This document shows, one piece after another, positions 1-64,000 of a stretch of DNA of 64,000 nucleotides. Under the pieces are notes generated by a model. It saw only the letters and a program-made list of their open reading frames with translations, ran no database searches and was not told where the DNA came from. Both the position numbers and the translations under genes were made by a program. The stretch is from Albugo candida. Taxonomy: Eukaryota. Each line of letters begins with the position of its first letter. The first letter of the stretch is position 1. The stretch covers positions 62,001 through 126,000 of the forward strand of contig JBDOQK010000026.1 of NCBI GenBank assembly GCA_040437565.1. The letters are read 5' to 3'.

Positions 1-1
1 A

Positions 2-319
2 CGCTCGTACACCTTTTCGAACGCAATTACCTCATCACTCTCACCCAAATTCCAATCTTCGGTACCTCAACAATCCAACGGTCCATCGACACCACACCTC
101 ACTCCGCCTTTTCCGCCTTTGTACTATTCCAAGCGCCAATCTGCGGCAATGGCAGCTGCAGCCACAATGAAAGCGACGTATCAATATGAACAAATCCAAA
201 GTCGAATGGATGGAAATCATCACACTGATGAAATCTGCACCGAATTTCTTATTCAATACGCAGATCTTGAAGCAATTTGGACCAAAAAGAAACCCAACTC
301 GTGCATCGTGTACAAATAA
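2..319 (+). CDS. 3' end of a hypothetical protein, truncated by the window edge
   Basis: The frame is open from base 2 to TAA at 317-319 (Ser/Pro-rich, ending ...WTKKKPNSCIVYK). It converges on the HECT gene stop 18 nt away. Confidence 0.5.
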   Translation, partial: RSYTFSNAITSSLSPKFQSSVPQQSNGPSTPHLTPPFPPLYYSKRQSAAMAAAATMKATYQYEQIQSRMDGNHHTDEICTEFLIQYADLEAIWTKKKPNSCIVYK

Positions 320-337
320 ACAGTCTGTGCATTCACT

Positions 338-2708
338 TTATTCCATCCAAAACCCACTGATCTCCATATTGATCACCAATGTGAGATACTTGATGAGCTC
401 TTCTTGTGTCTGATACAGCGGAATATCGATTCGATTAAAACAAGTGTGTCCTTTTGGCATCAATCCCGCAGGCGGTGGTCCTCTCTGCACGAATTGGATC
501 GTGAATCGTCTCACACGACCATCGCTACTCGTCAAAGCTTTGAAGCCTTGTACTGGCACACGACTTGTTCCCGTGGAAAATTGCAATAATCGAGCTCGAT
601 CTTCAGCGGTGAAATGCTTTTTCAAAACAGTCCAAAACCATTGCAACACTTTACGTTCCGCGTGTGTCGGCTTCTCGAGCTTCACCCATCGAACTTCGGT
701 GTGGGAGACCCAATCATCAACATCGATAACGGGAATTCCCGAAAGCAATAGATCAAATTCCTGATAGTCGAAGACGGTCAACAAGTACGCCGGAACGATA
801 TCATACAATCCTTTCAGTAGTGCGGTTAATTGTTCGGAAATACTGGAGAACATGTGGTACTTGAGCAACAATTCCATGTACTCTTTCTTGTTATCGTCAT
901 TCACTTCGATATTTCGACCATTCGGTTTGAGCTCCATTGTGGCTCGGGATCCATCTTGTTGATATTGTTGGACTGTGAAATCGATTCCGACAACTTCAGC
1001 ATGGTCATTCTTCTTGATCCAGCAGACATTCTTATGAAGATCTTCATCGAGATACTCTAAATCGGAGAACGAAATTGGGACGCCTAAAAGATGTTTGATC
1101 AATGGGAGTGCCAGTGAGACTTTCATGTTGTATCCTTCGATCAAAGCTTTGCCAATGAGCCGACCAACAAACTCGTAATGAAGCAAGTGATCTGTGATTT
1201 GGACCGAGCTCGCATTGATCCAGTAACCGAACCGCTCGCCTTTCGTCGATTGGAAGAGACCGAATTCATCGCTGAAAAGCAGGTCGCTTAACAGTTCATA
1301 CCATTCGCGGATCAACCCACCCGCATCCAAACCCGGTTCATTCTCAAAGTAAATACGTAACCGTTCCCAGAACCGGCTTGCGGGGCATTTTAACATTTGT
1401 TCCATAGAGTCACTTAACAGATGTGTACGTCGCACCACTAAGTACGGGTTACGATGAGATATTACATTCAGCAAGAAAAAGAATCGTAAACGTAAACGTA
1501 CCAAATCGAATATGATTCTCGCCATTACGCCAATTTTTTTGTACTTGACGGAGAAACCAGCGATTCTTTTCGTGAAATGTTAACGATGCGATCGCTTCCA
1601 GGTCGTGCTCGGGTGGTGGTTGATGATGCGATAAATCCGTCGAGATTACCGGTGTCCATTCAACCCCGCCGTAACCATCGTCGTGTCGAACGTAACCCGT
1701 GGATACATCGGTGAGGTTATCTCTACGGTTATACGCTTCCTCGTTTTCCTGAATTTGCTTCAAATTACGTTTACTCTGTCCAAATTGAGGGGATGTGCTA
1801 CTCTGATACAAACTCGCGACGAGCGTTTTTCGTTCTTCGGCTTCTTCCAATTGTTGCAAAGCTGTCGCACGCAGCGGTTGAATGTGTATTTCATCGCTTT
1901 CATCATATTCTGTGTACGCAAAACTATTATTAAATGTATTCTCCCGCCGACCGTCATAGATTTCTGACTCTGAAATCCTGTCCCCGAAATCCAATAGCGC
2001 TTGTGCAACATTCTCATGCACTTCCCGAAGAGATGATGTGATGGAAGTGAAAGAAGACTGAGACATAGTTTCATTGGTGAATTGAGATGTTTGTATCACA
2101 TCTTGCGCATATATAGGGACAGAAACAGCCTCCGCCATGTCAATACGAACCCAACGCAGCGCGCCATCTGGGCCCTTCTTCCGCTGCCATAAGTGCCTTC
2201 GAACGGCTGCTTTCTGCCGAGACGTTAAGTTCATTTGTTTGAGTCGACGAACATGAAACGAGCGAATCCGTGACATCTGATTGAGAACACTCGCGTTTGA
2301 TTGGACGATATCTGAATGATGCGATTTAAAGACTCGTAGAAACGAGTTATTTTCCATTAGCACTTGTGGTGTTCCGCACATGATACATTCAGGTCGATTC
2401 GGATGATTGTAATGATAACAGATGGAGCACGGCCATTCTTGTTCACCACGTGCGAGGAAGCTGATAAAAAATCAATGAAGAGTGAGGAAGGCACGCGTAG
2501 AGAGTAGATGGCGAGCGTACCTATCCACTAAATCCTGCCGCATCATGTTGTTATTCTGGTTATCGCGGACGAGAAACTCGTCGATTTTTCGAGCGTAATT
2601 CCAATAGTACCATATGCTGATAAAGACGACTGCCATCGCTGCTGCGAGGAATGCGTAAACGACCATGGACATAGCCGGGCTCAATTCCTCGCCGAAAAAC
2701 GATACCAT
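338..2708 (-). CDS. HECT E3 ubiquitin ligase with N-terminal TM helix and RanBP2-type zinc finger (3 exons)
   Basis: Exons 2708-2521, 2460-1502 and 1437-338 join in frame across GT-AG introns 2520-2461 and 1501-1438. TM segment VVYAFLAAAMAVVFISIWYYW; zinc finger WPCSICYHYNHPNRPECIMC; HECT motifs EPGLDAGGLIREW, LLQFSTGTSRVP and catalytic PKGHTCFNRIDIP. Confidence 0.92.
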
Positions 2709-2981
2709 GAGGAAGAGAAACGATGGTGTAATCGACCGAGCGGTCGACGTTGTAAATTGTGCTTGCGATTGGGTACGATATTCAACAGTTCAGACAAGCA
2801 GGTTACGCACGAAGCGTAACCAGAGTTTAGGCGAATGCGTTTAGTAAATGGTAGAGACAAAGCTGTTTAGGTTCAAAAACCTAACGCTATTGGCTTACAG
2901 GTCACCGTCCTCTTTGGGGACACCTTCCCGCGACAATCGAGCCTATTCACTGGCCGAGATCATTAACACGTACGGCGTTCC

Positions 2982-5900
2982 ATGTGGCGTTCACTTGTGC
3001 GTGTATGCTTACCAAATTCAAAGCGCAAAAGGCAATACGCTACTTCAATCTACGGTTCAATTCAATTTTCTCACTCGCTCTTGCAATCAAAATCTTGTGG
3101 TCGTGTGTCGTCTTTCCGATGTATAAGCTTATCGAAACAAAGCAATACGCCGCACACAAATACGAATCCTATATCGCTCTCTGAACGCACTTTAACGCAG
3201 GAACAAAGAAAACTTATCCATCAACAACGAGCCGATCTTGAAAAAGTTGCAAAACGGTTATGCGTATCTTTACGAACGGAATTGGATAGTGAATGTACAC
3301 TCACTGAAGCCACTGTATCTTCATGGAATTCGGATACGAGGAGGATGATTTCAGATATTCATTCTACGATAGTAAATGTCCAGGAGCTTGGGAGTATGAT
3401 AGCGTCGGATGTAATGTGGCTTGAACGGCGTCTTTCCTATGAGATTGAATTGGGATTTGAGGGCGCAATTGCAATTGCAATGAAACAGAGAAACTTCAAA
3501 GCGGCAGATATGTGTTATGAGCTATTGTTATCCTTCCATCCTCAATTAGTTCCCACCAATGCAACATTTTCCTATCTGATACAAGGCGTCGGATTACGCC
3601 AAACAGGAAAAGGACATCATAAAGCTTATTTCGGTGTGACAGAGTTACGTAAATGGATCGACATGAACAGCAGCGCATGGGAAGGGAAAGTATTGCATTT
3701 ACTGACTACTGAAAAGCGTCCTCATTATCTTAAATCCGATTTTGAAAGGAATCGGTTACGCGATCAATTACTACATGACATCCAGCAGTTGTTGCAACAA
3801 TATGAAACATTCGTACAACCTCATCCAAGTTCCTCGTTACGCGAACAATTGCAATTGACGGAAGTCAATGAATCTACATTGCAGGATGATGCGCATCAAT
3901 CACATCCGTTCATGATCGCCATGGAAGTATGTGCCAGGAATACGGTGCCCTTCAAACGATTGCTCCACTTAATGGTCCAACGAAAGCGAAATGTTCGACA
4001 ATATTTCGATGCTAAGACCATGTACCTTCCATTACTTGATAGTGCTCGATGGGGAGAGATTCCAGCAACAATTGAGCAGTTCGTGCTGGAAAACCAACAA
4101 CAATCGTTCGAGTCTGTTTCCGATATACAATTACTGGTGCAAATGTGGCAAACGTCCATGAAAAGTATTTGCAATTCATTCACAAGTCGTTATTTCCATC
4201 GATACATTCATATGTCTTCTACGGAACTTGAAGGTCTCCGCAAGGTTTTTCATCATACCGAAGAAACTTTCCGTAAATTGATGCCCGTCCATCATACAGA
4301 CCANNNNNNNNNNNNNNNNNNNNNNNNNNNNNNNNNNNNNNNNNNNNNNNNNNNNNNNNNNNNNNNNNNNNNNNNNNNNNNNNNNNNNNNNNNNNNNNNN
4401 NNNAATTCATTCACAAGTCGTTATTTCCATCGATACATTCATATGTCTTCTACGGAACTTGAAGGTCTCCGCAAGGTTTTTCATCATACCGAAGAAACTT
4501 TCCGTAAATTGATGCCCGTCCATCATACAGACCATAAAAGCACCACTTTCCTTCTCTCCGAAACCGATTACGAAAATCTCTTTCGACTTCGTATCAAAGC
4601 CGCAGCAATGTGTGGTTTGCACAACTCTGTTTTGGAAATATTGGACCAATATATTGCTGCAGATTGGCTTCCAGTGGAGCAGAATGGAGCACGCACTCAC
4701 AAAAAAGTTTTTTTGATCGCACTGGAGATATTCTCTAGTGTCCATGTCCAATTGTTGGAGCTATCTTCGAAAGACTGGATCGATCGAAGTTTTCAGTCTG
4801 ATATCACACGCTCGTCGAAATTCCTGCAGCTGGAACAAAAATTCTTCCATTTGACGGAACATGTTATTCCCGAAACTGTGAACTTGTGCAAAAGTAAGTT
4901 GAGAGAAATGGAAAATAGCGAACAAGCGGATAAGGTAATGGCAATGGACATGTTACAATTCGAAATGGAACGCGCTTTATCGCAAAAATTACGACTCGCT
5001 CGAACATTATCCGGCAAAATCATTGCTGCTAGAACTGGCAAAGGAAGATACTCGGCTGTACGTCAAGTGTTTCGCCAAGCTGATACATATGTGGACGACG
5101 TCATTGAAAAGCTGTTGGATCTGCCTGCTGAATTGAATCTATATAACGTTGACGGAGATTTGGACGTGGATATGGCATTGATGACCCAATACTTGACATG
5201 TGCCAATCGATTCGAACATCGACTTCGCGCACAAAGTGTGGTCGTAGGGCCTCATTTGATGAAACGAGTGTTTCGGATCTTGGACAATGTGGACAATATG
5301 TGTAGTGTTGCTAGTGAACGTAATAGAGCTTCCGCTGAAGAAACGCTTTCGGCTGTGAGGAATCTTTTTTGGCTGGCCGCACGAACAGCAGCTATTTTGG
5401 CTCGACCACAGGACCTTGAACGCGTGTATTCTCGACGATTCGCGTCACTTTCTAAACTTGATGCAACACCCAGCTCTCCATCCGAACTTACTGCACGCGA
5501 ATATGATTTACTGATATACGCATTTTCAGCCCAACACCAATTTGTGAAAGCGTGGGAGCTATTCCAAATAATGCAAAACAATGGCTTAGTACCAACCCGC
5601 GACACGATTCATCGTATGATTTTGTTGCAGCTTCGAACATTGGCAGCCGATGCCTCCTACTCGCCAAGAAAGCCGTATCGAGACGATGAAGAGAATGTAG
5701 CGCCACTTTCGGACGAAGAAATCGCATCTAATGAGATCATCAGCGATCTTGAACGTGAATTGTACGAGGAAGAGTTTGGTCAGGAACACGTGGACGATAA
5801 AGAAGGAGGCATCTTACCATATTCTGGGCATCACCAATTATCCGATATTGTGACTTTTATCCAGGATTGGTACAATCGAGCGCATGTTACGCCGTACAGT

Positions 5901-6086
5901 AAAACAGCTCTTCCCGTATTGGAGCGATTGATAATGGCAAAAGACAAGTCTGAAGTCATTCGATTCGTTCAGAGCCTGCATTCTATGAAAGCTATCTCGC
6001 CTGTTTTACACGTCTGGCTAGAAAACCGCTTGAAAGACATTGGACTCTCTCGCGAAGAGCTGAATTTAAACGAGCAGGAATTCTGA
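2982..6086 (+). CDS. Pentatricopeptide-repeat (PPR)-containing protein, probably mitochondrial
   Basis: Arg/Ser-rich, acid-poor N-terminus. Clear PPR motif EYDLLIYAFSAQHQFVKAWELFQIMQNNGLVPTRDTIHRMI and a weaker one near LVPTNATFSYLIQG. About 130 bp is artefactually duplicated around gap 4304-4403. Confidence 0.7.
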   Translation: MWRSLVRVCLPNSKRKRQYATSIYGSIQFSHSLLQSKSCGRVSSFRCISLSKQSNTPHTNTNPISLSERTLTQEQRKLIHQQRADLEKVAKRLCVSLRTELDSECTLTEATVSSWNSDTRRMISDIHSTIVNVQELGSMIASDVMWLERRLSYEIELGFEGAIAIAMKQRNFKAADMCYELLLSFHPQLVPTNATFSYLIQGVGLRQTGKGHHKAYFGVTELRKWIDMNSSAWEGKVLHLLTTEKRPHYLKSDFERNRLRDQLLHDIQQLLQQYETFVQPHPSSSLREQLQLTEVNESTLQDDAHQSHPFMIAMEVCARNTVPFKRLLHLMVQRKRNVRQYFDAKTMYLPLLDSARWGEIPATIEQFVLENQQQSFESVSDIQLLVQMWQTSMKSICNSFTSRYFHRYIHMSSTELEGLRKVFHHTEETFRKLMPVHHTDXXXXXXXXXXXXXXXXXXXXXXXXXXXXXXXXXXNSFTSRYFHRYIHMSSTELEGLRKVFHHTEETFRKLMPVHHTDHKSTTFLLSETDYENLFRLRIKAAAMCGLHNSVLEILDQYIAADWLPVEQNGARTHKKVFLIALEIFSSVHVQLLELSSKDWIDRSFQSDITRSSKFLQLEQKFFHLTEHVIPETVNLCKSKLREMENSEQADKVMAMDMLQFEMERALSQKLRLARTLSGKIIAARTGKGRYSAVRQVFRQADTYVDDVIEKLLDLPAELNLYNVDGDLDVDMALMTQYLTCANRFEHRLRAQSVVVGPHLMKRVFRILDNVDNMCSVASERNRASAEETLSAVRNLFWLAARTAAILARPQDLERVYSRRFASLSKLDATPSSPSELTAREYDLLIYAFSAQHQFVKAWELFQIMQNNGLVPTRDTIHRMILLQLRTLAADASYSPRKPYRDDEENVAPLSDEEIASNEIISDLERELYEEEFGQEHVDDKEGGILPYSGHHQLSDIVTFIQDWYNRAHVTPYSKTALPVLERLIMAKDKSEVIRFVQSLHSMKAISPVLHVWLENRLKDIGLSREELNLNEQEF

Positions 6087-6796
6087 GTGTTGGTGTAATA
6101 TGCAAAATAAAATTCGGAGAGTGAAGCGATGTATCACATTTCGTATTGATAGTATATATTCATCAGAGTGATTGCGTTCTGAAAGCAAGTTGTCAAATGA
6201 CCAACTTGCAGTTGGATCGATGAAGCATTGATAAAGAGAGACAGGTCCGGAAACCGGATGGATTGTACACTGACTGAAAAAAGGAAGCACTCGGATGGTA
6301 AGCACTGCAAATTGATGGCAATGGTAAGATGCAATCTAACTGAAATTCATTAGTCGAGACTGTTCATTGTTAATAATTGTTCGCTGAACGTTACACAAAT
6401 CGTTTCTACCGACTAGTAGCCCTAACACTACTTTCATACCGCGAATAGGTATAATCAAGTACCATACCCAGCCAAATACAGCTCTCGCGTCAGTCGCGTC
6501 ACCAGGGTAGAATCATTAAACTGTATCTCTTGCGATCGTTGTATGCGCGTCGCAATGTATCATAATGCATCGATTTCGCCACCAAACCGCAAAGAAAGGC
6601 TTTTTTGGGGGTATAAAGCGTTGCATATGTCTACAGGGAATGCACAGGAAGCGTTCCAATCAACCACAAAATCCATGAATAGTGGAAGAAGAGGGGTAGA
6701 ATTGATTTTATGCACCCAAAATAAAAAGATTCCGGCACTTGCGATTACTCGATCCACATATGGTTTCTATCACAATCCATTTCACTGCATCACACA

Positions 6797-7669
6797 ATGT
6801 TTCCATCCGCTTCAAATGATACCAACAGCGATGACGAACTTAAGAACTTAATGATGCCGCGACGTCACAGCGACACGCTCTCATCCAAAGCTGCAACGCA
6901 ATTGATACAAAGCGTTCATCGCGTGGGTCAGGATCGACACTTGGCGGACAAGCTTCCATCCATTGCTGATCTTTTGGCTTCTCGACGAGCTGAGGAATTG
7001 ATGCAGCCGTTGACCGAAATTGAGTATGTGAGTCGACCGCGAAGTCGGACAGAGCCTCCATTTCCATTCTTTTCAACAAGTTCAGCATGCATGCCAAAGA
7101 TCGAGCCAATTGAAGACACATCCCCATGGCCGTCAGCAGTGCAGTATCAATCTATTTTCAGAGATCATTTGACCACAATGATTCCTGTTTGCGTAAATGA
7201 AGCAGCAGCGTGTGCAAATGGTCAGATTCCATTGTACGATCTCGGCCTCGATGCACGTGGTGTGGCATTACATCCCGAATTCATCTACATCCGACCGATC
7301 TCATGCATGTATTTTCTCCGTTGCAAGCGATTACTGGGCAAAGGATCCTTTGGCTTCCCACGACGGAGATCGCCATCACCAATTGGACACACTGAAAACT
7401 CTCGATGTAAAGAATACGAATGGCGGAAGATGAGTTTTGTCACCGCGTTGCCAAAGCAAAAGCCGCTGGTGAGGTATGTGACAGCAACCTGCTACACACG
7501 AACCTCTTTGGAATCGCAAGATAAAAGAAAAGTCTTTCGAATGCACGCTGTCATGCTCGCATCGGAGGATGGAAATTTAGACATTGGAGACTTTGTGTTG
7601 GTGCATATCCGAGCGGGAGGAAGTAAACGTATAGGAATCCGTGCTCCTCGAAATTGTTCGGGTGAATGA
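6797..7669 (+). CDS. Hypothetical protein with possible CG-1-like DNA-binding domain
   Basis: 290-aa ORF with a low-complexity N-terminus. The C-terminal EYEWRKM...RYVTATCY...FRMHAVML...FVLVHIR resembles the CG-1 (CAMTA) pattern by eye. Confidence 0.6.
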   Translation: MFPSASNDTNSDDELKNLMMPRRHSDTLSSKAATQLIQSVHRVGQDRHLADKLPSIADLLASRRAEELMQPLTEIEYVSRPRSRTEPPFPFFSTSSACMPKIEPIEDTSPWPSAVQYQSIFRDHLTTMIPVCVNEAAACANGQIPLYDLGLDARGVALHPEFIYIRPISCMYFLRCKRLLGKGSFGFPRRRSPSPIGHTENSRCKEYEWRKMSFVTALPKQKPLVRYVTATCYTRTSLESQDKRKVFRMHAVMLASEDGNLDIGDFVLVHIRAGGSKRIGIRAPRNCSGE

Positions 7670-7784
7670 CGGGCTCTGTTCATGTATAGAATCGCTTGGA
7701 ATTGATAAAAACTTGGAAACATATCTGAATTTTGCTGCATTTCATCCTCACAATAATTGAGTACTGTACCATTCACTCTGGTAC

Positions 7785-7896
7785 ATGAGTGTCCCTCATT
7801 CCCTCTCAGAATATGACTGTCCCTCATTCCTTCTCAGATTATGAGTGTCCCTCGTTCACTCACAGAGTAGAATTATCCCTCATTCCCTCTCAGAGT
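7785..7896. repeat. 28-bp minisatellite, 4 degenerate copies
   Basis: Units: ATGAGTGTCCCTCATTCCCTCTCAGAAT / ATGACTGTCCCTCATTCCTTCTCAGATT / ATGAGTGTCCCTCGTTCACTCACAGAGT / AGAATTATCCCTCATTCCCTCTCAGAGT. Confidence 0.9.
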
Positions 7897-8206
7897 GTGA
7901 GTGCCATTGATTCTCCTCCAATCGATTTCCCTCACAATTTTCCTCACTTCCTCACGTAATTTATTTTTCACGCAAACGCTCGCAAAGAAATACATAAATG
8001 AGCCAAACGGGTCGTACGATATTCGCATTGTGTGGCGGATTGCTTGGTGCTTATTACGGTTTCTACTTGCAGCAAAAGTTGTTGGAAGAGCAAAGAGTTT
8101 GATCCTCTTTCTTCTCCTCATCCCTCACTCATCCCCTCATGTAGGTCTCCCTCATCGTCGAAGAAGAAGCCCAAAAGCGCTTCAAAATGACACAAAAGAT
8201 CGCCAC

Positions 8207-11200
8207 ATGCCAGCAAACAAACGTGAAAACAAAATACATTCGACTCCCTTAAAGCATTTCGACCCGAAACCGTACAATGAAACGACACTCTGTGCGCTCT
8301 TTGACGCAATGAGTGCGTCTCTTTCCAATGACAATGCCACAGAGTACGTGAAACTCAACGAAATCGCATCGGAAGACTCGGAGATCATTCACGAGACTCC
8401 ATCCACCGCATACGTGCACGATATCAGACGTCTCAACGACTTTCAGGACCGCTTACGCGATGGACTTGTTCCTGTAACACTTCACACGCACTCGGGGTCG
8501 CCAGTAAACGGCTTCTTGGAGCTACAGCGCGATAGAAATACGTTACAATGGCGAAATTGCAGTCGATTCTCATTCCGTCCACAGACGCAATCGATCTCAT
8601 TGCATCTCGTTCAATCGCTTCGTTTAGGGCGACAAACGACCAATTTCGTCCGAACAATCAAATTCCTCCGAGAAAAAGAGCTCGTGGAAAGCGATAATCG
8701 CTGTTTATCGCTCTGTGTCCCACAGATCGCACAGAAGCCTGCACAATCTCCATGGGCCTTCCGTTCCCGTCTCCATCTCCCAACGCATTCGCCGCTTCCG
8801 AGTGTCGTTTTCACATCCTTTGACATTGAATTTCGCGATCAGAGCACTCGCGACACAGCGTTTTACTTTTTCTACCAACGCACACACATCCACGCGACGT
8901 CAATGGCGCATCAGAGCAATCGGAAGCTTCCATATAGCATCTCCACACGCTGCTTTCAAATCGTTCGACATCCAGCACTTTTATTTCTCATCGTTTTCGC
9001 ACTCATTGGCAATATGTTTTGCATCGCATTGGATCCAAAATTCCTTTCGAAAAACGTCTCATCGATTGCGTTTTGGTCGGAAAATATGCTTTTGGGAATT
9101 CTCACATTCGAACAAATGCTCCAATTCGGTGCGTACGAAGGAATATCACCTCACATGTGCGATCGTATCGAAGCAATTGTCATCGCATCGAGTTGGATCC
9201 TGTTGTGTTTCTGGCGCAACGAGCGTCCCGATCGCGTCACAGGCGCACGTTTGAGCTTCCTATCGCTTCGACTATTGCGTTGTATCGGTCATTTTCGCAT
9301 TTGGAAAGGTTTCGATCAAGTTGTCGACACGCTCACAGCCGCAATTCCAATGGCACTGAATGCGCTGTTGTGTTACGGGTACTACTTGTCCCTGTTCGCA
9401 ATCCTTGGCATGTACATGTTCAATGATGCGCTCATGTATCGCTGTGTGCTGCCTGCATCCTCATCATCGGACTCGGGTTTTCTCGCAGCAAATCCGCTTC
9501 GTTTCTGTCACTTGCAGTCGTCGGGAACATCGAATTGTCCGAGTCCGATGGAATGTGTGGGATCCAAACCGCCTCACAACGGATACGCAGGCTTCCATTC
9601 CTTCCAGGCTTCGTTCCTCACCGTGTTTCTCATCTCAATGCGCTCAGGATTTGGATCGACAATGGATGGAGCCTTACAAGCAACTTCAGCAATGAGTGTC
9701 TTTTACTTTATCGGAATTGTCGTTTTCGTATCGTACATGCTGTTATCTCTGTTCGTCGGCGTCCTACGTGCCAGCTACATCAGCGTCGTGGTCCATCAGC
9801 CACAGCGAGATCGATTGTACGCCCAGGAATACACCGCTTATGTGGCCAAAGAGCGACCACAATTCCCAGTGTGTCCACTTCCATCGTTCCATTTCCACAC
9901 GTACGAGCGTTTGTACACATTCGTTCTCCATGTAACAGCACGCACGAGCGCTCAAAGCATTGAAATTCTCTCTCAATGGATCCAACAATGCAACGTCCAC
10001 ATCGATGGAAATAAACTTTTTTATCTCATCGCGCCTCAAAGCGTATGGATGCAAAAGATTCGCTTTCTCGTCGATTCGATCTACTTGGAGCATTGTATGA
10101 ACGTTATTGTCGTATGCAATTCCATTCTTTTCGCGCTCGAGTACCACGGAATGAGTTCATTGTACGCGTCTCGCCTTTATCGTCTTGAGATTCTTTGCAT
10201 GATTCTCTACTCCATCGAATTTGTGCTTGTGGCTGCGAGTTGTGGAGGTGTGGTCGCGTACTTTGGCACTCCATGGCACCGATTCGATGGCATTGTACTG
10301 ATCATCGCGCTTCTCCAAATGACAATNNNNNNNNNNNNNNNNNNNNNNNNNNNNNNNNNNNNNNNNNNNNNNNNNNNNNNNNNNNNNNNNNNNNNNNNNN
10401 NNNNNNNNNNNNNNNNNNNNNNNNNNATTCTTTGCATGATTCTCTACTCCATCGAATTTGTGCTTGTGGCTGCGAGTTGTGGAGGTGTGGTCGCGTACTT
10501 TGGCACTCCATGGCACCGATTCGATGGCATTGTACTGATCATCGCGCTTCTCCAAATGACAATGTCACCAGCAGTCGATCAAAATCATCCGACCGTATTG
10601 GTCCTCGGTCTATTTCGTCTCGTGCGTCCATTTCGAATGATCCGTCAGAATCGTCAGCTTCTCCAAGTGTTTCATGTGTTTCTCACATCGATTCCACCAT
10701 TTGTGAGCCTCGTCATGCTTCATTTTATCATTTCCAGTGTCTTTGCTGTGATCGGAATGCAATTATTCGGTGGCAGATTTCCCGCTTCCTTACGTCACGC
10801 GAATTTCGATTCATATGGCGACAGTATGCTGACACTATTCAAATGGACGTGTGGAGGGAACGTATGGCATATCTTTTTCACCGCATTAGCTGCCACATCG
10901 ATGCTTCAGGCTTTTGTATTCTTCCTCTCGTACTTTGTCGCCGTCGTATGTCTTCTTCTCAACCTGATGCTCGTCACATTTCTTCGCGGCTTTGCAATGA
11001 ACGACGATGAAAAACGGACGACATTGAGCGATCAATTCCAACAGCGGCTTTTGGAGATGCAACATGTCCATAAATTCGATGAGAAGGAGTTCTTGCAAGC
11101 ATTTGAAGCGCTGTATCGTCATGAGATCATGTACGCGACATTGTCGGGGTCTTTGGATTTGAAAAAGGCGAAATACTTCAAAAAGACGCGAGCATTGATG

Positions 11201-14200
11201 CAAGCGCGCATGCGTGTCAAAGACCTCAAAGTGCGTCCTGCAGGGTACTTGNNNNNNNNNNNNNNNNNNNNNNNNNNNNNNNNNNNNNNNNNNNNNNNNN
11301 NNNNNNNNNNNNNNNNNNNNNNNNNNNNNNNNNNNNNNNNNNNNNNNNNNNAATCGTCAGCTTCTCCAAGTGTTTCATGTGTTTCTCACATCGATTCCAC
11401 CATTTGTGAGCCTCGTCATGCTTCATTTTATCATTTCCAGTGTCTTTGCTGTGATCGGAATGCAATTATTCGGTGGCAGATTTCCCGCTTCCTTACGTCA
11501 CGCGAATTTCGATTCATATGGCGACAGTATGCTGACACTATTCAAATGGACGTGTGGAGGGAACGTATGGCATATCTTTTTCACCGCATTAGCTGCCACA
11601 TCGATGCTTCAGGCTTTTGTATTCTTCCTCTCGTACTTTGTCGCCGTCGTATGTCTTCTTCTCAACCTGATGCTCGTCACATTTCTTCGCGGCTTTGCAA
11701 TGAACGACGATGAAAAACGGACGACATTGAGCGATCAATTCCAACAGCGGCTTTTGGAGATGCAACATGTCCATAAATTCGATGAGAAGGAGTTCTTGCA
11801 AGCATTTGAAGCGCTGTATCGTCATGAGATCATGTACGCGACATTGTCGGGGTCTTTGGATTTGAAAAAGGCGAAATACTTCAAAAAGACGCGAGCATTG
11901 ATGCAAGCGCGCATGCGTGTCAAAGACCTCAAAGTGCGTCCTGCAGGGTACTTGGAAACGTGTCGAGCTCCTGGGGTCTTTGATCGTATTGGACATCTAT
12001 TCCAAAGCCAATGGCTCACTTCAGACACGTCGCTGTTTGTATTTCCGCCTCACTCGCGTTTTCGATTGAGATGTAAACGTTTGGAGAAAGAGAGCGATAC
12101 ATTCGTATTCACTGTCATTGTCGTTCGCACAGCGATGCTCACACTGCAGTCGCCGACGTATTCGAACCTCATTCAGGAATTTACGACTTTGGTGGAGATT
12201 TTCTTTGCAAGTGTGTTGCTGTTTGAGTTTTGCATCAAAGTGGTTTCTCGAGGCTTCTTACTGACACCGGGGTCGTATTTGTCCAACACAATGAATCAGC
12301 TGAATGCAGTGGTGTTACTGGCATGCTCGTTGCTTCTTTTATTGCCTCATTCGACGATGGTGACCATTTTCAAGCTGGGAAGAGCATTAGGTCCAATTCG
12401 GGTCTTTTATCGCGTCAAAACATTTCGTGTGATCACAGAAGCACTTTATCAATCGACCAAACAAATTCTTTGCTGTGTGATGCTCACATGTCTCCTCTTT
12501 TACGCGTTCGCAGTCATTGGGATGCAATTGTTTGCCGGGAAATTCGCATTTTGTAATGACGCGAATATCACATCGGCGACCGAGTGTCAAGGCTTTTATC
12601 TCGCGAGTAAGAGCTCGAATGCGACGAGTTCAGGCGCAGTGTTGGTGCCTCGTGTGTGGGGAACCCATGTGGGTCTTTCCTTCGATCATATCGGGTCCGC
12701 GCTTGGTGCTGTGTTGGTGGTTGTGACCAAGACCGGATGGCTTCCAGCGCTGAATCTCGCGATCGATATTGTCGACGATAACGTGGAGCATCTTTCGCCA
12801 CAGCAACAGCATATCGCATCGGCGTATATGGCGGCATTGTTCTTCGTATGTTTGATTCTGTTTACGCGATTTTATTTGGTCAAAGTGTTTGCAGGTGTGA
12901 TCATGAACAATTTCCGATGTTTCAATGGCACGTTGCTGCTGACGAATGCTCAGTTGACGTGGTTGGAGCAGAAGCAGAGTCTGTTGGCGATCAAGCCAAA
13001 GTACCCACTGCCTCGGAATCGTATGCTTCAAAAAGCTCATTTGTGGGTCCAATCTCGACGATTTCGTGTCGCAATGAGTCTTACAATTCTTCTGCATACG
13101 CTGCTGCTTGCATGGTATCGTTCGAGCGGTCCGGGGCTTTGGTTGGGGCATTACGTGTTCTCAGTGATGTACGCGTTGGATGCGATCATGCACGTCATGT
13201 CGATGGGATGGAAAGATTTTCTCTTGAGCGGGTTTACGTGGCGTACGACGAACAGCCTCGCGGCATTTGTGATGCTATTTGGACCGATTTTCTCGTCTTC
13301 ACCGCTGATTCTGATTGTGGGAATGACACGAGCGTTCGATTTTGAATACATATCGCTGGTGTTTGATACCTTTCATCGTCTTCAGCTTTTGTTTGAGACG
13401 CTTTTAGCGAGCACGCGTTTGGTGCTCAAAGTGACGTTATTGTTGGGATACGTTTTGTTCATTTTCGCGACATTTGGAATGCAACTTTTCGCGCTGACGA
13501 AATGGAATTACGGACTTGAGGCGTATTTGAATTTCCTTACATTTCCATCAGCATTTACGGCTTTTGTGAAATTCGCAGCCGGCGAGGATTGGTACGATAC
13601 GCATTTGGCGTGCAGTGTGGGGCTTCCCGGGTGCTCGATATCGTTCCGTGCGTATTCGTCCAACGAAGCTGTCAATACATTGCTATTCAATCAGTTTGTA
13701 TCGAGTGATTGTGGGTCCATTTTCATTTCCACTTGTTTTTATTATCTCTTTTACGTCCTCGTGGTCCTTCTCCTGCAGAATCTCTATGTCGCGACGATGG
13801 TCGATACGTACGTGTCGACATTTGCTGTGACTCTGTCGAGTCAGCAAAGAGTGTTGGGATTCCGTCGTGAGGATCTTACGCAATTTCAGAGCGTTTGGAG
13901 TGAATTGGACACGCAGGCTTTGGGGTATCTCCATCGTCGTCATTTGCCTGTGGTTGTACATCGACTTGGATGGCCATTGGGATTGTCCACACGGGTTCCT
14001 ACGACGTCAATGGATGTCACTGATCCGTTATTGGGTCCATTACCGCATCGATCTGAGCAGGAAGAGGTGAGGCCTCAAGGCCTCGAGCATGAGCTTTCTT
14101 GGAAGCAACGTCGAAATGTCATTGAGGACGTTCAGGGACGCATGACAGAGCTTCTGATGCGATTGAGAGCCACAACGGATCGTAATGGGGCGGAATTTCA

Positions 14201-14540
14201 GTGTCCGAATTCGGTGATTCGCTTCACAGATTTGCTTTTAGTGCTTACGGAACGCATTGTCCCGTTGGAATGTCTTTCGGTGAGAGAAAAAGTCGACGAA
14301 TTGGCAATACGACAATTTGTGGCAAAGTATCGACAGGCAATTCGAATTCAATCGGTTTTTCGAATGTATCGCGTGCGATCGCGGCGGAAATGCTTTGCGG
14401 AGAATAGACGTATGCGATCAAAAGCATTTTCGAGTGATTTTGAAGCGAGTAGGCTTGTGAATGAGACAGAAGAAGTTGGGTGTGGATCGCGAGAGGAGGG
14501 GGATGAGGTAGGGACGAGTAACGGTGTGGATACCGCTTGA
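8207..14540 (+). CDS. Four-repeat voltage-gated (Cav/Nav/NALCN superfamily) cation channel alpha subunit with N-terminal PH-like domain
   Basis: Four 6-TM repeats with S5 motifs (FAILGMYMF, FAVIGMQLFGG, FAVIGMQLFAGKF, FATFGMQLF) and pore loops. C-terminal EF-hand-like FQSVWSELD and IQ motif AIRIQSVFRMYR. The split into several ORFs follows duplications at gaps 10327-10426 and 11252-11351. The start is uncertain (ATG 8207 chosen). Confidence 0.88.
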
Positions 14541-14860
14541 GAAACGACGGGAAATGGGCGAGAAGTATGGCGCATTTTGCGCGGAAATGGATGGAGCGGT
14601 GCTAAGATATAGAAGGGATAAGCCAATCCGAATTGTTTATTTTGAAATACGCTTCTCTGATTGACGGAATTTCATGCGTCATATTTCGTGTTTGCGAGAA
14701 ATTGCTCGCGGCTTTTTGTGAGTAATGACGCACTCTGTAGCACTTTTACGCGTACGACAATTGCATGTGCGGTATGCGACTTGTTCCTCGTTGTAATTAC
14801 TCACCGAATTTGCTGTTAAAACGATTCAAAACGCGTGAAAACAGCCAAAATACACGCACA

Positions 14861-15994
14861 ATGTCGAAGCGGCCTAACGAGGCTATTGGGAGCGTCTATG
14901 AGCGCCCAGTGGACGTCTTTCTGGGCGGATCGTGCAATCCCACGAAATGGCGTAAGGACATTTGCATTCCAATGCTCCAAACGGCTGAAATGAGCTTTTA
15001 CAACCCGCAAGTCGACGAATGGTACGAAGAACTGATTGAGGTCGAAGTACGAGCCAAAGAACGCGCGGAATGGCTTTTCATTGTGATTGAGAATGAGACG
15101 CGATCGATTGTATCGCTTCACGAGGCGATAGAAAGTATTTTGAGTGGCCGTTTGGTTGTTTTAGTGCTTCAATTTCTTCATTTTGGCATCGAATTAGAAG
15201 GACAAATGCTGTCGGAAGACGAGGTCGAGGATTATAATATGGCAAGAAGACGGCTTCAGACATTGGCACAGACGATGGGCGTTCCTTTGTATGAGAATGT
15301 GTACGACGCTGTTCAGTATATCATTCAGAAATGGCGTCAGAAACGGAGATCTTTTTCTATCGGTTTGCATGAGACGTCGAGAAGTTTGAGACGGAATGGA
15401 CACCAACGCATACGCTCCAATTCGTTGTCGTCGGTTGCTCTTTGCAAAGAGATGAATTCCAATGTCCAATTCGATTCCAAAACGCGTCAAAATGCGTGTT
15501 TTGTGATCCAACAGTTCGCTCCTTGTCCGAGTTGGAAATCGGTGCTTTTTGGAGGCGTTAGGAAAGGGACAAAGTGGAGACAGATTGTCCAGTTGCTGCA
15601 AGACGTTGGACTTCCCTTCTCCATGCTTTCGGACGACTGTGGAGCGCGTCAGAGAGGAGAATTGGACATTCGATGGAGAGCTCCATTTTCGATCCAATCG
15701 CTGCAATTGATTTTGTTTGTGATTTCGGGTGTTTCTCGATCGATTGACGCAATGGCGAAAGCGGTTGAATTGGTACATTCCGAATGTGCGTTGATACTCG
15801 TCGTTGAGCAACTACACGAGCGCGAAACGATGGAAAATGGCTCGATTCTCAGCGGAAGAGAATTCAAAGATCTCGTAAGAGCCCGAGCGTATTTGCGTGA
15901 AATGGCACTTCGGAAAGGCATCCACCTCTTTGGATCGGTTCCAGAGGCCATTTCGAGCATTACAGGACGTCCGGAGCATAGACACGTTGGATGA
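14861..15994 (+). CDS. Raw-like protein with two nucleoside 2-deoxyribosyltransferase-like domains
   Basis: VFLGGSCNPTKWRKDICIPML...FYNPQVDEW...FIVIENETRSIVSLHEA matches the Raw/Nuc_deoxyri_tr2 pattern. A second degenerate repeat reads VLFGGVRKGTKWR...LFVISGVSRSIDAMAKA. Alternative upstream ATG at 14765. Confidence 0.8.
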   Translation: MSKRPNEAIGSVYERPVDVFLGGSCNPTKWRKDICIPMLQTAEMSFYNPQVDEWYEELIEVEVRAKERAEWLFIVIENETRSIVSLHEAIESILSGRLVVLVLQFLHFGIELEGQMLSEDEVEDYNMARRRLQTLAQTMGVPLYENVYDAVQYIIQKWRQKRRSFSIGLHETSRSLRRNGHQRIRSNSLSSVALCKEMNSNVQFDSKTRQNACFVIQQFAPCPSWKSVLFGGVRKGTKWRQIVQLLQDVGLPFSMLSDDCGARQRGELDIRWRAPFSIQSLQLILFVISGVSRSIDAMAKAVELVHSECALILVVEQLHERETMENGSILSGREFKDLVRARAYLREMALRKGIHLFGSVPEAISSITGRPEHRHVG

Positions 15995-16072
15995 GATAAA
16001 ATTGTGACAAAAAGTCGAGTTTCTTCATTGGTATTTACGGGAGCCTCACAGACTCTGTGCATGTCCAAACGC

Positions 16073-17905
16073 CTATTTTGTACCCTTCCATGCACTCAAA
16101 TTGGAATACGTGACGAAAATGAACATCAAAATGCCGCTTGTGGCCACAAACATATCCAACATGCGACCAAAATAGGATGTATCTTTGACAAGTTTGAGAT
16201 AAAATAATGGAGGATATATGAAACTCAAAGGTACTATGCATACAAACCACAATCAGCAATTATTAAGATTGCAAGTATATCAATATGGCAAGGGAATACT
16301 TGCACGCACCGCAACAAAAAGCCCCAACGATCGATACGAATAAATCCAAATGCGTTTGCCCGAAATACGCAACACTGATTGTTATGACGACAATCAATGC
16401 ACGCAGCATGTTCTTTGTACGCTTGAGTCCCGATGCTCGTTTGGGAAACCCCATCATTTCTTCTGTGATCTTCACAACCGGAAACAGAAACAAAGGGTAC
16501 GATAAAGCTTGTGCGATCGAATAGCCGAATTGCACAGAGATCGACCATCCATTACGCGGTAGACTCGATGTCACCATAGGCTGTATCCTCTGACCAAATG
16601 CCAAATAATTCAATGACGAGAAAATCGAGTAGAACACCAGTAAGCCTGAGACCGTTCCAACGAGCAAACTCACAAATTGTGCCTGTCTTTCGGGCGATAA
16701 AGAGCTCTGAGTTGGAAGAACGAGTCCAATGCCTTCAAATGTGAATACTGCAGTCCCTATAAAAACCGGATACGATGAAGTGTTAAAGTACTCGACAGGT
16801 TTTGGTCCATCGACAATCAGTACACTCAGACAATTGCCCAAAATGAATGCCAATCCGTACAAAATGAACACATCAGCGATCAGATTACTGATTGAAAAGT
16901 AGCTGATGTATCGAATCCACGATAAAGGAATGTATATGGCCACTTGAGACAGAATCAGAGCTGAAGTTGAGACATTCCATCCGAAATACGCAAACACTTG
17001 TGCCATATTTTTAGCCACAAATATCACATATGTGCAGCAGAAACCCGCTTGCATCAACAGAATCGATATTTGAACCATTCGACGACCCCAATTTCCAAAT
17101 GCTAGGTACCCAATGTGCCCATACGTTCCGCCAACGAGTTCGCGACATTGTAGAAGGCGTACCATTGCGTATAGAGTGAAGGCTGCAATCACTGTGAGGC
17201 AAATTGGGGAGAATAGGATGCCACCGCTTTTGAAACCTTCGGGAAGGAATAAGACCCCAGTGCCCACAAATGACTTTAATAAAGTGAGCAAAGCGTGCGA
17301 TAGAGTCGATGTTTTCCCCGATCGTTCAATGGTACTGGTAGAGGATGTATTGGTTCGTGTCTGGTACGATTTTGTGGCTTGAATCTTGCCAGAGTTTTCC
17401 GTTTCAACGCCATCAATTTCTTCCTCAATATCGAGAAGTCGCGAGGTTTCCGCCAAAGTTGAAGTTGAACTTGATATACGTAAATAATGTGAGTACATGA
17501 TGTTGCATTTAAGGTTGACACGTACATTCGGCCAAATCGACGATGAAGCGGATGATGAAGTTTTGGTGTTTCCAGTAGATTTTCTACTCTCTCCTTAAAT
17601 GTCAGCTCATCATACGAGTCATTGTCCTGCGACAACATGTTGCCGATGAAGGGATCGTACACTTGATCGATTCTAGCCAATATCTGCTGCCGTAATTTCG
17701 ATGAAACAATCGGTGCGGTATCGATAGTGTCCACAGGCTGTGACGTATGCCTTTTAACAGATCGCTGGTGATGACGACGAAATCCACCGGGAACCGCGAG
17801 ATCTAATGCTTTTTGTCCATCGGAAATACGTCCACCGGGGTCCGTATCCCTTCGTGCTGTTATTCCACGTAATGCTTTATGCAAATCCCAAACGTTATCC
17901 GCCAT
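16073..17905 (-). CDS. Amino acid/auxin permease family transporter (AVT3/SLC36-like), 3 exons
   Basis: LTLLKSFVGTGVLFLP, FIGTAVFTFEGIGLVLP and N-terminal VPGGFRRHH. Introns at 17525-17470 and about 16309-16234. The last exon VPLSFIYPPLFYLK ends at TAG 16075-16073. Confidence 0.9.
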
Positions 17906-18171
17906 TCACGCTTTAAAGTAAAGAGGAAAAAAGAATGCAAAGATGCGCAATGTAAAGTCGAAACGGCCCATCCAACAAGTATACGCTATACCTCTATCTC
18001 GTATACTCCATATAACGTGTNNNNNNNNNNNNNNNNNNNNNNNNNNNNNNNNNNNNNNNNNNNNNNNNNNNNNNNNNNNNNNNNNNNNNNNNNNNNNNNN
18101 NNNNNNNNNNNNNNNNNNNNAACGTGTCCCACCTCATCCCTTCTTTCATGTGCCCACCTTAAATTTCCATC

Positions 18172-19938
18172 ATGCCTGTCATCGTATCGTACCCGTCCTC
18201 TTCGGACGAAGAAGAGCAAAAAGAAGCATACACAGCGCTCTCCCTTCCACAATTAGACTCTGCACCGACAGTATCGACCCTCGCCCTTCCTCTTCTCTCC
18301 TCTTTTGACCCTAAATCCAAGCAGTTCACGCGCAATGTTCCTATAGAATCATCCCTCGCGCCAGTTATCGGCCCGGCCTTTGACCTCGCCACAACCGTCA
18401 AAAGACTCAACCAGCAGGAAATGGGATCCGCCAAACAGACGCTAACGGGTGTCATTGAGCCCACGAGCATCGACGACGTCAGTTTTGAAGCGCAGTACCA
18501 CACGTACAATAAGTACAATACCGTCAATCATTCGCGGTTATCGATGCGAATACCGACTCAAATTCCACCGCCGCCGGCTCTATTGGATGACGAGATCGAA
18601 TCTGATTCGATTGTGTCGCTACAAAGAGCGCAGGAGACGTATTTCGCATTGAAAAACAAAAAACACAAAAAAAATACCAATAATCAAATTCAAAAGTACG
18701 GAACAAATGATACAAATGGCATTTGGGCTCCCACTTCCGACGCCGACGGCGTCTTGGGACTGCTGCAAGCGACTACCACACAACAACCACAGCGCACACC
18801 AAAGCCAAAGCGAGTCGCGCCTCCGATTGAAATGGATCCTGACGTCGATTTCGATCGAATGATTGAGAAGAAAATAGCTCATTTGTTACCCGCTCGATTA
18901 CGTCCCGGCCAGGAAGCCATGGAAGGGAAGTCGACTTTCTTGGATGCACACGAGTATGATTATCTTGGTCGATCGTGGATTGAGCCACCGAGGACGCTGA
19001 GACCACAAGCAGAAGGTGAGGTTTTCTTGCCAAAGCGATGTATACACAAATGGCTCGGACATACAAAAGGCGTCCAGGCGATCGAATTTTTCCCAAAGTA
19101 TGGCCATTTGATTTTGTCTGCTGGAATGGATCACACTGTTCGTATTTGGGACGTCTTTAATGAACGGAAATGTAAACGTGTGTATGAGGGTCATGGAGGC
19201 GCCGTTCGTGGAATCAATTTCTCTTCAGATGGCCGACAATTCCTTTCTTGCAGCTTTGATCGATTCATTCATTTGTGGGATACAGAGACCGGGAAAAGTC
19301 TCCATCAATTTACAAATCGACGAGTTCCTTACTGCATCAAATTCCATCCAGAAGAGAATACAAACTTTGTCATTGGCGACTCCAATAATATGATTGTGCA
19401 GTTTGACACGCGATCCGGTGACATCGTTCAGGAGTACAATCATCACTTACAGGCTGTGAATTCCGTGACGTTTGTTGATGAGAATCGAAGGTTTGTGTCC
19501 ACTTCGGACGATAAAAAGATTTTGATTTGGGAATGGGGAATTCCAGTGCCCATCAAATACATCTCGGAGCCTTCCATGCAGTCGATGCCCACGGTCACGT
19601 TGCATCCATCAGGCGATTTCTTTGCGGGTCAATCACTCAACAATCAGATTCACGTGTATAGTGCTCGCGATAAGATCAAATTCTGCCGGAATAAAATCTT
19701 CCGAGGACATAACAACGCCGGATACGCTTGTCAGATCGGATTCTCACCAAATGGACATTATCTTATCTCCGGCGACGCTGATGGAAAATTGTGTTTTTGG
19801 GATTGGAAGAGTGTCAAGTTGTACAAGAAACTTAATGCACATGAACGTGGTCCATGTATCGGAGCTCTTTGGCATCCCATCGAAGCAAGTAAGGTGGCAA
19901 CTTGTGGCTGGGATGGCGCCATTAAATTCTGGGATTGA
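18172..19938 (+). CDS. CDC40: Pre-mRNA processing factor 17 (WD40)
   Basis: YDYLGRSWIEPP, LPKRCIHKWLGHTKGV, IVQEYNHHLQAVN, WEWGIPVPIKYI and C-terminal SKVATCGWDGAIKFWD. Confidence 0.95.
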   Translation: MPVIVSYPSSSDEEEQKEAYTALSLPQLDSAPTVSTLALPLLSSFDPKSKQFTRNVPIESSLAPVIGPAFDLATTVKRLNQQEMGSAKQTLTGVIEPTSIDDVSFEAQYHTYNKYNTVNHSRLSMRIPTQIPPPPALLDDEIESDSIVSLQRAQETYFALKNKKHKKNTNNQIQKYGTNDTNGIWAPTSDADGVLGLLQATTTQQPQRTPKPKRVAPPIEMDPDVDFDRMIEKKIAHLLPARLRPGQEAMEGKSTFLDAHEYDYLGRSWIEPPRTLRPQAEGEVFLPKRCIHKWLGHTKGVQAIEFFPKYGHLILSAGMDHTVRIWDVFNERKCKRVYEGHGGAVRGINFSSDGRQFLSCSFDRFIHLWDTETGKSLHQFTNRRVPYCIKFHPEENTNFVIGDSNNMIVQFDTRSGDIVQEYNHHLQAVNSVTFVDENRRFVSTSDDKKILIWEWGIPVPIKYISEPSMQSMPTVTLHPSGDFFAGQSLNNQIHVYSARDKIKFCRNKIFRGHNNAGYACQIGFSPNGHYLISGDADGKLCFWDWKSVKLYKKLNAHERGPCIGALWHPIEASKVATCGWDGAIKFWD

Positions 19939-19981
19939 TCAAAGGTTTTTATTACGTTCCAATAAACACAATTGCCAGAAA

Positions 19982-22336
19982 TTACACATCCGCGAGCTTG
20001 TTTGAGCGTTTTGACACTGCGTTTTTAATTCCATTCGAATGAGCAGCGGATTTGACGCTTGTTGTGTATTCGTGCAGATCACGACCTCGACGTAATTCCT
20101 CTTCGGTTTCGTCAATTTCCTCCTGTTTTCGTTGTGCAAGCAGCTTCTGGATCGCTTGTTGTCGTTCTTGTGACTTGGCAGCATTCACTTCTTCTAATCG
20201 TTTGCGACGTTCGTATTGTGTTTGCATGTTTTTGTAGAACACTGGAGAAGCTGTATAGTTCAAATATCGTGGCGTGACGCTTGTAAATCTGTTTCTCGAA
20301 GTCGTGAGCCTTGTAGCTGATGTGGATTTTTTTGAGCCAACACATTCTTTGGGGGTGCAATCTTTTACGACGCTTTCGTCTGAAGTGTTTCGCTGCGATT
20401 CCGATTCAATCATTTGCTTCACTCTGCTTTCTACATTAGCGTAACGCCCGTGAGTTTGACGAAGTGAGCGTTCAGTAACCACAGCAGTTCCTTTATAGCC
20501 ATTTGTATCGGCTTTTGGCTCCTTTGCGGGCTTTTTCTTCGAAGTTGATGTGCGCACGCTTTGTTGATCTGTATCCGCACATTGTTTCGAAATATGAGCG
20601 CTTGCTTGTGTGTGTTTATTTGCATTAGATCCGGCTGGAGGCCGATATCCTATTGGGGCTTTTTGAGCTTGTTTGGGTACTTTTGACTTTATTAGAGGGC
20701 GTACTTGCGACTTGGAGGCCTTCGAGCGGCTGTGCGGTGATGGAGTTGTTGATTGAGAGGAGCTTTGGTGTTGTGCGTGAATTCCATTCGCCTCTGTTGA
20801 CGTTTTTTCCGATTTCGAACTTGAAGCTGGAGTGCTTTCTGTAATTATTTCGGATTTTGAGTCTGTATCATGCATTTTTTGTTTCGTACTTGGAGTATCC
20901 TCGGGGCTGTTATTTGTACTGTTATTATTCTGACCAATCATGTGGGCGATTTTATTCGAACTTTGGCGGATGGCTTCTATGCTCACTTGTGCAACATTAC
21001 CTTGTACAATCTTGATGACCATTCCTTCCAACAGCGCTCTAACAGCTTGCTTGTCATGATGCTCGATACATTCCATCGACAGTACATTTGTCTGTTCATG
21101 TACTGTTACCCCATTGCTTAGCCGTAATTCAGTTGTGTGGTCTACTTCGTTCTCCACTTGGTTCGACGGTTGCTCGAATGTATTCTGTAAATCAATAGCT
21201 CTAACGAGCTTCTTTGCATCACTCAGCTCGTTTTGTTGCACTTTGACAGACTGCGACGTCTCTTTCAGATCCAGATCAGTCGTATCAATATCCTCAACTT
21301 GATTAGAGCGTTGCTGGGTATCTCCATCACTCTGCAAAGTCTTCTTCTCAATTTGATGCTCTTTCTGATTATCCACGGTTGTAACCTTCTCTCCACCTTC
21401 ACCAAACGCATGTGCCATAGTCATAACCAACGTGTAAATGTGCACACACTTTTGAAAGCTTTTGTTGCCTTTCTTCCTTCACGCGGGCGATGGCGTTCAA
21501 AATTTAAATCTACGAATTTAATTTTTTAGGTTTAAGTACTCCGAAGACAGGCTTAAGTACGTATATGTATTGCTTCGTTAATGCCTTAACTGCTTGTGTA
21601 AAGATGCGTTTCTTGTTCTCGCTCGCTCAAGTCGCTGCTGTAAGATACAAACTTTCTGAGACGATCTAGTGATATCATGTTGAATTTTTTGATTTTCCAT
21701 CTATCAGACCAGACGATTGTATAGCCGTGCACATCTTATCAGCTTATCAATTGCGCACCTCAAGCTGTTGAATCGTGCTCGCGTCATCGATATGACGTTG
21801 CTGTAACGCGTTGTGACGCTCAAGTAGGCATTGAAATCGCTGATCACCTTCTTGCTTATGCTTTACTCTCTCCAACTCACGCTGCATCGTCAATTCGAAT
21901 TGCTCATTTTCATCTTCTTCCTCCTCGATACTGAATATTCACAAGATTACTCTCGCTGCTACCTGCAAACATCCACTTACACGGCACGTAGTCGCGTCGC
22001 TACATGATCTTGTTGAAGCTGATTACATGAAGTTCGCTTCCGTGCATCCACCAACGCAGATAGAACCGCTTTTCGCTCATCAATTTCCTCCTGCACATTC
22101 TGGAGATCCCGGATCCTTTCGAGATGTTGCGCGATTGTGACGGAATGCTGTGCTTTGACTGTTTTCCGCACGGATTCCAAACACTCGCAACGACATTGCA
22201 TAATTTTATTCTGCTTCCGCAGCAGCTCCGCATCCTCCCGCCTACACCAAAAGTCACACCCATCGCGAATCCTCAGCTTCCATAATCTGTACCGTCGTGC
22301 AACTTTTGCTTCCAATTGAACTATCGTAGCATCCAT
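19982..22336 (-). CDS. Hypothetical coiled-coil, low-complexity protein (multi-exon; 5' structure uncertain)
   Basis: Long S/T/K/Q-rich terminal exon, an intron at about 21560-21510, and upstream coiled-coil exons starting MDATIVQLEAK at 22336. Confidence 0.55.
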
Positions 22337-22455
22337 CGTGTAAAATGCAATTTCCACCCAATCATAATCTCCAAGAAAACCCACTTCTAACCAATCAAAT
22401 TGAACATCTCCCAACTTCAATTTGCAATTGCAAATGTGCAACTTCAACCGCGCGC

Positions 22456-25400
22456 CTAATTCGTTTCCTCTTCATCTGTTCTTTCCGCTTCTTCCACGAC
22501 GCTGATCTCAACCTCATTTTCTAAATCCGCGCCTAAATACCCATCGCATACAACGTACAACTGATACGTAACCTTTCCTGCTTCATTTGGAACGTTAAAT
22601 TCCAGAAAAACATCCAATTCCTCCATTCGATTACCAAACGGAACGCGCTTAATACTCAACACGGAATTTTCCTTACCATTACCGAGCACAATCCACCAAT
22701 TCTCCGCTTTCGCCACCGGATAATATCTCGCCTGCACAAAACCGGTAGAAACACCGTCTTCAACCTCTCTTTCCAAATGAACTTGCAATTTGACCAAAGC
22801 GCCAGCCACTGTTTCGCCAATCACAGTCGTGCGTACAGTGATGTCCGGAAACGAGTTACAGAACGACGCGATCGCAGCCAATTGCGGTTTCTCTGAAGGC
22901 AATAATTCCGTTCGAGCTTCTTCGTCCATACTTAAGATATCCGTGGGTGTCTCGACTTGATCCAATTTCATCGTTTGAAGCTGTTGAAGCATCTTATTGG
23001 AGAAGAACGGAATTTGAAGTAATGGAGAATCCGTATTCCATTGTGCTTGTACAAACATCTGCGTGAGATCCATGGCTGCAAGTGCGGGTTTCAGCCAGCC
23101 GTTGGAGCTGATGACATCCACCATTGCATGCAGCAAACGGACAGCATGTTGGAGGATATATTTCAGATCTACACGTAATAGAGGACCCAATTCGTCTTGT
23201 CGCTTACTGAAATGCATTTGGAGCAAAATCGCCACTTTGACTGCTGGAGCGGAGTAATCATCGTCTGGAGCTGCAACTGCAAATTTGAGATGTTTGGCTA
23301 GTTTTCTCAACTTCTCTTCCTCGCCAAAACGACATGGAAGCTGCTGGAATTCGCTCGATGACGCCAATATGGTCATCAAACCACGCAATTTGGACTGATT
23401 GGTCAAGCTGCAAGCGAATAATTCGATGGTGGTGTATCTCACGTTGTAATACGCCGCAATCATGCCGAGATTTAAAGGAACAAGTCGATCTTCTTCTTCC
23501 ACGACCTCGATACATTGGGATTCCTGCAAAGCCGTCACTGTGTTTTCAACCAAATCGGACAAATGATCCGATAGATGAATATGTGTGACGCCCAAGAGAT
23601 TGTAATAATTGGGATTCTTCATCAGCCTTCGATACATGAATGTCCAAGTGAGGTAATCCACTCCATCCTGCTTGCTCTCAATGGTCCGCGTCACAATCTC
23701 CGCATTGAAATGATCCGTCAAAAAGTGTTCCAACTGCGATTCCACCGGAAGCGGCTCATATAGAAACTTGGCGTAGAATTTCTTTTTAATCTCATGGCAG
23801 AGCAGTACACACGATAGCATTTTGGCATCATCCTCACCCTGTCCGATCGTGTTAGCAAATTTCGTCATTTGGAACACTTGAGCCAGCGGATAATCGACAT
23901 AGCGATGTTCCTTGCCGTCATACGATTGCGTTCCCATTATCACAATTTGCTGAGCATGGACGTTCCACGTTTGCAAATTCCAACACATGTGCTGAGGGAT
24001 CACAAGTACGCTGATAGAGCCACGTTCAAACAATTGAAGAACAAGAGTACGACACGATTCGGACATGATTTCCGACCAGAATCCAACGCCTTTTTGCAGC
24101 ATTTGAGCCAGCACATTGTCATCCAATATCGTCGGATCCAACTCATTGGTCCCACCAAAACGATCGGCCGTGTTGTCTGCCAACGCGAATGTAACCAGAT
24201 CAATTGCAGTCAATTGTGCTTGCTTGATAGACGGTACAAAGACNNNNNNNNNNNNNNNNNNNNNNNNNNNNNNNNNNNNNNNNNNNNNNNNNNNNNNNNN
24301 NNNNNNNNNNNNNNNNNNNNNNNNNNNNNNNNNNNNNNNNNNNGCATGTTGGAGGATATATTTCAGATCTACACGTAATAGAGGACCCAATTCGTCTTGT
24401 CGCTTACTGAAATGCATTTGGAGCAAAATCGCCACTTTGACTGCTGGAGCGGAGTAATCATCGTCTGGAGCTGCAACTGCAAATTTGAGATGTTTGGCTA
24501 GTTTTCTCAACTTCTCTTCCTCGCCAAAACGACATGGAAGCTGCTGGAATTCGCTCGATGACGCCAATATGGTCATCAAACCACGCAATTTGGACTGATT
24601 GGTCAAGCTGCAAGCGAATAATTCGATGGTGGTGTATCTCACGTTGTAATACGCCGCAATCATGCCGAGATTTAAAGGAACAAGTCGATCTTCTTCTTCC
24701 ACGACCTCGATACATTGGGATTCCTGCAAAGCCGTCACTGTGTTTTCAACCAAATCGGACAAATGATCCGATAGATGAATATGTGTGACGCCCAAGAGAT
24801 TGTAATAATTGGGATTCTTCATCAGCCTTCGATACATGAATGTCCAAGTGAGGTAATCCACTCCATCCTGCTTGCTCTCAATGGTCCGCGTCACAATCTC
24901 CGCATTGAAATGATCCGTCAAAAAGTGTTCCAACTGCGATTCCACCGGAAGCGGCTCATATAGAAACTTGGCGTAGAATTTCTTTTTAATCTCATGGCAG
25001 AGCAGTACACACGATAGCATTTTGGCATCATCCTCACCCTGTCCGATCGTGTTAGCAAATTTCGTCATTTGGAACACTTGAGCCAGCGGATAATCGACAT
25101 AGCGATGTTCCTTGCCGTCATACGATTGCGTTCCCATTATCACAATTTGCTGAGCATGGACGTTCCACGTTTGCAAATTCCAACACATGTGCTGAGGGAT
25201 CACAAGTACGCTGATAGAGCCACGTTCAAACAATTGAAGAACAAGAGTACGACACGATTCGGACATGATTTCCGACCAGAATCCAACGCCTTTTTGCAGC
25301 ATTTGAGCCAGCACATTGTCATCCAATATCGTCGGATCCAACTCATTGGTCCCACCAAAACGATCGGCCGTGTTGTCTGCCAACGCGAATGTAACCAGAT

Positions 25401-28400
25401 CAATTGCAGTCAATTGTGCTTGCTTGATAGACGGTACAAAGACAACCGCTCGGCCAGACCGAGCAACAATGGTGTTGTACACGGGTTTCGACATGGCCAG
25501 CATTCGTGATGCAAAGTCATTCACCTGGAAACCTTGCACTCGGATTTCCAGCGGTTGAGGACGGACATTTAAATGAAAATTGAAAATTGCATCGGACGGG
25601 ACACCCATCCATTCCCCGACATCACGAGCATTAGCAATAGAGATGCCAAGCCCAATCATTCGCATGGGCACTCGACTCGATTTCTTCTGATCGGCGCTAA
25701 TGAATCGCATGCGTGATACAACGACTTCCATGACAGGACCATTGTCCCCCATACCCAAAAATTGAAGCTCATCAATGAGAAATAAGGTGATATTTTGGAT
25801 ACGTTTGCGTTGCTTCCATCGACGTGACAAGACATCCCATTGTGATGGCGTACCAATCAAGATATTGGCGGCTGCGAGAAGCGCGAGATCAGCACTTGCG
25901 TCACCTGTCAGTTGAAGCACATTCTGCTGCCACACACTTGTCTCCCCAAATTTCGCTTGCCAATCTTGATAGATCGCAGTACAGCTCACTTCAACCGGGT
26001 TCAAGTACACAAGCAAATGCGAGCCAAACGTGTCGCCAGCATCTGTTTCGATGGAATGAAGACTCGGTGGCTCTTTCAACGCCCACAACGCTCTCATAAT
26101 CGCGAGTTCGGCTAGTACAAGTTTCCCACTACCTGGCGGACCACAAACAAGCACATTACCTTCTGCTTCGAGGATACGTGGTGCCACCTGCGTTTGAATT
26201 GGATTGAATTTCGTAAAATGCCATGGATCCGGTTGATCTTTTCGCGAAAGATTTTGAAGAATCACATCGACAATCTTCTCAGCTTTTCCTTTCGGCTTTG
26301 GTGTGCTTACAAGTTTGGTAAGGACGTGACGTACCATCAACGGCTGTAGATCGAGCAATTCGGTCGGTGGAGGATTCTTTTGCGGCAAAATAAGTTTCTG
26401 GAAAGGAATTGGCACAGCACTCTCACATCGAAGCCATTTATCCGACACCAAGCGAACGTAATACAGCGGAGACATACGTTCCATCAACGGAACCGTGAAG
26501 CTCAAGTACGTTTCCTGCGATCCATATCGGCTTTGAAGCAGTAGAAATTCAGCATACAACAAATTATCTCCGTCGACATCTTCCACAAACACCCAAAACG
26601 CTTCAGTATTTCCATGAACATCACGTCGAAACTCGAAATCTGGCGTCACAATAAGCTCGACTTTAAGCATGGATCTCGTGATCGGTTGCACGTGCACAGA
26701 GATGTCCAATTTTGGAAACTGATGGATCAATTGATATAAAGCTTTCCCAAATTTTGGAGTCATCACTAATTGCCCAAGATCAGATGGTTCCAGGTCCAAA
26801 TACCGTTCCCATGGAATATCTTTCTTCTCCAAGCGCTTCATGATACTTTCCGGCACCAATGCTTTATCACCTTGACCCAAAAACTGACGCAAAGGAGAGT
26901 GAGAACACCACATTCGTCTCTCCACCATTTTACAAAACACAAGCATACGATCCGATACATGCGCCCACCCACGAGACAAGCAAATCTCAAACAACGCTCG
27001 GAAAATTCGAGCTGCTGACTGATGAATATGCGTCATATCAGCAACAAGTGCAAATCCGTCAAGTTTGAGTCTGGAAATATACGCTTGAAGTAGCACATTT
27101 ACTTTAGCAGAACCCGAATGTCCGGAAGCTCCATGGCCGGAATGCACAGTCAACGCTTCTTTGATCGGTACAGGCACACGTTCCATGAGTTTGATCAGTT
27201 CCAACTTTTCTTCCGCGCGGATGCTGACATATTGAAACTCTGACGACAACGAAAACAGACGAAGAATTTCAATATCAGACATATGCGGCTTGAGATGTTC
27301 ATTATACGTCTGCATGGATGCAGGGGCCACGTAATAATGGCTGGCGATTCTTCCAAGCGCGGTCACCTGGAAGTATCCACTACGTCGTTCATACTTGATG
27401 AGATTCTGTTTGGCTAACACGGTCGCCGCAGAATGCGCCAAATCCGTTCGATATTGCAACAGCGTTGGATCTGCACGCACATCATCGACACAAAGTCCAT
27501 AAAGCGTTGGATTCCGAAGCATTCGAATGAACAAGTACGTGTACCCGAGCCACGTTGCAGCTTGAACGAGTGTCTGAATAGTCCCAAGAACAATTTCCGC
27601 ATTCAAATTATCGGCAAGACGCGATAAAAGCTGCGATTCCACCGGAAGTTGTTGGTTCATCAGCGACAAATAGTACGTCAATTGTGCGTGTTGTGTGATG
27701 ATAATACCTTCTCCTTGTGTGTCATATTGAATCCGTCCAGCTCGACCAAGCATTTGAAGGATATCCAACGGTCCAAGCTCCTTCCAATCACCGCGTTCTG
27801 CGTCGTACACTTGCGTTCCTTTGATAATGACCGTATGTGCCGGAAGATTCACACCCCACGCGAGCGTCGAAGTGCTCACCAATACCTTCAGATGCCCGTC
27901 AGCAAACAGCTCTTCGACCAATGTACGATGATCTCGACGCATTCCAGCATGATGAATGCCAAAGCCGTACGGAAGCAAATCCTTCAAACTCGCATTTTCA
28001 ACTTTCTGTGCTTCCTGCATCAAAATCTCACTCGACGCGGAATTCGGTGTCAGTATCTTTGTCAACGTATCTTCTTCCACAAACAAATCGCGAATGGCTT
28101 GTGCAGTAAGTGCTGTTTCTTTGCGCGAATGGACAAAAATGAGGATTTGATTCTCCATTTCAACTTGTTCCATTACTTTTTCGTAACAGATTTGATTCAT
28201 CAAAGCAAACCTTTTCACAGCTTTCTTTTCCATCACGCCAATGTATTGCTGTTGAAGCGGAACTGGACGATAGCTCGAGTCGAAGAAAAAGAGACCTTTC
28301 TCTACACGAAGAAACGCAGCCACATCTTTATAATTCGGCAACGTCGCAGATAATCCGACCAAACGGATCATTTGCTGTGTCATTTCAATCGTTCGGATCG

Positions 28401-30477
28401 TTCGTGCTACCAACGCTTCCAAAACGGGACCTCGTGAATCGTGGAGCAGATGTATCTCATCCAGAATGATCAGACGAACCAATTGCATGTACGCTCGATC
28501 ATCGCCGGATTTACGCGTAATGATGTCCCATTTCTCAGGCGTGGTGACGATAATTTGTGTCTGATGCAATTGTTCTCGTGAGAGATTCTGATCGCCCGAG
28601 AGCTCGCGGACATTGATTCCATACGATTTGGTCAATCGCGAAGAAAGATTCAACACCACTTCTTGAACAAGGGCTTTCATGGGCGCCACATACACAATTT
28701 TGAATGCCTTGAGATCGATTTCACCAGTTTCTGCGTCTCGCACTTTCATGATCTCATGGAGAATCGTCAGCATTGCGACATTGGTCTTCCCGGCGCCCGT
28801 CGGAGCACATAAGAGGAGATTCTCACTACTTTTGAACGCAGTGTCATACATTTTCGATTGAATTCGATTCAATGATTCCATATTTGGAAATGCGTCTTGC
28901 GTCCAAGACGGAAGTGAGGAGATTTTGATTTGCGTTTCTTTTTGGCTCGACGCTTTGGTTCGAATCGCAGGTACGTGGACCTCCTCGTACCCTTTTTTCT
29001 GCGCTCGCCATGTTCCTTCCGGGAGAGAACACTGCTTATTACTCATCAGATGCCCACCTTCCTGGAACGTCAATGTCTCAAGATCGATATATCGTCGCGG
29101 TTTGCTGGATTCCTCATGTGTATCATTTTCATCTGATTCCTTTTCTTGCTTTAGAGAATCAAGCAATCCTCCCGCGCTTTTCTTGGCGTCCATACGAGCT
29201 TGCATCCATGTTTCTGCAGAATTGGTCGTGCGAAACTCATTCAACACTTGACTTCCTTGACCAGCGATACTGTCATCTCTTGTCATTTCCTCTTCCAGCA
29301 GACGACGCTCCTCATCTGTTTGCGCTTGCTTCAGCTTGGTGCAGTAGTACACTTTGGCGCGGTTTTCCAACAAGAGTTTGATGAGATCGAATTTGTCGTA
29401 ATCCAATAGCAATACCAAGCGATTCTCACAAGCGCCAAGCTCATGAATGCCTCCAGTCTCTCGCAGAATCGACAACACTTGATCGGCGAGCGTCACACAG
29501 AGCTCAGGATCTTTGAAATATTGCGACAATTTGCGTTGAAGCCAAAATGCATCGATACCGGCAACATGGAGATAATACCGGTTTTCGATGGTATTTCGGG
29601 CGGTTTTCGAATCGGAAGTCTGTTTGATGTTCATGGATTGGGTTCGAGACGGAGAAGCGTCTTGGTTGTCATGGTCCATGACGTGCTCATCGGCATCGCC
29701 TGGTTCGTCCTCTTGAACCTCGTCAGCGTCAGAATCGTCTTCGTCGTCTTCTTCATCGAATACAACAGCAACTCCCATCTCTTTGTCCATCATATCGTCG
29801 TCTACTTTCTCTTTTTCTTCGTCTGCAGCTTCATGAGCGGTTTTGGACGGGTCACGACTTGAATCATCACGTTTTTTAAAGTCAGTGATGCGTTTGGATT
29901 GCAAGAACATCTCTTTACGTTCTTCCTCTCCAAGAGATTTGAAGAGCTTGTGGAGCTCTTGAGCTTTCACATTATCGCGATAGTGCTCATTTTGTAATAT
30001 TGATAATACTTCTTCCACGGTACTTGCTAGGACATCAAAAGGCTGTGCTCCTAAATGGTGTGTCACGATACCCATTAATATAGTATGGGCTTCTCGACTC
30101 TGTGTGTTGGTTGGATGATAAGCAGCCGACTGGAAGGCTAAACTTTCCGATAATATTGGTGCAGTGTTGCTTGATTGTACGGATTTTACTTGCGGCCACT
30201 CATTCGAAGACTCGGATTTCAACTTTTTCGATACTGTCCGTTTGATTGATTCGGAAGGTACCCTTTTTGATGTACGTGCGCTATCAGCTTTCGTTTCATC
30301 GAATGGTGTTGCTTTTTGAGCTCGATCCCCCATTCGATAGGTAATTCGACCAGCAAGACTCTCGACCTCCCCTGTTGCTTCATCGGGACGACGACGAGAA
30401 TCACGGTCTGCTTCGAGCACCAGATTCGAATTCTGCTGGTAAGCGTACTGTCGGGAGCGTGCGTACTCTTCTGCCAT
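22456..30477 (-). CDS. BRR2: U5 snRNP 200 kDa helicase (two Ski2-like cassettes plus Sec63 domains)
   Basis: Start MAEEYARSRQYAYQQNSNLVL; APTGAGKT, DEIH, SATLPN, LQMLGRAGR; degenerate second cassette (GPPGSGK, DELQ). 23144-24243 is duplicated at 24344-25443 across the gap. Confidence 0.97.
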   Translation of the reverse strand: MAEEYARSRQYAYQQNSNLVLEADRDSRRRPDEATGEVESLAGRITYRMGDRAQKATPFDETKADSARTSKRVPSESIKRTVSKKLKSESSNEWPQVKSVQSSNTAPILSESLAFQSAAYHPTNTQSREAHTILMGIVTHHLGAQPFDVLASTVEEVLSILQNEHYRDNVKAQELHKLFKSLGEEERKEMFLQSKRITDFKKRDDSSRDPSKTAHEAADEEKEKVDDDMMDKEMGVAVVFDEEDDEDDSDADEVQEDEPGDADEHVMDHDNQDASPSRTQSMNIKQTSDSKTARNTIENRYYLHVAGIDAFWLQRKLSQYFKDPELCVTLADQVLSILRETGGIHELGACENRLVLLLDYDKFDLIKLLLENRAKVYYCTKLKQAQTDEERRLLEEEMTRDDSIAGQGSQVLNEFRTTNSAETWMQARMDAKKSAGGLLDSLKQEKESDENDTHEESSKPRRYIDLETLTFQEGGHLMSNKQCSLPEGTWRAQKKGYEEVHVPAIRTKASSQKETQIKISSLPSWTQDAFPNMESLNRIQSKMYDTAFKSSENLLLCAPTGAGKTNVAMLTILHEIMKVRDAETGEIDLKAFKIVYVAPMKALVQEVVLNLSSRLTKSYGINVRELSGDQNLSREQLHQTQIIVTTPEKWDIITRKSGDDRAYMQLVRLIILDEIHLLHDSRGPVLEALVARTIRTIEMTQQMIRLVGLSATLPNYKDVAAFLRVEKGLFFFDSSYRPVPLQQQYIGVMEKKAVKRFALMNQICYEKVMEQVEMENQILIFVHSRKETALTAQAIRDLFVEEDTLTKILTPNSASSEILMQEAQKVENASLKDLLPYGFGIHHAGMRRDHRTLVEELFADGHLKVLVSTSTLAWGVNLPAHTVIIKGTQVYDAERGDWKELGPLDILQMLGRAGRIQYDTQGEGIIITQHAQLTYYLSLMNQQLPVESQLLSRLADNLNAEIVLGTIQTLVQAATWLGYTYLFIRMLRNPTLYGLCVDDVRADPTLLQYRTDLAHSAATVLAKQNLIKYERRSGYFQVTALGRIASHYYVAPASMQTYNEHLKPHMSDIEILRLFSLSSEFQYVSIRAEEKLELIKLMERVPVPIKEALTVHSGHGASGHSGSAKVNVLLQAYISRLKLDGFALVADMTHIHQSAARIFRALFEICLSRGWAHVSDRMLVFCKMVERRMWCSHSPLRQFLGQGDKALVPESIMKRLEKKDIPWERYLDLEPSDLGQLVMTPKFGKALYQLIHQFPKLDISVHVQPITRSMLKVELIVTPDFEFRRDVHGNTEAFWVFVEDVDGDNLLYAEFLLLQSRYGSQETYLSFTVPLMERMSPLYYVRLVSDKWLRCESAVPIPFQKLILPQKNPPPTELLDLQPLMVRHVLTKLVSTPKPKGKAEKIVDVILQNLSRKDQPDPWHFTKFNPIQTQVAPRILEAEGNVLVCGPPGSGKLVLAELAIMRALWALKEPPSLHSIETDAGDTFGSHLLVYLNPVEVSCTAIYQDWQAKFGETSVWQQNVLQLTGDASADLALLAAANILIGTPSQWDVLSRRWKQRKRIQNITLFLIDELQFLGMGDNGPVMEVVVSRMRFISADQKKSSRVPMRMIGLGISIANARDVGEWMGVPSDAIFNFHLNVRPQPLEIRVQGFQVNDFASRMLAMSKPVYNTIVARSGRAVVFVPSIKQAQLTAIDLVTFALADNTADRFGGTNELDPTILDDNVLAQMLQKGVGFWSEIMSESCRTLVLQLFERGSISVLVIPQHMCWNLQTWNVHAQQIVIMGTQSYDGKEHRYVDYPLAQVFQMTKFANTIGQGEDDAKMLSCVLLCHEIKKKFYAKFLYEPLPVESQLEHFLTDHFNAEIVTRTIESKQDGVDYLTWTFMYRRLMKNPNYYNLLGVTHIHLSDHLSDLVENTVTALQESQCIEVVEEEDRLVPLNLGMIAAYYNVRYTTIELFACSLTNQSKLRGLMTILASSSEFQQLPCRFGEEEKLRKLAKHLKFAVAAPDDDYSAPAVKVAILLQMHFSKRQDELGPLLRVDLKYILQHXXXXXXXXXXXXXXXXXXXXXXXXXXXXXXXXXXVFVPSIKQAQLTAIDLVTFALADNTADRFGGTNELDPTILDDNVLAQMLQKGVGFWSEIMSESCRTLVLQLFERGSISVLVIPQHMCWNLQTWNVHAQQIVIMGTQSYDGKEHRYVDYPLAQVFQMTKFANTIGQGEDDAKMLSCVLLCHEIKKKFYAKFLYEPLPVESQLEHFLTDHFNAEIVTRTIESKQDGVDYLTWTFMYRRLMKNPNYYNLLGVTHIHLSDHLSDLVENTVTALQESQCIEVVEEEDRLVPLNLGMIAAYYNVRYTTIELFACSLTNQSKLRGLMTILASSSEFQQLPCRFGEEEKLRKLAKHLKFAVAAPDDDYSAPAVKVAILLQMHFSKRQDELGPLLRVDLKYILQHAVRLLHAMVDVISSNGWLKPALAAMDLTQMFVQAQWNTDSPLLQIPFFSNKMLQQLQTMKLDQVETPTDILSMDEEARTELLPSEKPQLAAIASFCNSFPDITVRTTVIGETVAGALVKLQVHLEREVEDGVSTGFVQARYYPVAKAENWWIVLGNGKENSVLSIKRVPFGNRMEELDVFLEFNVPNEAGKVTYQLYVVCDGYLGADLENEVEISVVEEAERTDEEETN

Positions 30478-30790
30478 AATTTCCGATGCCGAACGATCTG
30501 CCGCAAAGGATTTTGTGGCGAAGAGAAATACTGCAGACGGTAGGGTAAGTAGAATATTGACCAATACCCGTAGTGTATTGGTTTTATTATTATCCAATAG
30601 GAGCAACACCATGATATGTATAGTAAACGCCGAAGGGTATACAGAGTATACTCCTGAACCTACCNNNNNNNNNNNNNNNNNNNNNNNNNNNNNNNNNNNN
30701 NNNNNNNNNNNNNNNNNNNNNNNNNNNNNNNNNNNNNNNNNNNNNNNNNNNNNNNNNNNNNNNNAGCACGCTTTCGGTGAAGTCCAACGC

Positions 30791-31300
30791 ATGTCCGATA
30801 CGAATGGCACGCCGGTTTTTGGCAAAAAGTACCTGAAAAAGCTACAGGAGATGCCAAACGAGTCAGCAGCATGTTCGGTATCTGACTTTGCGCTTCGTCA
30901 AATGCAAAAAATGGGCTGGAGGGAAGGAAAAGGGCTTGGAAAGCGAGAAGAAGGTGTTACTTCTAGCATCCGAGTGCGAAAGCGGGACGAATCTATTGGA
31001 ATTGGGTACGGTGTGGTATCGTCCGACACAAAGGAAACGCAATGGTGGTATAATGTGTACGATAATATTGCGAGCAAAGTCCAAATTGAGTGCGAAGAAC
31101 CAAAGAAAAAGCGCAGACGGAAGAAGAAAGCTCAAGCGTCAACTGATAAAGAATCGAGCGACGCGGGATGTGAAAAGCATAAGATAGCGTGGTCCACTCC
31201 AACAGATGAAGAGCTGTTTGCTGCCACTGGCGGAAAATTGTTCGGACAACGAGCTTACGGTTCGTCTCTAGGAAAGCTAAAACGCGTTAAAACAAAGTAG
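30791..31300 (+). CDS. G-patch domain protein (GPATCH4/PINX1-like)
   Basis: FALRQMQKMGWREGKGLGKREEG...IGIG, QWWYNVY, TDEELFAATGG and a Lys-rich tract. Confidence 0.85.
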   Translation: MSDTNGTPVFGKKYLKKLQEMPNESAACSVSDFALRQMQKMGWREGKGLGKREEGVTSSIRVRKRDESIGIGYGVVSSDTKETQWWYNVYDNIASKVQIECEEPKKKRRRKKKAQASTDKESSDAGCEKHKIAWSTPTDEELFAATGGKLFGQRAYGSSLGKLKRVKTK

Positions 31301-31404
31301 AATTGATAACCTAATAACAGCTGCAAGGCAATCAACAGGCATCGATGCCAACAGCTAAGTTTTTTGTTTCTTTTCTGCAAATGAAATCGATTACAACTAT
31401 TTGG

Positions 31405-32151
31405 CTATTGTATTTTCTGCCAATGATATTGCGCCACTACCGATTCCCAAAACTGATTCTCTAACTTTTGCAGTCGCGATAACACTTTTTTTCTAACAGT
31501 TGCATCCTGTCCGCCTGCGGCCGCACGGTACCAGTGATATTTTCGAACGTAACCTGCAAATTTCTTACTAACGCGCATGGGATGACATACCAAAATTTCC
31601 GATAAGAACCTTCGAAGCGATATGCGTCTGTTTAAGGGAATGTGCCCGGATTTGAATGCTTCAATCATTGCTTTCGCATACGATTCCTCTGCAAACGACC
31701 AGCGGCCGGTTCGAACGTATCCGTGCTGTGAGTAATCGGACCGGTTCAAGTTGCGACGTGGCCTATTTGATGATGTGGGAATTGTGCAAAGTTCTGTGGT
31801 GTACACTTTCTGTCCATCTTTGGTACAAACAGTATCGTTGAAGCCAAACTCCGCTGGAAGTATGCCGTAGGTCGCAACGTGCTCCCACACAGTTTGCAGT
31901 TGTCTAGGGTAACTCATCGGACCATTTTCATATAATGAGCGAGCATATGGATTTGTACCCAATGGTGCGAGATTACCGGTTAGCGTTGACGTATTGCCTT
32001 TAATGTCTCTATTTCGAATCGACTTGAATTTTGTTATGTAATTCATTTTTACTTGTGTGTGTTCCATGCATTGTATCTCTTTCAAAGACGGTAATATTCG
32101 ATTTATGCTCGGTGTAATTGTGTGTCGGATTGCTTCAACTAGCTGGATCAT
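31405..32151 (-). CDS. Stramenopile Myb-like helix-turn-helix putative transcription factor
   Basis: RTGRWSFAEESYAKAMIEAFKSG...LRRFLSEILVCHPMRVSKKF matches the RxGKW...EE...LRxxLSxxLxCxPMRxxKKF family pattern. The start is uncertain. Confidence 0.65.
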   Translation of the reverse strand: MIQLVEAIRHTITPSINRILPSLKEIQCMEHTQVKMNYITKFKSIRNRDIKGNTSTLTGNLAPLGTNPYARSLYENGPMSYPRQLQTVWEHVATYGILPAEFGFNDTVCTKDGQKVYTTELCTIPTSSNRPRRNLNRSDYSQHGYVRTGRWSFAEESYAKAMIEAFKSGHIPLNRRISLRRFLSEILVCHPMRVSKKFAGYVRKYHWYRAAAGGQDATVRKKVLSRLQKLENQFWESVVAQYHWQKIQ

Positions 32152-32726
32152 TCCTTGTTGGTTATACTATAATCGCGTTTTAGATTACGCACCATTCATA
32201 TTAGTTTCAATACGTACCTCCGTCTTATTTGATCTTTTGTTCAAAGGTGGAAGCGGGTACGCTGTGTCGTATCTACACAGCGTATAAGCGTCGAAACGCG
32301 ACTGCGGCAGTTGAAGACTGCTTTCTGCAGGAAGACGATACATCCTCAACGCGGCTCTTGGCTTGTAATTTGCAAAATGTTCCTAATGTCAACCTGTTTT
32401 ATTGTGTTTACGCGACACTTTCCTCCAATATCCCACCATATGGAATTCGAATCTGAAGTAATCAAAATCTCAAAGTAACAATCGAGCCAATAGAATGTTG
32501 AAGTAAGACTTGACTTTTCGTTTTCATATGAACGTAATCAAATACCGACTCTATGGCCACATCACATATTCGATAACACGCCATATCGGGTTACTTCACA
32601 ACTATGATGAAAGGGCTGAGTTTGTACGAAATGTCGCATGGATCTCACGATGTATTCAGCGAATCTTTGTAGTACAAAACTGAATATTCTCATATTTGTG
32701 CACCAAAGGACTGCTATGATATTTGT

Positions 32727-35700
32727 CTAATTAAAAAAATACTCACTCTGTAATACATTGCGTAACTGTAACTCGCCCAATTTCGGTATCTTTCTGAATT
32801 TCGTAGTTGGAAAACGTAACTCCAATTGCTCTAATAAATCTTCTAAAAGCGGGCGCTCGTACAATCGCACAAATTCCTCCCGCAACCGCTTGTTCATCGT
32901 TTCAACCGAGCAAGCATGCGTCCAATAGCTATCATGCACTGCTGCGAATGCGATGTCATCCTCTTCCAAACACTTTTTTGCTGTCATCAACATATGCGTT
33001 GAATCCAAAGAATGCACGAAATTAGGCGGAAATGCTGTTTTCTGACGACCTGGACTGACTGGTAGATGATCCGTCGACACCATGAGGACATGCTGCACCT
33101 TTGTTCGAACTTGCTGGCATCCAAATCGCCGNNNNNNNNNNNNNNNNNNNNNNNNNNNNNNNNNNNNNNNNNNNNNNNNNNNNNNNNNNNNNNNNNNNNN
33201 NNNNNNNNNNNNNNNNNNNNNNNNNNNNNNNAACTCCAATTGCTCTAATAAATCTTCTAAAAGCGGGCGCTCGTACAATCGCACAAATTCCTCCCGCAAC
33301 CGCTTGTTCATCGTTTCAACCGAGCAAGCATGCGTCCAATAGCTATCATGCACTGCTGCGAATGCGATGTCATCCTCTTCCAAACACTTTTTTGCTGTCA
33401 TCAACATATGCGTTGAATCCAAAGAATGCACGAAATTAGGCGGAAATGCTGTTTTCTGACGACCTGGACTGACTGGTAGATGATCCGTCGACACCATGAG
33501 GACATGCTGCACCTTTGTTCGAACTTGCTGGCATCCAAATCGCCGATACGGCTGAACTACCGGTAGACCTAAAGGCGTGATCCAAGACATGAGCTGACCT
33601 TCTTCAGCTACCTTCGAGGCACAATCACCGAGCCATTCCATAATGTTACGAGCAGATGTGAACAAGTTACGTAACGATTCCATTGTTATTTCAGCTGCAT
33701 AACAAGATGAGTCATAAATCTGTTGATCCATTTCTTCGTCCGATAAACTCCCATTGGAAATATTCGCTTCCTGGAGACGGGCCTGTATCTGCTTCCGCGC
33801 TCCAATGAAGGTGACGCCGTATACGCTCGTCATCACGGTCTGCTTGACCACTCGACGTGTGATTGTACCAAGCAAAAACGTTGCGCATCGCTTCCGATGA
33901 GCGAGAGAGATTTTTCGCTCGGGAGTGGCATCTTCAGGAATCTCTAAATTGGCATCTCGATTTACTATATTCATCACTTGTTCGGCAACTTTTATATATA
34001 CATCTCCGGGCCGTGACGCAGGAACAAGATTCACTTGCTCACCACCTTTGAGATCTCGACCGAGAGCCGCGTAATGTTGCAATCCGTTACAGGATCCGTC
34101 TTGATGTACCGGTATGTTGGATAAGTACGTTTCTGGATCGGGCGATTCTAAAGCTCGTTTCAGTTCAAAACAGACACCGAGAGCTAGGAATGGATACTCT
34201 GCTGTTTTCCACCATGCTGCTTCGCCGATTCCATGTGGATCGCTTGCAGAGGCAAATACTTTGGTGAGATTGGATTCTGTAAACGCTACACGCTCATCGA
34301 ACGGGCACTTGTCGACCCCAAATACATTGGCAAGATGAATTTTAAGCCACCGTAACCCATCTTTACCAAGCGGTTTGCGATCACGAAAAAGAAGAAGACT
34401 TCGTGACATATCCGATCCAAGATGATTCAAATTAGGCGGAATTGGGTACACACGTCCTCGGAAATCTAAATTGTACGGAAAGTAAATTTCTTTTTCATTT
34501 CGAAATTCTTGAGCCACTTGTAATTTATATAATGTATCACAACGAAGTGAGTGCAGTTCGCGATTTCGTTGTCTAACCTACGAACAGAGGCATTGTTAGA
34601 ATTTATATCATTGGATAAAAACAGAGCAGGAGGAGATGTGAGGGATACAAAGCTTATGCAAGTATTCTTGCGGTGAGCTTGATCCCATATAATGTGGCAA
34701 TCAGTTTGAACCAGGCAAGGTACACACGTCACCTTGCTGGCTTGATTCTATTGCAGTTTTCGCTCACTCCGTACTCTCGACACATTATTTTGGACCTACC
34801 TTGGCGTGTGCTTTCAGCAATGCTTGACGCTTTTCAGGATCTTCCTCTTCTTCTGGTTTACTAGTTGGAAGAGGATAATCCTCCCGCGTTGGTAAGTCAC
34901 CAAATCCACCACCTTCTTGCCAGATTCGTAAAATCACGTCCAGAATCTCATGATTGATCACCCAAGGAACCTCAGCCAGCAAATTTAAGGTCGTAAACAA
35001 TTCATTCAATGGTGCACGTTTGACACAATCCATCTGCCACACTATGTCTCGCTGACGCATGATTTTGGTGTGTAACTTAAGATACCCTCCATTATTAGGA
35101 TTTTCCCACCGTTTTGGTGGCACTAACATTGGCAGATACCGAGCTGTCCACGGTAAAACGTTCAAGCCCGGATCGGTATTCAGAATCAGATTGAAAATGG
35201 TATCGTGAATTTTGAACATGCCTGAACGACGATTTCGATCATAGTAATAACAATGAACGAAAGCTTGCTCTTTCTTTGGTATCCTCTCTGGATTGTACAT
35301 CTCGATATCGCCATGCGCTTTTTTATCAGCTGCCATTAACAAACGATCCGGAACATAACAAGATCGTTGGATAAAGTCGATCAGAGCTGCTCCCACCTTG
35401 AGATTCAATCGTTTGTCCCATACTCCAACTGTTGTGTACACGTCTTCCATATGCTTCCGAAATACATCATTTTGAATGCCTCGTACCAGTGATAAGAAGT
35501 ACTTTTCTTCATCTTTCCGCTTTCTTTTGTTCTCAGCGATGTGTTCTTGAACGATATTTCCCAATGCGAGTGCAAGCTTTATAAAGCGTATCCCTTTTGA
35601 TTCCATGAGACAATTATTAAGCATTGTGTTGATAGTAAGTGCGGCAAGTACTTTAGCATCCAGTAATAGAAGCGCGGGTCCGTAAATGGTACTATCCAAA

Positions 35701-37559
35701 CTCCGTTTTCCAGCAAGCACATCGCGCTGTTCTTTGGCGATAAGAGATATTGCGGGCTCCATCCATCCAACCACGAGATTTTGAGCGGCGTTTACTTGCG
35801 AGGCTCGTCCTAATTTCCCGACGTCTTGACGGACTGACAAATGCTTTTCAACCGCCATATCGTAGATAGCACATTCCAAACGAATTTGACGAGCAAACAA
35901 TCGCTTCAAGTCTTTTAGCTCTTGCTGTGATTTGCATTTTTGTATCTGTTCCGGTGGAATGTTGTAATTCTGTAACCACCTTTCGACTTCTTCGTCGCTG
36001 ATGTATTGTCGACTGAAGTAAGTACGGTCGTTCGAATGTTCCTCTAAGTTAAAATCCTTTAAAATCGATGAGAGCCCGTCGTTCGTTTTTTGCATCACTT
36101 CGTTGAGCCCTGGGCGTAGAGATTGTCTTGGTACCATGTTCTGTGCATGGTCAGCCCAATCCGCATCTGGGATATTACTTGCTTCTGTGGTTGCTTGCTG
36201 TATTGCATTTTNNNNNNNNNNNNNNNNNNNNNNNNNNNNNNNNNNNNNNNNNNNNNNNNNNNNNNNNNNNNNNNNNNNNNNNNNNNNNNNNNNNNNNNNN
36301 NNNNNNNNNNNCGGTAAAACGTTCAAGCCCGGATCGGTATTCAGAATCAGATTGAAAATGGTATCGTGAATTTTGAACATGCCTGAACGACGATTTCGAT
36401 CATAGTAATAACAATGAACGAAAGCTTGCTCTTTCTTTGGTATCCTCTCTGGATTGTACATCTCGATATCGCCATGCGCTTTTTTATCAGCTGCCATTAA
36501 CAAACGATCCGGAACATAACAAGATCGTTGGATAAAGTCGATCAGAGCTGCTCCCACCTTGAGATTCAATCGTTTGTCCCATACTCCAACTGTTGTGTAC
36601 ACGTCTTCCATATGCTTCCGAAATACATCATTTTGAATGCCTCGTACCAGTGATAAGAAGTACTTTTCTTCATCTTTCCGCTTTCTTTTGTTCTCAGCGA
36701 TGTGTTCTTGAACGATATTTCCCAATGCGAGTGCAAGCTTTATAAAGCGTATCCCTTTTGATTCCATGAGACAATTATTAAGCATTGTGTTGATAGTAAG
36801 TGCGGCAAGTACTTTAGCATCCAGTAATAGAAGCGCGGGTCCGTAAATGGTACTATCCAAACTCCGTTTTCCAGCAAGCACATCGCGCTGTTCTTTGGCG
36901 ATAAGAGATATTGCGGGCTCCATCCATCCAACCACGAGATTTTGAGCGGCGTTTACTTGCGAGGCTCGTCCTAATTTCCCGACGTCTTGACGGACTGACA
37001 AATGCTTTTCAACCGCCATATCGTAGATAGCACATTCCAAACGAATTTGACGAGCAAACAATCGCTTCAAGTCTTTTAGCTCTTGCTGTGATTTGCATTT
37101 TTGTATCTGTTCCGGTGGAATGTTGTAATTCTGTAACCACCTTTCGACTTCTTCGTCGCTGATGTATTGTCGACTGAAGTAAGTACGGTCGTTCGAATGT
37201 TCCTCTAAGTTAAAATCCTTTAAAATCGATGAGAGCCCGTCGTTCGTTTTTTGCATCACTTCGTTGAGCCCTGGGCGTAGAGATTGTCTTGGTACCATGT
37301 TCTGTGCATGGTCAGCCCAATCCGCATCTGGGATATTACTTGCTTCTGTGGTTGCTTGCTGTATTGCATTTTTTCGCGCTGAATAAATAGATGAAGATTT
37401 ACAGCGATAATAGCTTGCAAATACGCCTTGTCTTTGCGATGATAGGTACCCTCCCAATGACGAATGCGTGCTTGATGTGGATAGGATGAGGCTATTATGA
37501 TAGACACCTTGACGGGAGCGTCGTGTGAGGCTCTGTAACATTCGTGGAACCGTCACCAT
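32727..37559 (-). CDS. POLRMT: Mitochondrial T3/T7-like single-subunit RNA polymerase
   Basis: NLDFRGRVYP, PVHQDGSCNGLQHYAAL, RRVVKQTVMTSVYG, FPPNFVHSLD and AVHDSYWTH, plus a presequence-like N-terminus. One 222-nt intron (34799-34578) joins ...KAHAK to VRQRNRELHSLRCD. Duplications at gaps 33132-33231 and 36212-36311 are artefacts. Confidence 0.96.
34634..34755 (-). ncRNA. Candidate intronic box H/ACA snoRNA
   Basis: Hairpin, H box (ACATTA, 34695-34690), second hairpin, then ACA (34639-34637) plus 3 nt; about 122 nt. It is co-oriented within the RNA polymerase intron, with 14 nt from the upper-stem base to the H box. Confidence 0.8.
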
Positions 37560-37755
37560 TCGCGTTTTAATAGTGCCAAATCCGCGACGAGTTTTGCTCC
37601 ATTCAATTATCAGCTCGAACGACGATACTGATTTATGACGAATCAAAGACGTCACTTCATTTTTGCTTTCTTTTGCCCAATCGAAATGTATTTCCAAGCA
37701 TCATTTATAACCAATCCACACACCGCGCAAGCATCGATGTATCCTAAGACTGGTA

Positions 37756-38634
37756 ATGTCGCACGTATGTCAACATGATACTACCACATCGTATGTAGAT
37801 GATCCCGCTTTAGCTGCTTGCTGTCAACGTGACGAGAGCGTACGCAAGCACGCAGAGAAAGTGAAGGAATTGCTCCTTTCTTTTGATAGAACAACGGCAC
37901 GAGTTCAGCAGAGAAGGGCGATTGTGACGCCGCCAGTAAATGATATATGTCACGTAAAAGAAACGGTCTTATGCGTTGCAGAAGACGATTACGATAGCGA
38001 AGAATTCGATGAAGGATTGGAAGAGATTTATGCAGCAAGACGCACAGAGCTTCGAATAAAACAACAGGAAATGCTACAATGTGCCGCACAAGGTTACGGA
38101 ATTGTTGCTCAAGTGGACTTGTGTACTTTTCTTAACAACATATCACGCGATGATCAAGTTCTTGCTGTTATAACGGATACAACTTCTCCGTTAAATCGCG
38201 CCATCCAAGAGCAGTTATCTTCAACTGCACAAAAGTATCTTGGGACCCAATTTTCCTTGTCCGTTGCAGCAAGCGTTGAGAATGTGACGTCACGATTATT
38301 CAATACATCCGTGGGGGTACCTTGCGTCGCAGCATTTCGTGATAGAAAACTCGTAAATCAAACATCTCTAAAAATCAATTCCGACGTGAACGTCGCGGTA
38401 TATTGGGAAGCTCACGTGTTACAATGGCTGCAAATGTGTCATATCTTAAACATTGATCGATCTGTTTCAAATATACAAAAACAGCAACTGGAACAAAGCA
38501 CAGATCAAGATACCAAAATTGAATCAGGTTATGACTGCGGCGTCGAAAAGTGTCGACTACGTTACAGCTACGAACACGAACATGTTGCGCCTTCCGATAG
38601 CACGAAACAAGAAATTTCCGCATGGCGCAATTAA
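37756..38634 (+). CDS. Phosducin-like / thioredoxin-fold protein
   Basis: LEEIYAARRTEL...QGYG, AQKYLGTQF and VPCVAAFRDRKLV, with Cys/His-rich termini. The 3' end is repeated at 38744-38924 after the gap. Confidence 0.75.
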   Translation: MSHVCQHDTTTSYVDDPALAACCQRDESVRKHAEKVKELLLSFDRTTARVQQRRAIVTPPVNDICHVKETVLCVAEDDYDSEEFDEGLEEIYAARRTELRIKQQEMLQCAAQGYGIVAQVDLCTFLNNISRDDQVLAVITDTTSPLNRAIQEQLSSTAQKYLGTQFSLSVAASVENVTSRLFNTSVGVPCVAAFRDRKLVNQTSLKINSDVNVAVYWEAHVLQWLQMCHILNIDRSVSNIQKQQLEQSTDQDTKIESGYDCGVEKCRLRYSYEHEHVAPSDSTKQEISAWRN

Positions 38635-39041
38635 CACTTGTATNNNNNNNNNNNNNNNNNNNNNNNNNNNNNNNNNNNNNNNNNNNNNNNNNNNNNNNNN
38701 NNNNNNNNNNNNNNNNNNNNNNNNNNNNNNNNNNNNNNNNNNNTGTTTCAAATATACAAAAACAGCAACTGGAACAAAGCACAGATCAAGATACCAAAAT
38801 TGAATCAGGTTATGACTGCGGCGTCGAAAAGTGTCGACTACGTTACAGCTACGAACACGAACATGTTGCGCCTTCCGATAGCACGAAACAAGAAATTTCC
38901 GCATGGCGCAATTAACACTTGTATCTCAAACATAACATCGTCCTATCGTCAATTCCGAACTATGTCTCATGTTGAAGTTGATAACTGAAACGGCACAATG
39001 ATACTTTTTTCTATTATTTTTGTGCTCTATTTCGACGTCTA

Positions 39042-42000
39042 ATGCATTCCGATGTGACTCACAGCTCTTCGTCTTCTACTGACTGCTCCAAGAACGACTT
39101 AGATGTGCGTTTGACAGCATACCTTCCGGCTGCCGTCCGCCGGTTTCTAGAGCAGCAGCAAGAGACTGATACCCTCCCTTACATTCATTCCACAACGGTA
39201 GTTGCAATGTTCGCTGATGTCTCCGGCTTTACAGCGATGACCGAATCACTCGCAGAACGAGGTCCAGTAGGCGCTGAGGTGCTAGGAAAGCATCTCAATT
39301 CTTACTTTGAGCAAATGCTTCGTCTTATTTCAAGCGCAGGCGGAGATGTATTCAAATTCGCAGGAGATGCGATGCTTATATTTTGGCATGAGAATAAAGA
39401 AGACACATTCCAAAGCCTTCTACGACGCTGTCTACAGTGTGCTTTACGAGTACAGTCCCACTTGCATCAAGCAGAATTGGCGCCAGGAGTGGTACTTAGC
39501 GTAAAAATGGGCATAGGGTTTGGAAATGCTACGATTGCCCATCTCGGTGGAATTTCAGATGGTAGTACTTCTAGATTAGAATACATTGCAGTGGGACCTG
39601 CTTTAGAACAAGCTTTCCGTGCTGAGCACGAGGCAGCACCTGGGGATGTGATATGTTCCTCCGAATGCTGGGTCCTCGTACAGACTTTTTTTCAAGGTAA
39701 TACTCATACAGCGAGTTCTTCCGTCCCATGTAACCTATCGGAAGGCTCAGCATCCACGACATCATTCCATTTTCGTCAAGAAAAAAAACCATCGATTTCC
39801 CATATACAGCGGCGCTCTGTAATTGACACCCCATCCAGTGAGAAGCTGTACAAGATCCACGCCGTCAAAGTCCCCATCCGAGTCAATTCCCGACGTGTGT
39901 CTTTCACAAGAAGTGACAGTACATTATATGCACGTATGAAGCAGTACGTTTCTCGCGCGGTGTGGCCATACATCAATGCACTCGACGAATTTTGGGGATC
40001 CGAAGTGCGCGATGTGACGGTGGCGTTTATCAATTTAGGATTCAGTGAGCAGGATTTGGCCAAAGTGATGGATCAAAAGGTGATTCAGCGCCTTCAGGAT
40101 GCCTTCGCATTGGTCCAAGACGCAATTTTCGAGTACGAGGGAACCATTAATAAATTTCTTGTCGATGATAAAGGTAGCACTGTAATCGCAGCTTTCGGCC
40201 TTCCACCTGTTTCTCATGAAAATGACCCAATTCGAGCGATTTTGGCGTCACTGAAAACCTGTGGGTCATTGGGTATTGTTGGGCTCAAAGCTTCCATTGG
40301 AATCACTTCAGGTGCAGCGTTCTGCGGAGTCGTTGGACATCAAGGTAATCGTCGCGAGTACACTGTCTTGGGTGATATTGTCAATCTGTCAGCTCGATTG
40401 ATGCAACGGGCGAAATCGGAACGTGGTGGCGTCATCACTGACGAAGCTACAAAGCTCCTGGCAGAAGATGTGCTTCACTTTGAGCAGCGGCCAGAGATAA
40501 TGGTCAAAGGCAAACACGACAGTATAAAAATCCATCGACCGTATCCCCGAATGTCTATTTTGATGGAACATCATTTACACTCTGCATCCAAACCCTCCAG
40601 TATCGCTTCAGATGTCAGTGGCCATATTCAGCGAACAAAGCCGATGGCCAATGTGATGCTAACTATGCATTTGGTGCAAGTACGGGATGCGAAACGCTGG
40701 CATTCTCTCCAAGGAAGAGCGCATAAGACGATACCAACCGATATTGTGGAAAGTGAGTGTTTTCAACAAAACACAAAAGCCATTCTCGATCAATGTACTG
40801 GCCTGAATCGAGCGACGCGCAATGGAGCGATCATTTTGCAAGGCGATATTGGAGTTGGGAAAACTATACTGACGCGAAATGTTTTGACAAAGCCTCTTCC
40901 TTGTCGGGTTCTCTCAGCGACCGCTAGCGCTTTTGCGATACAAAAACCATACGCAGTTTGGATCGATCTTCTTGCAGAATACGTCCGACAAGAATCACAA
41001 TCGCCAAATAATTCGAATCGCCGGGGATCCGATACGACTCTGCAGCCTGAGGAACGTACTCCATCGAGTATACAAACGTTGGCATCCTGTCGCTCGCAAA
41101 GTGTACGCCGTCGATTCCTCTTCTCACCGCCAAAACCAAGAAAACAATCGGCTCCCAATCTCACGAAAAGCTCCATTCCGATAACAACGGATCGAGAGAC
41201 AGAGTGCGCTTCAGAGAATCCTTTCGATTTTGGAACATTTTTATCGGAAAAGGTAGCGCACCTCATAGCTTCTGATAAGCTCACTGAGGTAGCATGGAGA
41301 TTGAATGAGCTTTTTGCAGAAGCCAACATGAGCTCTACGACTGCAAATACCTCCAAATGTGACGATCCTGCGCCCAGCGAGATTTTCGATAATCTGCAGG
41401 ACTCAATCGAATGGTTTTTCTCACTTTTGAGAAATGAATTTAAGGCTTCGGAAGGCGCTAATGACAACCAAATAAACCCGAACGATCTCGAGGATGAGGA
41501 TGATGACCAACTGGATGAGATTGGATTACTACTTCTCTGTGTGCTGCATGCAATATCGCGTGATCGACCCATCTTCTTGAGCCTCGATGACGCCATGTAC
41601 ATTGATCCATTGTCCTGGAAGCTTATACCCTTCGTGGTCAATTACTTTACCAATTGCTTGACGCTTTTAGTAACTCGCCCTCCATCCAGAACCTCAACGG
41701 ATTCGACACAAAGTTCTTCGTTTGCAGTGTATTTGAATCGCTTGGGCGATTGTAAGCGATTTCCAGGCACAACCATCCATCGACTTCGCTTATTACCACT
41801 GAACGCGCAACAAACAGGAAAAGTCGCAATGAAGAATTTACAAGTCGACGAGCTTCCGGAAGAGCTCATCGCCATATTGATCTACCGATCCCAAGGAAAT
41901 CCGCTGTTTTTGAGTGAGATAATCCGTGCAATGAAGCAACGACAAGCGGTACACTTTTATGTTTCAGTCATCTCATCAAAAACTAATTTTTTTTCTCTCA

Positions 42001-44021
42001 GATTCGAATCAATGAAAAGCGTCGAACGTGTGCTTTGCACCTACAGACTCCATGGGACGATAAAAACAACACATCTTCGTGTTTCCATTGTCACATTGAA
42101 CTGCAAACTTCCAAAGAAAAACATCGATGCAAATGTTGTGGGTATGTGTTTTGTGTCACGTGCACACCCAAAGCCTGCCGCAAGTACGTCTCTGTCCGAT
42201 GGTATTTGCATGTTCTCACTCGGTGATAGAAAATTGTTAGGAAGCACAGGTGACCCGGTACGTCATTGTCGGAATTGCTACACGCTGACATCGACTCGGA
42301 GAGCTAGCTCGGGATCGGATCCATCTCTCCATCAAAACTTGACCGGATTCCATACTCGTTCTCATCGGTCGAGAAGTAAGATGCGTGCCGCATTAAGACG
42401 GACAAAAGAACNNNNNNNNNNNNNNNNNNNNNNNNNNNNNNNNNNNNNNNNNNNNNNNNNNNNNNNNNNNNNNNNNNNNNNNNNNNNNNNNNNNNNNNNN
42501 NNNNNNNNNNNCACGCTGACATCGACTCGGAGAGCTAGCTCGGGATCGGATCCATCTCTCCATCAAAACTTGACCGGATTCCATACTCGTTCTCATCGGT
42601 CGAGAAGTAAGATGCGTGCCGCATTAAGACGGACAAAAGAACCCGACTCGAGAAGTACTATACCCCGAAAAGAATCCGTACCCAAGTCGATTGGAATTCC
42701 AGCAGCATACAAAAGCCCACGGCAAGTAGCAGTACAGCCTCCGTACAAAATCAAGTCGATCCTCACAACATTGCTCGATCAACTCACTGTATCTCAGCGA
42801 ATGATTATGAAGACAGCCAGTGTTATCGGGAAGGCTTTTGACAAGGAATTGTTACGGGCATCGTGTCCTATCCAGGCGCATTTATCGAGATTTACAGAAG
42901 ACGTAGACACTTTGGAACGTCTTTGGATGATACGAAAGATTGAGACATTCGTTGGCGGTGCCCCTCGGAGGAATACCGGCTCTTTGAGTACGTCCGAATC
43001 GGATCGAGGAAATGACTCAAGCAATCGACTGGAGGAGCGACTTAAGGTCAAATATGAGTTCACACACGGATTCATTCAGGAAGTGCTTCAGAGCCAAATG
43101 CTTTGCAGCCAACTGGACAAATTGTCATCACGGATCACAGACGCACGCGAGCAAAAGGAAAAAGAGCTTCGACATATTTTTTTCGAAAAATCAAAAGATG
43201 CTTTTGGGAAAGCTTATTTATCGTCCGGCGGCTATCGACCAATTGATAGTGTCATTGAGCGCAAAGCTCCAATTCCTCCATTTACGGTGGAAAGGGACGA
43301 TGTATGTATCGAGGGGAATAACGGGAGTGAAGAACGACTTTCGACACGCTTTCGACCAGAAATCACGACAATGGAGGATGAGGAACGATCGAGTATTGTA
43401 TCGATTTTCAATCATTTGAGCCAGAGCTACTCCAGTCGGACATTAACTTCCAATGAGACTGAAGACACCACATTTGCGCGATTAAAGACAGGTTGTGTAT
43501 ACGTTCGAAAACACACAAGTGTTTTCTCGCACTTTAAGTGGAAAGGTCTGGGCAATGGACGTCTTTGGAAAAAGCGATTTGCGGTGCTAAAGAGCACTTC
43601 ACTCGTTTTATATTATGACCGCAATGACACTAGCGGGACGGTGGAGCCCTTATCCAAAAGCAGCAAACATAAGAAAGAGCGGAATCCAGAATCAACTCTG
43701 GAAATCTCGGCGACCGGAAGTAATAATTCAACATTTGAGAGTATCATGGAGCGGGAATTCGGAAAGGAGAGAAAAGGAAGTGTTTCTACGATGACTGGAT
43801 CACGTCGATGCCGTCTTCTGCACCTCAAACATGCAAAAGTTGGATATTGCGACCCGGATGCGGTCTATAAAGTGAACTGTTTCCAATTACAAGTTCAAGA
43901 ATGGACCAAAGGAAGACATTTGATGAAGCAAAGTCGATCGTTTCTTATTGGTGTGCCGAATGAATCAGATTTGGATGGATGGTTGTATATGATTAAGTAC
44001 GCTATTGAGTCGATAACGTGA
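39042..44021 (+). CDS. Soluble (ADCY10-like) adenylate cyclase: two class III cyclase domains + STAND-type P-loop NTPase + FYVE-like finger + PH-like domain
   Basis: FADVSGFT, FKFAGDA, INKFLVDDKG, EYTVLGDIVNLSARLM; Walker A GDIGVGKT, Walker B LSLDDA, SQGNPLFLSE; ASVIGKAF and YEFTHGFIQE; C-terminal WKKRFAVLKSTSLVLY...DLDGWLYMI. Introns at 41949-42001 and 42184-42229. Confidence 0.9.
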   Translation: MHSDVTHSSSSSTDCSKNDLDVRLTAYLPAAVRRFLEQQQETDTLPYIHSTTVVAMFADVSGFTAMTESLAERGPVGAEVLGKHLNSYFEQMLRLISSAGGDVFKFAGDAMLIFWHENKEDTFQSLLRRCLQCALRVQSHLHQAELAPGVVLSVKMGIGFGNATIAHLGGISDGSTSRLEYIAVGPALEQAFRAEHEAAPGDVICSSECWVLVQTFFQGNTHTASSSVPCNLSEGSASTTSFHFRQEKKPSISHIQRRSVIDTPSSEKLYKIHAVKVPIRVNSRRVSFTRSDSTLYARMKQYVSRAVWPYINALDEFWGSEVRDVTVAFINLGFSEQDLAKVMDQKVIQRLQDAFALVQDAIFEYEGTINKFLVDDKGSTVIAAFGLPPVSHENDPIRAILASLKTCGSLGIVGLKASIGITSGAAFCGVVGHQGNRREYTVLGDIVNLSARLMQRAKSERGGVITDEATKLLAEDVLHFEQRPEIMVKGKHDSIKIHRPYPRMSILMEHHLHSASKPSSIASDVSGHIQRTKPMANVMLTMHLVQVRDAKRWHSLQGRAHKTIPTDIVESECFQQNTKAILDQCTGLNRATRNGAIILQGDIGVGKTILTRNVLTKPLPCRVLSATASAFAIQKPYAVWIDLLAEYVRQESQSPNNSNRRGSDTTLQPEERTPSSIQTLASCRSQSVRRRFLFSPPKPRKQSAPNLTKSSIPITTDRETECASENPFDFGTFLSEKVAHLIASDKLTEVAWRLNELFAEANMSSTTANTSKCDDPAPSEIFDNLQDSIEWFFSLLRNEFKASEGANDNQINPNDLEDEDDDQLDEIGLLLLCVLHAISRDRPIFLSLDDAMYIDPLSWKLIPFVVNYFTNCLTLLVTRPPSRTSTDSTQSSSFAVYLNRLGDCKRFPGTTIHRLRLLPLNAQQTGKVAMKNLQVDELPEELIAILIYRSQGNPLFLSEIIRAMKQRQAVHFYVSVISSKTNFFSLRFESMKSVERVLCTYRLHGTIKTTHLRVSIVTLNCKLPKKNIDANVVGMCFVSRAHPKPAASTSLSDGICMFSLGDRKLLGSTGDPVRHCRNCYTLTSTRRASSGSDPSLHQNLTGFHTRSHRSRSKMRAALRRTKEXXXXXXXXXXXXXXXXXXXXXXXXXXXXXXXXXXTLTSTRRASSGSDPSLHQNLTGFHTRSHRSRSKMRAALRRTKEPDSRSTIPRKESVPKSIGIPAAYKSPRQVAVQPPYKIKSILTTLLDQLTVSQRMIMKTASVIGKAFDKELLRASCPIQAHLSRFTEDVDTLERLWMIRKIETFVGGAPRRNTGSLSTSESDRGNDSSNRLEERLKVKYEFTHGFIQEVLQSQMLCSQLDKLSSRITDAREQKEKELRHIFFEKSKDAFGKAYLSSGGYRPIDSVIERKAPIPPFTVERDDVCIEGNNGSEERLSTRFRPEITTMEDEERSSIVSIFNHLSQSYSSRTLTSNETEDTTFARLKTGCVYVRKHTSVFSHFKWKGLGNGRLWKKRFAVLKSTSLVLYYDRNDTSGTVEPLSKSSKHKKERNPESTLEISATGSNNSTFESIMEREFGKERKGSVSTMTGSRRCRLLHLKHAKVGYCDPDAVYKVNCFQLQVQEWTKGRHLMKQSRSFLIGVPNESDLDGWLYMIKYAIESIT

Positions 44022-44149
44022 CTGTAGTAATAAGAAAGTGTGATACGGGTTTCGACCTATCAATCCATTCTGTGACTCGAATGTATTGCGTGCTTGACTG
44101 TTGAGAAAACGTTCGATTTTGTATCACAGCGTTATATATCTGACGGCTT

Positions 44150-47100
44150 TAACAAAATGTTGAATTCGACATAGCAGGTAGCAGTTGTTGGAAAAATCGC
44201 ACTTATAGTTATGGCTAAAACATAGCAAAAAACGTGTTTAACAGCGTCGGTTGAAGATAACCTTACGGGTGACACGAAGTGTGTTATCACAACGTGTAGA
44301 GTCGAAAGCATTGGTGGACCGGTTATATGGAGAAACCTCGAAATTTTAGTCAATGAAGAGGACGAAGCAGTATCACTTCATACGGATGGACATTTGATGG
44401 GGAGGATGAGTTATTTAGTGGATGCAATTCTGGGAGGAGCAAAGGAGAAGGAATGCATTTGGGATGAAACAAGCATTACGCAGAACACCCCAGTGTGTAA
44501 CTTATTACAATGTTGCGGAGAGGTTGTACGAAGATGAACATGAGCCCAACGATGAAAAGGAAGAATAGTCACTCACACCAGAAGTGGGGGTATTGGATGC
44601 ACAGATGAGCTCATTCATGGTGTGCTGGAAAACAAAATGAGACGCAGAAGATGAATCCATTGGACGTCGGAGAAAGTTGTTCCTAAATACGAGGATGTTT
44701 TTCGAGTGGAATTTGCAGCGGATCCTCCAGTGAAGTTCGAACCACTCAAAGAAAGGCTGACAGAAGGCTCAGCATCCATAATGGCGAAATTCAGACGTGA
44801 ACCACCTTTGCATAGGGACTATCTGTTAGAGATCCATCAGATCTAATGGAACATGGCTTGGTCTATCGTAATCCAGATTCGCGTTGGGAAGTGCCCCTGG
44901 AATTGTCAAGTCGGCGAATATCGCATGACGGCAGATTTGAGAGCCATAAATGCAGTCACAGTTCCTATGGCGTGATCCATGCCGCATTTAAAAGTCGTAA
45001 TGGCGAATGTGGCAGGATCGAAATGTTATCTCTCGCTGGATTTTTTCCGTTTTTATTGGCAGTAACCTCTGGACGAAGGAAGCAGGATTACTTTACGGTG
45101 GTGACTGTGATGGGTTTATGTACAGCAACTCGAGTCATAATGGGATCAACGGATGCTGAACAAGTGATGAAACCCGATTTGGGTAACGGAGTGCAAGTAT
45201 GGTTGGATGATGTTCTCGGTTATTCCGATACGGATTCAAATTGCTGGATACGCTAGAGATAGCATTACGAAATGCAGTGAATATGGGGTCGCCATAAATC
45301 CGGAGAAATCTACATTCATATCGTACTCCACAATATGGCGTGGAAAGAATATTCAAGTGGGGGAATCAGCCATTGCGAATTTCGAATACAAGGACTGTGT
45401 GAACTTGAATCTCTAGAGATGGCGGTGGACTCCAACAATTTTTATGTGCGGTAAATGGACGCGAAAAAGTATTCCGAATTATACGAGGTTGGTCAACGAT
45501 TTGCATGACGTGTTGGAAAGTGCAAGAAAGGCTGCAAAAGGTCGAAAAAAAACGAAACCTCATCCATATATTGTTGAAATACCATGGCTGGACTACGAAA
45601 CATGAGGAATGTTTGGAAAATGTAATAAAAGAATTATGTACAACGGTACCTTTGACACACCCACGGGAGACATAGGATGTAGTTTTCATACGGATGCTTT
45701 GCAACACCACTGGGGAGCAAGTTCCGCGGTTCCATGCTGAGATGGGCTACCATCGATAAGACAGCCTTCGCAATAGTGAAGACGTGCAAAGGATTGGAGT
45801 ATCTACTGCTACGGATAAATGGATTCCATGTATTCACCGCCCATCGAAAACTCCGGTTCATTTTTGATCCTCGGAGTATTGAAAATACAGTGTCTCGATA
45901 CAGAGTTGACAAATTGCAGCGCTGGTCCATACTGTTACAGATGTTTCGGTATACGGTAAACCATGTATCGGGAGAAGAAAATGTGTGGGGAGATCTACTT
46001 TCCCGATGGGGTGCTCCAGATCTGAAGGAGTTACATTTATGACAAGGAAATGTTGCGCATTGGCAGTGGTCGACATTATTTCCCCGCTGGAAAATGATGC
46101 ATTTGGTTGGCTTTCGTTGAAGGAGACACGAAAGGTCCAGGAAGAAGAGTTACAGAAGCACAGTCATTACAATTTTATCAAAGATGAAAAAAGTTTGCTA
46201 TGGGTGGATGGAGTAAGACGTATATGGATACCTGAGGATGCCATCAACCTACGAAAACGACTTTGTGTAGTAGTACATGCTGGACCAGCAGGGCATCGGG
46301 GAATTTCGACAACGCTAGCGATATTGNNNNNNNNNNNNNNNNNNNNNNNNNNNNNNNNNNNNNNNNNNNNNNNNNNNNNNNNNNNNNNNNNNNNNNNNNN
46401 NNNNNNNNNNNNNNNNNNNNNNNNNNAGATGGTATGAGCGGTTTCTGCGAATTCGTATCAACAACAATGGCGAATACGGCGGATACTGTCCAATCATTAT
46501 CGGATTGGTTCAAGCGATATGGTGTAGTCTTGGTCTGTGTATCGGGTCAAGGTTCCCATGTTAAGAACACAGTGATGGAATACCTTCGTAAAATTCTGGC
46601 TGCTCAGCACCATTTCGTTACGACATATTGCCCGTAGGCAAACGGAACCGTCGAGGTCATGAATAGGGAGCTATTAAAGGTGATGCGGTCGTTACTGTTT
46701 GAAAAAAAGCAACGGATTGGAAATTGACCAAGGTCATTGTCGCTTTGTCAATCGACAATCAACCAACTACCCTCACTCCGACTGCGAGGAATTGCACCGG
46801 TTACTGCATTTATGGCTTTGCCTCAGTGCGACCCTATCAGCGTTTTTTTTTCAATCAGTGGGAATACAACGCGTAGGGTCGTTTACGGAAAAACAGCTTA
46901 TGCAGCGAGAACACATGGCAGAATAGCACCGTACATTGGCAAGCATGCATACGCAGGTGCTGCAAACATCACGCAAAAAAAATGAAGCTGCACGGCGGCC
47001 TACGAATCAAAATCCGGCGACGATCCCGTCGATTTTAAAATTGGTGATTTCGTCTTATCGGGACATGTCACGCGGCGTGAAAACAAATTGATTCTACACT

Positions 47101-47720
47101 GTAATGAACTATACCGTGTAGTTGCGACGCTACATGATTGGATTATGACATCCAAGAAGTGGTGGAACCATCTGGCATCATTACCTGGCATGTGATCCGA
47201 CTAAATTATTTCGAGAAAAAGATTTGGGCGTCACTGAAGATTTGAAAGATTACGTCGTATATTCGTATGGGGGATATTTAGTCCGAAGCTTTTTGGATTG
47301 CCGTCTCAATACTGACACCCATTAGGTGGGAGGTACTGATGCAATGGATTGGATTGGACGACAAGGAAAATAGCTCGGAGCCAGCAAGCATCCTTGCGGA
47401 GGATGTACCGAACCTATTGCGGAAGTGGATGACTGACGACCCTCAAGCTGTTGACATGCGCACTTTCGTATAACACCAAATTTTTAAGAAGAGAGAAATG
47501 ATGGGTTTGGTATGGGTGGGGTAAGGATTGAGGAAGTTTTAAGTTAGGTAACTCTGTCTTTAGGAATCTTTCTGTGATTTCTCTTTAGATTTTGTTAGGT
47601 ATCTTTCTATACTTTTTCTAGTATTCGTCACTTTGCGTCGAACGAAGGAAGAGGAACAGCAACCAGCCACGTCGACTGGATTAATCTGTGGAAGATATGT
47701 CGCAGTACAAATATCGACGT
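44150..47720 (+). mobile_element. Degenerate Ty3/Gypsy (chromovirus-type) LTR retrotransposon
   Basis: Fragments in order: RT (YRMTADLRAINA, VWLDDVLGY), RNase H (HTDA, TAFAIV, HVSGEENVWGDLLSR), integrase (HAGPAGHRG, SGQGSH, CP*ANGTVE) and chromodomain (EVLMQWIGLDDKENSSEP). A polypurine tract at 47486-47498 is followed by TG. Many stops and frameshifts; boundaries are approximate. Confidence 0.9.
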
Positions 47721-48114
47721 GGACATTTCAGACATATAATATGCTGAGCGTTTCACTAAAGTATCCTTTAATTTGTATAGCAACATCTTTGGTGAAGTAA
47801 CATTTCATAATAAGTTATTGGTAGCAAAAGAGAATCGTCTGACTTTCCAAGAATCGGTCGAGAAGTTTGGACATGCTTGTAAGTAGACGGGTAGTATTCA
47901 ACGAGTGTCAGTGCCTCCTTCGGCTATCAGTCAGAGATAGAAAAACTGATGTTCAGCCAAATCTTACGACGCATATTTATCAAGGACGACCACATTCTTC
48001 CCCATAGGTGTAATTCAAGAAGGAGGAAGCCGAGTGCGGGATTTTCCAGGTATCGCTTCAGCTACAGTAGTAGGCCCAATGTGATCCAATGAATAGATCG
48101 TTGAACGCAGGCAA

Positions 48115-48530
48115 AACGGTCTCATGATGCATCAAAAGTTCTCGATAAAAGGTCTGTGATTAAGACCCAAGGAAGCAATATCGGGGTCGCCATTTAGGTT
48201 CTTGCGTAATTGGTTGTCTGGTCGCTGATGCTGTGAGAACTCGAAGTCTTGTGGCTTACAGCAACGAAGGAAGCGTGTACTGATACCTTTATCGAAAACG
48301 CAGGATTGATTTACGTCAAACATTGGGTGCCAATTCGAATAGTGAGAGATATTTGTTGCAGCTTCAAGACCGAGAGGGTGAAACGATGCATATGAGTTGG
48401 CCGAAGCACAGCGTCTTAAAGCCAAAGCCCTATCACCTTCCACCCTTCCCTTGTTGCCTTCAAGTAATCTCCGATTTATCTTTGCACATTTTCACGGAGA
48501 AGAGCTTTTCAAATGTATGGTTTTGATGGA
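48115..48530. repeat. Diverged repeat, copy A (paralogous to about 52105-52735)
   Basis: Shared blocks such as CTTGTGGCTTACAG, ACGAAGGAAGCGTGTACTGATACCTT, GTGCCAATTCGAAT and TATTTGTTGCAGCTTCA, in the same orientation. Confidence 0.85.
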
Positions 48531-50218
48531 ATCGTCATCATTCTGTTCACTGTAAATCATCCTGCAAGAATGAGGACGCTCTTAATTTCGATTGCTAGGC
48601 TGAGGATTGTTGTGTATAAGGGTCCCATATGATTCTATTGCAAGGAACACATTATCGGCACCGGTGATCCCTTGTTGCCTCCAAGCAATCGTATAGAATA
48701 AATGCTTCAGCTGTATACCTATAAGTCCCGATGCGTGTATTTTCTCAGAGCAGTCAGCATTTTATATCTCTCATAATTACGACTCAATTAAGAATTTTTT
48801 TATCACCGCAGTTACAAAGCTTATTGTTCGTTAGTCTTCCGTGCAGTTATCCGATACACTTCCGGTTTTAAATGCATAAAAAAGGCTTCAGTTAGTATCC
48901 ACGATACGTCAAGCTTCCATGACAATGCTATATACTTATGAATACTTCTGCAGTCAATCTCAAAATAAAAGTGCGAAGGCAAAGCAGTCACAAGAACGTG
49001 TTGAAAACGTCGAGCATGGGATTCGTGATTTTGAAAGTAGCCAAGTAGGGTGAGTCCTTATAATAGGTGACTCTGGCAGCGTTATTTTATTTTATTAGGT
49101 GCCACCGGACATCTCATAGAGCATTCTATACATTGTCCACATGGTAGAGGTGCTACCGAAAAGCTACACGACGTATGAATGGGTGAGGTGATGGCCATAT
49201 AGCTCTGTGATTGACATAAAAGTTACTCCTCCGGAGGATGTATCTTCACGGTGACAGTAAAAAGAACAGGTGAGGTGCTTGAAATGGAGATAGCCCCGAT
49301 ATTGCATATTCGCCAATATTCTACTAAAACGTATCCTGCAGCCACCCTTCGTGATCTTCTTCACGAACGGGACGGCTTGCGAGCAATGCACGATATATAG
49401 AACCTTCTATTTTGGGCAGCTAAGAGCGAATTTGCTGTAAGTTGAAGAACATTTAAAGAGTCTACGATCGACCCCGGCTATATCTCACATAGATGCGGGC
49501 ACGTTCTTTCTTCCCCCTCCAGCTTGCGACATTTGCCCGCTTCTACAAACGTTGTCATTTGATTGGTAGGAAAATAGAACTCTAGCATAAACCTACCCGA
49601 ACGCGTTCAAACCGGTATCTCCCTTTTTAGCCTTCATGCACGCTACACACGAAGAGTTTTGGGTACGCTATTCACACGGCCTGAGTAGGAATTTCAGAAG
49701 AGATTCGAGTTCACGCCGGGAAATTTGCTTCGGCTTCAACCGTATGTCAAAAGTTTTCCAAAAGAAACGACACAATCATAGCATCACGAAAGATAGAATG
49801 TACAATTGCACAGTCAACGGGAGGTTCTTCCTGCTTGAAGTTGGGAGAAAGTGGGATATGCTCCTGAATTCATTCCCGTCAAATTTTTCCCTTCAGAATT
49901 TTCCTAATACAAGCGCGCTTCAATATTCACTTAGTATTCAATTTNNNNNNNNNNNNNNNNNNNNNNNNNNNNNNNNNNNNNNNNNNNNNNNNNNNNNNNN
50001 NNNNNNNNNNNNNNNNNNNNNNNNNNNNNNNNNNNNNNNNNNNNATTGCACAGTCAACGGGAGGTTCTTCCTGCTTGAAGTTGGGAGAAAGTGGGATATG
50101 CTCCTGAATTCATTCCCGTCAAATTTTTCCCTTCAGAATTTTCCTAATACAAGCGCGCTTCAATATTCACTTAGTATTCAATTTTTCAACTCTAATGACG
50201 ACTCAAACACCCCGCACG

Positions 50219-50936
50219 ATGAAATCTCTCATCTTCATTTGGAATATCCTGGCTCTCATCACCTGCGCAGATGGAGAATCCCTTCGAACAAGCTCGGAGA
50301 ATAGAGTGTTATCGATACCTGCATCAGACAGTATGACAACGGGATTCAACAGCGGCCATCAAACTCACGGTCTCAGTCCTGGGATGGAATACAAGCTCCA
50401 AGCCAATGACAAAAGCTCACGATCCCTCGTGTCCTTCGAAAATCATGAAGATTCAAAGTCTTCGAGAGGTATGTGCTGTCCTAAGCTGATTCATTTTGGA
50501 TCTCATACGCAATAACCACGTTGTAGATCTGGGCTCGATGAATCCTGCGAGCTGTTCCAACCTTCCGGGAAGAATACCATCAAATTTCCAGACCGAGGAG
50601 GTAAACTGTGAAGAAATGAATCCGATTGCGCGTGCCGAATGTAACTCAAAGCACACCCGATCATTCAGTAAGTCACAGAATCGGAAATTAATGGATGGAG
50701 TGGGATGTTCACCCTACTTGTTACTCCGACCTCCAAGACAGGACGAGGAAGGGTCTGGTCAAACCGCCGGGTACGCATATACTTACACTTCATTGATGAA
50801 AAATCCTCCCAGCGATGTTTTTAATTCCAAGAAACCGCAGAAGCCGAAGGTTGAAGCCCTCTCGGCTCAAAATCCAACTAAAAATGATGCTCTGAAGCCG
50901 CCACACATTCCAACCTCGATGAAACGTGATGCGTAG
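50219..50936 (+). CDS. Secreted hypothetical protein, candidate effector (2 exons, about 219 aa)
   Basis: Signal peptide MKSLIFIWNILALITCADG. Intron 50469-50526 (GTATGT...TTGTAG) joins ...SSR to DLGSMNPASC in frame. Contains QNRKLM. Confidence 0.7.
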
Positions 50937-52104
50937 AAGTAGTCGATTGGTCAATCGAANNNNNNNNNNNNNNNNNNNNNNNNNNNNNNNNNNNNNNNNN
51001 NNNNNNNNNNNNNNNNNNNNNNNNNNNNNNNNNNNNNNNNNNNNNNNNNNNNNNNNNNNATGTTTTTAATTCCAAGAAACCGCAGAAGCCGAAGGTTGAA
51101 GCCCTCTCGGCTCAAAATCCAACTAAAAATGATGCTCTGAAGCCGCCACACATTCCAACCTCGATGAAACGTGATGCGTAGAAGTAGTCGATTGGTCAAT
51201 CGAAATCCATACACGATCTTGACTGTAATCCCATGTGCAAGATGTTGAGGTCTGTGCGGGCAAAAGTTGTACCAATCAGATTAGTGCGCAATTTCATTCA
51301 TGGAGTGACTTTCGATTAAGTAATAAAGTCGATACTTCTTTTTCTTATTTTTTATCGAATTCACGATCTAAAGGTACAGTATATCGTGCTATACTTCAGT
51401 TCGATCCATTGACCTGCTAGTTCATAAACCCTGCCATAACGCAAAGGGCTATGTGGACNNNNNNNNNNNNNNNNNNNNNNNNNNNNNNNNNNNNNNNNNN
51501 NNNNNNNNNNNNNNNNNNNNNNNNNNNNNNNNNNNNNNNNNNNNNNNNNNNNNNNNNNCTGTGCGGGCAAAAGTTGTACCAATCAGATTAGTGCGCAATT
51601 TCATTCATGGAGTGACTTTCGATTAAGTAATAAAGTCGATACTTCTTTTTCTTATTTTTTATCGAATTCACGATCTAAAGGTACAGTATATCGTGCTATA
51701 CTTCAGTTCGATCCATTGACCTGCTAGTTCATAAACCCTGCCATAACGCAAAGGGCTATGTGGACATGGAACGTCGGTTATGGAACAACGAAAACTTCTC
51801 ACATTTCTTTACCTGTCTATTAAGATATATCATCCACTCAAAAGTCGCTGAAAGAATTGCGACCATACTAATGCGTATCTAGATTAGCAAAAGTGCCAGA
51901 AATATAGGCTATAGGACAAGGTGCAGGTTTAAATCCCACTTGGAAATCCTTTGAGCTTCGGCGTAGCCAGGTACAGGTTCGAGTCTATATCAGCGAAATG
52001 CTGATGGACTAGATAATTGACGAATGTCTCTATCCTTTCGTTCAGGACAGACGGTACATGATGAGCAATCATTCCAATCTGAGACGATGAACCACGTGAG
52101 TGAG

Positions 52105-52735
52105 ACGGTCTCATCATGCATCGAAAGTTCTAAATAATGAGGCTGTGAGTAAAGCCGAAGCAAGCAATAATGTGGGCACCATTAAGGTTCTTGCGTGATT
52201 GGTTGTCTGGTGGCTGATGTTGAGAGAACGCGAAGCCTTGTGGCTTACAGAAACGAAGGAAGCGTGTACTGATACCTTAATTGAGAACGCATTGATGTAC
52301 TCCAAACATTGAGTGCCAATTCGAATCGTGAGAGGTATTTGTTGCAGCTTCAGGACCGAAAGAGTGAAACGATGCATTTGAGTTGACCGGAGCCCAACAT
52401 TTTAAAGACANNNNNNNNNNNNNNNNNNNNNNNNNNNNNNNNNNNNNNNNNNNNNNNNNNNNNNNNNNNNNNNNNNNNNNNNNNNNNNNNNNNNNNNNNN
52501 NNNNNNNNNNTGATGTACTCCAAACATTGAGTGCCAATTCGAATCGTGAGAGGTATTTGTTGCAGCTTCAGGACCGAAAGAGTGAAACGATGCATTTGAG
52601 TTGACCGGAGCCCAACATTTTAAAGACAAAGCACTATCAAATTCCACGTTAGTCTGGATGAAAGCCACCCAACTACCCTCCACTTGCTACTGCACGTTTT
52701 CAGAAAGAAGAGCTTCTCAAGTGTCTGTTTTTGAT
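52105..52735. repeat. Diverged repeat, copy B (paralogous to about 48115-48530)
   Basis: Same shared blocks as copy A. Includes an artefactual duplication around gap 52411-52510. Confidence 0.85.
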
Positions 52736-53088
52736 GATATTGTCCCTCCGACTACACCGAAGCCCCCAAAGCATTTCTAAGTGGGATTCAAATTTTTCCA
52801 AAAAGCCCATATTTTGGCACATTTGGAAGCTTGTGCTAATTATGTCACAGGCCAAACTATATCCAAGATCAAAGCGGTTAAAGTTATCACACGAAGGCCT
52901 CAACAAATACAAGAATTAGTTACTACGCTTGAACGAGGACAATGTGTTTTTCTATCTACTTGGAGCTGCTGAACTCTTTCGACAGGAGTGTAGGCGCATA
53001 GCAGCTTGGATTCGTGCCAGTGAAAATTATACTTTCAGCAAATTTGCTTTGAACAGAATTTGATGATGCTGCACAGTTTAGTATTTAG

Positions 53089-54592
53089 TTGGGATTCCAG
53101 CAAATATTGCAGAAAGTATCACGAGGAGGTGAACAGAAGTTGATCTCTATACACGGTAGTCTGGTCGCAATTTTCTAGCGATCTTCGCGTGGCTGGTATA
53201 ACTTACCATGCGGTACAAAAATGTGATAACTCTTGCGTTGCTTCTCTCAATTCAATAAAATGACCCTCCATGTGTATATCGCGTACTATATTAGTACGGT
53301 TTCTCAACAGTGTATGGTCGCGTAAAGGAAGTAGACATCCGATATAAATCTACATTTTGTGTCATTCAGTTTGAAATGAATTTTGGAGATAGAAGTATCG
53401 AGTGTATTACCATAAAGAATTTCAATGAGAGCTGTTACCATACAGAAGCAGAACGTGTTTGCCAATAAGCACTTCCCACAAATGATTCAATTCAACCCTT
53501 TGCAGATTTTCACATAAGCAACAACCAACACACTCTGCACAGTTGACACAGCATTCCAAACAACAATCCAAACAACTTTTCTTCAAACGATCAATCGAAT
53601 ATCATGGCGAAACGGGGGGGGGGGGGTTGAACGGACGATTGACGAGCACCACCTCCCAAATCAGTGTGAAACCGGGGCGGAATGGGCGGTATCATAGCAT
53701 AACGATCCAAATAAGGTGGCACGAGGGGGCTGATTCAGATTTTGCATAGGAACACCAGTAACAGGCATCGTGATGGGGTATCCAANNNNNNNNNNNNNNN
53801 NNNNNNNNNNNNNNNNNNNNNNNNNNNNNNNNNNNNNNNNNNNNNNNNNNNNNNNNNNNNNNNNNNNNNNNNNNNNNNNNNNNNNTTGGGATTCCAGCAA
53901 ATACCGCAGAGAGTATCATGAGGAGGTGAACAGAAGTTGATCTCTATACACGGTAGTCTGGTCGCAATTTTCTAGCGATCTTCGCGTGGCTGGTATAACT
54001 TAACATGCGGTACAAAAATGTGATAACTCTTGCATTGCATCTCTCAAATCAACAAAATGACCCTCCATGTGTATATCGCGTACTATATTAGTACGGTTTC
54101 TCAACAATGAATGGTCGCGTAAAGAAAGTAGACATCCAATATAAATCTACACTTTGTGTCATTCAGTTTGAATTGAATCTTGGAGAGAGAAGTATCGAGT
54201 TTATTACTTATTTTATTGAATTTCTCATAAAGAATTTCAATGAGAGCTGTCACCATACAGAAGCAGAACGTGTTTGCCAATGAGCACTTCCCACAAAAGA
54301 AACAATTTAACCCTTTGCAGATTTCACATAAGCAACAACCAACACACTCTGCACAGTTGACACAGCATCTCAAACAACAATCCAAACAACTCTTCTTTAA
54401 ACGATCAATCGAATCATGGCGAAACGGGGGTTTTTGAACGGAAAATTGACGAGCACCACCTTCCAAATCAGTGTGAAACCGGGGCGGAATGGGCGGTATC
54501 ATAGCATAACGATCCAAATAAGGTGACACGAGGGGGCTGATTCAGATTTTGCATAGGAACACCAGTAACAGGCATCGTGATGGGGTATCCAA
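53089..54592. repeat. About 700-bp near-identical tandem duplication across a gap (alleles or a true tandem copy)
   Basis: 53089-53785 versus 53886-54592: colinear but with multiple substitutions and indels. Confidence 0.85.
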
Positions 54593-55134
54593 GAGTTACT
54601 TGATCGGAGCACTCATCTTGAGGTCTTCCACATGTACAGAGCCGTGTTCTTTCTTGCGTCTCGAATATTCGGCTTAAACCTTCGAAACGAGAAGCATGCC
54701 CTTCCTGGTTTGACTCGCCATTCATTAATTTTCGATTCTGCGTCTTGCAGAATTCTGTGAAGTGGAGTCCGGAGCATGAGTTCTGCAATATCGTCATGAT
54801 CGTTTGACACTCCCTCTTACCTGTCTGGTGATTGGAGAGTTTCTTCCCTCATGCTTGGAGCAGCCCACACCCTTTCGGTGATCTTGTGTACACCGGACGA
54901 CAAGGTTCACGATCATTTTTCGATGTTAGGCTGCAGCCGGAAATTATTCTTCGTACTGCTTTGATCCAAAGCGTGAGCCTGATTGACGCTGAGAGGATTT
55001 CCCTTGCGTTCCATTCTCTTGTTGTCCAGCGCGGATTTCGATACGATTCCATCGTCACTGCTTTTTCGCAAGGATTCTCCATCTGGATAGACGACGAGAA
55101 GCAGGATGTTGGCAATCGAAATGAGGGTTTTCAT
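54101..55134 (-). pseudogene. Disrupted paralogue of the secreted protein at 50219, with a Cys-rich tail
   Basis: MKTLISIANILLLVVYPDGESLRKSS aligns to MKSLIFIWNILALITCADGESLRTSS. SNHQTGKRECQTIMTILQNSCSGLHFTEFCKTQNRKLMNG aligns to SNFQTEEVNCEEMNPIARAECNSKHTRSFSKSQNRKLMDG. There is an in-frame stop at 54915-54913 and frameshifts. Confidence 0.65.
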
Positions 55135-55595
55135 TGTGGCCATACTTGTGCCTTGACTGGAAAGAGTTGACGAATGAACGAATCAATGCTCAAGCATGTG
55201 TCGGGAAAGATTCGAAGGCGATAAATTCAGCAGTATATCCCACATTTTCGGAAAATCGAGCAGGAATAGGTCGTGTCGGCTGCGTAATTGTAGATTCTCC
55301 CTCTCTTGGTCGTTGGATTGCGTCATTTAGTCGTGGAAGACTTCCTCGATTTACAATTGTAGCCGAAGCGAGTTACTCTCGTCATTCGAATTTCTTCTGA
55401 TACTCCTGATCAGAATCAGATGATAATTGNNNNNNNNNNNNNNNNNNNNNNNNNNNNNNNNNNNNNNNNNNNNNNNNNNNNNNNNNNNNNNNNNNNNNNN
55501 NNNNNNNNNNNNNNNNNNNNNNNNNNNNNTGATCAGAATCAGATGATAATTGCATTTAATTACATTGCTAGCCAGTCTATTCTGAACATGCTCTC

Positions 55596-58113
55596 ATGTC
55601 TCCAAGTATGGATACATCTGCGCCGATTGTAGACGAACAAGCATCAGATCGATCATATTTCAGTATCCAATCTCATACGTCCTCCGATGAAGAAATGATT
55701 GAATGCAAAAGAAATTCGATGCAGGAAGTATTTCTCACGCCCCGTCGACGCAAACATCGAACTAAACATGGCACTAATGTGAGTCGCTCGTATCCATTAA
55801 CTCGCTTGGAAAAGCGATCGGAAGACGCAAACAATTGTGTGGAAGCTTCTTGCATGCAAATTAGTGGGAAATTCATCCAGTCGAAATCAAAATTGCGTTT
55901 TTCTTCAAACTGTCTAAAAATCGCATTTTTAACGCTCACTCCACAATGCAAAGTCAGTATTCATTACAGCGACATACAAAAAATAAGGTTTTTTCCGGTC
56001 CAATGGCTTTATCTTNNNNNNNNNNNNNNNNNNNNNNNNNNNNNNNNNNNNNNNNNNNNNNNNNNNNNNNNNNNNNNNNNNNNNNNNNNNNNNNNNNNNN
56101 NNNNNNNNNNNNNNNTCTCCAAACTGCCTGAAAATCGCATTTTTAACGCTCACTCCACAATGCAAAGTCAGTATTCCTTACAGCGACATACAAAAAATAA
56201 GGTTTTTTCCGGTCCAATGGCTTTATCTTTTTGTGCTGAATACATTTGTGTGCAGTTTCTCACTAAAAGGAATGACACCGTATCATTTGGTTATGAAAGT
56301 CAAAACACGCGATGATCATTTTGCGCTATTGTACAATCAGCATCGAAAAAGGCCTCGTATGCAACAAAATGCTGTTTACGACATCAAAGGTGGACAATCA
56401 CGTCTTATGAATCCTTTGCTGATACTTTCCTTCTCTATAGAATCGTGCGAGATGGTATTTTATTTCGAGAATTTGCTGGAATTTATACGGTGCAAAAGCA
56501 TCACTGATGGAAATAGCTTTATCAGAAAATTACTCAATGCGCATAAAGCGTACGTATCAAAATACTCAACAGCGCAAAGTTTGAGTCTGAGGTGTTTTGG
56601 TAGGAAGGCGGATACTCAAGACTCTGTGGTTGTGATCTCAAGTCCTCCACGTGATCAGATTGAGCAGAAGTGGACCGGTATGAAGTATTATTGCATATTA
56701 TGCGCGCTGACGGAAAGCCATCTCTTTAGGATCGCCTTCCACGTTTACCGAGATGACATTGAGTTCACGAGAAGATTGCGAGGAGAAAACCATTGACTCA
56801 TTGGATGAATCCTTCACGAAGGAAGATCGTGATTCTACCACTTTGGATACCAATGAGGACGGAAGTGTGCATAGGAGGATCGTTTTCCCAGACATGAAGC
56901 CAAATGACGACTTGGACTCACCGCAGGCCACACTTTACAGCGTATCCTCAAAACAAAGTGATGAGGCCTCGCCACCTTCTTCTTCATATCGATCGCGGCG
57001 CACAAGAAAACAACGGAAGGCTTATCAAGAGAATGAAGATCGTCGATCCGATCACATTGTACTAACGTATCCGTTTCAGGAGACAACACTCACAGGCCGC
57101 GTTGGAATCTCATCTCGCGACCTGGATCGTCTGGAGCCTGGACATTATTTGAACGATAACATTATCGATTTTTATTTGCATTACAGCTGGCGGCATCTTC
57201 CTGTTGATCTGCAGGATCAAGTTTATATATTCAGCAGCCATTTTTTCTCTCACTTGTTTGGAAGCAACGACCCCGAAGTCGATTCTGTCGACGTTACCAA
57301 TCGTTTCGATCGGATTTCACGCTGGGTAGCAAAAGACATGAATCTTTTCGAAAAGCGATTTCTCTTAGTTCCAATCAACGACAGGTGAGAATTCATTCTG
57401 CGGTATCTTCGACTCACTGACGAAATTTCTTCAGCTTTCATTGGAGTATTGTGATCATTTGCAATCCAGGATCATCCGTTTCGGTCTCAAAGCACGAAAG
57501 TAAGAATCAACAGTACATGGCCAAAGACGAGGATGTCATTGATCTGATGGAAAAAGACTATTTCGATGACCACGCTCATCTTTCTCCATCAAAGAGTAAA
57601 GAACGAAATCCGCTGCATCCTCCTTGTATTCTGTTTCTAGACTCGTTGGATTGTCATCGAAAAGAGACATTTTGTGCTCTATTACGGAGGTTTGTGCGTG
57701 GATGTCTTTGGGGCTCGATGACCGATTTGTGTGTGCTTAGATACTTGGAGATGGAATTCAATCGTCGAAGAGCACTGTTAACGGCCGAAAAAAGCCTCGA
57801 GCGATTCGACCCCGATCAATTGATCTTATTGACTCCGCCATTGCCCATGCAAGACAACAGCGTCGATTGTGGTGTATACGTTCTCTTGTATGCAAATGCG
57901 ATTCTCAAGCGCTTGCTTCCGATCGGAATCACTCGCGACCATATCGAAAGCGAATTTCATGGTGTATTATCGTCCTCTCTTTTTACAGCAAAGGATGTCA
58001 CTGCCTTCCGTGATTATCTGCAACAACTCGTGTATTCTCTGCAAGCAATACAGCTTCAAGACCGAAATGAAAATGCAATTAGCGATGAGGGACTGGAACA
58101 CTTTTATTTATGA
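55596..58113 (+). CDS. SUMO-specific protease (peptidase C48, ULP2/SENP6-7-like), multi-exon
   Basis: DLDRLEPGHYLNDNIIDFYL, IFSSHFFS, LVPIND + FHWS across an intron at about 57385-57433, ILFLDSL and PMQDNSVDCGVY, giving the His-Asp-Cys triad. Confidence 0.9.
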
Positions 58114-58256
58114 TGCAACACTTTCGTCGATCACACTTTCTATGGAAAACCATTCGAGCATTTAAGGTCTCGTGGACCCACGCGAGAGCACGATGGAAGG
58201 CCCAGACCTCATGCTGTCATCCCATGGGCTCCATCCGTCAAATTTGCGCTGCTTCC

Positions 58257-60185
<1,929 letters not shown>

Positions 60186-60417
60186 CTAAAAGTAGCTCGC
60201 CAATGATATGAATTCTGAAGAAAGGAGAAAACCACGCAATATAATTATCGTGATTGCAGCTTGTGGGGTTTGAGATTAAATATGATTATCGACTAGGTGA
60301 TTTTTTACTATTTATATCGTCACACACAGAGCCCTGACGTTCTGAGTCACACGAACAATGAATTTTGTGAATTATAACATCACATAATTGCACAATTCGC
60401 TTAACGCACAATTCCAT

Positions 60418-61662
60418 ATGCGATTTCCGAATAACTTTTTTCCTTCTCCTGTTGTGCCTGATAATCTGGTTTCTTCGTATTGCGCGCTAGCAGATCGATT
60501 AGTACGAGTGACTGTGGAGCAATATGAAACATTTTCAGCACTTCCTCCGGATCAGAGAGTAGATCCTACCCAGTGGAAGGAGACACGAAAGAAAGATAAT
60601 TTGACATTACACAAGGAGCGTCGGACACGAGCAACTCAACCATATCACATAATGGAAACATTACGTGGAGATGAACCTGTGTATACAAAAGCATATGTAC
60701 CCAACATGCTCATGACAGGCTCCATCGAGGGAAGATTGGAAGACGCCTGTTTTGGCACATTTATCGACACAACAGAATCGTTACGAATGCGTGAACGATA
60801 TTCAGAAGAAGATGTTGCGGAAAGTCAGGTTCTACAGCGATTTCGAGGTCCATCATTCGACGATCCTTTTCATTTCACAGGAATTACATGGCTTATTCTT
60901 GGAAATACGAAGATTCCACTCGTACGACGTCGTGACGTCCTCCTACTTCACTCTGTGGGTCTCACCAAACTCACGAACGGAGAGCCAGTCGGATATTGTC
61001 TGTATCATTGTGTGGAACTACCCAATGTACCACAGCTGACCAATCTTAAGATGATTCGAGTTACCGGATCTTATTGTTATATTCGACGCCAAACCGAAAT
61101 TGACCGGATAGATGTTTACTTGAAAGGATGGTTTACTCCTCTTGGCGAAATTCCCGAATTTTTGGTAATTTCGAATGTTATGAACTCGCTTTTGGCAACT
61201 CAAAACACAGTGAAAATCGCGTATATCCGAAAACTGCTACATCAAATTCAGGCAAGTCGCAGCAAAGAAGTAACTCGAGTTACGGAAATGTATGTGATCC
61301 TTTCCATTTCTATACTCGTCTGGTTCTGATTTATTGTGTGCATTAGAGCGGCCTGCACTTCATGTTGTTCAGGTGGCTGCACGTCGAACTTTATAAAGTA
61401 CGGCGGGAAGTTTGGATCATGCATCTTGTGTCGCATGCCTGTTTGCGCATTGTGTGTACATGAGCAGAAAGTGATCGTCGAAATCAATGAGGATGGAGTG
61501 ATCACACGGAAATTGACGTGCTGCCTTCCATGCTTGCATAAAATACGAGTAATGAGCGCCTATGAAGTTGCACGAGAGCAAATTGGACGCAAACCGTCAC
61601 ATAGCATATCTTCGACTGCATCAACGACATCGGATGCAGTAGGTACGTTTCGTCTTGAATAG
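60418..61662 (+). CDS. Oomycete START-like domain protein with degenerate FYVE-like zinc finger
   Basis: VDPTQWKETRKKDNLTLHKER, MTGSIEGRLED, RRRDVLLL, PVGYCLYHCVELP. Exon 2 carries CTSC...CILCRMPVCALC...CLPC. Intron at about 61290-61346. Confidence 0.75.
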
Positions 61663-62861
61663 CTGAATTTCATCGTGTGACATTTTTGTCGTCCATTAGA
61701 GCATCCGACTAGCTTGATGGATGTCGCAATTCTAGGCTTTGATAATTTTTTGAAGATTTAGAATGTATGCGCTTCATTTGAGCCATTTCGGGGCTAATAT
61801 AGAGTAAACGAATCATGTTATAAAGATTATAGTAGCCATTCGGCGTCTGCGCGTTGTATATCATCAATTCATCGTTAAACGTGGTTGTCGACGTATCCGA
61901 CGTGTCCGACTTGTGCTATAATTGATAACTAATGACGTCCACAAAGTTTGATGGAGCTCAACTGGGCGGTAAGAAATAAAAGCTCAGTGCTTTGGAGTAA
62001 ACGCGAATAATAAATTAGGGCAGCTGATGTGTATTTCTACGCAGAGTCGTTGCGTGGAAGAACACTCCTACCAGACGACTTCACTCAGGAAATCATACGC
62101 CGAATTACTTTCATCATGTGGCACGTATATGATAAACACTCTAAGCCTTCCTGACTTAGTTGAGCCACAATGTGAGCAAACCACAGGTTCGTTTTGTAAG
62201 TAATATCGACATCGACAGTATAAAAAGAAAAAAATCGTCTTGTATCAACCAGTGACGCGCGCTAGTTTGAGACGTTGATTTGCTACGGGCTCGCCAATGA
62301 ATCGCTATAATTTAACGGGAGAATCTGATAGATCCGATGGTGTCGCCAGCTGTTTTATAGTGTTTTCATTCTATAAAGAAGCTATGTTCTTGAAAGATCG
62401 CAAAATTTTGGGGTACGGTATTTCTTTCAGATCGAATCCATCAAAAATGACTNNNNNNNNNNNNNNNNNNNNNNNNNNNNNNNNNNNNNNNNNNNNNNNN
62501 NNNNNNNNNNNNNNNNNNNNNNNNNNNNNNNNNNNNNNNNNNNNNNNNNNNNTACGGTATTTCTTTCAGATCGAATCCATCAAAAATGACTTGATATTTG
62601 TAATAATCTCAATAAGTTGGCTTTCCAGTCTAAACGCTAGCAGAACTTTGTGACATCAATTATTTAATTTTAACATGTTTTTTAGTGTCTATTGATAGAT
62701 ATTGGGTATTTTATACTATTGACTCTACACAGAAGCATCCATTTTGGTCTAATTTTATCTTTGTACATCAGCTATGGGTGATCTGAGTTGCCGTTTCTTC
62801 CTTTCAAAACAGCAATTATTGTCTTGAATTAATCGACCGTGTGTTTTGGTGTGCCATTTCG

Positions 62862-63856
62862 CTACTTTTTTAATTTTCCACCGTGCGACCAACAGTAACC
62901 GCCAACTTTGGGTCCTTTAGTACATCCCTCTCGTTTGCAAAGTCGTTTCCCTCCATGACTCCAACATAGACCGTTCTTTCGAGACNNNNNNNNNNNNNNN
63001 NNNNNNNNNNNNNNNNNNNNNNNNNNNNNNNNNNNNNNNNNNNNNNNNNNNNNNNNNNNNNNNNNNNNNNNNNNNNNNNNNNNNNACATCCCTCTCGTTT
63101 GCAAAGTCGTTTCCCTCCATGACTCCAACATAGACCGTTCTTTCGAGACGCATTGGAGCACCCATCCGTCTTGCACCGTTTTCCGCCACCGTGACTGATG
63201 CAAAGTCCTAAGCTAACAGCATGCTTGTTGCATTCGGGCATTGAACAGCGTAATCCACCACCGTGCGCGATGCAAAAGCCTCCTGCCTTAGCACGTTTGA
63301 TGCAGTCATTCATTCCACAGAGCTTGCCACTGCTCACCCGTTTTCGGGGTGTCAAATCGCCTATCAACGATGAACCACATGAGCTCGCAGTGCTTGCACT
63401 TGAATTGGAAATGCTTCGATGCAACGGAGATATTGCCAAATCCGCTAACGCTTCACATGCTACATGACCGTCCATCATACGATTCCGATGTCCAAATTCG
63501 GATGAGTAAACAAGCTTTTCATTACTTCTATAAAACTGTGACAATGAGACTGGTGTCGTCGACATGAGTTCGGCCCGTTTTATAATGCTTTGAATGGACG
63601 GTAGTCTGGCTTTCTTGTCCTTTGGAGATATGCTGGCTGCGGAATTGTTCTCTCCATTGAGTAGTTCGTGCAGTCTTAGTTGCCGTGGCGATGAATCAGA
63701 GTTGATCTCATTGTAATCTCTAAACGTTTTTGCTTGAGGAGTAATAAGACTTGGCAAACAACTGCGTCGATCAGAGATGCTTGTGTCATGCTGATTGCAA
63801 CGCTCTGGCAACCAGTGCGGACGTTCGATAGAAGCGAATGGTGGAAGTGGAAGCAT
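62862..63856 (-). CDS. CxxHGGG-repeat (WRKY19-like zinc finger) protein, putative transcription factor
   Basis: Repeats CIAHGGGLRC, CISHGGGKRC, CWSHGGKRLC and CWSHGGK. One repeat is duplicated across gap 62986-63085. Confidence 0.85.
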
Positions 63857-64000
63857 TGTATTGATTGATTTGTTGTGCTTGTGTGCTGGGAGGCAAATTC
63901 GAAGATGAATGATCACCAGGAGGTGAGTAAAGCGTCTGGAATCATCTATGCACACGGTGCGAAGAAGCAGTGAGGGCAGAGTTGGTAAACATAACCTTTT

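What the first reader, a model, noticed from the sequence alone, without database searches (positions are those of the whole stretch)
34634..34755. Box H/ACA snoRNA hidden in the intron of the mitochondrial RNA polymerase gene
Seen: the intron (34799-34578) is 222 nt, whereas the other introns I could define here are about 45-75 nt. Its sense strand reads GCAAT-AGAATCAA-GCCAGCAAGGT-gacgtgtgt-ACCTTGCCTGGT-TCAAACTG-ATTGC-C-ACATTA (H box ANANNA), then TAT-GGGAT-C-AAGCT-cacc-GCAAG-aata-CTTGC-ata-AGCTT-tgt-ATCCC-TC-ACA-TCT. Exactly 14 nt separate the upper stem from the H box. Established: this is the canonical H/ACA architecture and pocket spacing. Inference: the pocket arms (AGAATCAA / TCAAAC) predict a target GUUUGA-Psi-N-UUGAUU(C/U)U. 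That resembles the conserved cytoplasmic LSU rRNA segment ...UUGAUYYUGAUUUUCAG, which I recall from memory and did not check. A mitochondrial transcription gene hosting a nucleolar rRNA guide would couple cytosolic ribosome and mitochondrial biogenesis. The second hairpin has no obvious guide target.
Basis: partly seen in the sequence, partly recalled or inferred. Interest (0 to 1): 0.85.

Follow-up and report, generated by a model that had tools for sequence, protein, structure and literature searches.

The report
Intron-encoded H/ACA snoRNA in oomycete gene
The unusually long intron of an oomycete-type mitochondrial RNA polymerase gene most likely carries an ordinary box H/ACA guide RNA that directs one pseudouridine in large-subunit ribosomal RNA, at a site that is also modified in human ribosomes.

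Summary
The 222-nt intron (34799-34578) is skipped exactly in contigs of three RNA-type runs, so it is not coding. The hairpin-1 pocket arms find their best match in a complete eukaryotic rDNA unit at one LSU uridine, with 4+8 pairs. Two other LSU sequences give 5+8 and 6+7 pairs. Only 17 of 5000 shuffled arm pairs and 29 of 5000 window-drawn arm pairs score as well. Registering published modification maps on these sequences places that uridine at yeast 25S U2716, which corresponds to human 28S Psi4263. One review table assigns that human site to SNORA2A/ACA2A. A simple H/ACA scanner finds only this candidate in the window, against 0.17 per shuffled window. Three things are missing: the organism's own rRNA, orthologous introns, and any evidence of a stable small RNA. 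Hairpin 2 has no convincing target. The proposed coupling of mitochondrial and ribosome biogenesis is speculation. Verdict: a probable new member of a well-known class, of modest interest.

The parts
34800..37700 (-). Upstream exon of the host gene, a phage-type (mitochondrial) RNA polymerase with the RPOL_N domain. It contains an assembly gap (36212-36311) flanked by a perfect 1061-nt duplication.
   Evidence: Pfam PF14700, 1.5e-77. Gap and duplication.
34578..34799 (-). Spliceosomal intron, 222 nt, GT..AG.
   Evidence: Sequence. Contigs of X17, X18 and X19 skip exactly these 222 nt.
34697..34754 (-). Hairpin 1: 5-bp lower stem, pseudouridylation pocket, upper stem of 11-13 bp with one bulge.
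   Evidence: RNAfold.
34742..34749 (-). 5' pocket arm AGAAUCAA. It pairs with the target 3' of the Psi-N dinucleotide.
34702..34709 (-). 3' pocket arm UCAAACUG. Its first 4-6 nt pair with the target 5' of Psi.
34690..34695 (-). H box ACAUUA (ANANNA), 14 nt after the upper stem.
34642..34686 (-). Hairpin 2 (45 nt). It has no canonical pocket and no convincing target.
34634..34639 (-). ACA box (34639-34637) plus the three nucleotides UCU that would end the mature RNA.
   Evidence: Sequence. The 3' end is not mapped.
32727..34577 (-). Downstream exon of the host gene with the RNA_pol catalytic domain. It contains an assembly gap (33132-33231) flanked by a perfect 314-nt duplication.
   Evidence: Pfam PF00940, 5.1e-193. 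Gap and duplication.

Best explanation
The intron carries a box H/ACA small nucleolar RNA of about 121-125 nt.

Inferred mechanism, from the established biology of intronic H/ACA snoRNAs:
- The RNA is transcribed as part of the mitochondrial RNA polymerase pre-mRNA.
- It is bound co-transcriptionally by the Cbf5/dyskerin-Nop10-Nhp2-Gar1 proteins.
- It is released from the spliced intron by debranching and exonucleolytic trimming. The 3' end then lies 3 nt after ACA.

Hairpin 1 is the guide. Its 3' arm (UCAAAC...) pairs with LSU rRNA ...(G/Y)UUUGA. Its 5' arm (AGAAUCAA) pairs with UUGAUUYU. The U-N between these two stretches is left unpaired at the top of the pocket, 14 nt from the H box. That U is converted to pseudouridine. 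The site corresponds to yeast 25S U2716 and human 28S Psi4263.

Hairpin 2 probably serves only as the second protein-binding hairpin.

Shown here: the sequence, the fold, the boxes, the spacing, the splicing of the intron, and complementarity to LSU rRNAs of other eukaryotes.

Inferred: expression, processing, RNP assembly, pairing with the organism's own rRNA, and the modification itself.
For: 1. Canonical hairpin-hinge-hairpin-tail fold with z = -3.62; 0 of 200 shuffles fold as well. The fold is kept in the whole-intron fold.
2. ACAUUA lies 1 nt after hairpin 1. ACA lies 2 nt after hairpin 2. There are 14 nt between the pocket top and the H box.
3. It is on the sense strand of a confirmed intron.
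4. My scanner finds it as the only candidate in 128 kb, against 0.17 per shuffled window.
5. With arms fixed by the structure, the best bipartite match in a complete SSU+5.8S+LSU unit (L236, boundaries) is one LSU uridine, with 4+8 pairs including one G-U.
6. The same uridine is the top hit with score >=11.5 in 13 of 37 LSU-bearing loci. L216 gives 5+8 pairs and L227 gives 6+7.
7. Only 17 of 5000 shuffled-arm pairs and 29 of 5000 window-drawn arm pairs score as high.
8. The yeast modification map is Um2724, Um2729, Psi2735, Gm2791, Gm2793, Gm2815, Psi2826 (PMC5699541 table passage). It fits the LSU loci at only one offset in 12 of 12 loci tested. That offset puts the target at U2716.
9. Five human sites are Um4276, Psi4282, Gm4340, Gm4362 and Psi4373 (PMC6182160 table passages). 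All equal the yeast numbers plus 1547. The target therefore corresponds to human Psi4263, listed as 98% modified.
10. The human guide is given as snoRA2A (ACA2A), 28S-4263 and -4282 (PMC6466398 Table 1 passage).
Against: - There is no evidence of a stable small RNA. The runs laid are contigs and show only the spliced mRNA.
- No orthologous intron could be retrieved, so boxes, arms and stems are untested for conservation or covariation.
- The organism's own rRNA was not available. The target match rests on LSU rDNA of unidentified eukaryotes that contaminate prokaryote assemblies.
- In the six plant-like loci the base next to the unpaired N mismatches the guide.
- One locus (L217) gives an equally high score at an unrelated place 5.8 kb upstream of the primer site.
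- No Rfam H/ACA family matches.
- Hairpin 2 lacks a pocket. Its top stem ends 18 nt before ACA, outside the usual 14-16.
- The antisense strand folds at least as stably, z = -4.44, so stability alone does not fix the strand.
- The scanner thresholds were chosen after I had seen the candidate.
- Yeast has no pseudouridine at this site, so the site is not universal.
Confidence: 0.78

Rival explanations
1. Chance. A long intron happens to contain two stable hairpins with low-information box-like motifs (ANANNA, ACA) in the right places. No guide RNA is made.
For: - Three of 18 shuffled windows produced one architecture of this kind.
- The antisense strand folds as stably.
- Hairpin 2 has no pocket.
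- There is no expression or conservation evidence.
- There is no Rfam match.
Against: - The independent guide test is hard to get by chance: 17 of 5000 and 29 of 5000 null arm pairs reach the score.
- The match falls on a uridine that is pseudouridylated in human 28S.
- It is the only candidate in the window.
- It is on the sense strand of the host intron.
Confidence: 0.12
2. A real H/ACA-type RNA whose functional target is not the LSU site proposed. It could be an orphan, or act on another RNA through hairpin 1 or hairpin 2.
For: - The own rRNA is unseen.
- In fungal-like LSU the 5' side pairs over only 4 bp.
- Yeast does not modify this U.
Against: - The best match in a whole rDNA unit is this site.
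- Two LSU variants give 13 contiguous pairs.
- The spacing to the H box is canonical.
Confidence: 0.05
3. A different intronic RNA element, such as a small-RNA precursor hairpin or a structure that influences splicing of this intron.
For: - There are strong hairpins on both strands.
- Intron sequences flanking the candidate can pair with each other in the whole-intron fold.
Against: - The stems are short and interrupted for a Dicer substrate.
- Such an element would not explain the boxes, the spacing or the rRNA complementarity.
- No repeat or transposon copy exists in the window.
Confidence: 0.05

Closest known systems
Human SNORA2A/ACA2A (box H/ACA snoRNA, intron-encoded in KANSL2)
   Same: It is intron-encoded and has two hairpins. 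A review table gives it as the guide for 28S-4263 (PMC6466398 Table 1 passage). The hairpin-1 target here registers to that same position.
   Different: - No detectable sequence or structure similarity: no SNORA family appears at E <= 10 in Rfam scans.
- The human RNA is listed with a second target, 28S-4282. Hairpin 2 here shows no match to that site or any other.
- The host gene is different.
Yeast snR189 (box H/ACA snoRNA)
   Same: It guides Psi2735 in the same LSU segment, 19 nt downstream of the site predicted here (PMC5699541 table passage; registration).
   Different: It acts on a different uridine. Yeast has no pseudouridine listed at U2716. That snR189 is not intronic is recalled, not checked.
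Intron-encoded box H/ACA snoRNAs in general
   Same: One snoRNA per intron, on the sense strand, released after splicing. The architecture, boxes and 14-nt spacing are canonical.
   Different: The lineage is oomycete-like. Passages of PMC3675471 describe intron-residing snoRNAs as abundant in metazoans, less so in plants and almost absent in fungi. My four literature searches listed no paper devoted to oomycete snoRNAs (listings only).

Membership tests
Box H/ACA snoRNA | Hairpin-hinge-hairpin-tail secondary structure | tested here: met
   RNAfold of the 122 nt and of the whole intron.
Box H/ACA snoRNA | H box ANANNA in the hinge directly after hairpin 1 | tested here: met
   ACAUUA at 34695-34690, 1 nt after the lower stem.
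Box H/ACA snoRNA | ACA located 3 nt from the mature 3' end, just after hairpin 2 | tested here: inconclusive
   ACA at 34639-34637, 2 nt after hairpin 2. The mature 3' end is not mapped, because the runs laid are contigs.
Box H/ACA snoRNA | Internal-loop pocket with bipartite complementarity to a target uridine 14-16 nt upstream of the H or ACA box | tested here: met
   14-nt spacing. Pairs of 4+8, 5+8 and 6+7 to one LSU uridine in heterologous eukaryotic LSU rDNA. Null tests give 17 of 5000 and 29 of 5000. The organism's own rRNA was not available.
Box H/ACA snoRNA | Accumulates as a stable RNA of about 120-140 nt bound by Cbf5/dyskerin, Nop10, Nhp2 and Gar1 | not testable with these tools
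   Only assembled contigs could be laid.
Box H/ACA snoRNA | Boxes, guide arms and stems conserved or covarying in related species | tested here: inconclusive
   The metagenome scan gave 80 host-gene loci with at most 55% protein identity. None has an intron with this element at the junction. No oomycete genome was reachable.
SNORA2/ACA2 family | Guides the LSU uridine equivalent to human 28S-4263 | tested here: met
   By registration of published maps on LSU loci. This is an inference, not a direct alignment to human 28S.
SNORA2/ACA2 family | Second hairpin guides the uridine equivalent to human 28S-4282 | tested here: not met
   Among all pocket definitions of hairpin 2 scanned against L236 rRNA, none matched that site. 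The best hits lie elsewhere and come from many trials.
SNORA2/ACA2 family | Match to a curated Rfam covariance model | tested here: not met
   No H/ACA family at gathering score in the window. At E <= 10, the 401-nt scan gave one chance hit to a plastid element, and the 141-nt scan gave a trypanosomatid H/ACA model at E = 7.4 and a bacterial sRNA.

The most novel reading that the evidence does not exclude
The guide for a cytosolic-ribosome pseudouridine is made only when the mitochondrial RNA polymerase gene is transcribed and spliced. In addition, the intron is kept, and kept long, in an intron-poor, short-intron genome only because it carries this guide. A related and more likely reading is that the Psi4263-type site and its guide date back to the common ancestor of stramenopiles and animals and were lost in yeast.
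Probability: 0.1. Interest if true: 0.5.

Novelty: new member of a known kind. Interest (0 to 1): 0.3.

Why it matters
- It would explain why this intron is long.
- It would add a snoRNA with an assigned target to a lineage whose snoRNAs are hardly described. The four literature searches listed no dedicated paper.
- It shows that Rfam-based annotation misses such genes.
- It predicts a pseudouridine in oomycete LSU rRNA at a site that is modified in human but not in yeast. This bears on how old that modification is.
- It does not change what is known about how H/ACA guides work.

Tried and rejected
- Own genome: none is held, so the organism's rRNA could not be read.
- Sequencing runs: no RNA holder is listed on record. 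In the four RNA-guessed runs laid, no contig lies inside the intron. This says nothing about the small RNA.
- Orthologous introns:
  - The one metagenome scan returned 80 loci of the host gene at 43-55% identity.
  - Ten loci with extra DNA at the junction were inspected. The sequences read like continuing coding sequence for a variable acidic linker; I judged this by eye and did not test it.
  - An unconstrained arm search in them gave many chance scores up to 14, so it was discarded as uninformative.
- A viral-contig scan with the predicted target pattern gave chance hits only. A viral-contig scan with an LSU primer gave none.
- A multi-locus Rfam call failed internally and was repeated on one locus.
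- Rfam similarity: nothing meaningful.
- Hairpin 2 target: only weak hits that depend on many trials.
- Repeat or transposon origin: no other copy in the window.
- Arabidopsis comparison: the main text of PMC8351944 mentions none of the site numbers or guides searched for. Its Supplementary Table 2, which may list the equivalent plant site, could not be seen.
- Intron-length survey: the frame-joining heuristic was too ambiguous to use.
- I considered recovering an oomycete LSU through spurious rDNA reading frames in the protein database (frames surveyed). I did not run it, because the top hits would be dominated by the query's own lineage.

Full report
**What is there**

A GT..AG intron runs from 34799 to 34578 (222 nt). 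It lies between a long reading frame with an RPOL_N domain (PF14700, 1.5e-77) and one with the RNA_pol catalytic domain (PF00940, 5.1e-193). This is a phage-type, that is mitochondrial, RNA polymerase gene. Its best named relatives are Aphanomyces proteins at 58-67% identity, so an oomycete-like origin is plausible.

Contigs of three RNA-guessed runs skip exactly these 222 nt. Two are contigs of 3.1-3.2 kb from X17 and X18, and one is a 189-nt contig from X19.

**Anatomy**

The 122 nt at 34755-34634 fold into two hairpins with a single-stranded hinge and tail. The energy is -38.5 kcal/mol, z = -3.62, and 0 of 200 shuffles fold as well. Both hairpins persist in the fold of the whole intron.

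- Hairpin 1 (34754-34697) has a 5-bp lower stem, an internal loop with arms AGAAUCAA and UCAAACUG, and an upper stem of 11-13 bp.
- ACAUUA (ANANNA) follows 1 nt after the lower stem, 14 nt after the upper stem.
- Hairpin 2 (34686-34642) is followed after 2 nt by ACA, then UCU.
- The minimum-energy fold closes one extra A-U pair at the top of the pocket. That pair must open for the target to bind as proposed.

**Chance**

The antisense strand folds at least as stably (z = -4.44). Stability therefore cannot decide the strand. The boxes, the host-gene orientation and the guide do.

I wrote a plain H/ACA architecture scanner. It requires:
- a 5' hairpin with a pocket whose top lies 13-16 nt from an ANANNA;
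- a second hairpin;
- ACA within 3 nt after it.

It returns one candidate in both strands of the 64-kb window, and that candidate is this one. Eighteen dinucleotide-shuffled windows gave 0 candidates in 15 cases and one candidate in 3 (mean 0.17). I chose the thresholds after seeing the candidate, so this is only moderate evidence.

**The guide test**

No genome is held for the window. I needed eukaryotic rRNA from a tool, so I scanned with a recalled LSU primer. The scan pulled 37 pieces of eukaryotic LSU rDNA that contaminate prokaryote assemblies (L201-L237). One of them, L236, carries a complete SSU, 5.8S and LSU.

With the two arms fixed by the structure, the best bipartite match in L236's three rRNAs is a single LSU uridine, 90 nt upstream of the primer site. 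It pairs over 4+8 positions, one of them G-U.

Results across the 37 loci:
- The same uridine is the top hit with a score of at least 11.5 in 13 loci.
- L216 gives 5+8 pairs and L227 gives 6+7.
- Fifteen loci gave no hit under my contiguous-pairing rule. Among them are six plant-like loci, where the base next to the unpaired N is C and mismatches the guide.
- One locus, L217, gave an equal score at an unrelated place.

As a null, 17 of 5000 shuffles of the two arms and 29 of 5000 arm pairs drawn at random from the window reached the observed score on L236. This test is independent of how the candidate was found. It is the main reason I accept the candidate.

**Which site it is**

The yeast map in Sloan et al. 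(PMC5699541, table passage) lists Um2724, Um2729, Psi2735, Gm2791, Gm2793, Gm2815 and Psi2826. I required the right base at each of these spacings. Only one offset within +/-150 nt fits in 12 of 12 loci tested (the range was cut short in some), and it puts the predicted target at U2716. Yeast lists no modification there.

The human map of Taoka et al. (PMC6182160, table passages) lists Psi4263, Psi4266, Psi4269, Um4276, Psi4282, Gm4340, Gm4362 and Psi4373. The last five equal the yeast numbers plus 1547 and are of the same modification type. So U2716 corresponds to human Psi4263, which is listed as 98% modified. The dense Psi4263/4266/4269 cluster is also named in PMC11541003 (passage). A review table gives snoRA2A (ACA2A) as the guide for 28S-4263 and -4282 (PMC6466398, Table 1 passage).

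This equivalence is my inference from numbers and base identities. It is not a direct alignment to human or yeast rRNA, which I could not fetch.

**Hairpin 2**

I scanned every plausible pocket definition against L236's rRNAs. Only weak hits turned up, they depend on many trials, and none lies at the 4282-equivalent. The top stem of hairpin 2 ends 18 nt before ACA. I read hairpin 2 as structural. Single-guide H/ACA snoRNAs are common, but that statement is established knowledge and was not tested here.

**What is missing**

- Expression: the laid runs are contigs and show only spliced mRNA.
- Conservation: the single metagenome scan gave host-gene loci of at most 55% identity. These have no such intron at the junction. 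The ten with extra DNA there, when inspected, read like continuing coding sequence by eye, which I did not test.
- The organism's own LSU sequence.
- Rfam gives no family. The element is therefore not a recognisable member of SNORA2 or any curated family, although hairpin 1 appears to do the job of one SNORA2 hairpin.

**Known context and novelty**

Box H/ACA snoRNAs in introns are textbook biology. Passages of PMC3675471 describe intronic snoRNAs as frequent in metazoans, rarer in plants and almost absent in fungi. Four literature searches listed no paper devoted to oomycete snoRNAs. I saw listings only, so this is not proof that none exists.

I rate the finding as a probable new member of a known kind.

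**Verdict**

- Observation: confirmed.
- Interpretation: partly supported.
- Best explanation: an intron-encoded H/ACA snoRNA guiding the LSU pseudouridine equivalent to human 28S Psi4263, confidence 0.78.
- Interest: 0.3.

Noticed in passing
window 33132-33231 and 36212-36311 (and 18 other places): The window holds 20 runs of exactly 100 N. The two inside the RNA polymerase gene are each flanked by a perfect direct duplication. One is 314 nt (32818-33131 = 33232-33545, spacing 414). The other is 1061 nt (35151-36211 = 36312-37372, spacing 1161). These look like unmerged contig ends at scaffold gaps. Without them the protein would be about 1059 aa, close to the 1089-1179 aa of the Aphanomyces relatives and to the 3.1-3.2 kb RNA-type contigs. 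Annotated gene models here may carry false internal repeats.
   Followed up: partly
window about 34777-34763 and about 34635-34623: In the whole-intron fold, intron sequence upstream of the candidate pairs with sequence that starts in the ACA tail and runs downstream. This encloses the two hairpins in an outer helix. It could be chance or an external stem that brings the snoRNA ends together.
   Followed up: no
L201-L237, e.g. L236:2027-7897: Eukaryotic rDNA (fungal-like, plant-like and protist-like LSU) sits in 37 or more contigs of assemblies labelled as bacteria or archaea. L236 holds a full SSU-5.8S-LSU unit with a group I intron in the LSU at 6653-6995.
   Followed up: partly
window 34800-34870 (end of the upstream exon) and loci L008, L012, L019, L020, L021, L033: The protein stretch just before the intron is an acidic, poorly conserved linker. 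Distant relatives carry extra DNA of 130-270 nt at the same place. By eye it reads like continuing coding sequence; I did not translate it.
   Followed up: partly
window 34095 and 34446: RNA-type contigs differ from the window by single bases in the downstream exon. The change is T>A at 34095 in X17 and X18, and G>A at 34446 in X20. This is probably strain variation.
   Followed up: no
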